64,000 bases of DNA from an uncultured Chloroflexota bacterium (GTDB taxonomy: Bacteria; Chloroflexota; Chloroflexia; Thermomicrobiales; UBA6265), in the NCBI GenBank assembly GCA_937870845.1, contig CALMZR010000216.1, positions 4,464-68,463 of the forward strand, in the 5' to 3' direction. The notes under the pieces are model-generated. The model saw only the letters and a list, made by a program, of their open reading frames with translations. It had not been told where the DNA came from and ran no database searches. This document shows, in pieces, positions 1 to 64,000 of this stretch. Both the position numbers and the translations under genes were made by a program. Position 1 is the first letter of the stretch. Each line of letters begins with the position of its first letter.

Positions 1-171
1 AACGCCGAGAACAACTACGACATGGATCCGGAGGATCTTTGGATCAAGGCGATTTTCGCCGACGATGGACCGCGCTTCCGCCGCTTCAAGGCGAAGGCAC
101 GGGGCAGAGTGGGGCGGATCATCCGCCGCAACACGCACCTGACCGTCATCGCCGAGGAACGGAGGAGCTAA
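1..171 (+). CDS. rplV: 50S ribosomal protein L22, C-terminal fragment (5' end outside window)
   Basis: Frame 1 reads ...[38 protein letters not shown], a typical L22 C-terminus. The stop TAA at 169-171 overlaps the rpsC ATG, and the position upstream of rpsC fits. Confidence 0.85.
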
Positions 172-857
172 TGGGACGAAAGGTCAATCCGATCGGGTTC
201 CGCCTAGGCATCGTCACCGATTGGGAATCGAAGTGGTACGCGGAGCGGAACTACACCGACCAGCTCCATGAGGACCTGCGCATCCGGCGCCTGATTCTGA
301 GTGAGCTGACGCGCGCCGGCATCTCCCGCATCGAGCTGGAGCGGTCGGCGAACAAGGTCGATGTGACGCTGTATACCTCGAAGCCCGGCATCGTCATCGG
401 CAAGCAAGGGGCGAACGTCGAGCGCCTACGGCAGATGCTGGAGCGCGAGATCGGCAAGAAGATCCATTTGAAGATCGAAGAGATCAAGGTCCCGGAGGTC
501 GACGCGATTCTAATCGCGGAGAGTATCGCCGAGCAGATCTCGCGGCGTGTCGCCTACCGCCGCGCCATGAAGCATGCGGTGCAACAGGCGATGCGGCGGG
601 GCGCCAAGGGCGTCAAGATCACCCTCTCCGGAAGGCTCGGTGGGGCCGAGATGAGCCGCTCCGTGACGGAGATGGACGGGCGCGTGCCTCGATCCACCCT
701 GCGGGCCGATATTGACTTCGGTGTGGTCCATGCCCACACGACCTACGGCCGCATCGGCGTCAAGGTCTGGGTCTACAAGGGCGAGGTGCTGCCGGAGCGG
801 GCGCCGGTGACGGCCGCGACGTTGACGGCGGATCTCGCGGCAATCAGCGGAGACTAG
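171..857 (+). CDS. rpsC: 30S ribosomal protein S3
   Basis: An internal ATG of ORF 39..857 gives [25 protein letters not shown]..., the canonical S3 N-terminus and KH domain. Operon order fits. Confidence 0.97.
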
Positions 858-858
858 A

Positions 859-885
859 GGGTGATGGGGTGTATGGGTGCTCGGG
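859..885 (+). other. G-quadruplex-type motif GGGtgatGGGGtgtatGGGtgctcGGG in the rpsC-rplP spacer (sense strand)
   Basis: Four G3+ runs at 859-861, 866-869, 875-877 and 883-885, with loops of 4-5 nt, read directly from the sequence. Confidence 0.4.
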
Positions 886-973
886 TGATGAGGCGGTCGG
901 ATCGTGAAGTCAACGATCCTTCCACCCGAACCCCTTGTCACCCTGTCAGCGTCGAACCAGAGGAGCGTCGATC

Positions 974-1438
974 ATGTTGATGCCGAAGCGGACCAAGTAC
1001 CGCAAGATGATGCGGGGCCGCAACACCGGCAAAGCCTACCGCGGAGCCGAGATCAACTTCGGCGAGTTCGCGCTGCAGGCGCTGGAGCCGACATGGGTCA
1101 GCAGCCGGCAGATCGAGGCAGCCCGCCGGGCCATCACCAACTACCTCAAGCGCGGCGGCAAGGTCTGGATCCGCATCTTTCCGGACAAGCCGGTGACGCA
1201 AAAGCCAGCCGAGACCCGCATGGGCTCCGGCAAGGGGAACCCGGAGTATTGGGTCGCCGTGGTCAAGCCGGGCCGCATCCTGTTCGAGGTGGCCGGCGTC
1301 TCTCGTGAACAGGCTGAAGAAGCCTTGCGTCGCGCGGCCATGAAGATGCCGATGGACTGCCGCTTCATCGAGCGCGCCCAAGTGGGCATTGCCGCGGCGA
1401 CGGTTGAGGACGAGGCCACCGAGGAGGTCGTGGCATGA
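974..1438 (+). CDS. rplP: 50S ribosomal protein L16
   Basis: [22 protein letters not shown]... An internal ATG at 974 of ORF 935..1438 is preceded by GAGGAG. Confidence 0.97.
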
Positions 1439-1671
1439 AGCCGGCCGAGATTCGCGCCATGGACAACGAGAAGCTAAACAGGCAGCTCGCCGAGCTGCTG
1501 GCCGAATGGCGCAACCTCCGGTTCCAGGATGCCGTTGGTCAACTGACGGCAACCGCGCGGATTCGCCAGATTCGCAAAGACATCGCGCGGATTCGCACCA
1601 TTCAGACAGAACGGGAGATCGAGCAGGAGCTGGCATCGCTGGCCGGCAGCGGCTCGGCCAGCGCCCGCTAG
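1435..1671 (+). CDS. rpmC: 50S ribosomal protein L29
   Basis: [31 protein letters not shown]... The start overlaps the rplP stop (ATGA). Confidence 0.95.
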
Positions 1672-1687
1672 CGACGAGGAAGTACGG

Positions 1688-1990
1688 ATGAGCGAACAGG
1701 TCGCCGAGGTGACGGAGACTCCGCAGCAGCGGATTCAAAAGCAGCGGGTGCAAAAGGTTGGCCGCGTCGTCAGCGACAAGATGGACAAGACCATCGTCGT
1801 CGCTGTTGACTCGGTGCGACGCCACCCGCTCTACCACAAGCGGATGACGCGAACGAGCAAGTTCCTGGCCCACGACGAGAGCAACAGTTGCAAGCCGGGG
1901 GACATCGTTCGCATCGAGGAGACGCGGCCGCTATCGAAGCGGAAGCGATGGATCGTGCGCGAGATTGTCGAGCGCGGTGTGCAGATCTAG
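1688..1990 (+). CDS. rpsQ: 30S ribosomal protein S17
   Basis: ...[42 protein letters not shown]... is the S17 signature. Operon order fits. Confidence 0.95.
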
Positions 1991-2022
1991 GACCGGCCTG
2001 CAGCGCGGACGGGAGCATTGAG

Positions 2023-2391
2023 GTGATTCAACAGGAATCGCGGCTGAAAGTCGCGGACAACAGCGGCGCCAAGGAGCTTCTCTGCATCCGCGTGCTCGGC
2101 GGGTCGGGTCGCAAGTACGGCGGCGTCGGCGACACGATTATCGCCACGGTCAAGCAAGCGCAGCCGAACGCGGGCGTCAAGAAGGGCGAGGTCGTGCGCG
2201 CCGTCATCGTGCGCACCGCCCAGGAGTACGGCCGACCCGACGGCAGCCACATCAAGTTCGACGACAACGCGGCGGTTCTGATCAACAACCAGGGGGCGCC
2301 GCGCGGCACTCGCATCTTCGGACCCGTGGGGCGCGAACTGCGAGAGCGGCAGTTCATGCGGATCGTCTCGCTAGCGCCGGAAGTCTTGTAA
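2023..2391 (+). CDS. rplN: 50S ribosomal protein L14
   Basis: A GTG start gives (M)[26 protein letters not shown]..., 122 aa, the canonical L14 length and N-terminus. Confidence 0.95.
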
Positions 2392-2422
2392 GCGGACACG
2401 AAAGCGAGCTGGAGCGCAGGAG

Positions 2423-2749
2423 ATGAGAAAGATTCGCAGCGGCGACACCGTCCTGGTCACGTCTGGCCGAAACAAGGGCCAACAGGGCAAGGTGCGCATC
2501 AACCAGATCGACAGGGACCGCATCGTGATCGAAGGCGTGAACATGGTCACGAAGCACATCAAGCGCGGCCGGGCGCGGCAGGCCGGCCTCGTCAAGATGG
2601 AAGCGCCGCTTCACGTCTCAAACGTGATGCTGGTCTGCCCTTCATGCAAGCAGCCGACGCGGGTCGGGGTGCGGACGGGGGACGACGGCAAGAACGCGCG
2701 CTACTGCAAGAAGTGCGACGCCTGGATACCGAGGCCGGAAGCGGACTAG
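2423..2749 (+). CDS. rplX: 50S ribosomal protein L24 (with C-terminal CxxC...CxxC zinc-ribbon-like tail)
   Basis: [24 protein letters not shown]... is the KOW motif. The C-terminus carries CPSC...CKKC, as in Thermus-type L24. Confidence 0.95.
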
Positions 2750-2843
2750 GTCGATTCGACGGCCGATTGAAGCGGCGGCCTGAGCGCCGGGAACGGCGGA
2801 CCAGGCGGGAACGCCGAACGATGGAAAGATGTGGGCAGGGACG

Positions 2844-3401
2844 ATGGCGAGATTGAGAGAAAAGTACCGGGAAGAGGTCGTCCCCGAGCTGATGAAAGAG
2901 TTCGGGTATGCCAACGTGATGCAGGCGCCCAAGCTGGAGAAGATCGTTCTCAACGTCGGTCTGGGCGAGGCGATCAGCAACGCGAAGGCGCTGGAGAGCG
3001 CGGTGGCCGACATGTCGGCCATCACCGGGCAGCGCCCGGTCGTGACGCGCGCCAAGAAGTCGATCGCCGCGTTCAAGTTGCGCGCCGGCATGCCGATCGG
3101 GGCGATGGTCACGCTGCGTGGCGAGCGCATGTACGAGTTTCTCGATCGGATGGTGGCGATCACACTGCCGCGCATCCGCGACTTCCGCGGCGTCTCGCCC
3201 AACTCCTTCGACGGGCGCGGCAACTACACGCTCGGGTTCCAGGAGCAACTCGCCTTCCCCGAGATCGACTACGACAAGATCGACCGGGCGCGCGGATTGG
3301 AAGTGAGCCTGGTCACCACGGCCAAGACGGACGAAGAGGGGCGGCGGCTGCTGGCACTGCTCGGCATGCCGTTCGCCCGTACCGAACAACCTGGATTGTA
3401 G
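2844..3401 (+). CDS. rplE: 50S ribosomal protein L5
   Basis: [43 protein letters not shown]... Internal ATG at 2844. Confidence 0.96.
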
Positions 3402-3433
3402 CGCGCCCGAGTCCGGGAGCGGAGGAAGAACGG

Positions 3434-3619
3434 ATGGCGAAGAAGAGTTTGATCGTCAAGGCGCAGAAACCGGCCAAGTTCGAGACCCGGCAGGTGAATC
3501 GCTGCCGGCTGTGCGGTCGGAGCCGGTCCTACATGCGGAAGTTCGGCGTTTGCCGCATCTGCTTCCGCGAGTTGGCGTCGGTCGGGCGCCTTCCGGGCGT
3601 GACGAAGTCGAGTTGGTAG
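3434..3619 (+). CDS. rpsZ: 30S ribosomal protein S14 type Z (zinc-binding short form)
   Basis: [61 protein letters not shown], 61 aa, with CxxC...CxxC. Confidence 0.95.
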
Positions 3620-3752
3620 GAGCCGACGACGGTGTTGGTCCGGGCGCGGCGAGGAAGCGCATGGCAACCACGGTTTCGGCGAACCGAACCCAGTTTCCTC
3701 CTGAAGCGGAACGAGGACCGAACCATGGCAGCAGGGTGAGGAGCACGTACGT

Positions 3753-4151
3753 ATGAGCGTCAACGATCCCATCAGCGATATGCTGACGAGGGTGCGCAAC
3801 GCGGGGATGGCGCGGAACGCGGAGACGACGATGCCGTCGACCAACGTTCTGGTGGCGATCGCCAAGATCCTGAAGGAAGAGGGTTACATCGCGAACTATC
3901 GCGTCATCGAGAAGCGGCCGCAGAACCAGCTGGTCATCTCCCTGCGCTACGGCGCAGACCGCAAACACGCGATCAAGGAGATCAAGCGGGTAAGCAAGCC
4001 GGGGCTGCGCGTCTACGCCGGCAAGGACGACATCCCCCGAGTGCAGAGCGGTCTCGGGATCGCCGTGGTCAGCACCACGCAGGGAGTGATGACCGGGTAC
4101 GAGGCGCGACGGCGCGGCATCGGCGGTGAAGTGCTCTGCACCGTGTTCTAG
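3753..4151 (+). CDS. rpsH: 30S ribosomal protein S8
   Basis: MSVNDPISDMLTRVRNAGMARNAETTMPSTN... is the canonical S8 N-terminus. Confidence 0.96.
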   Translation: MSVNDPISDMLTRVRNAGMARNAETTMPSTNVLVAIAKILKEEGYIANYRVIEKRPQNQLVISLRYGADRKHAIKEIKRVSKPGLRVYAGKDDIPRVQSGLGIAVVSTTQGVMTGYEARRRGIGGEVLCTVF

Positions 4152-4208
4152 AATCGGCGGCCTGGCGCGGGATCGCCCTGGATGTCGCCCGCACGAGGGA
4201 GTAGCGCA

Positions 4209-4754
4209 ATGTCACGAATCGGAAAACAGCCGGTAACGATCCCGTCGGGCGTCGAGGTTTCGATCGGCGAAGACAACAGCGTCGCCGTCAAGGGCCCGAA
4301 AGGGACGCTGTCGCAACGGCTGGCGCCGAGCATGAAGCTGGAGCGGGAGAACGGCACGATCCAGGTGCAGCGGCCTGACGACCAGCGCGAGCACCGTGCG
4401 CTGCACGGGCTGACGCGCACGCTCCTCAACAACATGGTGGTCGGTGTCACCGATGGCTACCGGCGCGATCTCGAGATCCAGGGCGTCGGCTACCGCGCCG
4501 CGCTCGAGGGCCAGGTGCTCGTGCTTTCGGTTGGCTATTCGCATCAGGTGCGGATGTCGCCGCCGGATGGGGTGACGTATGCCCTCGAAGGCAACACCCG
4601 CGTCTCCGTGACCGGCATTGACAAGCAAAAGGTTGGCGAAGAGGCAGCGCGCATTCGCCGCGTGCGGCCGCCCGAGCCGTACAAGGGCAAGGGCATCCGC
4701 TACGCCGGTGAGCGCGTCCGACGCAAGGCGGGTAAGGCGGGCAAGGCGAAGTAG
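4209..4754 (+). CDS. rplF: 50S ribosomal protein L6
   Basis: MSRIGKQPVTIPSGVEVSIGEDNSVAVKGPKGTLSQ... Internal ATG at 4209. Confidence 0.96.
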   Translation: MSRIGKQPVTIPSGVEVSIGEDNSVAVKGPKGTLSQRLAPSMKLERENGTIQVQRPDDQREHRALHGLTRTLLNNMVVGVTDGYRRDLEIQGVGYRAALEGQVLVLSVGYSHQVRMSPPDGVTYALEGNTRVSVTGIDKQKVGEEAARIRRVRPPEPYKGKGIRYAGERVRRKAGKAGKAK

Positions 4755-4799
4755 CGACTCGGGTTGCCGATCGCCTTCTGTCTGGGAGGAACAGGTTCG

Positions 4800-5174
4800 A
4801 TGCGACGCAAGTTTCGGAAAAAGCTGACTCCGCGGAAGCGGCGCCACGTGCGTGTTCGGGCCAAGGTCAGCGGCACGCAGGCGCGGCCACGCCTAAACGT
4901 CTTTCGCTCGTCGGCGCACATCTACGCCCAGGTGATTGATGACGATCGGGGGCACACGCTGCTGGCCGCCAGCGATCTCGAGCCAGACGTGCGCGACCGA
5001 GCCGGCGACGGCGCGACGAAGACAGCCCGAGCGCGAGCGGTCGGCGAAGTCATTGCCGAGCGCGCGAAAGCGGCGGGCATCGACGCGATCGTCTTCGATC
5101 GGGGCGGATTTCTTTATCACGGGCGGGTCAAGGCGGTGGCCGAGGGCGCCCGCGAGGCAGGGTTGATTTTTTAG
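4800..5174 (+). CDS. rplR: 50S ribosomal protein L18
   Basis: [48 protein letters not shown]... GGAGGA lies upstream of ATG 4800. Confidence 0.93.
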
Positions 5175-5238
5175 GCGCGATTTCTCGCGCCGCGCAGCGG
5201 CGAGCGGGCGCGCGGATGCCGTGAGGCAGGAGTTAGGC

Positions 5239-5874
5239 ATGGATAGGAATCGCGGCGACCGCGGCCCTCGACGCCGCTCGGAAGAGGAAGGCGCGAGCGA
5301 GTTCGAGGAGCGCGTCGTCCAGATCAACCGCGTGGCCAAGGTGGTCCGCGGAGGACGGCGCTTCAGCTTCGGCAGCATCGTCGTCGTTGGCGATGGCAAG
5401 GGCCGCGTCGGCGCTGGTCTCGGCAAGGCGAACGAGGTGCCCGACTCGATCCGGAAAGGTGTCGAGGCGGCCAAGAAGTCGATGATCTCGGTACCTCTGG
5501 AGGGGACGACAATCCCGCACCCAATCGAGACCTCGTTCGGAGCTTCGCGCGTGCTGCTCAAGCCGGCGGCGCCTGGCACCGGAGTGATTGCGGGAGGCGG
5601 CGTGCGCGCCGTGGTCGAGGCGGCGGGCATCAAGGACATCCTCACCAAGTCGCTGGGCAGCAATAACCCGGTGAACGTTGTGCGCGCGACGCTGAAGGCG
5701 CTTCAGGAGCTGGAGTCGCCGAACGATATCGCGCGGCGTCGAGGGCGGCCGCCCATGGTCCGGCGCGGTCCAGCCGCAGAGGCTGGGAGCCCGTTGGGCG
5801 CGGCGAGCGGCGGCGAGCGTGTGGCCGCGGCGGGCGGCGGGCGGCGGGCGCCGCGCGGGAGTGGTGAATCGTGA
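5239..5874 (+). CDS. rpsE: 30S ribosomal protein S5 (with about 40-aa Gly/Ala/Arg-rich C-terminal extension)
   Basis: ...[53 protein letters not shown]... is the S5 dsRBD signature. The start is chosen at ATG 5239. Confidence 0.93.
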
Positions 5875-6125
5875 GCGACAACGGAAACGGCATGCTGCGC
5901 ATCACGCTGGTGCGGAGCACGATCGGCCGGCCGGCGGATCAAGGACGAGCCGTGCGGTCGCTTGGGCTGCGCAAACTGCACAGGACGGTGGAGCGGCCCG
6001 ACAACCCCTCAATTCGGGGCATGGTGAACAAGGTTCGCCATCTTGTCGTTGTGGAAGAGATACCGGCGGGCGCTGGCGATGCGTCCGCGGCGCCAACGAA
6101 GAAAAGCGCAGCGTCCAACGGTTGA
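5871..6125 (+). CDS. rpmD: 50S ribosomal protein L30
   Basis: ...[52 protein letters not shown]... GTG 5871 overlaps the rpsE stop. An alternative ATG lies at 5892. Confidence 0.9.
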
Positions 6126-6153
6126 CGGGTCTGCGCCAATGGGGAGAATCATC

Positions 6154-6747
6154 ATGCCTCTAACATTGGATCAACTGAGCGGCGGCGCGGGTCGTCACCG
6201 GGACCGCAAGCGGGTCGGCCGCGGCCACGGCAGCGGCAAGGGCAAGACGGCCGGCCGCGGCACGAAGGGCCAGAAGGCCCGCAGCGGCCCCGGCGTCGGC
6301 CGCGGCTTCGAGGGCGGTCAGCTCCCGATTCAGCAGCGGCTCCCCTACAAGCGCGGCTTCACCAACATTCACAAGACGCCGTGGGAAGTGGTGAACCTGG
6401 ATCGCCTGGAGGATCTGGGGATCGAAGGGGCGATTACGCCTGAGGTGCTTGCGGAGCGGCGGGTGACGCGCGGACTTGAGTACCCGGTCAAGATCCTCGG
6501 GCGGGGTGAGTTGACGAAGTCCCTCACCGTGCGCGCCCACGCCTTTTCGGAGTCGGCGAAGGCGGCGATCGAGCGTGTTGGCGGTACGGCTGAGCTGGTT
6601 GAGCGGATCGACGACTGGGTGCAGGCCAAGCCGCGCTCGAGGCGGCTGCCGCTCAACCGCGAGCTGAAGCGGATGCGGGTGGGCAAGGTGGGCGGTCCCT
6701 CTCGCCGCGAAGCCCTCGCCACGCTGGCCGCAAACCAGGAGTCCTAA
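6154..6747 (+). CDS. rplO: 50S ribosomal protein L15 (long C-terminal extension)
   Basis: MPLTLDQLSGGAGRHRDRKRVGRGHGSGKGKTAGRGTKGQKARSG... Internal ATG at 6154. Confidence 0.93.
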   Translation: MPLTLDQLSGGAGRHRDRKRVGRGHGSGKGKTAGRGTKGQKARSGPGVGRGFEGGQLPIQQRLPYKRGFTNIHKTPWEVVNLDRLEDLGIEGAITPEVLAERRVTRGLEYPVKILGRGELTKSLTVRAHAFSESAKAAIERVGGTAELVERIDDWVQAKPRSRRLPLNRELKRMRVGKVGGPSRREALATLAANQES

Positions 6748-6750
6748 GCG

Positions 6751-8070
6751 ATGCTCAACGCTGTCGCCACCGCATTCAAGATTCCCGATCTGCGGCAGCG
6801 GATCCTTTTCGTGTTGGGGATGCTGATCATCTTCCGGTTCTTCGCGGCGGTGCCGGTGCCCGGCGTCAATCGGGAGGGACTGCAAGACTTCATCCAGCAG
6901 AACGCGCTCCTGGGCATCCTCAATATCTTCTCCGGCAACAGCCTACAGAACTTTTCCATCGTGGCCCTTGGCGTCTACCCGTACATCACCGCGTCGATCA
7001 TCATGCAGTTGATGACGCCGATCATTCCTTCCCTCAACGAGCTGTCCAACGAGGGCCAGGGCGGACGTAACAAAATCAACCAATACACCCACTGGCTGAC
7101 GGTGCCCCTGGCCCTGCTTCAGGGCTATGGCCAGGGCGTTCTCTTCTCGCAGCAGGTTGACCCTGCGACGGGGCAGCCGCTGATCGAAGGCTTCGGGTTC
7201 GGCGATCCGGCGAACGTGCTTCCGACCATTGCCACGCTCGTCACCATGACGGCCGGGACGATGCTGCTCGTCTGGATGGGCGAGCTGATCACTGAATTCG
7301 GCATCGGCAACGGGGTCTCCATCATCATTTTCGGCGGCATTGTCGCCTCGCTGCCCAGTTCGATCATGGCGCTCTTTAGCGGGCCGTCGGACACGCGCAG
7401 CATCATCAGCCTGGCGCTCTTCCTTCTGATCGGACTCTTGACGATTGTCGGCATCGTCCTCATCAACGAGGGGCAGCGGCGCATCCCCGTGCACCATGCC
7501 AAGCGGGTGCGCTCCGGCCGCATGTACGGCGGCAACACCACGTTTATCCCGTTAAAGGTCAATTCGGCGGGCATGATCCCGCTCATCTTCGCGGTCAGCA
7601 TCCTCGTTTTTCCCGGCTTGATCGCGCAATTTCTCTCCACGTCGAGCAACGAGACGCTGCGCAACTTCGCGGCCCAGCTTTCCGCGTGGATGAGTCCGAA
7701 CACGTTTCAATACAACGTCATCTATTTCCTGCTGGTGGTCGCGTTCACGTACTTCTACACCATGGTGATCTTCCAGCAGCAAAAGATCGCGGAGAACTTG
7801 CAGCGGCAGGGCGCGTTCATTCCCGGCGTCCGTCCCGGGCGAAACACCCAGCTCTATCTGATGCGAACACTGAACCGCATCACGCTTATTGGCGCGCTGT
7901 TCCTGGGCACCGTGGCCATCCTGCCATTCATCGCCTCGCGGCTGACCGGCGTCAACTCGCTCTTACTGGGGGCGACGTCGCTGCTGATCGTCGTCGGGGT
8001 GGCGATCGATACCATGCGCCAGCTCGAAGCCCAGCTCGTGATGCGCAACTACGAGGGCTTCATTCGGTAG
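6751..8070 (+). CDS. secY: Preprotein translocase subunit SecY
   Basis: 439 aa and polytopic. ...GVYPYITASIIMQLM... and the C-terminal ...MRQLEAQLVMRNYEGFIR are SecY hallmarks. It sits in the conserved position after rplO. Confidence 0.97.
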   Translation: MLNAVATAFKIPDLRQRILFVLGMLIIFRFFAAVPVPGVNREGLQDFIQQNALLGILNIFSGNSLQNFSIVALGVYPYITASIIMQLMTPIIPSLNELSNEGQGGRNKINQYTHWLTVPLALLQGYGQGVLFSQQVDPATGQPLIEGFGFGDPANVLPTIATLVTMTAGTMLLVWMGELITEFGIGNGVSIIIFGGIVASLPSSIMALFSGPSDTRSIISLALFLLIGLLTIVGIVLINEGQRRIPVHHAKRVRSGRMYGGNTTFIPLKVNSAGMIPLIFAVSILVFPGLIAQFLSTSSNETLRNFAAQLSAWMSPNTFQYNVIYFLLVVAFTYFYTMVIFQQQKIAENLQRQGAFIPGVRPGRNTQLYLMRTLNRITLIGALFLGTVAILPFIASRLTGVNSLLLGATSLLIVVGVAIDTMRQLEAQLVMRNYEGFIR

Positions 8071-8112
8071 GCGCGAGGATCGGCCCAGTCAATGGGAGAA
8101 ATTCGAGGCTCG

Positions 8113-8817
8113 ATGCTGCACGTTATTCTGATGGGACCGCAAGGGTCCGGCAAAGGCACTCAAAGTGAGCGGGTGCGCGCGCGCCTCGATCTGGCCTCGA
8201 TCGCCACCGGTGAGCTGTTTCGAGCGGCCATCAAGGGCCAGACGGACCTCGGCCAGCGGATTCAGGCGATCTACGACCGCGGGGATCTCGTGCCGGACGA
8301 GTTGACGGTGGCGCTGGTCGAGGAGCGACTGGACGAGTTGGCGCGGGAGCGAGCGGCGGGAAGTTCTGTGCGCGGGGCGGTCTACGATGGATTTCCCCGC
8401 ACCGAAGGTCAAGCTAATGCGCTCGATCGGATCCTCACCGATCGCGGAGAGACGATCACCACCGTCGTTGTCATCGACGTCCCGCGGGCAACGCTCTTGC
8501 GCCGGCTGGCCGCCCGCCGTGTCTGTGCCAACTGCGGTCGGGTCTACAACGCCGAGTCCGACCCGCCCAGGGTTGACGGCGTGTGCGACGCCTGTGGCGG
8601 CCAGGTCGTGCAACGGGCGGATGACACGCCAGAGGCGGTGACGAAGCGGCTCGATCTCTACGACGACGAAACGGCGCCGCTCGTCGAACGATACGCAGAA
8701 CGGGGTCTCCTGACCCGGATTGACGGGAACCGAGCTATCGACGAGGTCACGGCATCGATTGTCGAAGCGATTCAGGCGCGGGCGATGGCGACTTCCCCAT
8801 CGGGCAAGGTCGCCTAG
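8113..8817 (+). CDS. adk: Adenylate kinase (zinc-lid type)
   Basis: MLHVILMGPQGSGKGTQSERV... is the P-loop. The lid has CANCGRVYN...CDACGG. An alternative upstream ATG lies at 8092. Confidence 0.95.
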   Translation: MLHVILMGPQGSGKGTQSERVRARLDLASIATGELFRAAIKGQTDLGQRIQAIYDRGDLVPDELTVALVEERLDELARERAAGSSVRGAVYDGFPRTEGQANALDRILTDRGETITTVVVIDVPRATLLRRLAARRVCANCGRVYNAESDPPRVDGVCDACGGQVVQRADDTPEAVTKRLDLYDDETAPLVERYAERGLLTRIDGNRAIDEVTASIVEAIQARAMATSPSGKVA

Positions 8818-8819
8818 CC

Positions 8820-9605
8820 GTGGCGATGACGATCAAGAACCAGGACGAGATCCGCAAGATGGGCGAAGCCGGCCAGGTGGTCGCGCTCATCCACGCCCGC
8901 ATCGAGGAGGCGATCGCGCCAGGGATGACGACCGGCGAGTTGGACGACATGGCCCGCGAAACGCTACGCGAAGCCGGCGCCATCTCGTCGTTCCTCCACT
9001 ACCCTGGCGGTCATGGCGCCCCGCCTTTTCCCGGCCACATCTGCACCTCAGTGAATGAAGAGATCGTCCATGGCATCCCCGGCAAGCGACGCCTTCGAGA
9101 CGGCGACGTCGTCTCGGTCGACGTGGGCGCGATCCTCGCCGGCTACCACGGCGACTCGGCCTGGACGTATGCCGTCGGACGCATCCCGGACGATGCCGCG
9201 CAACTGCTGCGCGACACCGAGGAGGCGCTCTATCGAGCAGTCGAAGCCGCGACGACGGGCAATCGGCTGGGCGCCGTTGGCCACGCGGTTGAGTCGTTCG
9301 CCCGTCGTCGCGGGCGCGGCGTGGTGCGCGAGTACGGCGGACACGGCATCGGGAGGCAGATGCACGAGGAGCCGCACGTGCCGAATCACGGCAACCCCGG
9401 CCGAGGCGTGCTCCTGCGCTCGGGGTTGACCTTGGCCATCGAGCCGATGCTCACGGCGGGGGGAGAGCACACGAAGACGCTCGCCGACGGATGGACCGTC
9501 GTCACCGCGGACGGATCGATCGCGGCCCATTTCGAGCACACGGTGGCGGTCAGCCCGCAGGGAGGGCGCGTGTTGACGCCTCGGCTGGCTCCCGTGTTAG
9601 AATAA
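8820..9605 (+). CDS. map: Type I methionine aminopeptidase
   Basis: ...KNQDEIRKMGEAGQVV..., metal ligands in a ...DVVSVDVGA... context, ...HGIGRQMHEEP..., ...LAIEPM... The start is ambiguous (GTG 8820 or ATG 8826). Confidence 0.95.
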   Translation: MAMTIKNQDEIRKMGEAGQVVALIHARIEEAIAPGMTTGELDDMARETLREAGAISSFLHYPGGHGAPPFPGHICTSVNEEIVHGIPGKRRLRDGDVVSVDVGAILAGYHGDSAWTYAVGRIPDDAAQLLRDTEEALYRAVEAATTGNRLGAVGHAVESFARRRGRGVVREYGGHGIGRQMHEEPHVPNHGNPGRGVLLRSGLTLAIEPMLTAGGEHTKTLADGWTVVTADGSIAAHFEHTVAVSPQGGRVLTPRLAPVLE

Positions 9606-9613
9606 CGTGTTCG

Positions 9614-9634
9614 GCGCACGCCTCAGGCGTGCGC
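9614..9634 (+). other. Perfect 9-bp stem hairpin GCGCACGCC-tca-GGCGTGCGC just after the map stop
   Basis: Read directly from the sequence. No T-tract follows, so it is not a classical terminator. Confidence 0.5.
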
Positions 9635-9714
9635 TATCCGCGTGCGTATCTGCCAACCTGATTGTGATTTGACGGTCGGGCGAATCGCCTGACCGCTACG
9701 GACAGGAAACGGTC

Positions 9715-9828
9715 ATGAAGGTAGCTGCATCGGTAACCCGACGCTGCGACAACTGCAAAATCGTTCGAAGGCACGGCGTGATCCGCGTCATCTGCACCAA
9801 CCCGCGGCACAAGCAGCGGCAAGGCTAA
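9715..9828 (+). CDS. rpmJ: 50S ribosomal protein L36 (zinc-binding C+ form)
   Basis: Not in the ORF track because it is short. My own translation gives [37 protein letters not shown], 37 aa. Confidence 0.9.
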
Positions 9829-9857
9829 GAGGACGGTGGGCGACGAGGGGACACGGA

Positions 9858-10229
9858 ATGGCTAGAATTGCGGGCGTCGATCTTCCACGGGACAAGCGGG
9901 TCGAGGCGGCGTTGCCGTACATCTACGGCATAGGTCTGCACACCAGCCAGAACATTCTGGAGCGGACCAACGTCAACCCGGACACCCGTGTCCGGGATCT
10001 GACCGACGATGAGGTCAACCGCATCCGCGAGATCGTCGACAAAGAGATGCGCGTCGAAGGCGATTTGCGGCGCGAAGTCGCCATGAACATCAAGCGGTTG
10101 ATGGACATCGGCTGCTACCGTGGGCTGCGACACCGCCGTGGCATGCCGACGCGTGGTCAGCGCACGCGCACGAACGCGCGGACGCGGCGAGGCCCGCGGC
10201 GGGCCGTCGGCGGGCGCAAGAAGGGGTAA
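9858..10229 (+). CDS. rpsM: 30S ribosomal protein S13
   Basis: [35 protein letters not shown]... Confidence 0.96.
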
Positions 10230-10270
10230 TGGACCGCGCCGACTGACGCGGGAGGAGGATTATCGAAGCT

Positions 10271-10678
10271 ATGTCAGAACGACGACGAGGCGGAAAGGGC
10301 AAGACGCGCGTCCGGCGCCGCGACCGAAAGAACATTCCTCGCGGACGGGCATACGTGCAGGCGACGTTCAACAACACGATCGTCACTATGACCGATCCCG
10401 CGGGGAACGTGATCGCGTGGTCTAGCTCGGGGGCGAACGGGTTCAAGGGGAGCCGCAAGAGCACGCCCTACGCCGCCCAGGTTACCGCAGAATCCGCGGC
10501 ACGCAAGGCGATGGAGCATGGCTTGCGCCAAGTCGACGTGTTCGTGAAGGGACCCGGGTCCGGCCGGGAAATGGCGATTCGCTCCTTGCAATCGAGCGGG
10601 GTTCAAGTCGTGTCGATCACGGACACGACGCCGATCCCGTTCAATGGCTGCCGGCCGCCGAAGAGGCGGCGGGTCTAG
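10271..10678 (+). CDS. rpsK: 30S ribosomal protein S11
   Basis: ...[46 protein letters not shown]... Confidence 0.96.
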
Positions 10679-10765
10679 TTCTCCAGGCCGTGATTTCGCC
10701 GGGCCAGCCCCGCGATTCGGTGTGCGGTCTGGCACGAGCAACTCAACGGAGGACGTAAGAGAAGC

Positions 10766-11410
10766 ATGGCACGATACACCGGCCCGGTGTGCCGCCTCTG
10801 CCGGCGCGAAGGGATGAAACTCTATTTGAAGGGGGCGCGTTGCGAAGGGCCGAAGTGCCCGATCGTGAAGCGGCAGCCCGCCAAGAATTTCCCCCCCGGT
10901 CAGCATGGCCAGCGGCGGACGCGGCGCCCATCTGAGTTCGGATTGCAGCTTCGCGAAAAGCAGAAGGTGCGCCGGTTCTACGGGGTCATGGAGAGCCAGT
11001 TCCACAAGCACTTCGTGGAAGCCGAGCGCCGCGGCGGCGTGACCGGCGACAACTTGCTGCAGATTCTGGAGTCGCGGCTCGACAACGTCGTCTATCGGAT
11101 GGGCTTCGCCGATTCGCGGCGGCAGGCGCGCCAGCTCGTGCGGCACGGCCACTTTACGGTCAACGGCCGCAAGACGAACATCCCGTCGTTCCTGGTCAAA
11201 CCGGGCGACGTCGTCGCCGTGCGAACGCAGAGCCGGGGCCGGGAATACTTTACCGATTACTCGGAAGTGCTGAACACGCGGCGCGCGCCGGACTGGATGA
11301 CGGTCGATTCGAACACGCTCAGTGGCCGCGTTCTAAATCTGCCCGCGCGGGATCAGATCGAAGTCCCGGCGTTCAACGAGGCGCTGGTCGTCGAGCACTA
11401 CAGCCGGTAG
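10766..11410 (+). CDS. rpsD: 30S ribosomal protein S4
   Basis: [31 protein letters not shown]... plus a C-terminal S4 RNA-binding domain. Confidence 0.96.
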
Positions 11411-11465
11411 CCTGCGGCGCGCTCGCAGCGTCGCGGAGCTAACCAAGACACGGAGGCATGGCGTC

Positions 11466-12575
11466 TTGTTGGAGCGACCGCAATTTCACATCGAAACGAT
11501 CGAGACTGGGCTCAACTACGGCCGCTACAAGGCCGAGCCGATGGAGCCCGGCTACGGTACGACGTTCGGCAACGCGCTGCGGCGGATCCTGCTGCGCTCG
11601 CTGGAGGGGGCGGCAGTATCGCGGGTGCGCCTCGACAATGTCTGGCACGAATTCTCCACGATCCCCAACGTGCGCGAAGACGTGACCGAGATCGTGCTGA
11701 ACCTCAAGCGCGTCCGTCTCAAGAGACTGATGGATCTCAATGGTGAAACCCGCGCCCACCTCTACGTTACGGGCGACCCATCCGGCGAACGGCAAGTCAC
11801 CGCGGGAGATGTGGTCTGGCCGGCGGAGGTCGACGTCATCAACCCAGAGCAGGTGATCGCGACCATCGACGCTCCGGACGGCGTGATGGATATGGATCTG
11901 TGGATCACGCAGGATCGGGGATACAAGCCGGCCGAGATGCAGGAGTCGTACTCGATCGGCGAGATTCCGATCGACGCCATCTACACGCCGATCGAGCGCG
12001 TCAACTTCGTGGTGGAGCACACGCGCGTCGGGCCGATGACTGACTACGACCGCCTCATCATCGAGGTGCTGACGGACGGCACCATCGAACCGGATGACGC
12101 GCTTGCCGAAGCCGCTCGCATCCTCATGCAGCAGGCGCAGGTCTTTGCATCCTTCACCCAGGTTGAGGGCGACCTGGCGGAAGCCGGCGGTCTCGCGATT
12201 CCTGAGGAGGTGCTCAACAAGCCGCTCTCCGAACTTGGCCTTTCTCCGCGAGTCCTCAACGCGCTGCGCAGCCGGCAGATCGAGCGGGTTGGCCAGGTGC
12301 TGACGATCGATCCCGAGCAGCTCCTTTCCATCCGCAACTTCGGGCCGCGCTCGATGACCGAGTTGCGACAGAAGTTGGCCGAGTTCGGCTATCTGCCGGA
12401 GAGCGAAGTCAATCTTGTTGGCGGAGAGTTCCTCGACGGACTTGAGGGTGAAGACGACGAGCTCGATGGCGATCTGCTCGCCGTCAGCGACGACGAGATG
12501 GCCGAAGCGGTCGCCTCCCTGCGCGGCGTTGGCGTCGCGTCCGGTGACGCTGCCGGCGAGGAGGACTCGGAATGA
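11466..12575 (+). CDS. rpoA: DNA-directed RNA polymerase subunit alpha
   Basis: ...YGRYKAEPMEPGYGTTFGNALRRILLRSLEGAAV... for the NTD and ...LGLSPRVLNALRSRQIERVGQVL... for the CTD HhH. TTG start. Confidence 0.96.
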   Translation: MLERPQFHIETIETGLNYGRYKAEPMEPGYGTTFGNALRRILLRSLEGAAVSRVRLDNVWHEFSTIPNVREDVTEIVLNLKRVRLKRLMDLNGETRAHLYVTGDPSGERQVTAGDVVWPAEVDVINPEQVIATIDAPDGVMDMDLWITQDRGYKPAEMQESYSIGEIPIDAIYTPIERVNFVVEHTRVGPMTDYDRLIIEVLTDGTIEPDDALAEAARILMQQAQVFASFTQVEGDLAEAGGLAIPEEVLNKPLSELGLSPRVLNALRSRQIERVGQVLTIDPEQLLSIRNFGPRSMTELRQKLAEFGYLPESEVNLVGGEFLDGLEGEDDELDGDLLAVSDDEMAEAVASLRGVGVASGDAAGEEDSE

Positions 12576-12928
12576 GGCATCGCAAGGCGGGCCGCAAGTT
12601 CGGGCGCAACCCCGCCCAGCGCAAGGCATTGCTCCGGCAATTGGCCGTCTCGATGATCTTGCACGAACGACTGACGACAACTGAGGCGAAAGCAAAGACG
12701 CTGCGCCCGATCGTGGAGAAGCTCGTCACCATCGCACGCGAGGACAGCAACCATCACCGCAAGCTGGTGATGTCGAAGATCGACCACGAGCCGGCTGTGG
12801 ATAAGCTGTTCGATGTTATCGCGCCGCGATTCGAAGAAGCCCCGGGCGGATACACCCGCATCTCCAAGTTGGGCGTCCGCCATGGCGACGCGGCGCCGCT
12901 GGCGCTGATCGAGTTTGTCGAGGCTTAG
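12572..12928 (+). CDS. rplQ: 50S ribosomal protein L17
   Basis: MRHRKAGRKFGRNPAQRKALLRQLAVSMILHERLTTTEAKAK... Confidence 0.95.
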   Translation: MRHRKAGRKFGRNPAQRKALLRQLAVSMILHERLTTTEAKAKTLRPIVEKLVTIAREDSNHHRKLVMSKIDHEPAVDKLFDVIAPRFEEAPGGYTRISKLGVRHGDAAPLALIEFVEA

Positions 12929-12948
12929 GTGGCTCGCTCCACACGCCA

Positions 12949-13806
12949 ATGCCGCGCTTCCGGGTCACACTGGCGTATGACGGTACGGACTTCGCTGGCT
13001 CCCAGGCGCAGCCGAACCAGCGCACGGTCCAGGGAGAGTTGGAGCGTGCGCTCGCTCAGACCGTCGGGGTGCGCACGCGGGCATTGTTCGCGGGTCGGAC
13101 GGATCGCGGCGTTCACGCCACCGGCCAGGTCGCGGCCTTCGATATGCACGCGTGGCGGTGGGGTCCGGCTGATCTTCAGCGCTCGCTCAATGCATCACTG
13201 CCAAGCGATCTGCGAGTGCTCGCGGCGAGCGAGGCGGACGCAGCATTTCACCCGCGCTTCGACGCAGCGTGGCGGGAGTATCGTTACTGGGTCGCGCCGG
13301 GCGCGCTTAGCCCGTTTCTCGGACGGTACGCCTGGACGCCTCGCGGAGATGTGGCGGTGGATCGGATGCTCGGTGGCGCCACGCACTTGGAGGGAACGCA
13401 CGACTTCGCCTCGTTCGCCGGCGGCGGCGAAGGGGTCCCGTGGTCACGGCGAGCAATGCATGCCCGCGGCACGACGAGAACGCTTTTTCGCTGTGCGTGC
13501 CGAGAGGCTGAGATTCGATTCGGACCCGGCTGCGACCACCAACGGGCGATCGAAGTCGTGACGACAGCCGATGGGTTCTTGCCTCGCATGGTGAGGAACA
13601 TCGTCGGCGCCTTGGTCGAAGTGGGGCAAGGACGTCGGCCCCCGGAATGGATCGCCGACGTTCTGGCTTACCGGGATAGGCGGCTCGGCTCGGTCGTGGC
13701 CCCGGCCCATGGACTGGCGCTCACCGCGGTGGGCTACGACGACGTGACATATGACTTGCGGCCGGCAGGACCGGGGCAACGTAGAACGGACGAAGGAGCG
13801 ACATGA
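12949..13806 (+). CDS. truA: tRNA pseudouridine(38-40) synthase TruA
   Basis: [35 protein letters not shown]...[18 protein letters not shown]... contains the catalytic Asp motif. Confidence 0.92.
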
Positions 13807-14264
13807 TGGAGCGGCGGACCTGGTCGCCGAAGATGGCTGATCTGAATACGGATAAGCGGTGGTATGTCGTCGACGCCGAGGGCAAGACTCTTGGCCGACT
13901 GGCTACCGTCATCGCGGCTACGTTGCGCGGCAAGACGAAGCCGACGTTCTCGCCGCATGCCGACATGGGCGATTTCGTGATCGTGGTGAACGCCGAAAAG
14001 GTGGTCCTCACGGGCAAAAAAGAGACGCAGAAGTTCTACACGCGGCACTCGGGCTATCCCGGCGGCTTGAGGCGGCGGTCGGTGCGCGAGGTGCGCTCCA
14101 CCTTTCCGGAGCGCCTCATCGAGAACGCGGTGCGCGGTATGCTGCCCCGAAACGCGCTTGGCGAGAAACAATTCAAGAAGCTTCGGGTTTACGCCGGGCC
14201 GGATCATCCCCACGCTACGCAGCAGCCGGGACCCCTGTCGCTGGAACCGACCTCGGCAGCGTAG
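13803..14264 (+). CDS. rplM: 50S ribosomal protein L13
   Basis: ...[33 protein letters not shown]... ATGA overlap with truA. Confidence 0.95.
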
Positions 14265-14322
14265 GTGATCGGGACGAGTTAGAGCGCCGGCTGGAACGGT
14301 GCGAGTGAGAGGTTGCATCACC

Positions 14323-14721
14323 ATGGCGGAGGCGTCTTATATCTGGAGCGTCGGACGGCGGAAGTCCGCCGTGGCGCGCATTCGGCTCTACCCCGGATCG
14401 GGCAAGATCACGGTCAACGGTCGCCCGGCGACCGAGTATTTCGGCGGTCGCGCCATTCATCAGGCGACGCTCAACGAACCGCTGCTGCTGACCGGAACTC
14501 GCGAGCGGTTTGACGTCACGGTGCGCGTCGTTGGCGGCGGGGTTTCCGGCCAAGCAGGCGCCATCCGGCACGGTATTGCGCGGGCGCTGACGCGGTTCGA
14601 CGAGGAATTGCGGCCGACGCTCAAGCGGGCGCGGCTGCTGACGAGGGACGCGCGCGTCAAGGAACGCAAGAAGGTCGGTCTCAAGCGAGCCCGAAAGGCG
14701 CCGCAGTATACCAAGCGGTAG
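14323..14721 (+). CDS. rpsI: 30S ribosomal protein S9
   Basis: [35 protein letters not shown]...RKAPQYTKR*. Internal ATG at 14323. Confidence 0.95.
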
Positions 14722-14741
14722 CTTTCCGTCCTCTTTTGGTC

Positions 14742-14790
14742 GGCTCGACGCCGGGGACCACCCCTCGGCGTCGGGCCGATGTCGTTTTTT
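14742..14790 (+). terminator. Candidate rho-independent terminator ending the ribosomal operon
   Basis: A GC-rich imperfect hairpin (CGACGCCGGGG...CCCCTCGGCGTCG) is followed by GTCGTTTTTTCG, 20 nt after the rpsI stop. Confidence 0.5.
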
Positions 14791-14826
14791 CGCTGCGAAC
14801 GGGCCGGACGATAGCAATTGCGCCGG

Positions 14827-15654
14827 TCAGCTTCCTCGGGGAGATGGGCTGTCTTCGTAGCGGTCTATGCCTTCGCGCAGCGCCTGAGCATGGAAGAACG
14901 CGCGCTCGCCGATATAGTCGGCGGCGCGCTCCGCGGAGCGCGCCGCCGCGCGCGGGGTCACGGGGAATGGGACCGGAGCATTTGACGTTAGCGCCACGTC
15001 CAGCCGATCCGTACGATCGATCGCCGCGTGCAGTGCTCGGCAGGCGACGCGGTCGCGACCGACGGCCGATCGCGATGGAGCTGTCGAGGGCATACGTAGA
15101 ATCGTGAGGCGTCTGCCGATGCGAGAAACCGCGGCTTCGGCCTCCCACGTCGGATCGAACCTGCCGGCAAGGTCGATTGCCACGGCAAGATCCCACTCCT
15201 CGGCGAAGCGTCTGATCGCACCCAGTTGCACCAGATGCGGCCGTCCCCCGCGCAGTGTCGTCGACGGCAAGCCGACGGCGAGTGTCCAGCCGCGGACTGA
15301 GCCGGATGTCTGAACGAAGGTCCGCGCCACGTCGCGCAGGGCGGCGCCAGAGGACGTCAACACGACCACTGGCGGGCCCTCAGGCTGCCGCGCATGGATG
15401 GCGTCGATCAGCCGTTTCGTCCTGGGCGTCCGGACGTGGTCAATGTGGAGCCAGATGGATCGGATGGGGATGTGTGGGTGCTCACTCGGGCCGGTCAACG
15501 TGGCAAGCCAGACACCAAGGGGTGACGAAGCGTCGAGATCGATCCCGTCAGCATCGGCCGTGCCCGCGACGTGTTGCACCATCCAGGCAGGCATCAAAGC
15601 GCCTCGGGTAGAGAAACTGACGGCGATGGACGACCCGGGGATTCTGCGGGGCAT
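14827..15654 (-). CDS. Hypothetical protein (275 aa)
   Basis: A long ORF convergent with rpsI. I recognise no family motif. The start is uncertain. Confidence 0.5.
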   Translation of the reverse strand: MPRRIPGSSIAVSFSTRGALMPAWMVQHVAGTADADGIDLDASSPLGVWLATLTGPSEHPHIPIRSIWLHIDHVRTPRTKRLIDAIHARQPEGPPVVVLTSSGAALRDVARTFVQTSGSVRGWTLAVGLPSTTLRGGRPHLVQLGAIRRFAEEWDLAVAIDLAGRFDPTWEAEAAVSRIGRRLTILRMPSTAPSRSAVGRDRVACRALHAAIDRTDRLDVALTSNAPVPFPVTPRAAARSAERAADYIGERAFFHAQALREGIDRYEDSPSPRGS

Positions 15655-15720
15655 GCGTGTGCTCTCATGACTCGGTGGCGTCGATGCTTCGACGCGGATT
15701 CGGGAACGTCTCGTTGGAGT

Positions 15721-16524
15721 CTAGCACCCTCCTATCTGCCGCTCAATCGTCTGGCCCCACCGTATCGTCAGCCCAGGCACACCCAGTTCGACAGACCCGC
15801 CGAAGGCCTCCTGGCATGCGGCAAGGGCCGCGAAGGGATTGTTCTCGGCCCAGAGATGGGAGAGCACGAGGAATTCTGCATTTGCGCGTCGGGCCAAGAG
15901 AGCAGCTTCTTCTGGTGTGAGATGGCCTCGCGTCGAAATATCTTCTTTCGAGTCGATTTGCACTGTGCCTTCTGCCACGACGACTGACGAATCGAGGGCA
16001 AAGTCGGCCAGATCGGCGGCGGGGCCAGTGTCCGCGGTGTAGAAGAGGTCGCCGTCGCGCCCGTTAGAGACGCGAATCGCCCAGCACGGGACGTAATGCA
16101 CCGTCGACTGAAAGCGAAGGCGGAGGTCGCCAATGCTTAGCTCGCCGGCTGGATCGAACTCACGAACGTCAAGGACTGAGAAATACGCCGACGCTTGTGC
16201 TGAGTCGGCGATAGCGCCGGCCAAGCGGTTCAACAACGTACACCCACCCGGCGGCAGCCAGAGCGGGATCGGTCCGGGCGGTGGAACGGGGTTGTACGTC
16301 AGCGCGAACCGGAGCGCCAGAAGGTCGAGCCAGTGATCGACGTGGAGGTGTGAGACGACGATGCCGTCGAGCGTCCGGAAATTGGCGTGCTTCCGCAACT
16401 CGGGGAGCGTGCCGGGGCCGAGATCGAGGACGACGCGCGTCTGGCCACTATGCACGAGGTAGCCGCTGCATCCCTGTCCGGGGTTGGGACCGGCGGCGCT
16501 TCCGCCGAGGACCGTCAATTCCAT
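15721..16524 (-). CDS. MBL-fold metallo-hydrolase
   Basis: MELTVLGGSAAGPNPGQGCSGYLV...GIVVSHLHVDHWLDL contains the HxHxDH motif. GGGAG lies 5 nt upstream of ATG 16524. Confidence 0.8.
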   Translation of the reverse strand: MELTVLGGSAAGPNPGQGCSGYLVHSGQTRVVLDLGPGTLPELRKHANFRTLDGIVVSHLHVDHWLDLLALRFALTYNPVPPPGPIPLWLPPGGCTLLNRLAGAIADSAQASAYFSVLDVREFDPAGELSIGDLRLRFQSTVHYVPCWAIRVSNGRDGDLFYTADTGPAADLADFALDSSVVVAEGTVQIDSKEDISTRGHLTPEEAALLARRANAEFLVLSHLWAENNPFAALAACQEAFGGSVELGVPGLTIRWGQTIERQIGGC

Positions 16525-16586
16525 CATTGCTCCCAATCAATTGCCGAATTGGCGCCGCCGCGATCGTGCCAGGGGCAGACTCGTCC

Positions 16587-17285
16587 TCACGGTAGATTCT
16601 CATTCTTGGTTTTGAACGCACTGGGACAACGGTCGCTGAGCACACATTGGCCGCACGCCGGAGCCCGCGCCTTGCAAACAGTCCGGCCGTGCCTGATGAG
16701 GTTGAGGTGGAGGGCGTAGATTGCGTCGCGGGCCGGGCCGATCAGGCCGTCAAGCCAGGCATGCGCCGCGTCGGCGCCAAGGCCGGCCGGGATCAACCCG
16801 AGGCGCCGGCCAACGCGCAATACATGCGTGTCGACCGGCATCGACGGCAGCCCGAGGCTGAAAAGGAGGACACAAGCGGCGGTCTTGGGCCCGACGCCAG
16901 GGAGAGCCAATAACCGGGCGCGAGCATCTGCCGCCGGCAGATCACGCAGCCAATCGAGCGAGTACGCGCCGGTTTGCGCCTCGATCGCGTGAAGCATGCG
17001 TTGAATGCGCGGCGCCTTGAGTTTGGCGAGCCCACCGCTTTGAATCGCCTGGGCGATCGCCGCCTCGTCTGCCGCTGCGGCCTCTTCCCACGTTGGAAAC
17101 CGAGCTTGCAACTCGGCGAAGGCGCGGCCAGAGTTCATGTCCGAGGTGTGTTGAGAAAGGATCGTGGCCACCAGCTCGTCGAGGGCGGGCGCATGGGCCT
17201 TCCAATGTGGCCGACCATACCGCGCGGCCAGCCGCGTCTCCACGACGCTCGCGAGGGCGGAGGCATCGGGCATGTCGTCGGTCAT
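16587..17285 (-). CDS. nth: Endonuclease III family DNA glycosylase (HhH-GPD, 4Fe-4S)
   Basis: ...LPGVGPKTAACVLLFSLGLPSMPVDTHVLRV... is the HhH-GPD motif. The C-terminus has CKARAPACGQCVLSDRC, a C-x6-C-x2-C-x5-C cluster. Confidence 0.88.
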   Translation of the reverse strand: MTDDMPDASALASVVETRLAARYGRPHWKAHAPALDELVATILSQHTSDMNSGRAFAELQARFPTWEEAAAADEAAIAQAIQSGGLAKLKAPRIQRMLHAIEAQTGAYSLDWLRDLPAADARARLLALPGVGPKTAACVLLFSLGLPSMPVDTHVLRVGRRLGLIPAGLGADAAHAWLDGLIGPARDAIYALHLNLIRHGRTVCKARAPACGQCVLSDRCPSAFKTKNENLP

Positions 17286-17348
17286 AGCCTACCCATTATC
17301 GACGGACGCGAACGACGGCGCGGCAGGTGGAAAAATGTCGGCTGCCTT

Positions 17349-17378
17349 TTGACGCGAATCGGAGGATCTGCCTATACT
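17349..17378 (+). promoter_or_regulatory. Candidate sigma-70-type promoter of the pyr operon
   Basis: TTGACG (17349-17354), an 18-nt spacer, then TATACT (17373-17378), about 110 nt upstream of pyrC. Confidence 0.45.
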
Positions 17379-17462
17379 CGACTGGACGCCGAAGACGAGG
17401 GAATTCGTGGCGCAGACGAGAACACGACGCAGGGCGGCAATGCCGTCTCCCGGGCCAGATCG

Positions 17463-17482
17463 GACCGCGAGGCGGTTTTTTT
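17463..17482 (+). promoter_or_regulatory. Short hairpin plus T7 tract (attenuator-like) abutting the pyrC start
   Basis: CCGC-gag-GCGG is followed by TTTTTTT (17476-17482), 8 nt before ATG 17490. The stem is weak. Confidence 0.3.
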
Positions 17483-17489
17483 CTGTGCG

Positions 17490-18833
17490 ATGGTGGATGC
17501 TGTGAGCGGCGGCGTCTTGCTGCGGGGAGGGCGGGTCATAGACCCGGCGAACTCGCTTGACGGCCGCGCCGACGTGCGGGTGCGCGAGGGCGCCATCGTT
17601 GCCCTGGGCGACCTGGCTCCCGAGCCAGCGGAGCGTGTGGTCGACGTCGACGGCTTGATCGTCGCGCCGGGGCTCATCGACGTTCACGTCCACCTGCGCG
17701 AGCCTGGCCACGAGTGGAAAGAGACGATTGGCACGGGCACAGCGGCGGCTGCGGCGGGCGGCTTCACTCGCGTGTATTGCATGCCGAATACCGAGCCGGC
17801 GCTCGACTCAGTCGCGGCGCTGCAGGCGCTGAAGCGCCTTACCGAGCGGGATGCCGTCGTCGCGGTCCATCCGATCGCGGCCATCAGCGAGGGCCGGCGC
17901 GGTCAGCGGCCGGTCGACTACGATGCGTTGGCCACGGCCGGCGCGGTCGGATTCTCCGATGACGGCGAGACCACTCGGGACGTGGCGATCATGCGCGCCG
18001 CGTTGGCGGCGTCGCGCCGAACGAACGTGCCGGTGATGGTGCATTGCGAGGAACCGACGTTGACCGGTGGGGCGATGCACGAAGGCGACATATCCCGAGA
18101 ACTAGCGATGCCCGCTATTCCCGCCGTCGCTGAGGAGTCGATCATCGACCGCGACATCGCGCTTGCGCAGTTCACCGGCGGATGGCTGCACGTTTGTCAT
18201 GTTTCGACCGCTCGTGGGTCCGAATCGGTGGCCAGGGCGAAAGCGCACGGCGTTCGGGTCACGGCGGAAGTCATGCCCCACCATCTGGCGATGACCGACG
18301 AGTGGGTGGCTGGACGCAGGACGAACGCGCTCGTCAATGAACCACGAGGAGCGCCACAATCCGTTCCCGACCCTGATTGCAAGGTGAATCCTCCATTGCG
18401 AACGAAACAGGATGCGGCATCGCTGCTCGATGCCCTGAGAGCTGGGGCCATCGATCTCGTTTCCACCGATCACGCTCCGCACGCACGGACGGAGAAGCAG
18501 GGGAGATCGTTCGCAACGGCGGCGTTTGGCATGAACGGCAGCGAGTTCGCTCTGCCGATACTGCTTGCCTTGGTCAGAAGCGGCTGTCTTACAGTGAGCG
18601 ACGTCATCTCGTACCTCAGCGCGGTTCCGGCGCGCCTGTGGGGTCTAGATGCGGGAACGCTCCGGCCTGGAGCACGAGCGGACATCGTCGTTTGCGACCC
18701 GGAAGAGCGATGGACTCCGAGCGCGGATCGGCTCGTGACGCGCAGCGCCAACTCGCCGCTTGTCGGCATGGAATTGCAAGGCCGCGTCAAGTTGACGTTC
18801 GTCGGCGGGGACGAACGATTCCGCGATTGGTGA
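17490..18833 (+). CDS. pyrC: Dihydroorotase
   Basis: An internal ATG of ORF 16974..18833 gives MVDAVSGGVLLRGGRVIDPANSLDGRADVRVREGAIVALG...APGLIDVHVHLREPG..., the amidohydrolase HxH motif. Confidence 0.9.
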   Translation: MVDAVSGGVLLRGGRVIDPANSLDGRADVRVREGAIVALGDLAPEPAERVVDVDGLIVAPGLIDVHVHLREPGHEWKETIGTGTAAAAAGGFTRVYCMPNTEPALDSVAALQALKRLTERDAVVAVHPIAAISEGRRGQRPVDYDALATAGAVGFSDDGETTRDVAIMRAALAASRRTNVPVMVHCEEPTLTGGAMHEGDISRELAMPAIPAVAEESIIDRDIALAQFTGGWLHVCHVSTARGSESVARAKAHGVRVTAEVMPHHLAMTDEWVAGRRTNALVNEPRGAPQSVPDPDCKVNPPLRTKQDAASLLDALRAGAIDLVSTDHAPHARTEKQGRSFATAAFGMNGSEFALPILLALVRSGCLTVSDVISYLSAVPARLWGLDAGTLRPGARADIVVCDPEERWTPSADRLVTRSANSPLVGMELQGRVKLTFVGGDERFRDW

Positions 18834-18837
18834 TCCC

Positions 18838-20019
18838 GTGACGACCCTCCCCGAATCCGGAGCCGGACCCAGATTGCTATCGTCCCGGAGGCGCTACTCG
18901 CCACCCGCGGACGCCGCCGTCGCGCTGGCCGACGGCCGCGTATTCCGTGGTCGCAGCTTTGGGGCCAAGGCCGACGCCGCGGGCGAGGTCGTCTTCACGA
19001 CCACGATGGTCGGCTACCAGGAGGTTAGCTCCGATCCGTCGTTCCGCGGCCAGATCGTCTGCATGACCTACCCTCTTATCGGGAATTACGGCATCCACCC
19101 TGACCAGAGCGAGTCGCGCCAACCGTGGATTGCCGGCCTCATTGTCCGCGAGCATTGCCTCGAACCGAGCCACGACGGATCGACCGGGACCATTGCCGAG
19201 TTCCTCGCCGCCAATGGCATTCCTGGAATCTCCGAAATCGACACGCGAGCCCTGACGCTCCACATTCGATCCGTCGGCGACACGCGCGGCGTGATCGTTC
19301 ATGATGCCGCAGAAACTGACGACGCCCAGCTCGTGGCGCGGGCCCGAGCGGCGCCACTGCCGGGTGAACTCGACGTGGTTGGCGAGGTCACGGTTGTCGA
19401 GGAGGAGACCATCGGCGACGCGGCCGGACCGCACATCGTCGTCCTCGATTGCGGCGTCAAGCGAAACATCATTCGCTCGCTGGAGAAGCGAGGAGCGCTG
19501 ATCACGGTCCTTCCGTTTGGCAGCACCCTGGATGACATTCGGGCGCACGCCCCCGACGGGGTGATCGTCTCGCCTGGACCCGGTGACCCGGCCAACCTTG
19601 ATGCCGGCCTCGACGTCGTCAGCGGCGTCCTGGAGGCCCGTATCCCGTACTTTGGCATCTGCCTCGGCCATCAACTCCTGGCCAGGTCGATCGGCGCCGA
19701 GACGCGGAAGCTCAAATTCGGGCACCGCGGCGGGAATCACCCGGTACGCGATGTTCGCACCGGGGAGGTCACCATTACCTCGCAGAACCATGGCTTCGAA
19801 GTCGACGTCGATACGGTGCCGCGCGACCACGGTTGGGAAGTTCGCCTGGTGAATCTCAACGACGGGTCCGTGGAGGGCCTGGGCCATCGCGACCTGCCGG
19901 TGATGACTGTCCAGTTCCATCCCGAATCCTCTCCGGGTCCGCAGGACAACGACCACCTTTTCGACGACTTTCTCAGCCTCGTGAAGTCCAGCCGGTTTGG
20001 CGGGGGCTCGCCGTCGTGA
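18838..20019 (+). CDS. carA: Carbamoyl-phosphate synthase small (glutaminase) subunit
   Basis: ...FTTTMVGYQEVSSDPSFRGQIVCMTYPLIGNYG...GICLGHQLL...HGFEV... shows the GATase triad context. Confidence 0.95.
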   Translation: MTTLPESGAGPRLLSSRRRYSPPADAAVALADGRVFRGRSFGAKADAAGEVVFTTTMVGYQEVSSDPSFRGQIVCMTYPLIGNYGIHPDQSESRQPWIAGLIVREHCLEPSHDGSTGTIAEFLAANGIPGISEIDTRALTLHIRSVGDTRGVIVHDAAETDDAQLVARARAAPLPGELDVVGEVTVVEEETIGDAAGPHIVVLDCGVKRNIIRSLEKRGALITVLPFGSTLDDIRAHAPDGVIVSPGPGDPANLDAGLDVVSGVLEARIPYFGICLGHQLLARSIGAETRKLKFGHRGGNHPVRDVRTGEVTITSQNHGFEVDVDTVPRDHGWEVRLVNLNDGSVEGLGHRDLPVMTVQFHPESSPGPQDNDHLFDDFLSLVKSSRFGGGSPS

Positions 20020-23000
20020 GCGGCGCCTATCAACCGGTCAAGAGCGTCCTCGTCCTCGGCTCCGGTCCGATCGTTATCGGCCAGGCGGCCGAATTCGACT
20101 ACGCCGGGACCCAAGCCTGCCGCGCGCTGCGCGAAGAAGGCGTGCGGACCATCCTGATCAATTCCAATCCCGCCACGATCATGACCGACGAAGGCGTCGC
20201 TGACGCTGTCTACATCGAGCCCCTCATCCCCGACGTGGTGCGCCGCGTGATCCAGCGCGAGCGGCCAGATGGCCTCTTGCCAACCCTTGGCGGGCAAACG
20301 GGCCTCAACCTTGCCGTCCAAGTCGCGGACCGTGGAATTCTCGACCGGTACGGCGTGCGCTTGCTCGGAACCCCGCTCTCAGCCATCAAGCAAGCCGAGG
20401 ACCGAGCGCTCTTTCGCGACCTTCTGACCGAGCTTGGTGAGCCAGTCGTCGCCAGCGAGATCGTCACCACGGTTGAGCAGGCAGGCGAGTTTTCGAAGCT
20501 GGTTCCCCTGCCGCTGGTGGTGCGCCCGGCGTACACGCTCGGCGGAACCGGCGGCGGCGTGGCGACGACGATGGCCGAGCTGGAGTCGATCGTCGCCGGC
20601 GGCATCAACGCCAGCCCCATCGGTCAGGTGTTGCTGGAGCGGTCGCTCGCGGGGTGGAAAGAGATCGAGTACGAAGTGATGCGAGACGGACTGGGGACCT
20701 GCATCACCATCTGCAACATGGAGAACTTCGACCCGATGGGGGTCCACACCGGGGACAGCATCGTGGTCGCGCCATCTCAGACTCTCACGGACGATGAGTA
20801 CCAGATGCTGCGCACCTCTGCCCTGCGCATCATCGCCGCCCTCGGCATCGAAGGCGGCTGCAACGTCCAGTTCGCCCTCGATCCGCACTCGATGAACTAT
20901 GCCGTCATCGAGGTCAACCCGCGCGTCAGCCGCTCCTCGGCGCTCGCCTCGAAGGCGACCGGCTACCCCATCGCGCGCATGGCGGCAAAGATCGCCATCG
21001 GCCGCCGCCTGGACGAGCTGGTGAACCCGGTGACGCGAAAGACGACCGCGGCGTTCGAGCCGGCGCTCGACTACGTCGTGGCCAAGATCCCGCGTTGGCC
21101 CTTCGACAAGTTCAACCGCGCCGAGCGGACCATCGGCACCCAGATGAAGGCCACCGGCGAGGTGATGGCCATCGACCGCTCGTTCGAGAGCGCGCTGCAG
21201 AAGGCTGTCCGCTCTCTCGAGACGGACGCCAGAGATCTGCTCTGGGAGGACCCGAGCTGGACCGACGAGGCGATTCTGGAGCTAATCGGGCGACCGAACG
21301 ACATTCGGCTCTGGGCGATCATGGCGGCGCTGCGCCGTTCGATCGACGTCGAGACGATCCACTGCCTCAGCCGCGTAGACCGGTGGTTCCTGTTCAAGCT
21401 GGCCGGGCTCGTGGCGCTGGAGCGTCGCATAGCTCACGGCGCGCTAACTTCCGACCTTGTCTGGGCAGCCAAACGCTCCGGTTTCAGCGACAAGACTATT
21501 GCCCGGCTTGCCGGCCGCTCTCCGCAAGACATCGAGGCTTTACGCGAGGCGGCAGGCATGTTTCCGGTCTACAAAATGGTCGATACCTGTGCTGGGGAAT
21601 TCGCCGCGGCCACGCCGTACTTTTACTCGACCTACGAAGACGAGGACGAAGCGGAGCCGATCGAGGGTTCGCGCGCGGTGGTCATCGGTTCTGGCCCGAT
21701 CCGCATCGGTCAGGGCATCGAGTTCGACTATTCAGCAGTCCAGGCGGCGCAGGCGCTGCACGACGGCGGCGTTGCCTCGATCATGATCAATTCCAACCCG
21801 GAAACGGTTTCGACCGATTTCGATGCCTCGGATCGGCTCTACTTCGAGCCGCTCGATGAGGAGAGCGTGGCCGAGGTGCTCCGCCATGAGTCCGGCGGCG
21901 ACGCGATCGCGGACGACGTGCCGGTGATCGTTCAGTTCGGCGGGCAGACAGCCATCAACCTGGCGGAACCGCTGACCGAGCGCGGCGTTCCGATCCTTGG
22001 CAGCCAACTCGACTCGATCGATCTCGCGGAGGATCGTCATCGTTTCGAGGGTTTCCTGCGTGGACTCGGCATCCCCCAGCCTCCAGGCGCGGCGGTGACC
22101 TCGTTGGCCGATGCGCGAACGGTGGCGGGAAGAATTGGCTATCCGGTCCTCGTTCGCCCCTCATATGTCCTCGGTGGACGCGCCATGGAGGTCGTTTACG
22201 GTCAGGAACAGCTGGCGCGCTATATCCGCAACGCCGCCGATCTCACCCCCGAGCACCCTGTTCTGATCGACAAGTACCTTCTGGGCCGCGAGATCGAGGT
22301 CGACGCTATCAGCGACGGGGAGCACGTGCTCGTCCCTGGCATCATGGAACACATCGAGCGCGCCGGCGTCCATTCGGGCGACTCGTTCGCTGTCTACCCG
22401 GCGCTGAACCTGTTTCCGGCGCAGGTTGACACGATCGTCAACTACACCACCCGCATCGCACTTGGCCTCAAGGCGCGAGGATTGATCAACATTCAATTCG
22501 TCATCCACGCTGGGCGCATCTATGTGCTGGAGGTCAATCCGCGTGCTTCGCGCACCGTCCCGTTTCTGAGCAAGGCGACCGGCGTGCCCATGGTGCAGTT
22601 GGCCACGAATATCATGCTCGGCCGGTCGCTCGCCGAACAGGGATACGCCGGCGGCCTATGGCCACGCCAGCCGTTGGTGGCCGTGAAAGCCCCGGTCTTT
22701 TCCATGGCGAAGCTGCGCGGCGTCGACGTCCATCTCGGCCCCGAGATGAAATCGACTGGCGAAGTGATGGGCATCGACCTCACCTTCGAAGCGGCCTTCT
22801 ACAAGGCGTTGGTCGCGGCCGGGATGGCGCTGCCCCCGCACGGCTCGGTGCTCATTACGCTCGCCGACGAGGACAAGACCGAAGCCATCGAGATGGTGCG
22901 CCAGCTCGTGCGCATGGGCCACAAGCTCTACGCCACCGAAGGCACAGCAGCGCTCATCGAGCGCAACGGGATGCCGGTGCAGATGGTTGCCCGCCGCATC

Positions 23001-23252
23001 GGCCGCGGCCACCCCGACATGCTCGACGTCATCCTCGAGCGCCGGATCGACTGCGTCATCAACACCCCCGGCCCGGCGGACAAGGAGATGCTCGACGGCA
23101 TCGAGATTCGGCGGGCGGCGGTGGAGCGGGGGGTGCCGTGTCTGACCTCGATCGACACTGCGCGCACGGTCGTCGAGGCGATGGCGAGCTCGGACGCGGT
23201 CTACACGGTGCAGCCGTATCCGGAGTACCGTAGAACCGGGACCGGCTATTGA
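20016..23252 (+). CDS. carB: Carbamoyl-phosphate synthase large subunit
   Basis: GTG 20016 overlaps the carA stop (GTGA). ...KSVLVLGSGPIVIGQAAEFDYAGTQACRALREEG... Duplicated ATP-grasp halves and an MGS-like C-terminus. Confidence 0.97.
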   Translation: MSGAYQPVKSVLVLGSGPIVIGQAAEFDYAGTQACRALREEGVRTILINSNPATIMTDEGVADAVYIEPLIPDVVRRVIQRERPDGLLPTLGGQTGLNLAVQVADRGILDRYGVRLLGTPLSAIKQAEDRALFRDLLTELGEPVVASEIVTTVEQAGEFSKLVPLPLVVRPAYTLGGTGGGVATTMAELESIVAGGINASPIGQVLLERSLAGWKEIEYEVMRDGLGTCITICNMENFDPMGVHTGDSIVVAPSQTLTDDEYQMLRTSALRIIAALGIEGGCNVQFALDPHSMNYAVIEVNPRVSRSSALASKATGYPIARMAAKIAIGRRLDELVNPVTRKTTAAFEPALDYVVAKIPRWPFDKFNRAERTIGTQMKATGEVMAIDRSFESALQKAVRSLETDARDLLWEDPSWTDEAILELIGRPNDIRLWAIMAALRRSIDVETIHCLSRVDRWFLFKLAGLVALERRIAHGALTSDLVWAAKRSGFSDKTIARLAGRSPQDIEALREAAGMFPVYKMVDTCAGEFAAATPYFYSTYEDEDEAEPIEGSRAVVIGSGPIRIGQGIEFDYSAVQAAQALHDGGVASIMINSNPETVSTDFDASDRLYFEPLDEESVAEVLRHESGGDAIADDVPVIVQFGGQTAINLAEPLTERGVPILGSQLDSIDLAEDRHRFEGFLRGLGIPQPPGAAVTSLADARTVAGRIGYPVLVRPSYVLGGRAMEVVYGQEQLARYIRNAADLTPEHPVLIDKYLLGREIEVDAISDGEHVLVPGIMEHIERAGVHSGDSFAVYPALNLFPAQVDTIVNYTTRIALGLKARGLINIQFVIHAGRIYVLEVNPRASRTVPFLSKATGVPMVQLATNIMLGRSLAEQGYAGGLWPRQPLVAVKAPVFSMAKLRGVDVHLGPEMKSTGEVMGIDLTFEAAFYKALVAAGMALPPHGSVLITLADEDKTEAIEMVRQLVRMGHKLYATEGTAALIERNGMPVQMVARRIGRGHPDMLDVILERRIDCVINTPGPADKEMLDGIEIRRAAVERGVPCLTSIDTARTVVEAMASSDAVYTVQPYPEYRRTGTGY

Positions 23253-24127
23253 CGCCGGGGCGCCGGCGAAACATGCGCGCCGCGTGGCGCGAAGGCAGGA
23301 TACGAGTGCAGGCGACTGCCGCCCGGGCTCCGGGCCGAGGCAGCTCACGCGAGTTTGAGAGCACGGTGCTGGCGGTCGAGCCGATCATGGGCGACGCCAT
23401 CCTGCTCACCGTGGGAGCTCCGCCATCGCTTGTGGAGCGATTGCTACCAGGACAATTCTTCAATGTCGCCTGTCGCTTCCCCGGTTCGTTCGATCCCTTG
23501 CTGCGCCGTCCATACTCGGTCTACCGGGCGGATCGGGAGAAATCTTCCCTCACGTTCCTGGTGCGCCCGTTTGGGCGAGGCAGCGCCTGGCTGGCCAAGC
23601 GCGCGCCGGGCGAAACCCTGGACATGCTCGGTCCCCTTGGCAACTGGTACGCGATCCCGCCTCGCTCCCAACGGCTGCTGATGCTTGCCGGAGGCGTGGG
23701 AGTCGCCCCGCTGGTGATGCTGTCAGACGACGCGGCCGCGCAGGGGCTGGACATCGTCTTTGTCATGGGCGCCGCAGACGAGCACGGATTGCTGCCGGCG
23801 TCCGAATTGCGGGGTAGCATCGAGTACCTCGTGGCCACCGACGACGGCAGCCGCGGCCACCGAGGATTGGCCACGGAGATCATCTCCGACTACGTAGCCT
23901 GGGCGGATCAGATCTACGCGTGCGGTCCGGAGCCGATGTATCGCACCCTGCGGGCGGTCGCCGATCCGCTGCGCATCCATCGGCGGCCGAAGGTGCAAAT
24001 CTCCGTGGAGCGCGGCATGGCTTGCGGCCTCGGCGCCTGCCTGGGATGCGTTGTCGAAACCCGGCGTGGCATGATCGCCTCATGCGTGCGGGGCCCGGTC
24101 TTTGACCTGGACGAGGTGGTCATATGA
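23249..24127 (+). CDS. pyrK: Dihydroorotate dehydrogenase electron-transfer subunit PyrK
   Basis: ...RRPYSVY... is the FAD-binding RxYS motif and ...LMLAGGVGVAPL... is the NAD-binding motif. The C-terminus has CGLGACLGC...C, a 2Fe-2S cluster. The start is uncertain (TTG 23249 or ATG 23273). Confidence 0.85.
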   Translation: MTPGRRRNMRAAWREGRIRVQATAARAPGRGSSREFESTVLAVEPIMGDAILLTVGAPPSLVERLLPGQFFNVACRFPGSFDPLLRRPYSVYRADREKSSLTFLVRPFGRGSAWLAKRAPGETLDMLGPLGNWYAIPPRSQRLLMLAGGVGVAPLVMLSDDAAAQGLDIVFVMGAADEHGLLPASELRGSIEYLVATDDGSRGHRGLATEIISDYVAWADQIYACGPEPMYRTLRAVADPLRIHRRPKVQISVERGMACGLGACLGCVVETRRGMIASCVRGPVFDLDEVVI

Positions 24128-24164
24128 CCGGAAACGCTCGTAATCGCTCTTCAGGACGGCGTTT

Positions 24165-25160
24165 GTGAGCGCCGTCGCCACGCCCGATGTTTCGGTGGAC
24201 CTGGCGCCGCGAAATCCGCGAGAGTTGCGGCTGCGCAACCCCATCATTGCCGCCTCCGGTTGCTTCGGCTACGGCGAGGAGTACGCTGGCGTCATCGACA
24301 TCCAACGGCTCGGTGCTTTCGTCAGCAAGGGGATCACCCCGGAGCGCCGCAGCGGCAACCCGATGCCGCGCATCGTCGAGAGCCCCGCGGGCATGCTCAA
24401 CGCGATCGGACTGCAAAACCCGGGCATCCATGGCTTCGTCAAGAAATACCCGGCCCTGTGGGAATTGTGGACCGTGCCCGCGATTGTCAACATCTCCGCT
24501 GAGACCGTTGAGGACTACGCCATGATGGCCGCCATCCTCGACGAGCAACCGGGTCTCGCCGGGATCGAAATCAACGTCTCCTGCCCCAACATCGCCCGCG
24601 GCGGCTATTGCTTCGGCTGGGACCCCGAGATGTCCGCCGAGGTGACGCGCGCCGTGCGCGACGTCACGACCTTGCCGCTCATCGTCAAGCTCAGTCCAGG
24701 CGCAGCGGATATCATCTCCGTCGCCCTCGCCGTCGAGGAGGCAGGCGCAGACGCCATCTCGCTCATCAACACCATTGTCGGCATGGCCATCGACGTACGG
24801 GCGCGCAAACCGCTGCTGGCAAACCACACCGGCGGCGTCTCCGGCCCGGCCATCAAACCGATCGCGGTGCGCATGGTCTACCAGACGGCCGCGGCCGTCC
24901 GCGTCCCCGTCATCGGCATGGGCGGCATCATGAGCCTCGGCGACGCCTTGGAGTTCTTCCTCGCGGGCGCGAGCGCCGTCCAGATCGGAACGGCGATTTT
25001 CGTCGATCCCGGCCTGCCAATCCGTCTCATCGACGAGTTGTCGCGGTGGCTCGACAATGAAGGATTTGCGTCGCTCGACCAGATTGTAGGCATCGCCAAC
25101 GAAGGATTCCGTTTGGGCGAACGGCACGTCCTCACGGCCTGGGAGGCTGCCGGCGCATAG
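24165..25160 (+). CDS. pyrD: Dihydroorotate dehydrogenase B catalytic subunit
   Basis: ...LRNPIIAASGCFGYGEEY...GLQNPG...NVSCPN...GGVSGPAIKPIA...GMGGI... Confidence 0.93.
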   Translation: MSAVATPDVSVDLAPRNPRELRLRNPIIAASGCFGYGEEYAGVIDIQRLGAFVSKGITPERRSGNPMPRIVESPAGMLNAIGLQNPGIHGFVKKYPALWELWTVPAIVNISAETVEDYAMMAAILDEQPGLAGIEINVSCPNIARGGYCFGWDPEMSAEVTRAVRDVTTLPLIVKLSPGAADIISVALAVEEAGADAISLINTIVGMAIDVRARKPLLANHTGGVSGPAIKPIAVRMVYQTAAAVRVPVIGMGGIMSLGDALEFFLAGASAVQIGTAIFVDPGLPIRLIDELSRWLDNEGFASLDQIVGIANEGFRLGERHVLTAWEAAGA

Positions 25161-25208
25161 CTGGGTTCGCGCCGACGCCAAGAGAATCGATGTGAAGGAG
25201 TCGAGCCG

Positions 25209-25802
25209 GTGACAGCCGAGGGAGCGCTCCTGGAGACGCTGAGATCGTCGGGCGCGCTCAAAGAGGGGCATTTCTTGCTCTCGTCGGGGCGTCACAGCGA
25301 CCGCTATGTGGAAAAGTTCGATCTCTTGCGACAACCCGCCGCGGCATCGGCGGCATGCAGACTCATCGCCGACGCATTTCGGGATCGCGGCATCGACGTC
25401 GTCGTCGGCCCTACGACGGGCGGAATCATCCTCGCCTTCGAAATTGCCAGGCAACTCGGCGTCTCCGCGGCATATGCCGAACGCGCCGACGACGGCAAAT
25501 CGGTTCGCGAGTTCCGTCGCGGAACGACCTTCGTCCCCGGAGCGAGCGTGCTCGTCGTGGACGACATCCTGACGACCGGCGGATCCCTGCGAGAGACGCT
25601 CCTGGCGCTTGCCAAGCACCCGGTGAAGGTCGTCGCATCCGCGGTCCTGGTCGATCGCAGCAGTGACGATCTCGACCTTGGCACGCCCTTGTTTTCGTTG
25701 GCGAGGATGGAGATTCCGAGCTGGGAGCCGGATGCCTGCCCGTTGTGCGCTGCGGGACTTCCCGTTGCGAAGCCCGGCACGACGCCCGGTCTGCCGACCT
25801 GA
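25209..25802 (+). CDS. pyrE: Orotate phosphoribosyltransferase
   Basis: ...GHFLLSSGRHSDRYVEKFDL... and VLVVDDILTTGGSLRETL, the PRPP-binding motif. Confidence 0.93.
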   Translation: MTAEGALLETLRSSGALKEGHFLLSSGRHSDRYVEKFDLLRQPAAASAACRLIADAFRDRGIDVVVGPTTGGIILAFEIARQLGVSAAYAERADDGKSVREFRRGTTFVPGASVLVVDDILTTGGSLRETLLALAKHPVKVVASAVLVDRSSDDLDLGTPLFSLARMEIPSWEPDACPLCAAGLPVAKPGTTPGLPT

Positions 25803-25824
25803 TCGACCGTAGGCTGGGACGGGG

Positions 25825-28151
<2,327 letters not shown>

Positions 28152-28257
28152 TTACGTCCTGAGTACACTGTAGGGCGGCGGGTGTCCGTACGCCCCGAGT
28201 CTACCATAGCGATCCGGCGTTGGATCGCGATCGTGAGAGCCGGCCCGCGCCCGAGCG

Positions 28258-30324
28258 ATGGACGATCTTCAAGCCGAGAACGATGTGGTGCAACTCGATC
28301 AGGGCGTTGCCGCGAACGGTGAGCCGTTCCATCATCTCGCCCTGCGCGCTGAGGCGTTTATCTCAGAGCAGGGTGGCCGAGCGTCTGAAGATCTCCTCAT
28401 CTCCCATGTCTTCGGCTCAACGGGATCGCCGTCCCTTTGGCGGCCGCTGCTGCGGGACGTCCTTGCCAAGCACGACGGGCTGAAGCTCCGAGGCGACGGC
28501 GCCTGGCTCCTTGCTTCCCAAACCGCCGTCCATGGCCTTCTACCGCTCCGTGAATTCGTCGTTCTCGATGTCGAGACGACGGGCTTGCAGCCGAGCCGGC
28601 AACGCATCATCGAGATCGCAGTTTCGCGATTCAGTGACGGCGAGGCCGTCAGTCATTGGGAGTCGCTGTGCCAGCCGGAGCGCCGGATTCCCGCATACAT
28701 CGTCAAATTGACCGGGATCGACGACGACCTTCTGGAAGGCGCTCCAAAGTTCGAGTCGATCGCCGATACGGTGCAGGAGCTCATTGCCGATGCCGTCGTG
28801 GTTGGCCACAACGTGGAGTTCGACCTCGGATTCCTGAACGCCGAGCTGAAGCGGCTCGATCGGCCGCCGGTCGTCAACGAGCGGGTCGACACGCTGGCGC
28901 TGGCGACCAGGCTGATCCCTGGGCTGCGCAAACCGACGCTGCGAGCCGTCGCCGAGCGGCTGGGGATACCATCAGCGACAAAGAACCATCATCGAGCGGG
29001 ATCAGACGCCCGCGTTACCGGGTCGGTGGCGCTTGGCTTGATCGAGCACGCGCGGGACGCAGGTTTTCACTCGCTCGACGATCTGAAAGCGGTGGCGCGG
29101 CCTGCGACGCGCCGCCCGAAGGAACGGATGCCGCGCGCCAGCTCGGTGGTCGACCGCTCACTGCTGGCGACGATTCCCAAAGCGCCCGGCGTTTACCTGA
29201 TGCGCGACGCCAACGAGCGCGTCGTGTACGTCGGCAAGGCCAAGAATCTACGCGACCGAGTCGCCAGCTATTTTTCCCAACCCCTCGGCTACACCCGCAA
29301 GATGGACGGCTTGATCGAATCGCTCTCGCGCGTCCAGGTCGAGGTGGTCGGCTCCGAGCTCGAGGCGTTGCTCCTCGAATCGCAGCTCATTCGCCGCTAC
29401 CAGCCGCGCTACAACACCGCGCTGCGCTCGCACGAGCAGTACCCGTTCATCCGCATCGACGTCTCGAATCCCTGGCCGCGCGTCACGTTGTCCAAAGCGC
29501 GAAAGGATGATGGCGCCCGCTACTTTGGCCCGTTTCGCAGCGCCGCCACGGCCCGAAAGACCGTTGACTTGATCAATCGGGTCGTGCCACTCCGGACGTG
29601 TCCGCGCTCGTTTCGGGACGCGCGCTCATACGGGTCGCCCTGCCTGCAACTCGATCTCGGCCGCTGTCTCGGCCCTTGCGTGGGGCGTGCCGACCGCGAC
29701 GAGTACATGGCGCTCGTCCACCAGGTGATCGACTACGTCGATGGCCGCGACGAGGCGCTGCACGAGGTCTTATGGACTGGTCTGGAGGACGCGGCGGCCG
29801 CGCTCGACTTCGAGCGGGCATCGCGGCTGCGGCGGGATTTGCAGGCATCGCTGGCGCTGACCGCGGCGCAGCGGCGGATACGGGAGGCATCGGAGGCCAA
29901 CTGGGCGCTGGTCGTCACCCCTGGGACAGAAACCGGGCGCCGCGAAGTGATGGTCGTGCTGCGGGGGAGGATGTGGGCGCAGCTTCGCGTCGCGGAGCCG
30001 TCCCAGCCCGGCGAGTTGGCATCTCGGCTCGCTCGGTGTTGGGAACGATACGCGGCGTTTGGGCTGCGCGAGCCCGACCACGATACCGTCGATGACATGC
30101 ATATTCTTGGTTCCTGGCTGGCTCGGCATGAGGGCCATCCGGCGATTTTGGCGCTCGGAGATCGCGCTTCGGAACCCGACTGGCTCGCTTTGGCGGAGGC
30201 CGCGCTGGGGCTGCGTCGGGATCAGCTTGATTTCGACGCCTGGCGTAAGGCCCGCGATGCGGGAGAAAGCGAGTGGGGAGTCGAAGAGAGCGCGTTGGAT
30301 GGCGTGGTTGTTGCGGAGGCGTAA
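28258..30324 (+). CDS. DEDDh (DnaQ/epsilon-like) 3'-5' exonuclease fused to a GIY-YIG (UvrC/Cho-like) nuclease domain
   Basis: FVVLDVETTGL...GHNVEFDLGFL...HRAGSDA... are the Exo I-III motifs. They are followed by PGVYLMRDANERVVYVGKAKNLRDRVASYF...YQPRYN (GIY-YIG) and a UvrC-type Cys-rich segment. Confidence 0.85.
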   Translation: MDDLQAENDVVQLDQGVAANGEPFHHLALRAEAFISEQGGRASEDLLISHVFGSTGSPSLWRPLLRDVLAKHDGLKLRGDGAWLLASQTAVHGLLPLREFVVLDVETTGLQPSRQRIIEIAVSRFSDGEAVSHWESLCQPERRIPAYIVKLTGIDDDLLEGAPKFESIADTVQELIADAVVVGHNVEFDLGFLNAELKRLDRPPVVNERVDTLALATRLIPGLRKPTLRAVAERLGIPSATKNHHRAGSDARVTGSVALGLIEHARDAGFHSLDDLKAVARPATRRPKERMPRASSVVDRSLLATIPKAPGVYLMRDANERVVYVGKAKNLRDRVASYFSQPLGYTRKMDGLIESLSRVQVEVVGSELEALLLESQLIRRYQPRYNTALRSHEQYPFIRIDVSNPWPRVTLSKARKDDGARYFGPFRSAATARKTVDLINRVVPLRTCPRSFRDARSYGSPCLQLDLGRCLGPCVGRADRDEYMALVHQVIDYVDGRDEALHEVLWTGLEDAAAALDFERASRLRRDLQASLALTAAQRRIREASEANWALVVTPGTETGRREVMVVLRGRMWAQLRVAEPSQPGELASRLARCWERYAAFGLREPDHDTVDDMHILGSWLARHEGHPAILALGDRASEPDWLALAEAALGLRRDQLDFDAWRKARDAGESEWGVEESALDGVVVAEA

Positions 30325-30363
30325 GGGCGGCGAGCTGGGGCCAGAATGAGGATCAGGTGAGCG

Positions 30364-31002
30364 ATGACGACGATGACAGCTGAGGAGAAGGAGGCGGCGC
30401 TGGCGCGCATCGCCGAGGAGATCAAGGTCTGCCTGCGCTGCGAGCTGCACAAGACGCGGACGAAGGCCGTTCCGGGGGAAGGACCGGCCGACGCGCGCAT
30501 CATGTTCATTGGCGAAGCGCCCGGCTGGAACGAAGACCAGCAGGGCCGGCCGTTCGTCGGGGCGGCAGGGAAGTTCCTTGATGAGCTACTGGCCTCCGCT
30601 GGTCTCCACCGGGGCGACGTCTTTATCACCAACATCGTCAAGTCCCGGCCACCTGGGAACCGTGACCCTCTCCCGGACGAGATCGCGGCTTGCGAGCCAT
30701 GGCTGGCGCGCCAGATCGAGATCATCGACCCTGACGTGATCGTGACCTTGGGTCGATTCTCGATGGCGCAGTGGTTTCCAGGGGAGCGCATCTCGAAGAT
30801 CCACGGCCAGCCGAAACGCGTTGGCCACAGGCTCTTCGTGCCGATGTATCACCCGGCGGCCGCCTTGCATCAGCAGGCGCTCAAGACCACGGTTCTGGAC
30901 GACTTCAGCCGCTTGCCGAAGTATTTGGCTGAAGCCGAGGCGCTGAAGCGGAGCGAAGAGGCGGCCGACGAGCCCCCCCCGCAGCAGATGGGAATGTTCT
31001 GA
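30364..31002 (+). CDS. Uracil-DNA glycosylase, family 4
   Basis: ...CLRCELHKTRTKAVPGEGPADARIMFIGEAPGWNEDQQGRPFVGAAGKFLD...TNIVKSRPPGNRDP...HPAA... are family-4 UDG motifs. Confidence 0.88.
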   Translation: MTTMTAEEKEAALARIAEEIKVCLRCELHKTRTKAVPGEGPADARIMFIGEAPGWNEDQQGRPFVGAAGKFLDELLASAGLHRGDVFITNIVKSRPPGNRDPLPDEIAACEPWLARQIEIIDPDVIVTLGRFSMAQWFPGERISKIHGQPKRVGHRLFVPMYHPAAALHQQALKTTVLDDFSRLPKYLAEAEALKRSEEAADEPPPQQMGMF

Positions 31003-31003
31003 C

Positions 31004-34000
31004 TCACCGATAATTGTGCGATGCTGGGGTGATCTGGCGAACGTGGTCGAGCCCGGTTTGGGCGTCTTCGCTCTGATGCGCGGCGACGTCGATCGCTTCG
31101 ATGTCGTGCTGTTCCAACTGGTCTGGAATCTGGAACTGAGCGCGGGCCTCGGAGAGTGGCCAGAGCCGCTCGGCGACGAGGTTGATGGTGTTGTTGCGCT
31201 TTTGCAGCACTCCCTCCACGACCACGAATGGCTCGCCGCGCACGACGTGCCGCTGTTCGCTGTAGAGATCCGGAAACACGACGACGTTGAGCAGCCCGTG
31301 CTCGTCTTCCAGCAGGAGGAAGGTGATCCCCTTGGCCGTCCCCGGCCGCTGCCGGCAGACGATGAGTCCCGCCACCTGGATGCGGGCGCCGTCGGCGATG
31401 CGCGGGATGTCGGCCATGGAGCGGATCGCGCGCGGCAGGCGGGGCCGCAGCAGCCCGAGCGGGTGGTAGCGCGGGGAGAGCCCCATGATGGCGTAGTCGC
31501 TGGCCATCTGCTCCCAGGGGCCCATCGGGCGCAGCTCGACCATGTCCTGCTCGACCGGCAAGGGGATGGGAAGCTGGCGGCCGGCCTCCTTGCCGTTCTT
31601 GCCGCCGAAGGCGCGCGCCGGCAGGAAGAGCCCGAGCTGCCAGAGCGCCTCGCGGCGACCGAGTCCGAAGCCGTCGGCCACCCCGACGGCGACCAGGCTC
31701 TCCGCCGCCTCGATCCGGAGAGGAATCCGGCGCATCACGTCGGCGAGCGATTGAAACGGTCCCCCGGCTTCGCGCTCGGCGACGAGGCGGGTGGCGACCT
31801 CCTCACCGACCTCCGCGACGTATCCCAGCCCGATGCGCACCGCGTTGCCGGCGACGGTGCATTTCACGCCGCTCTCGTTGACGTCGGGGGAGAGGATGCG
31901 CACGTGATTGCGGCGGGCGTCGTTGGTCAGGACGTGGGGCGGGTAGAAGCCCATCGGCTGGTTGTTGAGCAGGGCGCAGATGAACTCGGCCGGGTAGTAG
32001 CGCTTCAGCCACGACGATTGATAGGCGAGGATGGCGAAGGCGGCGGCGTGGCTCTTGGGGAAGCCGTACTCGGCAAAGCCGCGCAGCTTGGCGAAGACCT
32101 TCTCGGCCGTCGCCTCGTCGACGCCGAGCCCGAGGGCGCCGGCCCTGAACTGGTCCCAGAGGCGCGCCATCGCTTCCTTAGACCGCTTGCGCGTCATGGC
32201 GCGACGCAGTTGGTCCGCTTGGCCGGCGCTGAACCCGGCCAGGGCCATGGATACGCCCAGCACCTGCTCCTGGTAGAGGACCACGCCAAGTGTTTCGCGC
32301 AGCACCGGCTCCAGCCGCGGGTGGTCGTAGACGATGGGCGGCGCGGCGCCACGCCGGCTCAGCTCGCGGTGCTTGACATAGGGGTTGACCGCGCCGCCGA
32401 TGATCGGGCCGGGGCGGACGATGGCGACCTGGACGATGAGGTCTTGCAGGGTGCGCGGTTGCGTGCGCAGCAGGGTCTGGATCTGGGCCCGGCTCTCGAT
32501 CTGGAACGTGCCGACCGTGTCTCCGGCGCAGATCATGTCGTAGACCTCCTGGTCGGTGAAGTCGATGCGGCTCAGATCGACCGGCGCCTTGCCGTTGGCG
32601 GGGATGAGGCGCAGCGCCTCTTCCACCAACGAGAGCATGCCCAGCGCCAGGAAGTCGATCTTGACGAACCCTGCGTCGTCGCACGAATCCTTGTCCCACT
32701 GGCACAGGTAGCGCCCTGCCATCGAGGCCGGCTGCACCGGGACCAGATCGACCAGCGGGGCGGAGGAGATGATCATGCCGCCGGAGTGCTGGGAGACGTG
32801 GCGCGGGAACCCGGCCAGCTCCTGCGACAGCTCGATCAGGTAGCGCCAGGGCGGCGCCTCCAGCCGCGCCGCGTACTCCGGGATGCGGGCCAGCTCCAGC
32901 CCGAGATCGCCGGCCTGGCGCGGCTCGCTCAGTTTCGAGATGCGGTCGAGATCGGCGATCGGGATGCCGAGCGCCTTGCCCACGTCGCGCAGAGCAGAGC
33001 GCAGGCGGTAGGTGGGGAAGGCGCAGACGAGGGCGGCGCGGTCGGGGCCGAACCGCTCGTAGACGCGCTCGATGAGCTTCTCGCGGATTTCGCGGGGGAA
33101 ATCGAGGTCGATGTCGGGGATGGAGCTCATCTCGTCGTTGATGAAGCGGCCGAGCATCAGGTCATAGGCGAGCGGGTCGACGTGGGAGAGGCCGATCAGG
33201 TAGCAGACGATGGAGCCGACCGACGAACCGCGCCCGCGCCCCGGCGGCAGCGTGGCGGCGTAGCTATCCTCCCCCCGAATCTCGACCGCTGCCTCCCGCG
33301 CCAGTTCCAGCAGATCGCGGTAGAGGAGGAAGAAGCCGGACAGCCCGTGCCGGGCGACGAGCTGCAGCTCCTCCTCCAGCCGCGCTTCCGCCCGCGGCCA
33401 GCCTTCCCGGTTATAGCGCCGCCGCAGCTCCTCGCGACATATCCCTGCGAGGACATCGTCGGGCGTCTGCTCCGGCGGCGTGGGGTAGCGGGGGAAGAGG
33501 TAGGCGAGGTCGCGCGTGAGGTCGAAGGACGCGCAACGCTCGGCGATCACAAGGGTGTTGCGAAAGGCTTCCGGGTAGGCGGCGAAGCAGGCAGCCATCT
33601 CTCGTGGGGAGCGCAGGGCGAACTCCGCGTTCGGCAACCGATCGCGGTGGCAGCCGTCCAGCGTCGTGCGATGGCGGATGGCGACTAGCACATCCTGCAG
33701 GCGATGCCGCTCCCGGCGGTGGTAATGCACGTTGCCGGTGGCGACCGTGCAGAGTCCAGCATCTGTTGCCAGACGAGAGAGAGCGGCAACGCGGCGCGCA
33801 TCGCCGAAGACCTGGTTGTGTTGCAGCTCGATGGCCACGTTCTCCGCGCCGAACCACTCGACGTAACGCTTGAGGAGAACACGGGCATCCACCCAGCGCT
33901 CTTCGTCGACCAGGCGAGAGAGGGCTCCGCGGCGGCAGCCGGTGAGCAGGATCACCCCCTGGGCGTGCTCGGCGAGCAACGCCGGGTCGAGCCGTGGTTG

Positions 34001-34492
34001 CCGGTGCTCGTCTCGCTTCCAGACCTCACGCGGCGGGGCGAAGGAGGACGCGTCGCCCTCCGCGGGCACGTTGGGGCCGGCATATGCGGCGGTGATGAGC
34101 CGGCTGAGGTTGGCGTAGCCCTTCGCCGTCTCGGCGAGCAGGGTGAGATGGGAGCCGTCGTCCAGCGTCAGCTCGGCGCCGGTGATCGGGGCGATGTCGG
34201 CTGCCCGCGCCGCCCGCGCGAACTCCATGGCTCCGTGCAACCCGTTGTGGTCGGTAATCGCTAGCGCCCGGTACCCCAGCTCGGCGGCCCGCCCCACCAG
34301 CTCCTCCGGCAACGACGCCCCATCGAGGAAGGAGAACGCGGTGTGCAGGTGAAGCTCGACGTACGGAGGGTGACTGGGTGACAGGGTGTCAAGATGTTGG
34401 GGTGAAGAGGCGGGAGACGAGAGGTGGGCGGAGGCAGCGAGGGCGGGAGGGACTTGTGGGATTCCGGATCGCTCCGGCTCGTGATCCATCAC
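31004..34492 (-). CDS. dnaE2: Error-prone DNA polymerase DnaE2 (ImuC), Pol III alpha family
   Basis: PHP domain YVELHLHTAFSFLDGAS...AITDHNGLHGAMEF and a Pol III alpha core. It lies downstream of imuB behind a LexA box. Start is GTG 34492 or ATG 34489. Confidence 0.9.
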   Translation of the reverse strand: MMDHEPERSGIPQVPPALAASAHLSSPASSPQHLDTLSPSHPPYVELHLHTAFSFLDGASLPEELVGRAAELGYRALAITDHNGLHGAMEFARAARAADIAPITGAELTLDDGSHLTLLAETAKGYANLSRLITAAYAGPNVPAEGDASSFAPPREVWKRDEHRQPRLDPALLAEHAQGVILLTGCRRGALSRLVDEERWVDARVLLKRYVEWFGAENVAIELQHNQVFGDARRVAALSRLATDAGLCTVATGNVHYHRRERHRLQDVLVAIRHRTTLDGCHRDRLPNAEFALRSPREMAACFAAYPEAFRNTLVIAERCASFDLTRDLAYLFPRYPTPPEQTPDDVLAGICREELRRRYNREGWPRAEARLEEELQLVARHGLSGFFLLYRDLLELAREAAVEIRGEDSYAATLPPGRGRGSSVGSIVCYLIGLSHVDPLAYDLMLGRFINDEMSSIPDIDLDFPREIREKLIERVYERFGPDRAALVCAFPTYRLRSALRDVGKALGIPIADLDRISKLSEPRQAGDLGLELARIPEYAARLEAPPWRYLIELSQELAGFPRHVSQHSGGMIISSAPLVDLVPVQPASMAGRYLCQWDKDSCDDAGFVKIDFLALGMLSLVEEALRLIPANGKAPVDLSRIDFTDQEVYDMICAGDTVGTFQIESRAQIQTLLRTQPRTLQDLIVQVAIVRPGPIIGGAVNPYVKHRELSRRGAAPPIVYDHPRLEPVLRETLGVVLYQEQVLGVSMALAGFSAGQADQLRRAMTRKRSKEAMARLWDQFRAGALGLGVDEATAEKVFAKLRGFAEYGFPKSHAAAFAILAYQSSWLKRYYPAEFICALLNNQPMGFYPPHVLTNDARRNHVRILSPDVNESGVKCTVAGNAVRIGLGYVAEVGEEVATRLVAEREAGGPFQSLADVMRRIPLRIEAAESLVAVGVADGFGLGRREALWQLGLFLPARAFGGKNGKEAGRQLPIPLPVEQDMVELRPMGPWEQMASDYAIMGLSPRYHPLGLLRPRLPRAIRSMADIPRIADGARIQVAGLIVCRQRPGTAKGITFLLLEDEHGLLNVVVFPDLYSEQRHVVRGEPFVVVEGVLQKRNNTINLVAERLWPLSEARAQFQIPDQLEQHDIEAIDVAAHQSEDAQTGLDHVRQITPASHNYR

Positions 34493-34529
34493 CCTGTCAC
34501 CCTGTCACCCTAACACCCCGACACCCCTC
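34490..34529 (-). repeat. Five tandem 8-nt units (sense strand GGGGTGTC GGGGTGTT AGGGTGAC AGGGTGAC AGGGTG...), a G-quadruplex-type motif filling the spacer before dnaE2
   Basis: The plus strand reads CACCCTGT CACCCTGT CACCCTAA CACCCCGA CACCCC. The sense strand therefore has five G3-4 runs with 4-5 nt loops. Confidence 0.7.
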
Positions 34530-34815
34530 AATACGCCTGCTCGAACCAGCGATCCGCCATGAGGTCGTGGAAAAGCGTGCGCAGCGCGCCGGAGGGGAGG
34601 AGGACTTGAACATACCGACGGCGGATCGGCTCACGCCACCACTCGTCGTCGACGCGCCATTCATCCTGGACGCGCGCGATCGGATGGGAGCCACGGCGGT
34701 CGCGCAGGGCGATCGGCAGGCCGCTGCGCGCATCGAGCGTGACCTGGAGGGGGCGCGGCTGGTTCAGGGGTCGTACGCGATCAGGGCCTGTCTCCGTTCC
34801 GGCAGGCGCGACCAT
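34528..34815 (-). CDS. Hypothetical 95-aa W/R-rich protein between imuB and dnaE2 (possible detached ImuB C-terminal module)
   Basis: ATG 34815 is preceded by GGAGG with a 7-nt spacing. The ORF overlaps the imuB 3' end by 52 nt in the -1 frame. Its sequence ...VQDEWRVDDEWWREPIRRRYVQVLLPSGALRTLFHDLMADRWFEQAY looks like a real domain. Confidence 0.55.
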   Translation of the reverse strand: MVAPAGTETGPDRVRPLNQPRPLQVTLDARSGLPIALRDRRGSHPIARVQDEWRVDDEWWREPIRRRYVQVLLPSGALRTLFHDLMADRWFEQAY

Positions 34816-35957
34816 GGCTCAACCTCCGCGACGCGATAGAGACCGGATGCGCCGAACCGCTGCTTGAGCTGGCGGCTGGCCTCGGTCAGGCGCCAGGGGC
34901 GGCGGGAGTGGAAGCCGGGCAGCAGCTCCTGGCGGCTGGTGGCGTCGATCAGCCCGGAGAGCTCCAGGGTGAGGGCCTCGACCGGCCCCGGCAGGGTCAG
35001 CGCCTGCACGCGGTAGCCCAGCGCCTCGATGAGGCGCTTCTGGCCGCCGGGTTCGCGCAGAGTGGCGACCTGCTCCCATGATTGCCCCCCTTCCAGCGAC
35101 GCGCGCAGGCGCGCCTGTCGCACGTGGCGGTTGCCGAGCGCGGCCCGGTCAAAGGCGCGCAGCACCAGCCGGGTGATGGCGATGAGCAGCGTTTCCCGGC
35201 TGACGGCGGGCGCGGGCAGCGTCAGCGATTCGCTGACCGTCTCCGGTTGCGGCCGGGGCTGGACGCTCGACGGGTCGTTGCCACGGGCCAGCTCCCAGGC
35301 GCGCCGACCCTCCGCCCCGAACCGGGCCTGCACCGCTGCCGGGGGGAGCGCAGCGAGGTCGCCCAAGGTGCGCAACCCCAGCCGCTCCAGACGGCGCTGC
35401 TTGTCGGCAGGTAGCGGCAGCAGGGAGACCGGCGCCGCGGCGAGGAACGTCCGCTCCGCGCCGCAGGGGACATCCTGGACGGTCCCCGGCGCGGCGCGAT
35501 GGGCGGCGACCCGCGCCGTGAACGGGTTGGCGGCGACGCCGGCCCGTGGGCGCAGGATGGCCGGCACGGTCGCCAGCAAGCGCTCGGCAGCGACGTGCGG
35601 GGGACCGAGCCGGCGCTCCAGCCCGGTCAGGTCGATGGTGTAGCACCCCGGCAGCGCCGGGTCGATGGCGACCGCCGGGCTGAGTTCTTCCAATCCCGCG
35701 ACGATGCGCTCGGCGGCCGCGTTCTCGCGCACCGGATGAGGCGTCAGCACGATCGCCTCCGGGCAGAGGGCGACGGCCTCGCGCACCCCGAGACCGGACC
35801 GCACCCCATGCCCGGCCGCTTCCGGGGTCGCGTCGAGGACAATGGGGCGGCCGCCCTGCGCCGGACCCAGCACCAGCGGCGCGCCGTCCAGCTCCGGGCG
35901 TTCCAGCAGCGCCACGCGCAAGGCAAAATGGGGAATGACGAGACAGGCGATGGGCAC
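34764..35957 (-). CDS. imuB: ImuB, catalytically inactive Y-family polymerase-like protein
   Basis: GTG 35957 is preceded by GGAGGAGGG. The N-terminus (M)PIACLVIPHFALRVALLERPEL... has a Y-family fold but lacks the DxD catalytic acids. It lies directly upstream of dnaE2. Confidence 0.85.
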   Translation of the reverse strand: MPIACLVIPHFALRVALLERPELDGAPLVLGPAQGGRPIVLDATPEAAGHGVRSGLGVREAVALCPEAIVLTPHPVRENAAAERIVAGLEELSPAVAIDPALPGCYTIDLTGLERRLGPPHVAAERLLATVPAILRPRAGVAANPFTARVAAHRAAPGTVQDVPCGAERTFLAAAPVSLLPLPADKQRRLERLGLRTLGDLAALPPAAVQARFGAEGRRAWELARGNDPSSVQPRPQPETVSESLTLPAPAVSRETLLIAITRLVLRAFDRAALGNRHVRQARLRASLEGGQSWEQVATLREPGGQKRLIEALGYRVQALTLPGPVEALTLELSGLIDATSRQELLPGFHSRRPWRLTEASRQLKQRFGASGLYRVAEVEPWSRLPERRQALIAYDP

Positions 35958-36009
35958 GGTCCCTCCTCCGTGGGTCGAATCGCCGCGGGCGCGGGGAGCC
36001 CTTGCCCGG

Positions 36010-36038
36010 ATAATAGAACATATGTTCTCATTGCGCAA
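36010..36038 (-). promoter_or_regulatory. imuB-dnaE2 promoter
   Basis: The minus strand reads TTGCGC (36038-36033), a 17-nt spacer, then TATTAT (36015-36010). This is 53 nt upstream of the imuB GTG. Confidence 0.55.
36015..36028. promoter_or_regulatory. LexA (SOS) box AGAACATATGTTCT
   Basis: A perfect 14-bp palindrome of the GAAC-N4-GTTC class, lying between the -35 and -10 of the imuB promoter. Confidence 0.7.
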
Positions 36039-36059
36039 GAGTGGACCGCAAGGGCGTCG

Positions 36060-36068
36060 TGCTAGAAT
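36060..36068 (+). promoter_or_regulatory. Extended -10 element TGCTAGAAT (candidate ftsK promoter)
   Basis: A TGn+TAGAAT motif 84 nt upstream of the ftsK ATG. The same motif type recurs at other gene starts in this window. Confidence 0.35.
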
Positions 36069-36151
36069 CGTACAGAGTGAACGGACACCCTGATCGGTCA
36101 CGAGTTGAGCGTGGCCCATCTGGATGCGTCTCTCAGGGGCACAAATTGGCC

Positions 36152-38446
36152 ATGGCCACGACCACCCGAACGCGCGCGATGTCATCGTCCCACCGCGCCG
36201 CGCGGACCAACCGCGCATCCATGCGGCAGCGTGCGGCCCATTGGCGCGCCTCGATGCAGGCCTCCCTTCCCGAGTTCGCCGGCACGCCGCGCTTTCGCCG
36301 CGAGCTGCTCGGTGTCATCCTCATCCTGATGGCCCTCCTCAGCGCCTACGTCATCGGCCGCGGCGGTGACGAGGGGCGCCTCGTCTCGTGGTGGGGCCAC
36401 TCCCTCGACCGCTCGCTCGGCAACGCCGCATTTCTGGTTCCGGTGCTGCTCGGTCTCGCCGCATTGCGAGCCTTCGGCGGGCAAACGGGCCGGGTGCTGG
36501 AAGCGCGGCACTTCCTGGGAGGATTCGCCTTCGCTATCGCCGTCACCGGGTTGCTGCACCTTGGAGCCAGACCCGTCGGCACGCCGGCGGGTGGCGCGCT
36601 TGGCGCATCCGTCGCCGGCTTGGCCCTACGCTTCCTCGGCCAGTTCGGAGCTGGACTGGCGCTCTTCGCTGTGGGCGTGCTCGCCATCTTCCTCCTCGCC
36701 GGCAGCGACCTGCAGACCTTTGCCAACGACGTGCGGGCGCTTTGCCACGCCATCTGGGGCGCCATCGCCGCCCTGATCGCCGCCGCCGCCGGACTGGAAA
36801 GGCGGCTTCGCCGATTTGGGGCCGCATTTCGGGCAACCCCCGAACTCGAAGACCCCGTCGCCGCCGCCCACGTGGAGTCCCCCTCCGCCCCCCGCCAGCG
36901 ATCGTCCAAACCCCTCCTTCCGCCGGACAACGCCCCGCCGGCCCCGCCCGTCATCAACGTTCCCGCGCGCAAGGAACAACCGGCGCGCGCGGACGCCCAC
37001 CACCAAACCAACCCCCTCCACACACCGCTGGCTCCCACGGGCCCGCTGCCGCTCCCCGACGTCTCCCGTCTGGCGTACTACGACGACGTCGCCCCGGACA
37101 CGGCGAGCCTTCACGCCAAAGCGACGCTGATCGAAGAGACGCTGTCCAGCTTCAAGGTCGAGGCCAAGGTGCGCGAGATCAATCCCGGCCCCGCGGTGAC
37201 GCAGTTCGCCCTGGAGCCGGGCAACGGGGTCAAGGTCCGCCGCATCACCGAGCTGCAAAGCGACCTGGCCCTCGCCCTGGCCGCGCCGAGCATCCGCATC
37301 GAGGCCCCCATCCCCGGCTACGCCCGCGTCGGCCTGGAGATCCCCAACGCCCAGATCGCCACGGTCGGTCTGCGCGAGACGCTCGAATCGTCGACGTTCA
37401 CCAAGGGCAAGCACAAGCTGCCGATCCCGCTCGGGCGCGACGTCAATGGCCGCTACGTCGTCGGCGATCTGACGCGCATGCCGCACCTGCTCATCGCTGG
37501 CGCGACGGGTTCGGGCAAGAGCGTCTGCCTCAACGGCATCATTTCGACCTTCATCGCCACCCGATCGCCGGATGAGCTCAGGCTGCTGATGATCGACCCC
37601 AAGATGGTGGAGTTGACTGGCTACAATGGCGTACCGCACCTGCAAACCCCGGTCGTCACCGAGATGGACAAGGTCGTCGGCGCGTTGCGCCTGACCCTGC
37701 GCGAGATGGAGCGCCGCTACACGCTCTTCTCCAAGCTCGGCGTGCGCAACCTCGACGGCTACCGCATGAAAGTGGCGGACGAAGCCGGGGCGGAGGCGCT
37801 GCCGTACCTCGTCGTCATCATCGACGAGCTGGCCGATCTGATGATGACCGCCCCCGACGAGGTCGAAACGCTGCTGGTTCGCCTGGCCCAGATGGCGCGG
37901 GCCACCGGCATCCACCTCATCATCGCCACCCAGCGCCCGTCGGTCGATGTCCTCACCGGGCTGATCAAGGCCAACGTGCCGTCGCGCATCGCCTTCGCGG
38001 TCTCCTCGTTGACCGACAGCCGCGTCATCCTCGACATGCCCGGCGCCGAGCGCCTGCTCGGCCGCGGCGACATGCTCTTCCTCCCACCCGACGCCGCCAA
38101 GCCGCAGCGCATTCAGGGCGCGTTCATCGAGGACCAGGATGTCCACTACATCGTCCAGCATTGGTATCAAGTGGCGCCCGTGCCTCGCTACGCGCCGGAA
38201 TGGCTCGATCTCCCCGCCGCCGGAGGCAACGGCGACGACGATCTCGACGGCGAGGAAGACCCGCTGTTCGAGCAGGCGATCTCGATCGTCCGTCAACAAG
38301 GAACGGCTTCCGCCTCGATGCTGCAACGGCGGCTCCGCGTCGGCTACAACCGCGCCGCGCGCCTGATCGAACACATGGAAGTCGACGGGATCATTGGCCC
38401 GGCCGACGGCATCCGCGGCCGCCCGGTGTTAGGAGGCGAGGAGTAG
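36152..38446 (+). CDS. ftsK: DNA translocase FtsK/SpoIIIE
   Basis: N-terminal TM segments, a Pro-rich linker, the motor domain ...LLIAGATGSGKSVCLNGII... (Walker A) and ...LVVIIDELADLMM... (Walker B), and a C-terminal gamma wHTH ...ASASMLQRRLRVGYNRAARLIEHME... Confidence 0.93.
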   Translation: MATTTRTRAMSSSHRAARTNRASMRQRAAHWRASMQASLPEFAGTPRFRRELLGVILILMALLSAYVIGRGGDEGRLVSWWGHSLDRSLGNAAFLVPVLLGLAALRAFGGQTGRVLEARHFLGGFAFAIAVTGLLHLGARPVGTPAGGALGASVAGLALRFLGQFGAGLALFAVGVLAIFLLAGSDLQTFANDVRALCHAIWGAIAALIAAAAGLERRLRRFGAAFRATPELEDPVAAAHVESPSAPRQRSSKPLLPPDNAPPAPPVINVPARKEQPARADAHHQTNPLHTPLAPTGPLPLPDVSRLAYYDDVAPDTASLHAKATLIEETLSSFKVEAKVREINPGPAVTQFALEPGNGVKVRRITELQSDLALALAAPSIRIEAPIPGYARVGLEIPNAQIATVGLRETLESSTFTKGKHKLPIPLGRDVNGRYVVGDLTRMPHLLIAGATGSGKSVCLNGIISTFIATRSPDELRLLMIDPKMVELTGYNGVPHLQTPVVTEMDKVVGALRLTLREMERRYTLFSKLGVRNLDGYRMKVADEAGAEALPYLVVIIDELADLMMTAPDEVETLLVRLAQMARATGIHLIIATQRPSVDVLTGLIKANVPSRIAFAVSSLTDSRVILDMPGAERLLGRGDMLFLPPDAAKPQRIQGAFIEDQDVHYIVQHWYQVAPVPRYAPEWLDLPAAGGNGDDDLDGEEDPLFEQAISIVRQQGTASASMLQRRLRVGYNRAARLIEHMEVDGIIGPADGIRGRPVLGGEE

Positions 38447-38474
38447 CTCGGTCAGTGGCTTGCAGCGAGCGCCG

Positions 38475-38483
38475 TGCTAGACT
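38475..38483 (+). promoter_or_regulatory. Extended -10 element TGCTAGACT (candidate recR promoter)
   Basis: A TGn+TAGACT motif 49 nt upstream of the recR ATG. Confidence 0.35.
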
Positions 38484-38531
38484 CGCGGCGCGCGACTCGC
38501 GCGAGAACCGCTTCCGAAAGGCGTTAACCGC

Positions 38532-39143
38532 ATGTCTCACGGCCACGGGCCTGCGACGGCCCAGCCGGTTGCCCGTCTCATCAACGAACTTGCCCGGCTG
38601 CCTGGAATTGGTCCCAAGACTGCGTCGCGTCTGGCGTATCACCTGCTGCGCGCGCCCCGGGACGAAGCGGTTTCATTGGCCGAGTCGATCCTTGACGTCA
38701 AAGAGCGCGTCCGACTCTGCTCCGTCTGCTTCAATACTACCGAAGCCGACCCGTGCAACATCTGCACCGATCCCGGACGCGACGCCGCCATCTGCGTCGT
38801 GGAAGAACCCCTTGATGTCGTCGCTCTGGAGCGCACCGGCCAGTTCAAGGGCCGCTACCACGTCTTGCACGGGGCCGTCTCACCAGTGGAGGGAATCGGT
38901 CCGGATCGCCTCAAGATTCGGGAGCTCATCGGCCGCGTCGAGCGCGAAAACCCGCAGGAGGTGATCATCGCCACCAACCTCGATCTCCCTGGCGAGGCGA
39001 CCGCGACCTACCTCCACCGGCTTCTGGCGCCGCTCGGGGTCACCGTGTCGCGGCCGGCCAGCGGGCTCCCGGCGGGCGGGGATCTGGAATATGCGGACGA
39101 AGTCACGCTTGGGCGGGCGCTGACAGGCCGCCGCATCTTGTAA
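38532..39143 (+). CDS. recR: Recombination protein RecR
   Basis: ...[24 protein letters not shown]... (HhH), a Cys4 finger [16 protein letters not shown], and a Toprim domain ...[10 protein letters not shown]...EVIIATN...GEATA... Confidence 0.95.
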
Positions 39144-39176
39144 CGGTTCGGGCACAGCTTCGCGAAAGGACGCCGA

Positions 39177-39185
39177 TGGTACACT
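39177..39185 (+). promoter_or_regulatory. Extended -10 element TGGTACACT, 9 nt before ATG 39195 (near-leaderless transcript)
   Basis: The motif and spacing were read from the sequence. No SD lies between it and the ATG. Confidence 0.35.
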
Positions 39186-39194
39186 TTGCGGTGA

Positions 39195-40346
39195 ATGGCG
39201 AAGCCTGACGATGCTGCAGAACACCACGAAACGCCCGCTGTTCTCTGGCCAAATGCCGTGTCGATCGGCGACGCGGCCGCGCCGGACGAGGCGACCCATG
39301 CTTCGTCCCCCCCTGATCTCTTGAGCCTCGAGCGTTCGCCCACGCTGCGCATCCGGTCGATTGCGCTGCGCGACCTGCCGTACCTGTTGCGGCTTCCGGG
39401 CATGCTCCGACTCGACGTGCCCGATAGCCTCGTCCATCCCCGAACAGGAGCTGTCGACGTGCCGGCCATCGTGCCAGTCCTGCGCCGGGAGCGACCGACC
39501 TTTGTCGCCATTGCAGACGGCCAGCGCGTCGGGTTTGTTCGTTTTGCGATGAGGCCGCCCGACGGGCGGTGGGTCGTTTCGTCGATTGCGGCATCCACCG
39601 GGGTGTACTCTCCGCAGCCGGTCTGGGAGGCGCTTCTGGCGCACGGCGTTCGCGCCGCCGGCCTGCGCGGCGTGCGCCGCCTCTTTGCCAAGGTCCCCGT
39701 TGGCCATTCGCTGCTCGAAACGATGTGGCAGTCCGGCTGGGTCTCGTACACGCGCGAGACTGTCTTTCGTGCGGATCGGCTGACGGCCGTTTCGCGCTCC
39801 CAACGGGATCTGCGATTGCAGGAACCGGTGGATACCTGGGCCATCCATCAACTGTATGCCGCCTCGGCGCCGCGTCAGATTCAGGAGATCGAAGCCTTCA
39901 CCAGCCAGAAGTGGCACCTGGACGAGCCAAAGCGGGGACGCCGCGGCATTCGCCAGACAGGTTGGCTCCGCGAAGAGAATGGCCAACTCGCGGCGTACGC
40001 GTGCTACACCAGGGGCGCCCACGCCGGCATGATTGATGCGATCGTGCCGCCGGGGGCGGAGACACAGTTGGGCGCGCTGCTCGACGGCGTCATTTCCGTG
40101 CCACGGCAGGGGCGGGGCCGTCCCGTCTACATTGCGTTGAGGGCGTACATGCTCGACATGAAGGACGAGCTGACCGCGAGAGGGTTCAAGGAGATAGGGG
40201 AGCAGGAGTTGCTGATTCGCTACACTACGGCCACCGCGCGAACCCCGGCGATCGACCCCGTGCATTTCCCCGTCGAGCTGCGTCCGGCCATGCCTCGCCG
40301 CGTGCCGACGTTCCTCGAAGGGCAACCGACGGATGGGACGATATGA
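39195..40346 (+). CDS. Hypothetical protein, possibly a tandem GNAT-like fold
   Basis: 383 aa. Two segments have acetyltransferase-like beta-alpha patterns (...[17 protein letters not shown]... and ...[22 protein letters not shown]...). This is a weak call. The stop overlaps the next gene (ATGA). Confidence 0.5.
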
Positions 40347-42145
40347 TGCGTGCCGCCGAACCGCTTGCGACTGTGCTTCGCCTGCCGCGCGAAGGTGATC
40401 GAGGAACCCACGCAAGACCGACGTATGAACTGGCCAGCACCGACAATCTCGACGTGTTGCTCGCCGTGCTGCCGCTCGACATCTCCCATGCGGTCGCCGA
40501 GGCTGGGCGGCGCGAGGGCTACGACGACCTGGTCGAGATCGTCCTGGACCTGGGCCGCGTTCCCGAGGCCAGGTTCCAGTCCGGCGAGGCGAGTCTGCTG
40601 GAGCGGGAGGTCAACCGCGAGGACTTGGCCTTCGTCGCCGAGCGCATCGGCGAGTTTGGCGGGGACAACCGCGCCGGCATCGAGCGCACCTTGCACCGCA
40701 TCTCCGCCATCCGCAACCGAACGGGCGAGATCGTCGGCCTTACTTGCCGCGTCGGCCGCGCCGTTTTCGGCACGATCGCCATCATGCGCGACTTGATCGA
40801 AACCGGTCAGAGCGTGCTGCTGCTCGGACGCCCCGGCGTTGGCAAGACCACGCTTCTGCGCGAGACAGCCCGCGTCCTCGCCGACGAGTTGCACAAGCGC
40901 GTCATCGTCGTCGACACCTCCAATGAGATCGCCGGCGACGGCGACATCCCGCACCCGGCTATCGGCCGCGCCCGGCGCATGCAGGTGCCCACACCGACCG
41001 ACCAGCACGGGGTGATGATCGAGGCCGTGGAGAATCACACCCCGCAAGTGGTGGTCATCGACGAGATCGGCACCGAGCTGGAAGCGATGGCGGCCCGCAC
41101 CATTGCCGAGCGCGGCGTCCAACTCATCGGCACCGCCCACGGCAACACGCTCGAGAACCTGATGGCCAACCCCACGCTGGCTGACCTCATCGGCGGCATC
41201 CAATCGGTAACGCTGTCTGATGAGGAAGCTCGGCGGCGGGGCACCCAGAAATCGATTCTGGAGCGAAAAGCTCCTCCAACGTTCGACACGATCGTTGAGA
41301 TCGTAGATCGAGAGCAGGTCGTGGTGCACAAGGATGTCGCGGCCACTGTCGACATCATTTTGCGCGGAGCCGTTCCACGAACCGAGCTGCGACGGCGGGA
41401 GGATGACGGTCACGTCGCCATCACAACCGCCCCTCGCATTGACAGCGTCCAGGAGCGAAGTCAGCAGCGCCTCGCGAACCACAGAGTAGCGCGCGGTCCC
41501 GCGGCGCTTGCGGCAGACTTCTTCCCGGTGGAGTCCGACGACGAGTCGCGAGTAACTCCGCGATCCGCTGAGGTTCCGGCGCCCAGTCCGCTCCGAGGGC
41601 GGGGGACTGAGGCGCGCCCCCTGCGCATCTACGCCTTCGGGGTGAGCCGGAACCGACTTGAGCACGCAATCCAGGCGCTGCACGTCCCCGCCACGGTCGT
41701 TCGCGATGCGCGGGACGCCGATATCGTGCTCACCCTCAAGAACTATTTTCGGCAGAAGGCGCAGCCTATCCGGGATGCCGAGTCGCGTGGCATGCCGGTT
41801 TACGTGCTGCGCTCCAACACCGGCGTCCAGATGGAGAACTTGCTCGCGAGTCTGTTTCCGCCGCAGCTTCCGGCTGCCCATGGCGCGCCTGCCGAATGGC
41901 CGACCCGCAACGGCGGCGCCGAGGCCATGTCTGACCCCGACGATGATCCCTTGTTGGCTGCGATCTCAGAAGCCGAAGACGCCATTTCGACCGTGATCGC
42001 GGGGGGACCACCGGTGCAGCTGGCGCCCCAAGGTTCGCGCGTTCGCCAAGTGCAGCACCAGCTGGCGGAACGGTACGCCCTTTCCTCACGCAGCCGAGGG
42101 CGAGAACCTCACCGAGGCGTGGAGATTTCGCGGGGTAGCGGCTAA
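40343..42145 (+). CDS. AAA ATPase of the SpoIIIAA/Ycf45 type with C-terminal R3H domain
   Basis: ...[17 protein letters not shown]... (Walker A), ...[12 protein letters not shown]... (Walker B), ...[13 protein letters not shown]... The C-terminus ...[37 protein letters not shown] is R3H-like. Confidence 0.8.
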
Positions 42146-42149
42146 TCCG

Positions 42150-42827
42150 TTGGCCGGGTTTTTTGTCGCGCTAGAAGGCATCGAAGGTTCGGGCAAGTCG
42201 ACCGTCGCGCGGCGCCTCGCGGATGCACTCCGCGTTCGAGGCCGTGCGGTCACGGCGACCCGGGAACCCGGCGGCGGCGTGATCGGTGAGCGCATTCGCG
42301 CCTTGCTCCTCGACAACGACGCCGGCGCCATGGCCGCCGAAACCGAAGCGCTCCTATTCGCGGCTTCGCGGGCGCAACTCGTAGCAGAGGTCATTCGGCC
42401 AGCGCTGGCGCGTGGCGACGTGGTCATTGTCGATCGCTTCGCCGACTCCTCATTGGCCTATCAATGGGGCGGCCGAGGGTTGCCCCTCGACGCGGTCACG
42501 GCGGTGCAGGCCCTGGCGACGGGCGGGTTAGAACCAGATGTAAAACTCCTGCTGGACCTTCCTGTAGCGTTGGGACTGCAACGTCGGTTTGCCCGAGGAA
42601 ACGAGACCAACCGCTTGGATCGAGAAACCATCGCGTTTCACGAACGGGTTCGTGAGGCTTACCATGCCCTCGTGGCCGCCCAACCAAATCGCTGGCGGGT
42701 GATCGATGCATCGCGGCCGGAGTCGGACGTGTGGTCGGACGTGTGGTCCGCCGTGAGGCAATTGGATTCGGTCAAGACCGGGTCCGCCGCGGAAGCCGAG
42801 GTCTCGCGGCTGGGAACGAGATCGTGA
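42150..42827 (+). CDS. tmk: Thymidylate kinase
   Basis: (M)AGFFVALEGIEGSGKSTVARRLA...TREPGG...DRFADSSLAYQ... TTG start. Confidence 0.93.
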   Translation: MAGFFVALEGIEGSGKSTVARRLADALRVRGRAVTATREPGGGVIGERIRALLLDNDAGAMAAETEALLFAASRAQLVAEVIRPALARGDVVIVDRFADSSLAYQWGGRGLPLDAVTAVQALATGGLEPDVKLLLDLPVALGLQRRFARGNETNRLDRETIAFHERVREAYHALVAAQPNRWRVIDASRPESDVWSDVWSAVRQLDSVKTGSAAEAEVSRLGTRS

Positions 42828-43162
42828 GACTCGTGTTTGCAGTGCTTCAATGCGAGGACGCGGAGCCGCTGCTGCGTGACTTCGCCGAAATCCGGGTGGC
42901 GGCTACCCAGATCGAAGGCGACGCCGCCGTTGGCGCAGGGGGATTGGCCGCGATCATCGTCGGCGTCGAAGACGACCGGGTTGAAGACGTTCTGACGCTG
43001 ATTCAGGCCCGGGCCCGCGACCGAACTCGGCAGATCGAGCCCTTGCGGCCACTCGGTGAACGGGCCGAATTCTGGGTTCCCGGCCCTTCCGAGCGCACCG
43101 CGGGCGGGGCTAGCGTCTATGTGCTTTCGGTGCGCCAGTTCGAGCGCATCGGGTACGCTTAG
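42824..43162 (+). CDS. darA: PII-like cyclic-di-AMP receptor (DarA/PstA family)
   Basis: GTG 42824 overlaps the tmk stop. (M)RLVFAVLQCEDAEPLLRDFAE...AAIIVGVEDDRVEDVLTLI...GGASVYVLSVRQFERI parallels Bacillus YaaQ/DarA, which is also next to tmk. Confidence 0.8.
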   Translation: MRLVFAVLQCEDAEPLLRDFAEIRVAATQIEGDAAVGAGGLAAIIVGVEDDRVEDVLTLIQARARDRTRQIEPLRPLGERAEFWVPGPSERTAGGASVYVLSVRQFERIGYA

Positions 43163-43204
43163 ACGCCGCGTCCGCGCGGCTGGCTGACCGAGGGGACACG
43201 AAAC

Positions 43205-44038
43205 GTGATCGAGACCGCGGCGCGTGGCGCACAATTTCTGCTCGCAATCGGCATCGCCTACCTGCTTGCCATTTGGTTCGCGGTCGTGGCCTGGACGTTT
43301 CGCGACATCGAATCGCGTAGCCGCAGCGTCTTTACCCAAGTCTTTTCCACCTTGCTGGTTGTTCTCTTCTTTATCCCTGGCCTTCTGCTCTATCTCATCC
43401 TCCGGCCAAAGGAGACTCTCGACCAGGCGTTCCAGCGGGCGCTTGAGGAGGAGTACCTCCTTCAGGATTTGGACGACCTTCCCCTTTGCCAGGGCTGCCA
43501 GCGCGCCGTCGATCCGGAGTTCGTCATATGCCCGCACTGTCAGACGCGGCTGCGCGGGCCGTGCCCCGCCTGCTCGCGGCTGATCGATTTGCGCTGGAGC
43601 GTCTGCCCATACTGCGCCGTTCCGGTCGATCGCGCCGCCCTCGACGCGCCCGCCGCGTCCGAAACGATCCGCATCCTCGAGGACGCGCGAGGCAGCCGAC
43701 GCAAGCGCGCTATGGCCGCCGCCGCGCAGCGCGTCGGTATCGATCCCGACGAGCTCGATGCGTTGAGCGACGCCCTGGCCAGCACATCTGGCCCGGCAGC
43801 GGTCGGCGCCGGATCCAGCAACGGCGGTTTTTCCCGCCGCGTTGCCTCCATCGCCGAATTCTCCCGCATGCGCGACGGCGTCAGATCGCGCCTCGGCGCG
43901 ACAGGCGATGAATCTATTGAACCCCCGCCGATGGCCGGGACGATGAGCCCTCTCGAAGACCGTTCGCCCGCCCGCGAGCACACCGAGGAAGGCTTCTGGG
44001 CTGACCCGCTGCCAGGCGCCGAAACCCGTCGCGATTGA
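43205..44038 (+). CDS. Membrane protein with PLD-N-like TM hairpin and double zinc-ribbon
   Basis: Two TM helices (...FLLAIGIAYLLAIWFAVVAW... and ...LLVVLFFIPGLLLYLILRP...), followed by CQGC...CPHC...CPAC...CPYC. Confidence 0.6.
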   Translation: MIETAARGAQFLLAIGIAYLLAIWFAVVAWTFRDIESRSRSVFTQVFSTLLVVLFFIPGLLLYLILRPKETLDQAFQRALEEEYLLQDLDDLPLCQGCQRAVDPEFVICPHCQTRLRGPCPACSRLIDLRWSVCPYCAVPVDRAALDAPAASETIRILEDARGSRRKRAMAAAAQRVGIDPDELDALSDALASTSGPAAVGAGSSNGGFSRRVASIAEFSRMRDGVRSRLGATGDESIEPPPMAGTMSPLEDRSPAREHTEEGFWADPLPGAETRRD

Positions 44039-44182
44039 GGATTGAAACGCTGCTCTTGATTCGATTGGACGCGGCGAACATGGCCGCATGAAACCGGCGA
44101 TCCTGCCAGATCACTCAAAGGTCGGGTTGGGGCTCACAGCAAGCGAGGCGTGCTTGCCAAGCGCGCCCAGCGATGCTCCCTG

Positions 44183-44191
44183 TGGTAGAAT
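44183..44191 (+). promoter_or_regulatory. Extended -10 element TGGTAGAAT (tRNA-Asn promoter candidate)
   Basis: It lies 16 nt upstream of the mature tRNA 5' end. Confidence 0.4.
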
Positions 44192-44206
44192 CTGCGATGT
44201 TTGCGA

Positions 44207-44281
44207 TCCCCGATAGCTCAATGGTAGAGCGGCCGGCTGTTAACCGGTAGGTTCTAGGTTCGAGTCCTAGTCGGGGAGCCA
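44207..44281 (+). tRNA. tRNA-Asn (anticodon GTT), CCA encoded
   Basis: Manual cloverleaf. Acceptor TCCCCGA/TCGGGGA, D arm GCTC-AATGGTA-GAGC, anticodon loop CT-GTT-AA, T arm CTAGG-TTCGAGT-CCTAG, then G-CCA. Confidence 0.93.
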
Positions 44282-44289
44282 CGACCGGG

Positions 44290-44344
44290 GTCGCGGGGCG
44301 GTGGTGTCAAGGCCGCAGGATTGGGCATCCCGCCTCGCCGCGAC
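44290..44344. terminator. GC-rich imperfect hairpin between tRNA-Asn and the convergent Rrf2 gene
   Basis: GTCGCGGGGCGG ... CCGCCTCGCCGCGAC. No clear T-tract. Confidence 0.35.
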
Positions 44345-44393
44345 AGCAACCCCGTTGTCTCGTCTGATCTGTGAGTGTCCCGATCACGTTCGT

Positions 44394-44819
44394 TCAGATC
44401 GCGTAATTCGCGCAGGTCTCGCGATCGGCCTGCCGATCGACCAGGGTCTTGAGCGTAATCGAACGCAAGAGCCGTTCGTTCTGCTCCTGCATCTCATGCC
44501 AAACTTCGTGAACGACGTCGGCGGCGCCCAACCCGTCCGGGTGCGGATGCGGCTTGGGGTCGACCCCGTCCAGCGCGGTGAGAATGTCGAACAGCGAGAT
44601 TTGCGACGGCTGCATCGCCAACTCGTGGCCGCCCAGGGGGCCGCGTGTGCTCCGAACAAGCCCGGCGCGGCTCAGGGCGCCAAGCACCTGGTGCAGGTAC
44701 GCCTCGGGGATCTCCTGCCGCGCGGCGATCTCTTTACTGTGAATCGGTCCCTGACCCGCCCGCAACGACAGGTCGAACAGCGCCCGGACGCCGTAGTCCG
44801 AGCGACTTGACACGCGCAT
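44394..44819 (-). CDS. Rrf2 family transcriptional regulator
   Basis: MRVSSRSDYGVRALFDLSLRAGQGPIHSKEIAARQEIPEAYLHQVLGALSRAGLVRSTRGPLGG... is the Rrf2 wHTH signature. Confidence 0.88.
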   Translation of the reverse strand: MRVSSRSDYGVRALFDLSLRAGQGPIHSKEIAARQEIPEAYLHQVLGALSRAGLVRSTRGPLGGHELAMQPSQISLFDILTALDGVDPKPHPHPDGLGAADVVHEVWHEMQEQNERLLRSITLKTLVDRQADRETCANYAI

Positions 44820-45627
44820 GGAGCACCTCGTTCATGCTGCCGACGCGGTAGCCCGCCAGATCGAGCACGACGTGCAGGTAGCCGGCGCCGCGCACAGCCT
44901 CGACAAGCGCGTCAGCCTCATCAATCGCCGCCGCGAACTGCTCGCGCGGCACTTCAAGCCGGGCGATGTCGTCGTGATGCCGTACGCGAAACCCGCGAAA
45001 CCCGAGACCACGAACCGCGCTCTCCGCGGCGGCGACCTGCCGCAGCTTCTCGACCGTGATCGGATCGCCGTATGCGAACCGGGACGACAGGCACGCCACG
45101 GCCGGCTTGTCCCACGTGCGTAGCCCATGCCGCTCCGAGAGGACGCGGATCTCCGCTTTGCCGAGCCGGACCTCCTGGAGCGGGCTGCGCACTCCGAGGT
45201 CGCGCGCGGCGCGCATGCCGGGCCGGAAATCGTCCAGATCATCGGCGTTGGAGCCGTCGATGACCACTTTCAATCCCCGCATCTTCGCCACATCGGCGAG
45301 CCGCGAATACAACTCGGTCTTGCAAAAGAAGCAGCGCTGATGGGTGTTGTCGGCGTAGCGCGGATCGGTCAGCTCCGCGGTGTCGACAAGCACGTGCTCG
45401 GCCCCAATCTCACTGGCGATGAGCCGCGCCTCTTCCATCTCCTCCGCGGCGTACGTTTGGGACAACCCCGTCGCGGCCACCGCCCTGGCGCCGAGGGTAT
45501 CGACCGCGATCTTGAGCAGATAGCTGCTGTCGACCCCGCCGGAGAAGGAGACGAGCACTGAACCCAGGTCGTCAAGCACTGCCGCCAGTTCCGATTCCTT
45601 TCGTAGCGCGGTGTCGAGGTCAATCAT
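44734..45627 (-). CDS. PP-loop ATP-utilising enzyme, LarE-like sulfur transferase family
   Basis: ...VLVSFSGGVDSSYLL... (PP-loop SGGxDS), ...CFFCKTELY..., ...ACLSSRFAYG... Start chosen at ATG 45627. The 3' end overlaps the Rrf2 start by 86 nt. Confidence 0.82.
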   Translation of the reverse strand: MIDLDTALRKESELAAVLDDLGSVLVSFSGGVDSSYLLKIAVDTLGARAVAATGLSQTYAAEEMEEARLIASEIGAEHVLVDTAELTDPRYADNTHQRCFFCKTELYSRLADVAKMRGLKVVIDGSNADDLDDFRPGMRAARDLGVRSPLQEVRLGKAEIRVLSERHGLRTWDKPAVACLSSRFAYGDPITVEKLRQVAAAESAVRGLGFRGFRVRHHDDIARLEVPREQFAAAIDEADALVEAVRGAGYLHVVLDLAGYRVGSMNEVLHARVKSLGLRRPGAVRPVVAGGSGTDSQ

Positions 45628-45770
45628 TGAGTCGAGACTGCTCCCTGGTTCGTGACTGGCCGGCACCCCGAGGCGCAATGGGGAGTGATCCTACCAACCA
45701 CTGGCGTCAAGCGCCAACAGGGCGCCGCGCGGCGCCCTGTTGGCTCGCTCCTGTGCGCGGAATCTTTCGT

Positions 45771-48119
<2,349 letters not shown>

Positions 48120-48346
48120 GAATGTTCCTTTCGGCATGGCAGGTGATGCTGGATGGGTCTGAGGACGAAATGCCGCAACCGGTAGGGACAGCTCGCCATG
48201 AGGGACTGGAGACTGATCACCGAGATCGCTGAGCAGACTCCAATACCTCACGCGAATGGGCGCCGACCGGCGGCGTTCAAGGATTGGTCATGGCCCTCCT
48301 TCGATATCTCCGCGTATGCGGTGACTTCGACAATTGAAAATGATTC

Positions 48347-48371
48347 GGCCCAAGGCATCGAGCCCTGGGCC
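48347..48371 (-). terminator. Hairpin after rpsO (terminator or processing site in the rpsO-pnp spacer)
   Basis: The minus strand reads GGCCCAGGG-ctcgatg-CCTTGGGCC followed by GAATCATTTTCAATT. Confidence 0.4.
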
Positions 48372-48437
48372 GTCGCCGCACGAGAGTCAACCTGAACCAA
48401 CGGTCATGGCGTGGATCCAGCACAGACTCGAGCCAAG

Positions 48438-48707
48438 CTATCGTCGAAGTCCGAGCCGGCCGATCGTGGCCCGATAGCGGGTCACGTCCTTGCCGGAGAG
48501 GTACGCCAGCAGCCGCCGGCGCTGACCAACCAACTTGAGCAGCCCGCGGCGGGAGTGGTGATCGTGCTTGTGGGTACGCAGATGGTCGGTCAGACCCTGG
48601 ATGCGCTCGGTCAAGAGCGCAATCTGCACCTCCGGCGACCCCGTGTCTTCCGGATGGGTCCGGAACTGCGAGATGATGTCTTCTTTTTGTGCTTGTTGTA
48701 GCGCCAT
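48438..48707 (-). CDS. rpsO: 30S ribosomal protein S15
   Basis: [70 protein letters not shown]..., 89 aa. Confidence 0.95.
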
Positions 48708-48871
48708 TCTGGCGATTCCTTCTCCCGAGCAGCATGATGGCGGACACACAAATCCGGCGCTCCTGCGAGCGCGCAACCGGAAGAGTATACCATTGTCGGA
48801 CGGCGGGCATCGGGATCGATGGTTCGCGGTGGATCGGTGACGTCTTTCAGACGGAGGAGACGAGGCAGGGC

Positions 48872-49735
48872 ATGGCGATTCTCGGCGTTATCGGCGGCAG
48901 CGGCTTCTACGATCTCGAAGGTCTCCACGAGGAAGAAACAATCGAGATCGATACGCCGTTCGGCCAACCGAGCGCGCCGCCGCGGCGCGGCACGTTGGGA
49001 GCGACAGAGCTGGTCTTCATCGCCCGCCACGGCATCGGCCACGGTTTCTCTCCGACCGAGGTTCCGTACCGTGCGAACATCCACGCCTTCAAACAGCTCG
49101 GCGTCGAACAAATCCTCAGCTTGAGCGCCGTCGGCAGCTTGCGCGAGACTTTGCCGCCACGCTCGCTCGTTCTTCCCGATCAGATCATCGACCGCACTGT
49201 GGTCAGGGCGCGCACCTATTTCGAGGACGGCATCGTCGCCCACGTCGGGATCGCCGATCCGTTTTGCGCTCGGCTCCAGGACGCGATCAGCGCCGCAGCG
49301 GTTGCCGTGGGCCAGCCAGTCCACCGCGGCGGCGCGTACGTCTGCATTGAGGGGCCGCAATTCTCGACGCGCGCGGAATCGCGCCTCTACCGCGCGTGGC
49401 ATGCCACCGTCATCGGCATGACCGCAATGCCGGAAGCGCGCCTCGCTCGCGAGGCCGAGCTTTGCTACGCCACGCTGGCGATGGTCACCGACTACGATGT
49501 CTGGCACGACAGCGAGGCGGACGTGAGCGTCGAGGTCGTCCTCTCCAACCTGGAAGCCAACAGCCAGGCCGCGGCCGCCATCTTGCGGTCCCTGGCCGAA
49601 CGCGGCTTGCCCCGCCGGGAATGCGCGTGCGGCTCGGCGCTCGATTACGCCATCGTCACCGCGCCGACTCGCGTCTCTGCGGCGGCCCGGCAGCGCGTCG
49701 CGCTGCTGCTGCGCGATCGGCTTCCTGACGCATGA
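48872..49735 (+). CDS. mtnP: S-methyl-5'-thioadenosine phosphorylase
   Basis: [18 protein letters not shown]...[29 protein letters not shown]...[14 protein letters not shown]...[15 protein letters not shown]... Confidence 0.9.
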
Positions 49736-51114
49736 ACCTTGTCACCAGACGGCCACCCTTCGCGCTCACCGCGCTCCTGCCTTCGGTCACGATGGTCATT
49801 GGGATTGCCATCCCAGCGGCCTCGTCACCCGCGGCAGCTCGCAATTCAGCACTCTTCGTGGCTCTGGCGCTGGCGGCCGCCTCCCCGCTCTTGGCGGCTC
49901 TCGTCCTCAGCATCGTCGCCCCTGGCCATGACGCCGTGGTCGTTGGCGTCGCGGGGATGCTCGTCGCCATTGGAGCAGCGACGGTTTATGGTCTCTCGTT
50001 CGCCCCGGGGACTGACGGAGACTTCTACGCCGCAATCGCCATGCGCCACGCCATGTTCGCCGCGATCGGGTTCCTGGCCCTCGTCGTGGGCGCCATCGCC
50101 GAAAAGAGCCTCGACCGCGCCAGACGCTATCCCTTCACGGTCCTCACCGTCGCCATCTTCCTCACGCTCACGACGGTCCTCGTCGGCGCGACGGTCAACG
50201 GCGCCCGACTTTGGCTCGACGTCGGCCCCGTTCGCTTCCAACCCTCGGAGATCGCTCGCGTCCTCATCGCCCTGTTCGTGGCTGTCTTCCTTTACGAGCG
50301 TCGTCACCTTCTGGCTGCGCCATGGCGCGTGCGGTCCCAGGATTTGCCGCCAGCGCCATATCTCCTGCCACTCGCGGCCGCGCTCCTGATCGCCGTCGGC
50401 GTGCTTCTCTTCCAGAACGACCTCGGCATGGCGGCGCTGGTCGCTCTTAGCGCGGTCGCCGCCGTCGTCAGCGTGGTTCGATCGAGCGCGGCGGTCGCCA
50501 TCGCGGCCACGGCGCTCCTGGTGGCATTGGCAGGCTCATACGTCACCGTCCCGAGGGTGCGCGACCGCGTCGTCGGCTGGCTCGATCCCTGGCAGGATCC
50601 GGTCATTCGTGGATACCAGTTCGTGCAGGCCGAATTCAGCCTCGCCGCGGGGAGCCTCGGCGGGGGGGAGCCGTGGACGGCGGCGGGCATCGTGCCTGAG
50701 GTTCATACCGATCTCATACTCATCGCCATCGCGAGTCGGTTCGGGCTGCCGGTCGCGGCGGCGGTCCTGGCGCTGGCGGCAACGCTCGTCTGCCGCTGCA
50801 TGCTGGCCGGCCTGCGGACGCGGGATGGCTTTCGCGCCCTGACCGCGGTGAGTCTGGCGGCGCTTCTGGCGATTCAGATCGTCCTGATCGCCGGAGGCTC
50901 GCTGCGCGTGCTCCCCCTGACGGGGCTCACCTTTCCGCTCGTTTCGTACGGCGGCACATCGATGATCGTGACCCAGTTCGCGCTAGGCATCATTGTCGGG
51001 ATCGGAGCCCGTGCGCCGGGAGGAGGCTCGACCCGCGGCGCCCTTGAGCATGAAGCCAAGCCGCGATTCGTCATGGCGTCTCCATGGACCGCCGAGGGAA
51101 GGAACCCATCGTGA
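49732..51114 (+). CDS. SEDS family peptidoglycan glycosyltransferase (FtsW/RodA/SpoVE)
   Basis: Polytopic. ...GYQFVQAEFSLAAGSLGG...PEVHTDLILIAIASRFG...LPLTGLTFPLVSYGGTSMIV... Confidence 0.88.
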   Translation: MNLVTRRPPFALTALLPSVTMVIGIAIPAASSPAAARNSALFVALALAAASPLLAALVLSIVAPGHDAVVVGVAGMLVAIGAATVYGLSFAPGTDGDFYAAIAMRHAMFAAIGFLALVVGAIAEKSLDRARRYPFTVLTVAIFLTLTTVLVGATVNGARLWLDVGPVRFQPSEIARVLIALFVAVFLYERRHLLAAPWRVRSQDLPPAPYLLPLAAALLIAVGVLLFQNDLGMAALVALSAVAAVVSVVRSSAAVAIAATALLVALAGSYVTVPRVRDRVVGWLDPWQDPVIRGYQFVQAEFSLAAGSLGGGEPWTAAGIVPEVHTDLILIAIASRFGLPVAAAVLALAATLVCRCMLAGLRTRDGFRALTAVSLAALLAIQIVLIAGGSLRVLPLTGLTFPLVSYGGTSMIVTQFALGIIVGIGARAPGGGSTRGALEHEAKPRFVMASPWTAEGRNPS

Positions 51115-52004
51115 GCGCAGTTGCCAGGCAACCGGAGGGCGCGTTCGCCAAATGCTCGAGCCCAAGGCCGGAGCGCATCGGGCTGGTCGCCGCCAGGAGC
51201 AAAGACGAGGCGCGGGAGCTGGCGGTCGGCGTCGCCGATACGCTGGCGACGGCCGGCGTGGATGTCATCGAGGAGGAACAGCTCGCGGCAACCGGCGTGC
51301 GCGAGGTCGACGCCATCGTTGTCCTCGGCGGCGACGGCCTGATGATGCGCGCCGCCACCGCCTACCCCGACGTGCCCCTCCTGGGCATCAACTTCGGCAA
51401 TGTGGGGTTCCTGGCGCTGGTCGAACGCAAGGACTGGCAGCAGGCGATTGCGTCCCTGCTCGCTGGTGAGTTCGCCATTCAGGAAGGCTCGACGCTGGAG
51501 GCGACCCTCGTCCGCCAGGCCGACAGCGTGTCGCAGGGCTGGGCGATCAACGACGTGGTCGTTAGAGCAGGCAACCGCATGGTCGACGTCGAGCTCTACA
51601 TCGATGGCCACTTCGTTAATACCTATCCCGGCGACGGCATGATCGTGGCCACCCCTCACGGCAGCACCGCATACTGCATGGCCGCAGGGGGACCCATTCT
51701 CACTGCGGGCGTGCGCGGCTTCGCGATCGCGCCAATCTCCTGCCACAGCCCGATCCGCACGCCGCTGGTCGTTCCCGAGGAAGCCGCCATCGAGATGGTC
51801 GTCGCCAACCACCACGACGCCTCGCTCATCGTCGATGGCCGCGAAATGACGACGCTGGAGCGGCTGGATGTGGTCCAGGTGCGTCGTGGTGAGCACGCCT
51901 TCCGCCTCGTCACGCTCGGCTCCACGAACTTCTACGAAGCGTTCCGCACCAAGTTCAACTTCCGCATCCGGCCCGACGCCATCCCCAGCCGGGGGAGTTC
52001 ATAA
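51111..52004 (+). CDS. nadK: NAD kinase
   Basis: GTG 51111 overlaps the SEDS gene stop. ...AIVVLGGDGLMMRAA...GINFGNVGFLA...NDVVV...GDGMIVATPHGSTAYCMAAGGPI... Confidence 0.9.
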   Translation: MSAVARQPEGAFAKCSSPRPERIGLVAARSKDEARELAVGVADTLATAGVDVIEEEQLAATGVREVDAIVVLGGDGLMMRAATAYPDVPLLGINFGNVGFLALVERKDWQQAIASLLAGEFAIQEGSTLEATLVRQADSVSQGWAINDVVVRAGNRMVDVELYIDGHFVNTYPGDGMIVATPHGSTAYCMAAGGPILTAGVRGFAIAPISCHSPIRTPLVVPEEAAIEMVVANHHDASLIVDGREMTTLERLDVVQVRRGEHAFRLVTLGSTNFYEAFRTKFNFRIRPDAIPSRGSS

Positions 52005-52018
52005 CGAACATTCGTTCT
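52005..52018. promoter_or_regulatory. LexA (SOS) box CGAACATTCGTTCT upstream of ruvB
   Basis: GAAC-N4-GTTC palindrome located at the -35 position relative to TATACT 52030-52035. Confidence 0.65.
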
Positions 52019-52026
52019 GAACATTC

Positions 52027-52035
52027 TGCTATACT
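52027..52035 (+). promoter_or_regulatory. Extended -10 TGCTATACT of ruvB, with the ATG 7 nt downstream (leaderless mRNA candidate)
   Basis: TGCTATACTcgcggcATG read directly from the sequence. There is no room for an SD. Confidence 0.45.
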
Positions 52036-52041
52036 CGCGGC

Positions 52042-53133
52042 ATGTCCAGCGCGGGCTCTACTTCCATTCGCAGCAGCGCTCAACCGGCTCCATCCCCCGA
52101 GCGCGCCGTCACGTCGCGCCAACTCGCCGAAGACGCACCGATCGAACGCAGCCTGCGGCCCCGACGCCTGGCCGAATACATCGGTCAGGAGCGCGTCAAG
52201 GAGACGTTGCAGGTCTTCATCGACGCCGCCAAGCAGCGCGGCGAGTCGCTTGACCACGTCCTCTTTTATGGACCGCCGGGGCTCGGCAAGACAACCCTGG
52301 CAACCATCATTGCCGCCGAAATGGGTGTCAGCCTCCGCGTTACCTCCGGGCCCGCGATCGAGCGCCAAGGCGATCTCGTCTCCATTCTCACGAACCTGAA
52401 GGCCGGGGATGTGCTCTTTATCGACGAGATCCACCGCCTCAATCGGGTGGTCGAGGAGGTTCTATACTCCGCGATGGAGGACTTTGCTGTCGACATCGTC
52501 CTCGGCAAAGGCCCGGCCGCCCGAACGATGCGCATTAACCTGCCGCGTTTCACCCTCGTCGGGGCCACCACTCGGTTAGCGCTCCTGACCGGTCCCCTGC
52601 GCGATCGATTCGGCTCCGTTCTGCGACTCGATTTCTACAGCCACGACGCGATGGAGGAGATCGTCAATCGCTCGGCGTTGGTGCTCGACGTGCCCATTTC
52701 CGCGGACGGCGCCCGCGCTCTGGCTGAGCGGGCCAGGGGCACCCCCCGCGTCGCTAACCGCTTGCTCAAGCGGGCGCGCGACTTCGCTGAGGTGCGCGGC
52801 CAGGGGGCCATCACCGACCAGATCGCCGCGGACGCCCTGCGCATGCTTGACATCGACGAGCTCGGGCTGGACGACATCGACCGCCGCATCCTCCGCTCGA
52901 TCGTGGAAAAATTCGGCGGCGGCCCCGTCGGCATCGACACCCTGGCGGCGGCCATCAGCGAAGAGACCGACACCATCATGGATGTCTACGAGCCTTACTT
53001 GATCCAGCTCGGATTCCTCCAGCGCACCCCGCGGGGCCGCATCGCCACCGACGGCGCCTACGAGCACCTCGGCCTGACGCCGCCCCCCGCGCTGTCGCAG
53101 CAGCCGTTCCTCTTCGGCGGGGTCAAGGGTTGA
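52042..53133 (+). CDS. ruvB: Holliday junction branch migration helicase RuvB
   Basis: ...[19 protein letters not shown]...[16 protein letters not shown]...[10 protein letters not shown]...GATTR... Confidence 0.96.
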
Positions 53134-54206
53134 CAGCCGGAGTCCATCCTGCCTCAGCCGCGGACACGGTGGATGTCGCGGACTACGAGTACGATCTGCC
53201 TCCCGAGTTGATCGCCCAATCACCCTTGGCTCACCGCGACGGCTCGCGCCTGATGGTGCTGGAGAAGCGCACCGGCACGATTCATCACGCGCACTTTGCC
53301 GATCTGGGGCAATGGCTCTCACCGGGCGATCTGCTGGTCGCGAACAACAGCCGCGTCATCCCGGCCAAGCTGCGAGGCGTTCGACTGCCGAGCGGTGGCA
53401 AAGTCGAGATCCTCCTCCTCCGCAAGTCGGGCGAGGTCTGGAGCGCGCTCGCCAAGCCGGCCAAGCGACTCGGTCGCGGCACGCGGCTGGCGTTTCCGTC
53501 GCACTCGCCCTCGGGCGTCCCAGCCTCGGCGATTGTCGAGGACAGCATCGGTCAAGGAGAGGTGCATATCCGTTTCGAAGGCGGAGCAGACCGGCATCTC
53601 GACGAATACGGAGAGACGCCGCTCCCCCCGTACATCACCGTGCCGCTCGCCAGCGCCGAACGCTACCAAACGACGTTCGGCCGCGTCCCAGGCTCGGTCG
53701 CCGCCCCGACAGCCGGACTGCACTTCACGCCTGAGCTAATCGAATGTCTGCGGACTAGAGGCGTCGCCTGGGCGGAAGTCACCCTCCACGTCGGCCTGGA
53801 CACCTTTCGCCCCATGACCAGCGCGGACGCCAGGGATCATCGCATTCACAGCGAATGGTGCGAAGTTTCCGACGATACCGCTCTCGCCATCGCCGCGTGC
53901 CGGCGGCGCAGTGGCAGAGTGATCGCCGTCGGCACCACGTCGGCGCGGACACTTGAAACCCTCGGCGGCCACTGGCACGACGCTCGCCCGGCCGGGATCC
54001 GCGGCATGACCGACACGTTCATCATTCCCGGCCACGGCTGGACGTTGGTCGATGCGCTGTTGACCAATTTTCACCTGCCGCGTTCAACATTGCTGCTGCT
54101 GGTAAGCGCCTTGGCTGGCCGGGAGTCGATACTGCACGCCTATGCGGAGGCGATTCGCCACGGGTATCGTTTCTACTCGTTTGGCGATGCCATGCTCATC
54201 GTATGA
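53130..54206 (+). CDS. queA: S-adenosylmethionine:tRNA ribosyltransferase-isomerase
   Basis: ...[25 protein letters not shown]...TPLPPYI...[22 protein letters not shown]...AVGTTS.RTLE...[13 protein letters not shown]... Confidence 0.95.
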
Positions 54207-54217
54207 GGCCTGAGTGA

Positions 54218-54961
54218 ATGATGCGAAAGACGCAAGAGGCGCTCACGACGAGCGCTGGCAGGACGTTCGGATGCGACGGCGTACGCCGTGCAGGGGTGCT
54301 CGCCTCGGCGGCAATCATCCTCACGGGCTGCGGAGCGACGCCCGGCGCGACGATGTCGGCGCAGGCGCCGCCCGGGACGCCGACAGCAACCTCGTGTTGG
54401 ACCGACGAGCAGCGAGTCACGGAAGGAGAAGACATGCCAGCCCAGTATTCGGCCCCGCCCGCGATGCGGATCGACCCTGCAAAAACCTACACGGGCACGA
54501 TCGAAACCAACAAGGGCTCCATTGAGTTCGAGCTGTACCCTGAGGACGCCCCGCAAACGGTCAACAACTTCGTTTGCCTAGCCGAGGACGGCTACTTTGA
54601 CGACACGCCGTTCCACCGCATCGTCAAGGGCTTCGTGATTCAGGGCGGAGATCCCACTGGCGCCGGAACCGGCGGCCCCGGCTACCGCTTTGACGATGAG
54701 CCGGTCACGAAGGACTACGAACGCGGCATTCTGGCCATGGCCAACGCCGGCCCGAACACGAATGGGAGTCAGTTCTTCATCGTACTGGAAGACTTGCGCG
54801 GGCGGCTGCCCAAGAACTACACAATCTTCGGCCGAGTCACAAACGGTTTCGACGCCGTGGACGCAATCGCCAACACGCCAACAGTGGCCAACCGTGGCGG
54901 CGAGCAGTCAACGCCGACGGAGCAAGTGACCCTGGAGAACGTCACGATCACCGAATCCTGA
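54218..54961 (+). CDS. Cyclophilin-type peptidyl-prolyl isomerase, probable lipoprotein
   Basis: Lipobox ...AAIILTGC. The domain reads ...FHRIVKGFVIQGGDPTG.GTGGPGY.F.DE...G.LAMANAGPNTNGSQFFI... Confidence 0.9.
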   Translation: MMRKTQEALTTSAGRTFGCDGVRRAGVLASAAIILTGCGATPGATMSAQAPPGTPTATSCWTDEQRVTEGEDMPAQYSAPPAMRIDPAKTYTGTIETNKGSIEFELYPEDAPQTVNNFVCLAEDGYFDDTPFHRIVKGFVIQGGDPTGAGTGGPGYRFDDEPVTKDYERGILAMANAGPNTNGSQFFIVLEDLRGRLPKNYTIFGRVTNGFDAVDAIANTPTVANRGGEQSTPTEQVTLENVTITES

Positions 54962-55027
54962 AACCGAGTCGAATCGAGCGTCGCGGAGCTTCCCGGCCGC
55001 AGTCAGCAACGAAGAGGAACCACATCG

Positions 55028-55056
55028 GGGGCGGAGCCGGAAACCCGGCCCCGCCC
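55028..55056. terminator. Strong GC hairpin between convergent genes (bidirectional terminator candidate)
   Basis: GGGCGGAGCCGG-aaac-CCGGCCCCGCCC, a 12-bp stem with one mismatch. Confidence 0.5.
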
Positions 55057-55068
55057 TGGTTCGTGGCA

Positions 55069-55293
55069 TCAGGCCGCGAGGTCGTGCTCGCGACAAACAT
55101 CCTCATATTCGCCAAGCAATTTGATCCAGAAGCTCTCCCATTCGCTGACGTCCGTGCCGGCCAACGCGGCCTGGTCGATCCGCCGATAACCGTCCTCGAG
55201 CCGCCGCTCGAGCGTTTCCCGGCGTGAGTCGTGAACCTGGGCCAAAGTTCCCGCGGTCTCCACCTCGGCGGTGAAACCTGCATCAGCCATCAT
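55069..55293 (-). CDS. Hypothetical 74-aa acidic helical protein, second gene of the SOS-box operon
   Basis: ATG 55293 is preceded by GGGGAG with a 6-nt spacing. The sequence is MMADAGFTAEVETAGTLAQVHDSRRETLERRLEDGYRRIDQAALAGTDVSEWESFWIKLLGEYEDVCREHDLAA. No family recognised. Confidence 0.5.
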   Translation of the reverse strand: MMADAGFTAEVETAGTLAQVHDSRRETLERRLEDGYRRIDQAALAGTDVSEWESFWIKLLGEYEDVCREHDLAA

Positions 55294-55347
55294 TGCGAAC
55301 TCCCCGTGATGGTACACGTTCCCGCCAACCGAGCGACGACGACGCGC

Positions 55348-55977
55348 CTACGAAGCCAGCTTTGCCCCCGCGGCCAGCGTCTGGATCAGGTCGATAAGCG
55401 TCGAGGCATCGCGCCGGCTGAGCGCCGCCGCCTGCACCCCAAACTCCTGCATCGCCCGCTCATCGAGCGCGGCCCCGTCGAGCCCTGCCTCGCGAGCCAC
55501 CGCTTGCAGATAGCGGAGCTGGCGCTGCGTGGCGCCCTGGTCGGGACCGATCGCCGCCACCGCCGCCGGTTCCGCACGCTCGCGAGCCGCGTCCTGCCGA
55601 GCCGGCCGCGCTGGTTTGATCGGAGAGTCGACCACCCTGCCGTACGCCGCGCCGAACTCGTGGTCGGGGCAGAACTGGGTGCCGAACCCAAGAGCGGCCA
55701 GCGCTCTGCCGATCGCCTTCGTCTCCGCCTTCTCCAGATAGTCGCGGAAATCGCCTGCCGCTTCGCTACCCCAGCCGGTCGCCGAGCCGGCGCCCGGGAT
55801 CTGGACCTGGGCGCGGAAAATCGCCGTGTCGTCGTGGTGCGACACCAACTCCGTCTCGACCGTCGCGTCGGGGTGCCGGTCGCGCAGCCAGACCAATCGC
55901 CACTTGACTTCGAGGTACTCCGATCCGTTCACGCGGGTCAGGTAGCGAGCCGGATCGAACGGGGTCTCCGAGGCCAT
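55348..55977 (-). CDS. Hypothetical protein with Rad52-like single-strand-annealing-protein motif pattern
   Basis: ...YLEVKWRLVWLRDRHPDATVETELV...AIFRAQVQIPGAGSATGWGSEAAGDFRDYLEKAETKAIGRALAALGFGTQF... resembles the Rad52/DdrA/Sak core (beta-hairpin, then h-K-A-x-T/S-x-A-h-x-R-x-h-x-x-h-G-h-G). GGAGGA lies 5 nt before the ATG. Confidence 0.6.
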   Translation of the reverse strand: MASETPFDPARYLTRVNGSEYLEVKWRLVWLRDRHPDATVETELVSHHDDTAIFRAQVQIPGAGSATGWGSEAAGDFRDYLEKAETKAIGRALAALGFGTQFCPDHEFGAAYGRVVDSPIKPARPARQDAARERAEPAAVAAIGPDQGATQRQLRYLQAVAREAGLDGAALDERAMQEFGVQAAALSRRDASTLIDLIQTLAAGAKLAS

Positions 55978-55995
55978 GTCTTTCCTCCGTCGTTT

Positions 55996-56009
55996 AGAAC
56001 CTTTGTTCT
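55996..56009. promoter_or_regulatory. LexA (SOS) box AGAACCTTTGTTCT
   Basis: GAAC-N4-GTTC palindrome 7 nt downstream of the -10 of the 55977 gene promoter and 19 nt upstream of its ATG. Confidence 0.65.
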
Positions 56010-56016
56010 GATTGGA

Positions 56017-56045
56017 ATTGTAGAAGGCGCTTGCACCCCTGTCAA
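56017..56045 (-). promoter_or_regulatory. Near-consensus sigma-70 promoter of the SSAP-like operon
   Basis: The minus strand reads TTGACA (56045-56040), a 17-nt spacer, then TACAAT (56022-56017). Confidence 0.55.
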
Positions 56046-56128
56046 GCGGTCACCGACCCGTTAGCTCAGCACGAGGAGCCAGTGCTAGGGTCCCACCAGC
56101 GTGTGACGAATGTCACGGAATTACCCCA

Positions 56129-56137
56129 TGCTATACT
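56129..56137 (+). promoter_or_regulatory. Extended -10 TGCTATACT (candidate dnaN promoter)
   Basis: The 9-mer is identical to the one at ruvB. It lies 46 nt upstream of the dnaN start. Confidence 0.4.
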
Positions 56138-56182
56138 CGGCGCCGATGTGTACGGACAGTCACAAGGCAGGGGTCGGCTGAG

Positions 56183-57325
56183 GTGGATGTCTCCTCTCCC
56201 CAGGACGTGTTGCAGCGGGCGCTGGCCCAAGTTGGTCGCGCCGTGGCGACCCGAACCACATTCCCTGTCTTGAGCAACGTCCTCATCGACGCCGAAGGCG
56301 ATGCCGTCCGCCTCGCCGCGACCAACCAGGAGATTGGCATCACCACCTGGATTCCGGCCCAGGTCAACGAACCTGGTCGCGTCACGGTTGACGCCCGTCT
56401 GCTTTCCGAGTTTGTCAACACGCTGCCCCGCGAACCGGTCCAACTGACCACAGACGCCGGGCGCTTCGTCCTCAAGGTGCGCGGGCTCGGCGCCGACGCT
56501 GAGATCAATGGCATCGACGCCGAGGAGTTCCCGGTCTTTCCGCGCCTGGAAGATGGCGCCTTCTCCGCCTCCGTCGATCCCCAGGTGCTGCGTGAGATGA
56601 TCGGACTGGTGGAGTTCGCCGCGGCCAGCGACGACAGCCGCCCCGTGCTTGCCGGCGTCCTCATCCGGTTTGAAGAGGACCGCGTCACGATGGCCGCCGC
56701 GGACGGGTTCCGGCTCGCGGTGCGAGAAGGCGAGTTGAGCGCACCGGCGCCCGAGCGGCTCGACGTCATCGTGCCGGCCAGAGCCCTGCGGGAGCTGGCC
56801 CGGATCATCGCCGACCAGACCGAACCGATCGAGCTCAAGGTAACGCCGAACCGCGGCCAGCTCATCGTGCAGACGAGCGACACCGAGTTCTACTCGCGGC
56901 TCATCGACGGCACCTTTCCCGATTTCCGCCAGATCGTGCCGCGCGACTTTGCCACACGCCTCGAGTTCGGCCGCGACGATTTCCTCGCCGCCGTGCGCCG
57001 CGCCAGCTTCTTCGCCCGCGACAACAACGACGTGGTGCGCATCAACGCCCGCGCTGGCGAGGATGAGCTCGCTCCCGGCCACGTCGAGGTTTCCGCCAAC
57101 GCCGCCGAACGCGGCAGCAGCCAGAGCCACGTGTCCGCCTCCGTGCTCGGCCCCGAGGGTCAGATCGCGTTCAACAGCCGCTATCTCGTCGACGTGCTCA
57201 ACGTGTTGCGGTCGAGCCGCGTCATGCTAGGTATGAATGGGGCCAACCAGGCCGGCGTGGTCCGCCCCCTCGACGCCGACAGCTACACCTACGTGATCAT
57301 GCCGATGGTCATCGGCGCTAACTGA
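56183..57325 (+). CDS. dnaN: DNA polymerase III beta sliding clamp
   Basis: ...LQRALAQVGRAVATRTTFPVLSNVLIDAEGDAVRLAATNQEIGI...LIDGTFPDFRQIVP...YVIMPM... GTG start. Confidence 0.95.
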   Translation: MDVSSPQDVLQRALAQVGRAVATRTTFPVLSNVLIDAEGDAVRLAATNQEIGITTWIPAQVNEPGRVTVDARLLSEFVNTLPREPVQLTTDAGRFVLKVRGLGADAEINGIDAEEFPVFPRLEDGAFSASVDPQVLREMIGLVEFAAASDDSRPVLAGVLIRFEEDRVTMAAADGFRLAVREGELSAPAPERLDVIVPARALRELARIIADQTEPIELKVTPNRGQLIVQTSDTEFYSRLIDGTFPDFRQIVPRDFATRLEFGRDDFLAAVRRASFFARDNNDVVRINARAGEDELAPGHVEVSANAAERGSSQSHVSASVLGPEGQIAFNSRYLVDVLNVLRSSRVMLGMNGANQAGVVRPLDADSYTYVIMPMVIGAN

Positions 57326-57347
57326 CCCCGGCGGGCGTTGCCTCCTC

Positions 57348-58559
57348 ATGCATCTGCGGGAGCTGGAGCTTGATGAGTTTCGCTCCTTTCGCAGCCTGCG
57401 CCTTCCCGTCGAGCCAGCAGGCTTCCGCGCGATCGGCCGCAACGCCAGTGGGAAATCGACGTTGCTCGAAGCAATCGCCATGTTGGCGACCACCCGCTCC
57501 CCGCGGACCTCGAGCGAACGGGAGATTGCCAACTGGCAAAGCGGCAAGGATCTGGCGGTTCCTCCCTATGCTCGGCTTCGCGGCGCATTCGAACGAATCG
57601 ATGGAGCGCACGAGATCGAGATCCGGCTGACCCTCGATGCAGCAGGGAACGGACCACTCAGGAAACAGGCCCGTCTCGATGACCGTCCGGTGCGCGCGGT
57701 CGACGCTGTGGGCCAGTTCAAGACCGTCCTCTTCGGCCCCGAAGACGTCGACCTGATCGCCGGTCCACCGTCCAGCCGTCGCCGCTACCTGGACATCGCC
57801 ATCAGCCAAGGCAGCCGGGATTACCTGCGGAGCCTGAGCCGATACGCTAGGGTCCTCGAGCAGCGCAACAGCCTTCTGCGTGTATTTTCCAGAGAAGGCG
57901 TCGGCTCCGCGTCCAAGCGGCCGGCGCAGGAACTGCCATTCTGGAACGCCGAGCTGGCGGCGGCTGCGGCGGACGTCCTCGCCTCCCGCATCGGCGTAGC
58001 CAACTACCTGAGTGATCGTGCAAGCGCCCACTTTGCGGCGCTCACTGGCGACGAATCCCTTGCCGTGGCTTACAGTTCTTCCAAGATTCAGCTCCCGTCC
58101 CACCTTCCATCATTCACCGACTGGCGCTCGCCTCCAACCGAAACCCGCCAGGCGCTGGCGGTCGCTGTGGCAAACGCCCTCGATGCGCATAGCGGCGAAG
58201 AGTTCCGTCGCGGCGTCACCGCGGCAGGCCCTCACCGCGACGATCTCCAGATCACGGCGCATGGTGTCGCTCTGGGCCGATTCGGCTCGCGCGGCCAGCA
58301 ACGCCTGGCCGTCATTGCGATCAAGCTCGCCGAGTTCGATCTCCTCGAAGATGCCGCGGGCGAGCCGCCGACTCTTCTCCTCGACGACGTGCTGTCGGAG
58401 CTCGACGCGATCCACCGCCAGAAGCTCATCTCCGTGCTTGCGGAGCGGCGGGCGCAGATCTGCGTCACCGCCACCGATATGAGCGACCTCGACTCGCCCG
58501 CGCTGGCCCACTTGCCGCTCGTTACAATTCGCCACGGGTCGGTGGCGCCCGGCGGCTGA
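57348..58559 (+). CDS. recF: DNA replication and repair protein RecF
   Basis: MHLRELELDEFRSFRSLRLPVEPAGFRAIGRNASGKSTLLEAI... (Walker A) ...GSRGQQRLAVIAIKLAE... (signature) ...LLLDDVLSELD... (Walker B). Confidence 0.94.
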   Translation: MHLRELELDEFRSFRSLRLPVEPAGFRAIGRNASGKSTLLEAIAMLATTRSPRTSSEREIANWQSGKDLAVPPYARLRGAFERIDGAHEIEIRLTLDAAGNGPLRKQARLDDRPVRAVDAVGQFKTVLFGPEDVDLIAGPPSSRRRYLDIAISQGSRDYLRSLSRYARVLEQRNSLLRVFSREGVGSASKRPAQELPFWNAELAAAAADVLASRIGVANYLSDRASAHFAALTGDESLAVAYSSSKIQLPSHLPSFTDWRSPPTETRQALAVAVANALDAHSGEEFRRGVTAAGPHRDDLQITAHGVALGRFGSRGQQRLAVIAIKLAEFDLLEDAAGEPPTLLLDDVLSELDAIHRQKLISVLAERRAQICVTATDMSDLDSPALAHLPLVTIRHGSVAPGG

Positions 58560-58593
58560 CCTCGAAGAACTCCAACCCGAACGACGGCCGATC

Positions 58594-59712
58594 ATGCATG
58601 CATACCAGGGGCACGACCAGCGCCAGCTGCGCGGCGAGCGGCCGCCGAGTTCGCTCGGAATCGCCGCGACGTGTCTAATCGTGCTGCTGCAAGCGTGTGC
58701 GCAACCGGCAGCGGGTGAATCCGGGGTTTTCATTGCCTCGCCGGGACGGGGAGCGATCGCACTCCTCGGCCAACCGGCCGGGGCGCCCGTGTGGGCGCCG
58801 AACGGCGATGCGATCGCATGGGCGACCGAAGACGGCCTTTATCGGCGCGAGATAACCGCGAACGCGCCCACGCTCCTCTCAACCCGCGCCGCTGCCGGAC
58901 GGCCGGCCTGGTCCCCTGATGGCGGAGTTCTCGCCATCGTAGACCGCGAGGCGGAAACGCTCGTGGCGCTCGACGCCGCAACCGGGGAAACCCGCTTCGA
59001 GCTCGACATTGCCACCCGCGACGCTCGTCACCGCCCACTCGCTCTCCCGGTCCTCGGCGGGCCCGCTTGGTCCCCGGATGGGACTCGCCTGGCGTTCAAC
59101 TGCTGGGACGGGCATGGCGATGAAATCTGCGTGGTCCAAGCCGATGGATCCGGCAACATTCAGCTCACCCATATCCAAACCCGCCGCACCCCGAGCCAAC
59201 CGCCGCCGGACGCATTTATCCTCGCCTCCTCCAACGCCGGGCCGCCGGCATGGTCTCCCCAGGGGGACGAACTGGCGCTGGCTGTCTATCCGGAACAACG
59301 AGGAGCCGCCTCAGGCGTCTTTGTGGTTGACCTGGTGGCGGGAACAGCGCGGCGAGTCTCCACGCTCCTTCCCAACTCGGAGATCGCCTGGTTTCCGGAC
59401 GGAGGCTCCCTCCTCTTCTCCGCGCGGGACCAAGGTCGCAGCGACGCCTTCAGAGTTCCAACGGCGGCCGAAGCCGGGGAGGCGAAAAGACTCACCGAGG
59501 CCCTGACCAGTGGCGCTCGCGAGCCCGCGCTGTCGCCCGATCAGACCCGTCTTGCGGTCGCCAGCGGCGGCGACGTGGCGATCCTCGACATCCAAGGGAA
59601 CGTACAAGCATCAATCGACGGCGGAATGGCGCACCGCCATCCGGCGTGGAGGCCCGAAGGCGATTGGATCGCATTCGAGGCGGCGCCTGATCCGCTTGAA
59701 AGTTATTCGTAA
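58594..59712 (+). CDS. TolB-like beta-propeller (PD40 repeat) lipoprotein
   Basis: Lipobox ...LIVLLQAC. Repeated ...AWSPDG.. motifs (PAWSPDGGVLA, PAWSPDGTRLAF, PAWSPQGDELA, ALSPDQTRLA). Confidence 0.75.
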   Translation: MHAYQGHDQRQLRGERPPSSLGIAATCLIVLLQACAQPAAGESGVFIASPGRGAIALLGQPAGAPVWAPNGDAIAWATEDGLYRREITANAPTLLSTRAAAGRPAWSPDGGVLAIVDREAETLVALDAATGETRFELDIATRDARHRPLALPVLGGPAWSPDGTRLAFNCWDGHGDEICVVQADGSGNIQLTHIQTRRTPSQPPPDAFILASSNAGPPAWSPQGDELALAVYPEQRGAASGVFVVDLVAGTARRVSTLLPNSEIAWFPDGGSLLFSARDQGRSDAFRVPTAAEAGEAKRLTEALTSGAREPALSPDQTRLAVASGGDVAILDIQGNVQASIDGGMAHRHPAWRPEGDWIAFEAAPDPLESYS

Positions 59713-59756
59713 AGGGATCTTACGGACTCGGGTGCGCCTGAGTGACCTTCTCGGCA

Positions 59757-59830
59757 TGGCTGGGGAGCAGGGATTCGAACCCCAACTACCTGATCCAGAG
59801 TCAGGCGTCCTACCGTTAGACGACTCCCCA
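59757..59830 (-). tRNA. tRNA-Gln (anticodon CTG), CCA encoded
   Basis: Manual cloverleaf on the minus strand. Acceptor TGGGGAG/CTCCCCA, anticodon arm CCTGA-CT-CTG-GA-TCAGG, T loop TTCGAAT, then G-CCA. Two G-U pairs sit in the T stem. Confidence 0.88.
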
Positions 59831-59868
59831 ACGCGGACGGAAAGTCTAGCATGCGGAAACCTCGCCGA

Positions 59869-60762
59869 TCAACGCGCCGGCTCGGCCGGCGCCGCGACTC
59901 GCGGGGTTGATTCCCGGGTCGCCTGGGAGAACGCCGCGGTGACGGTGTTCCGGGCAAGCGCCATCGTGGTCACCGGCGTCGTGCCGCCCGGAACGGGGGT
60001 CAGAGCGCCGGCCACTGCCGCCACTGATTCTGCGTCCGCATCCCCATGCACCTTCCCGCCCTCGACGTTGACGCCGAAATCGATCACCGTCGCGCCCGAC
60101 TTGACCATCGAGCCGTCGAGCAGACCCGGATGCCCGGCGGCGAGCACCACGAGATCCGCGCCGCGCGTTTCGTCCGCCAGCGAGTCCGTGCGGCTATGGC
60201 ACAGCGTCACCGTCGCGTCTCGCGCCGTCAGCAGAGCCGCCGTCGGCTTGCCGACCACGTTGCCCCGCCCGATGACGACCGCCCTCTTTCCGGCCACCGG
60301 TATCTGGTAATAGTCAAGGATTTCGAGACCGGCCAATGGGGTGCTCGGATGCAACGTGGGCAGGCCGAGGTGCAGCCGGCCGACGCTCTCGGGCGCGATC
60401 CCGTCGACATCCTTGGCCGGCATGATGGCGGAGATCACCTCGAGCTGATGCACGTGCGGGGGGAGCGGCAGGAGCACCAGGATGCCATGCACATCGGGCC
60501 GTTCATTGAGCCGCTCGATTGTCTCGATCACGCGCCCGGTGGTGGCCGCTACGGGCAACAGCACGTCCTCGTGCGCCAGACCGCACCCGCTCATGGCGCG
60601 CGCGATAGCGTCGCGATAGGCGGACGAGGCAGGGGCATTGCCAACCAAAACCGTGGCGATCGTCGGCGCAACCCCCGTTTCCGCAATGAGCGCCTCTGCC
60701 GCCGTGCGCACTTCGGCGCGTATGCGCCGCGCCACTGGCGCGCCGCGCAACAGCTTTGCCAT
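59869..60762 (-). CDS. folD: Bifunctional methylenetetrahydrofolate dehydrogenase/cyclohydrolase
   Basis: ...PTIATVLVGNAPASSAYRDA...HGILVLLPLP...KDVDG...VVIGRGNVVGKP...VTLCHSRT...TPVPGG.TPVTTMAL... Confidence 0.95.
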   Translation of the reverse strand: MAKLLRGAPVARRIRAEVRTAAEALIAETGVAPTIATVLVGNAPASSAYRDAIARAMSGCGLAHEDVLLPVAATTGRVIETIERLNERPDVHGILVLLPLPPHVHQLEVISAIMPAKDVDGIAPESVGRLHLGLPTLHPSTPLAGLEILDYYQIPVAGKRAVVIGRGNVVGKPTAALLTARDATVTLCHSRTDSLADETRGADLVVLAAGHPGLLDGSMVKSGATVIDFGVNVEGGKVHGDADAESVAAVAGALTPVPGGTTPVTTMALARNTVTAAFSQATRESTPRVAAPAEPAR

Positions 60763-61098
60763 GGTCAGGGTCCCTCCTTGTCCGCGGTGTCATGCGCCTT
60801 GGCTTGCTGATCCAAAGTCGCGTCTTGCCGCCCATGCGACGCTGTCAGACTCGGCAACCGTCCGGCAAATGGCGAATTCTGACCCGTTTCACCCGGCTCT
60901 GCACGCGAATAGCGAGAGGATAGCGCGTCTCTCGCGCCAGCAAGCCGGTTGGCCGCGGCACGAACGCCATCATTACGACAGAGCTCGTATCCTTAACGAC
61001 ATCAGCAATGGCGTTAGCAGCCGCTGACCCGCCTCGCTGGCGATATGCGCATTGGCATCGCCAGTGCGGCCAGCCGCTGTCGATATGGAGGCTGATGA

Positions 61099-61127
61099 TT
61101 GACCGCCCGGCAACCATGTGATACAGT
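61099..61127 (+). promoter_or_regulatory. Promoter of the XRE regulator gene
   Basis: TTGACC (61099-61104), a 17-nt spacer, then TACAGT (61122-61127) with TGa immediately upstream (extended -10). Confidence 0.5.
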
Positions 61128-61213
61128 GCAGTCAACGGGTCGCCCGCAAGTTGACTCGTGGGCAAGACGGCTGGGCGGGACCCCACCGAACCCGGCAGAG
61201 GGGCGCGAAGACG

Positions 61214-61630
61214 ATGGGTTACGCGGGTGCGGACTTCGGGGGGATGCTCAAGGCGATGCGCGAGACGCGGCGCATCTCGCAAAGCAAGCTTGCCGAGCGG
61301 GCGGACTTCGATCACAGCTACGTCAGCCGATTGGAGAGCGGCGCCAGGATGCCGACGCGCGAAGCCGTTGAGCGCCTTGCCGCGGCGCTGACTATGGGGC
61401 AGGCGGAGGAGGACACCTTGCTCGCCGCCGCGGGCTTCCTGCCGCGGGACGTTTCCAGCCTGCTCTCTGATGAGCCGGTGCTGGGCGAGGTGCTTGACCT
61501 GCTGCAGAACGACGCTGTCCCGGTCGAGTACCGCGACAACATCCGCCAGGTCCTGCGGCTCCTCACCGAGCAAGCGCGCTTCGCCGTGCGGTCGCGATCG
61601 CCAGAGGGGTTCTCCGGCGTCGCGGCGTGA
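61214..61630 (+). CDS. XRE family helix-turn-helix transcriptional regulator
   Basis: An internal ATG gives MGYAGADFGGMLKAMRETRRISQSKLAERADFDHSYVSRLESGARMPTREAVERLAAAL..., a Cro/C1-type HTH. Confidence 0.8.
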   Translation: MGYAGADFGGMLKAMRETRRISQSKLAERADFDHSYVSRLESGARMPTREAVERLAAALTMGQAEEDTLLAAAGFLPRDVSSLLSDEPVLGEVLDLLQNDAVPVEYRDNIRQVLRLLTEQARFAVRSRSPEGFSGVAA

Positions 61631-61639
61631 TGGGGCGTT

Positions 61640-61680
61640 AGAGCCGCAGACGAGCCGCGGGCGTACTCGTCCGCGGCTCT
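61640..61680 (+). terminator. Candidate terminator after the XRE gene
   Basis: AGAGCCGCAGACGAG-(11 nt)-CTCGTCCGCGGCTCT, a 15-bp stem with one mismatch, followed by CCCTTTGT. Confidence 0.5.
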
Positions 61681-61801
61681 CCCTTTGTCACACGTGTCTG
61701 GACGCCGCTCACAGAAACGTCTCACTCGGGCGTCCGAACCGCGATACGATTGTCACCCCCGCATTGGGCCACATACCCCGTAGGGCCGTTCGGAGGCTGC
61801 C

Positions 61802-64000
<2,199 letters not shown>

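Follow-up and report, generated by a model that had tools for sequence, protein, structure and literature searches.

Organization of the imuB–dnaE2 locus

The window, i.e., the whole 64-kb stretch of DNA analyzed here, carries on its minus strand a dnaE2 gene for an error-prone DNA polymerase (31004..34489), which scores 1012.8 bits with NF004225 against a cut-off of 939. The relatives of this DnaE2 place the organism in Thermomicrobiales. Upstream of dnaE2 lies an imuB-like gene for a Y-family polymerase of 397 amino acids with an IMS domain (34764..35957, minus strand); its GTG start at 35957 was assigned by comparison with orthologs. The 3′ end of imuB is overlapped by 52 nt, in a different frame, by an ORF of 95 amino acids (34528..34815, minus strand), whose TGA stop codon (34528..34530, minus strand) adjoins the element described below. 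An earlier sequence-only reading of this DNA had labeled it a small ORF. It was revealed that the ORF is conserved in related contigs and has 57 homologs, nearly all of which are 93-95 residues in length. The 95-aa ORF is therefore a real gene. None of the homologs has a Pfam domain, Pfam and NCBIfam gave no match for the 95-aa ORF, and a PDB sequence search gave only spurious matches. The order of imuB (397 aa), the overlapping 95-aa ORF, and dnaE2 is kept in every related contig fetched. As for the LexA control that had been assumed for the polymerase, a LexA/Cheo-box-like palindrome, GAACATATGTTC, was indeed found in the spacer of the divergent ftsK and imuB genes, some 59 nt before the imuB start (36016..36027, unstranded). 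A programmed −1 frameshift linking imuB to the 95-aa ORF was also considered. It seems unlikely, because the slip site C CCC TGA lacks conservation (the related lineages L133 and L185 have GTC TGA and GCC TGA) and because an ATG or GTG within conserved Pro-Trp codons is conserved.

The dnaE2 gene has only two in-frame canonical start codons, a GTG (34492-34490) and the adjacent ATG (34489-34487), which together occupy 34487..34492 on the minus strand, and an in-frame TGA lies 15 nt upstream of them. The GTG is located inside the last GGGTG unit of a tandem repeat, at a position equivalent to that of the GTG start in L140, L153, L185, and L133. The distance from this GTG to the Tyr codon of a conserved YVELHLH motif is exactly 129 nt in the window, L140, and L153. 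The DnaE2 of the window had no exact database match using either start, and its 99% relative P0001 stood in for it.

Anatomy of the element

It was found that the entire space from the stop codon of the 95-aa ORF to the start of the conserved DnaE2 PHP domain is occupied by one palindromic element. In the sense orientation (the minus strand of the window), the sequence from the stop codon to the dnaE2 start reads TGA(34530-34528) G GGGTGTCG GGGTGTTA GGGTGACA GGGTGACA GGGTG ATG(34489-34487). The 5′ arm (34490..34527, minus strand) is G-rich and consists of five GGGTGNNN octamer units; it begins 1 nt past the upstream stop codon and reaches the dnaE2 start. A small central hairpin, GGATCACGAGCCGGAGCGATCC, follows at 34466..34487 (minus strand). 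The 3′ arm (34367..34404, minus strand) is C-rich, consists of NNNCACCC units complementary to the 5′ arm, and ends 3 nt short of the Tyr codon of YVELHLH, which belongs to the PHP-domain codons.

The sequence-only reading had described five octamer units filling the spacer between the stop codon and the dnaE2 start, and this holds: Tandem Repeats Finder reported a period of 8 with 4.8 copies and 86% matches at 34489-34526, as well as a period of 8 with 2.8 copies at 34367-34388. The complementarity claimed between the spacer and the dnaE2 coding region was likewise recovered. The inverted repeat 34367-34388 / 34490-34511 is 22 nt in length and 95% complementary with its arms 101 nt apart, and it is the best long-range inverted repeat within the 64-kb window. 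Its 3′ arm (34367-34388) corresponds to codons 34-41 of dnaE2. A looser pairing of 33 nt (79%) is also present. When counted in the window, GGGTGNNNGGGTG occurs 9 times against 0.10 expected, and the 12-mer GTCACCCTGTCA occurs 5 times with at most one mismatch against 0.19 expected. Thus, both counts are far above expectation and chance is excluded; all nine copies of GGGTGNNNGGGTG lie at two loci, the dnaE2 junction and the rpsC-rplP spacer.

The pattern of the G-runs (G4 G4 G3 G3 G3 with loops of 4-5 nt) agrees with the quadruplex consensus G3+N1-7, so that the quadruplex-forming pattern noticed earlier on the mRNA-sense strand stands at the level of sequence. The TGAs of units 3, 4, and 5 in the 5′ arm cover all three reading frames, and the CACCC arrays are stop-free in every frame. 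Conceivably, the GGGTGAT units might serve as SD mimics that pair with the 3′ tail of 16S rRNA (AUCACCU), and the CACCC arms as anti-SD mimics; no rRNA gene was found within the window.

Is the 3′ arm translated? As annotated, it makes up codons 29-41 of dnaE2, and the predicted N-terminal peptide at this start begins with MDHEPERSGIPQVPP. In DnaE2, residue 40 is the first to match the family profile, and residue 45 is the first of the PHP domain. Thus, residues 1-41 appear to be an extension derived from the element. Distant DnaE2 orthologs start with M-x-x-Y-[VA]-E-L-H. In close relatives, DnaE2 carries a low-complexity tail that varies from one protein to another (e.g., SPITHHPSP or SRLLDSSTPRL) and corresponds to translated CACCC repeats. 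Because there is no other in-frame start, because these translated tails are variable, and because the distance from the GTG to the Tyr codon is constant, the 3′ arm is predicted to be coding sequence for a non-conserved 41-residue N-terminal extension of DnaE2.

Predicted RNA structure

For the dnaE2 junction, folding predicted a long interrupted hairpin (−81.6 kcal/mol, z −3.2) with the stop codon at one end and the PHP-domain codons at the other, and no shuffled sequence was as stable. The start codon and the sole SD-like purines lie within the predicted stem, and the unpaired probability is about 0 for all G-runs, including those adjoining the dnaE2 start. It had been proposed that the mRNA forms either a G4 or a long-range stem burying the initiation region. 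Folding supports the stem, but not the G4 in its full context: when quadruplexes were permitted, the minimum-energy fold remained the hairpin (−90.2 kcal/mol), and only for the isolated 5′ arm was a G4 marginally better (−12.1 vs −11.7). The z-scores of the hairpins are modest for both copies of the element in the window, ranging from −2.5 to −3.2 for one and from −1.9 to −2.25 for the other.

Neither a terminator-like site with a U-tract nor a promoter-like site was found at the dnaE2 or the rps locus. In an Rfam search of the window, only tRNAs passed the gathering threshold, and neither element matched a family. EFASI (RF02957) was rejected as a generic long-hairpin match, with 24.4 bits against a threshold of 51.2 and many non-canonical pairs. 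The other sub-threshold matches were miRNA-precursor hairpins and were rejected as generic as well.

A second element in the rpsC-rplP spacer

The sequence-only reading had noticed the 12-mer also in the rpsC-rplP spacer and had suggested a dispersed repeat family. An exact copy of the 12-mer does exist at 937-948, but this observation understated the case, since a complete second element is located there (859-948, plus strand). Its 5′ arm, GGGTGATG GGGTGTAT GGGTGCTC GGGTGATG (859..890), has four units and starts 1 nt past the rpsC stop codon (TAG, 855-857). A central hairpin, GGATCGTGAAGTCAACGATCC, which GGATCACGAGCCGGAGCGATCC of the dnaE2 copy resembles, follows at 899..919, and the 3′ arm, CACCCGAA CCCCTTGT CACCCTGTCA, lies at 923..948. 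The spacer is 116 nt in length, and the sequence runs from the stop codon (TAG A) through the G-arm and the core hairpin to the C-arm. Thus, both copies have the same build, with a G-arm 1 nt past a stop codon, a GGATC..GATCC central hairpin, and then a C-arm. The rps copy is predicted to form a single hairpin (−50.2 kcal/mol, z −2.25), and the SD (GAGGAG) and the ATG (974) of rplP lie outside it.

All GGGTGNNN arrays of the 64-kb window are located at these two loci, and about 90 kb of related contigs held none at other places. Within the window, the central GGATC..GATCC hairpin is not widespread as a motif. A search of about 447 kb of loci, of which close relatives contribute about 90 kb, found no further copies of the element. 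The element is not specific to dnaE2, since one of the same build lies in a ribosomal-protein operon, and this supports the suggested dispersed repeat family.

Turnover at orthologous junctions

Is the element conserved in relatives? Orthologous imuB-dnaE2 junctions were compared at DnaE2 identities of 82-90%. L140 (90%) has a TGA followed by nested 7-mer and 8-mer GGGTG arrays, a core, and inverted CACCC arrays, which are predicted to form a near-perfect hairpin (z −9.75). Over 129 nt, the window and L140 share 50% ungapped identity in the dnaE2 stretch, which is 5 sd above shuffled sequences. L153, L190, and L191 (86-88%) have an element made of other units (z −6.5), and L185 (87%) has a short version (z −4.8). 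L133 (82%) has no element, so that no fold applies; its junction reads TAA GG GTG CCA ACT CCG TAC, with the GTG start in a single GGGTG, and TAAGGGTGCCAACTCCGTAC represents such an element-free junction. L186 (82%) has only three CACCCAT units, a TTG start that overlaps the stop codon, and no fold. L187 and L188 (82-83%) have G/A-rich and then C/T-rich arrays of other units, which do not pair (z +1.5 and +2.6). Among more distant relatives, 7-mers of other sequence (AGTGCCA/TCGGCAC, CTGACGG) occur, and L127 and L131 have a different large palindrome. In other distant orthologs, the spacer from the stop codon to the ATG is merely 1-5 nt.

In summary, the element is missing or its arms do not pair in four of the eight close lineages, and a hairpin is kept in the other four. 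This is the outcome for the conservation and covariation on which the regulatory proposal for the dnaE2 leader had depended. The dnaE2 junction is therefore a hot spot for such elements, and neither the sequence nor the hairpin of the dnaE2 element is conserved. Across the leaders of the eight close lineages and the distant orthologs, a conserved cis-regulatory dnaE2 leader, looked for by its presence and a covarying structure, was not found.

The rpsC-rplP spacer also varies. L194, whose L16 is 92% identical, has a GGGTGTC/GACACCC 7-mer palindrome at the same site (−73 kcal/mol), and L192, L193, and L195-197 have a plain spacer of 57 nt with a short hairpin. Thus, at both loci, the relatives have variant elements, plain spacers, or no element.

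At the strain level, the copies are identical. Phase variation via the number of units was rejected, because near-identical strains carry identical arrays.

It was also observed that the hairpin is kept through sequence turnover in four of the eight lineages, which could alternatively reflect selection for a regulatory stem. The constant 129-nt distance from the GTG to the Tyr codon could likewise point to such selection.

Distribution across phyla

Species-representative genomes were scanned for four GGGTGNNN units, and at least 119 stretches were found among the matches listed. These matches span many phyla, notably Chloroflexota, Cyanobacteria, Longimicrobium, actinomycetes, and Planctomycetota. 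Among the matches listed, a long ORF ends within −30 to +16 nt of the array start in 35% of cases vs 6.6% of control positions, and the ORF ends peak where the TGA of the first or second GGGTGA unit serves as the stop codon. Where two arrays lie close together among these matches, the G-rich array comes first in all ten pairs and the C-rich array in none, and the four Thermomicrobiales cases of this study agree with this polarity. The arrays at dnaE2 and rps thus follow the rules of placement and polarity seen in other phyla. GGGTGA accounts for 46% of the units among the matches listed. Arrays of four units are the commonest among them, although this preference is biased because the scan itself demanded at least four units.

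Comparison with known repeats

Rehm et al. (2015; PMC4692102) described G-rich heptamer SSRs, GGGNATC and GGGGA(C/T)T, in Xanthomonas and Nostoc. These SSRs prefer four units and lie between co-oriented ORFs. They are found 0-50 bp past stop codons when on the coding strand or, when on the non-coding strand, they precede ORFs (PMC4692102). They vary between related species, form G4 in vitro, may form stem-loops when inverted, and have no known function (PMC4692102). Chloroflexus has (GATAGRA)n arrays (PMC6749651), and a role in translation has been proposed for TAACTGA heptamers near start codons, including those of r-protein operons (PMC4679880).

The dnaE2 and rps elements resemble the class of Rehm et al. 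in several respects. They have head-to-tail tandem units of 6-9 nt with one G3+ tract each and about 4-5 units per array, which gives at least four G-tracts with short loops. They lie after a stop codon and between co-oriented ORFs, where the after-stop and the upstream-of-ORF rules apply at once. Their length and sequence vary among related species at one locus, and they have both G4 and stem-loop potential, the former being marginal for the isolated arm in thermodynamic modelling and not favored in the full context. As for copy number, the 64 kb have two such loci, and the related contigs have no others. In contrast to the heptamer SSRs, the period is 8 instead of 7, the unit is GGGTGNNN, and the host belongs to Thermomicrobiales (Chloroflexota). 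Furthermore, the arrays here are systematically paired as a G-first inverted palindrome of 90-185 nt, one arm of which is predicted to be coding.

STRRs, which are dispersed 7-nt tandem arrays in operon intergenic regions, are capable of forming hairpins and have no known function. Mazel et al. reportedly described these cyanobacterial STRR (short tandemly repeated repetitive) heptamers in 1990. The present elements differ from them in period, sequences, and taxon, and identity with STRRs was rejected, given the period of 8 and a host that belongs to Thermomicrobiales and not to the heterocystous cyanobacteria.

Hairpins that sequester a start codon or RBS, together with translational coupling in polycistronic mRNAs, are an established concept. 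The dnaE2 junction resembles such systems in that the start codon and the SD-like sequence are predicted to pair with downstream coding sequence and the stem has its foot where the upstream ORF ends. Motifs that switch between a G4 and a hairpin have been proposed in E. coli (PMC5100583), and the same G-runs could make either a G4 or a hairpin here as well. In contrast to these systems, the structure here is a predicted one and is not conserved among orthologs, and the 38 nt from stop to start are more than a terminating ribosome would reach.

Interpretation

I consider that the element is a lineage-specific palindromic copy of the G-rich 6-9-nt intergenic SSR class and not a conserved, dedicated regulator of DnaE2, with a probability of roughly 0.6. 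How might such a repeat affect its host gene? According to the folding models, the transcript may form a long imperfect hairpin, whose 5′ arm would hold the SD-like purines and the GTG/ATG start and whose 3′ arm would be codons 29-41 of dnaE2. Free 30S binding at dnaE2 would be hindered by this hairpin. Therefore, DnaE2 synthesis would be low and would rely on ribosomes that come in from the upstream ORF. Since a ribosome that terminates at 34528 would melt no more than the outer 12-15 nt of the stem, the coupling could at best be partial. The sequence-only reading had proposed obligatory coupling by the terminating ribosome, which is disfavored because the start lies 38 nt downstream of the stop codon, beyond the reach of that ribosome. 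Since the C-arm has no stop codons, it could have been absorbed into the coding region as a Pro/Ser/His-rich N-terminal tail. It is thus plausible that DnaE2 translation is damped or coupled in this way, and such an effect would be a tolerated by-product of where the elements settle or expand.

Could the element instead be a dedicated post-transcriptional switch of DnaE2, in which a G4 alternates with a stem that buries the start and is opened by ribosomes ending the upstream ORF? Several features fit such a switch: the start codon and SD-like purines inside the predicted stem, a stem base only 1 nt past the upstream stop codon, hairpins that persist with different sequences in L140, L153, and L185, a GTG start at 129 nt in three species, and a LexA-like box that marks the operon as SOS-type. 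However, the same type of element is found in an r-protein operon, L133 and L186 lack the element, and the arms of L187 and L188 are unpaired. In folding, the G4 is disfavored once the C-arm is present. The 12-15 nt that a terminating ribosome would open leave the start codon out of reach, and the in-frame TAG at 34512-34510 would stop any ribosome that reads through the upstream TGA before it came to the TGATG stop/start overlap. Such read-through was also rejected as a candidate mechanism in its own right. I regard this switch as unlikely. The second control layer on DnaE2 beyond LexA, as suggested by the sequence-only reading, is accordingly unsupported, since the same element type lies in rpsC-rplP and the orthologous junctions vary.

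A variant of this idea is specific to a subset of Thermomicrobiales. There, a self-renewing G-first octamer palindrome might have been co-opted as a gate of the SOS mutasome, with its stem under selection through the turnover seen in the window, L140, L153, and L185. The 3′ arm would double as the N-terminal tail of DnaE2, and the DnaE2 start, hidden by the hairpin, would be opened for synthesis of the polymerase only by translation of the upstream ORF or by a G4 of the freed 5′ arm. This is a speculative proposal, for which I see only a small chance.

It is equally doubtful that the element is a neutral product of replication slippage, i.e., debris retained where selection is weak, whose hairpin and G4 have no effect on expression. 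The G-first polarity of 10:0 and the adjacency to stop codons among the matches listed across phyla argue for constraint, and so does the persistence of complementary arms through turnover (z −9.75 in L140). Copies are identical among strains, and a stem of such predicted stability around a start codon would hardly be without effect. The points consistent with neutrality are that units and copy numbers differ among species, that some species have no element, that the encoded extension is not conserved, and that the related heptamer class has no known function (PMC4692102).

The last reading is that of a small non-autonomous mobile element similar to a MITE or REPIN, with terminal inverted repeats built of the tandem units, which was inserted independently at both loci. 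REP, BIME, and REPIN sequences are dispersed, species-specific operon palindromes, which fold in the mRNA and can shift the relative expression of flanking genes. REPs are single palindromes of 20-40 bp with a GTAG or CGTC head, a high copy number, and a link to RAYT transposases. Identity with REPs or REPINs was rejected, since the arms here are built of tandem octamers and both copies lack a GTAG or CGTC at their beginning. Of the features of MITEs, the elements show inverted arms, but a target-site duplication is visible at neither of them, and there are just two diverged copies. Although the two copies share the unit type, the GGATC...GATCC core hairpin, and the CTTGNCACCCTGTCA motif, although units may be genome-specific (L140 at dnaE2 and L194 at rps share the GACACCC 7-mer), and although presence varies among relatives, a mobile element is very improbable, because the window and L140 elements are orthologous and diverged in place, the 447 kb of loci hold no further copies, and the single GGGTG unit with the start codon in L133 resembles a seed or remnant.

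Under the preferred reading, a lineage-specific copy of the intergenic SSR class, what looked like a dnaE2 leader structure is a generic repeat element, which calls for caution against over-reading RNA structures from single genomes. The G-rich 6-9-nt intergenic repeats, a class that is poorly understood, are thereby extended to Chloroflexota. The matches listed across phyla add the strict G-first polarity of paired arrays and the abutment on stop codons, with the repeat often supplying the stop codon itself. The dnaE2 copy also offers a clear example of a repeat that has apparently become part of a coding sequence, where it forms a disordered N-terminal tail. Should the hairpin throttle DnaE2 translation, it would give this lineage a means of its own to keep a mutagenic polymerase scarce.

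Palindromes and tandem arrays

At the imuB-dnaE2 junction of two more distant relatives, L127 and L131, there is another kind of palindrome, near-perfect and ~110 nt long (CTGTCGTCCTGAGC.GCAGCGAAGGACCTCTCC...; z -11 to -13; L127:2230-2345; L131:~420-540). This sequence looks like another dispersed palindromic family. It is followed by 7-mer arrays, of AGTGCCA/TCGGCAC and CATCACG in L127 and of CTGACGG/CTGATCG in L131. In L194, a relative's ribosomal-protein locus, the rpsQ-rplN spacer has grown to ~175 nt and holds a palindrome (TATAGGGGCGACGCCTGCGTCGCCC...GGGCGGCGCCTGCGTCGCCCCTA; L194:2531-2707), whereas the same spacer is short in the window. This further case is another sign that palindromic inserts accumulate in the ribosomal-protein operon spacers of this clade.

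Among the matches listed from the scan of species-representative genomes (L003-L121), many intergenic regions of Chloroflexota and cyanobacteria have several distinct 7-8-nt tandem arrays lying adjacent to one another. For example, GGGTGAAC stands beside CATCCCATCATCTCGC-type units in L094, and L025 has AATCCAAA units. Also among the matches listed, Micromonospora, Kitasatospora, Rubrivirga, and Caldilineaceae have long arrays made up purely of GGGTGNNN, with 12-16 units. The window itself has a second good inverted repeat at 9247-9313 (22 nt, 86% complementary, with a loop of 23 nt) and a 12-nt tandem repeat, GTCGGACGTGTG, at 42722-42755 (2.2-2.8 copies, with matches up to 100%).

The imuB-dnaE2 cassette and its 95-aa ORF

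The cassette order is imuB, the 95-aa ORF, and dnaE2, with no imuA-like gene adjoining the cassette in the window (30364-38446) or in the relatives' loci L185-L188. The cassette is preceded by a divergent ftsK gene, and the opposite strand downstream carries a gene of the UDG family; this synteny is kept in L185-L188. A close DnaE2 ortholog (84% identity; L129:2200-2500) lacks imuB and the 95-aa ORF directly upstream; another gene precedes dnaE2 there, followed by a plain start, ATG ACT GAC TAC. In the divergent ftsK-imuB spacer of the window, there is a LexA/Cheo-box-like palindrome, GAACATATGTTC (36016-36027), and the GTG start codon of imuB (34764-35957, minus strand) lies ~59 nt downstream of it. 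A 484-aa ORF call for imuB runs across this palindrome and is probably too long.

The conserved 95-aa ORF (34528-34815, minus strand), with the motif DEWWREPIRRRYVQV...DRWFEQAY, begins within the 3′ end of imuB; the two share 52 nt, and the ORF is read in the -1 frame. In every lineage examined, its ATG or GTG start codon sits within the conserved Pro-Trp codons of imuB (CCATGG or CCGTGG). No slippery sequence for frameshifting was found to be conserved. The protein has 57 homologs, none of them with a Pfam domain, and their length is 93-95 aa in almost every case. The 95-aa protein presumably resembles the C-terminal part of ImuB proteins of the fused type. Thus, an ImuB C-terminal-type domain may be made as a separate protein in this clade.
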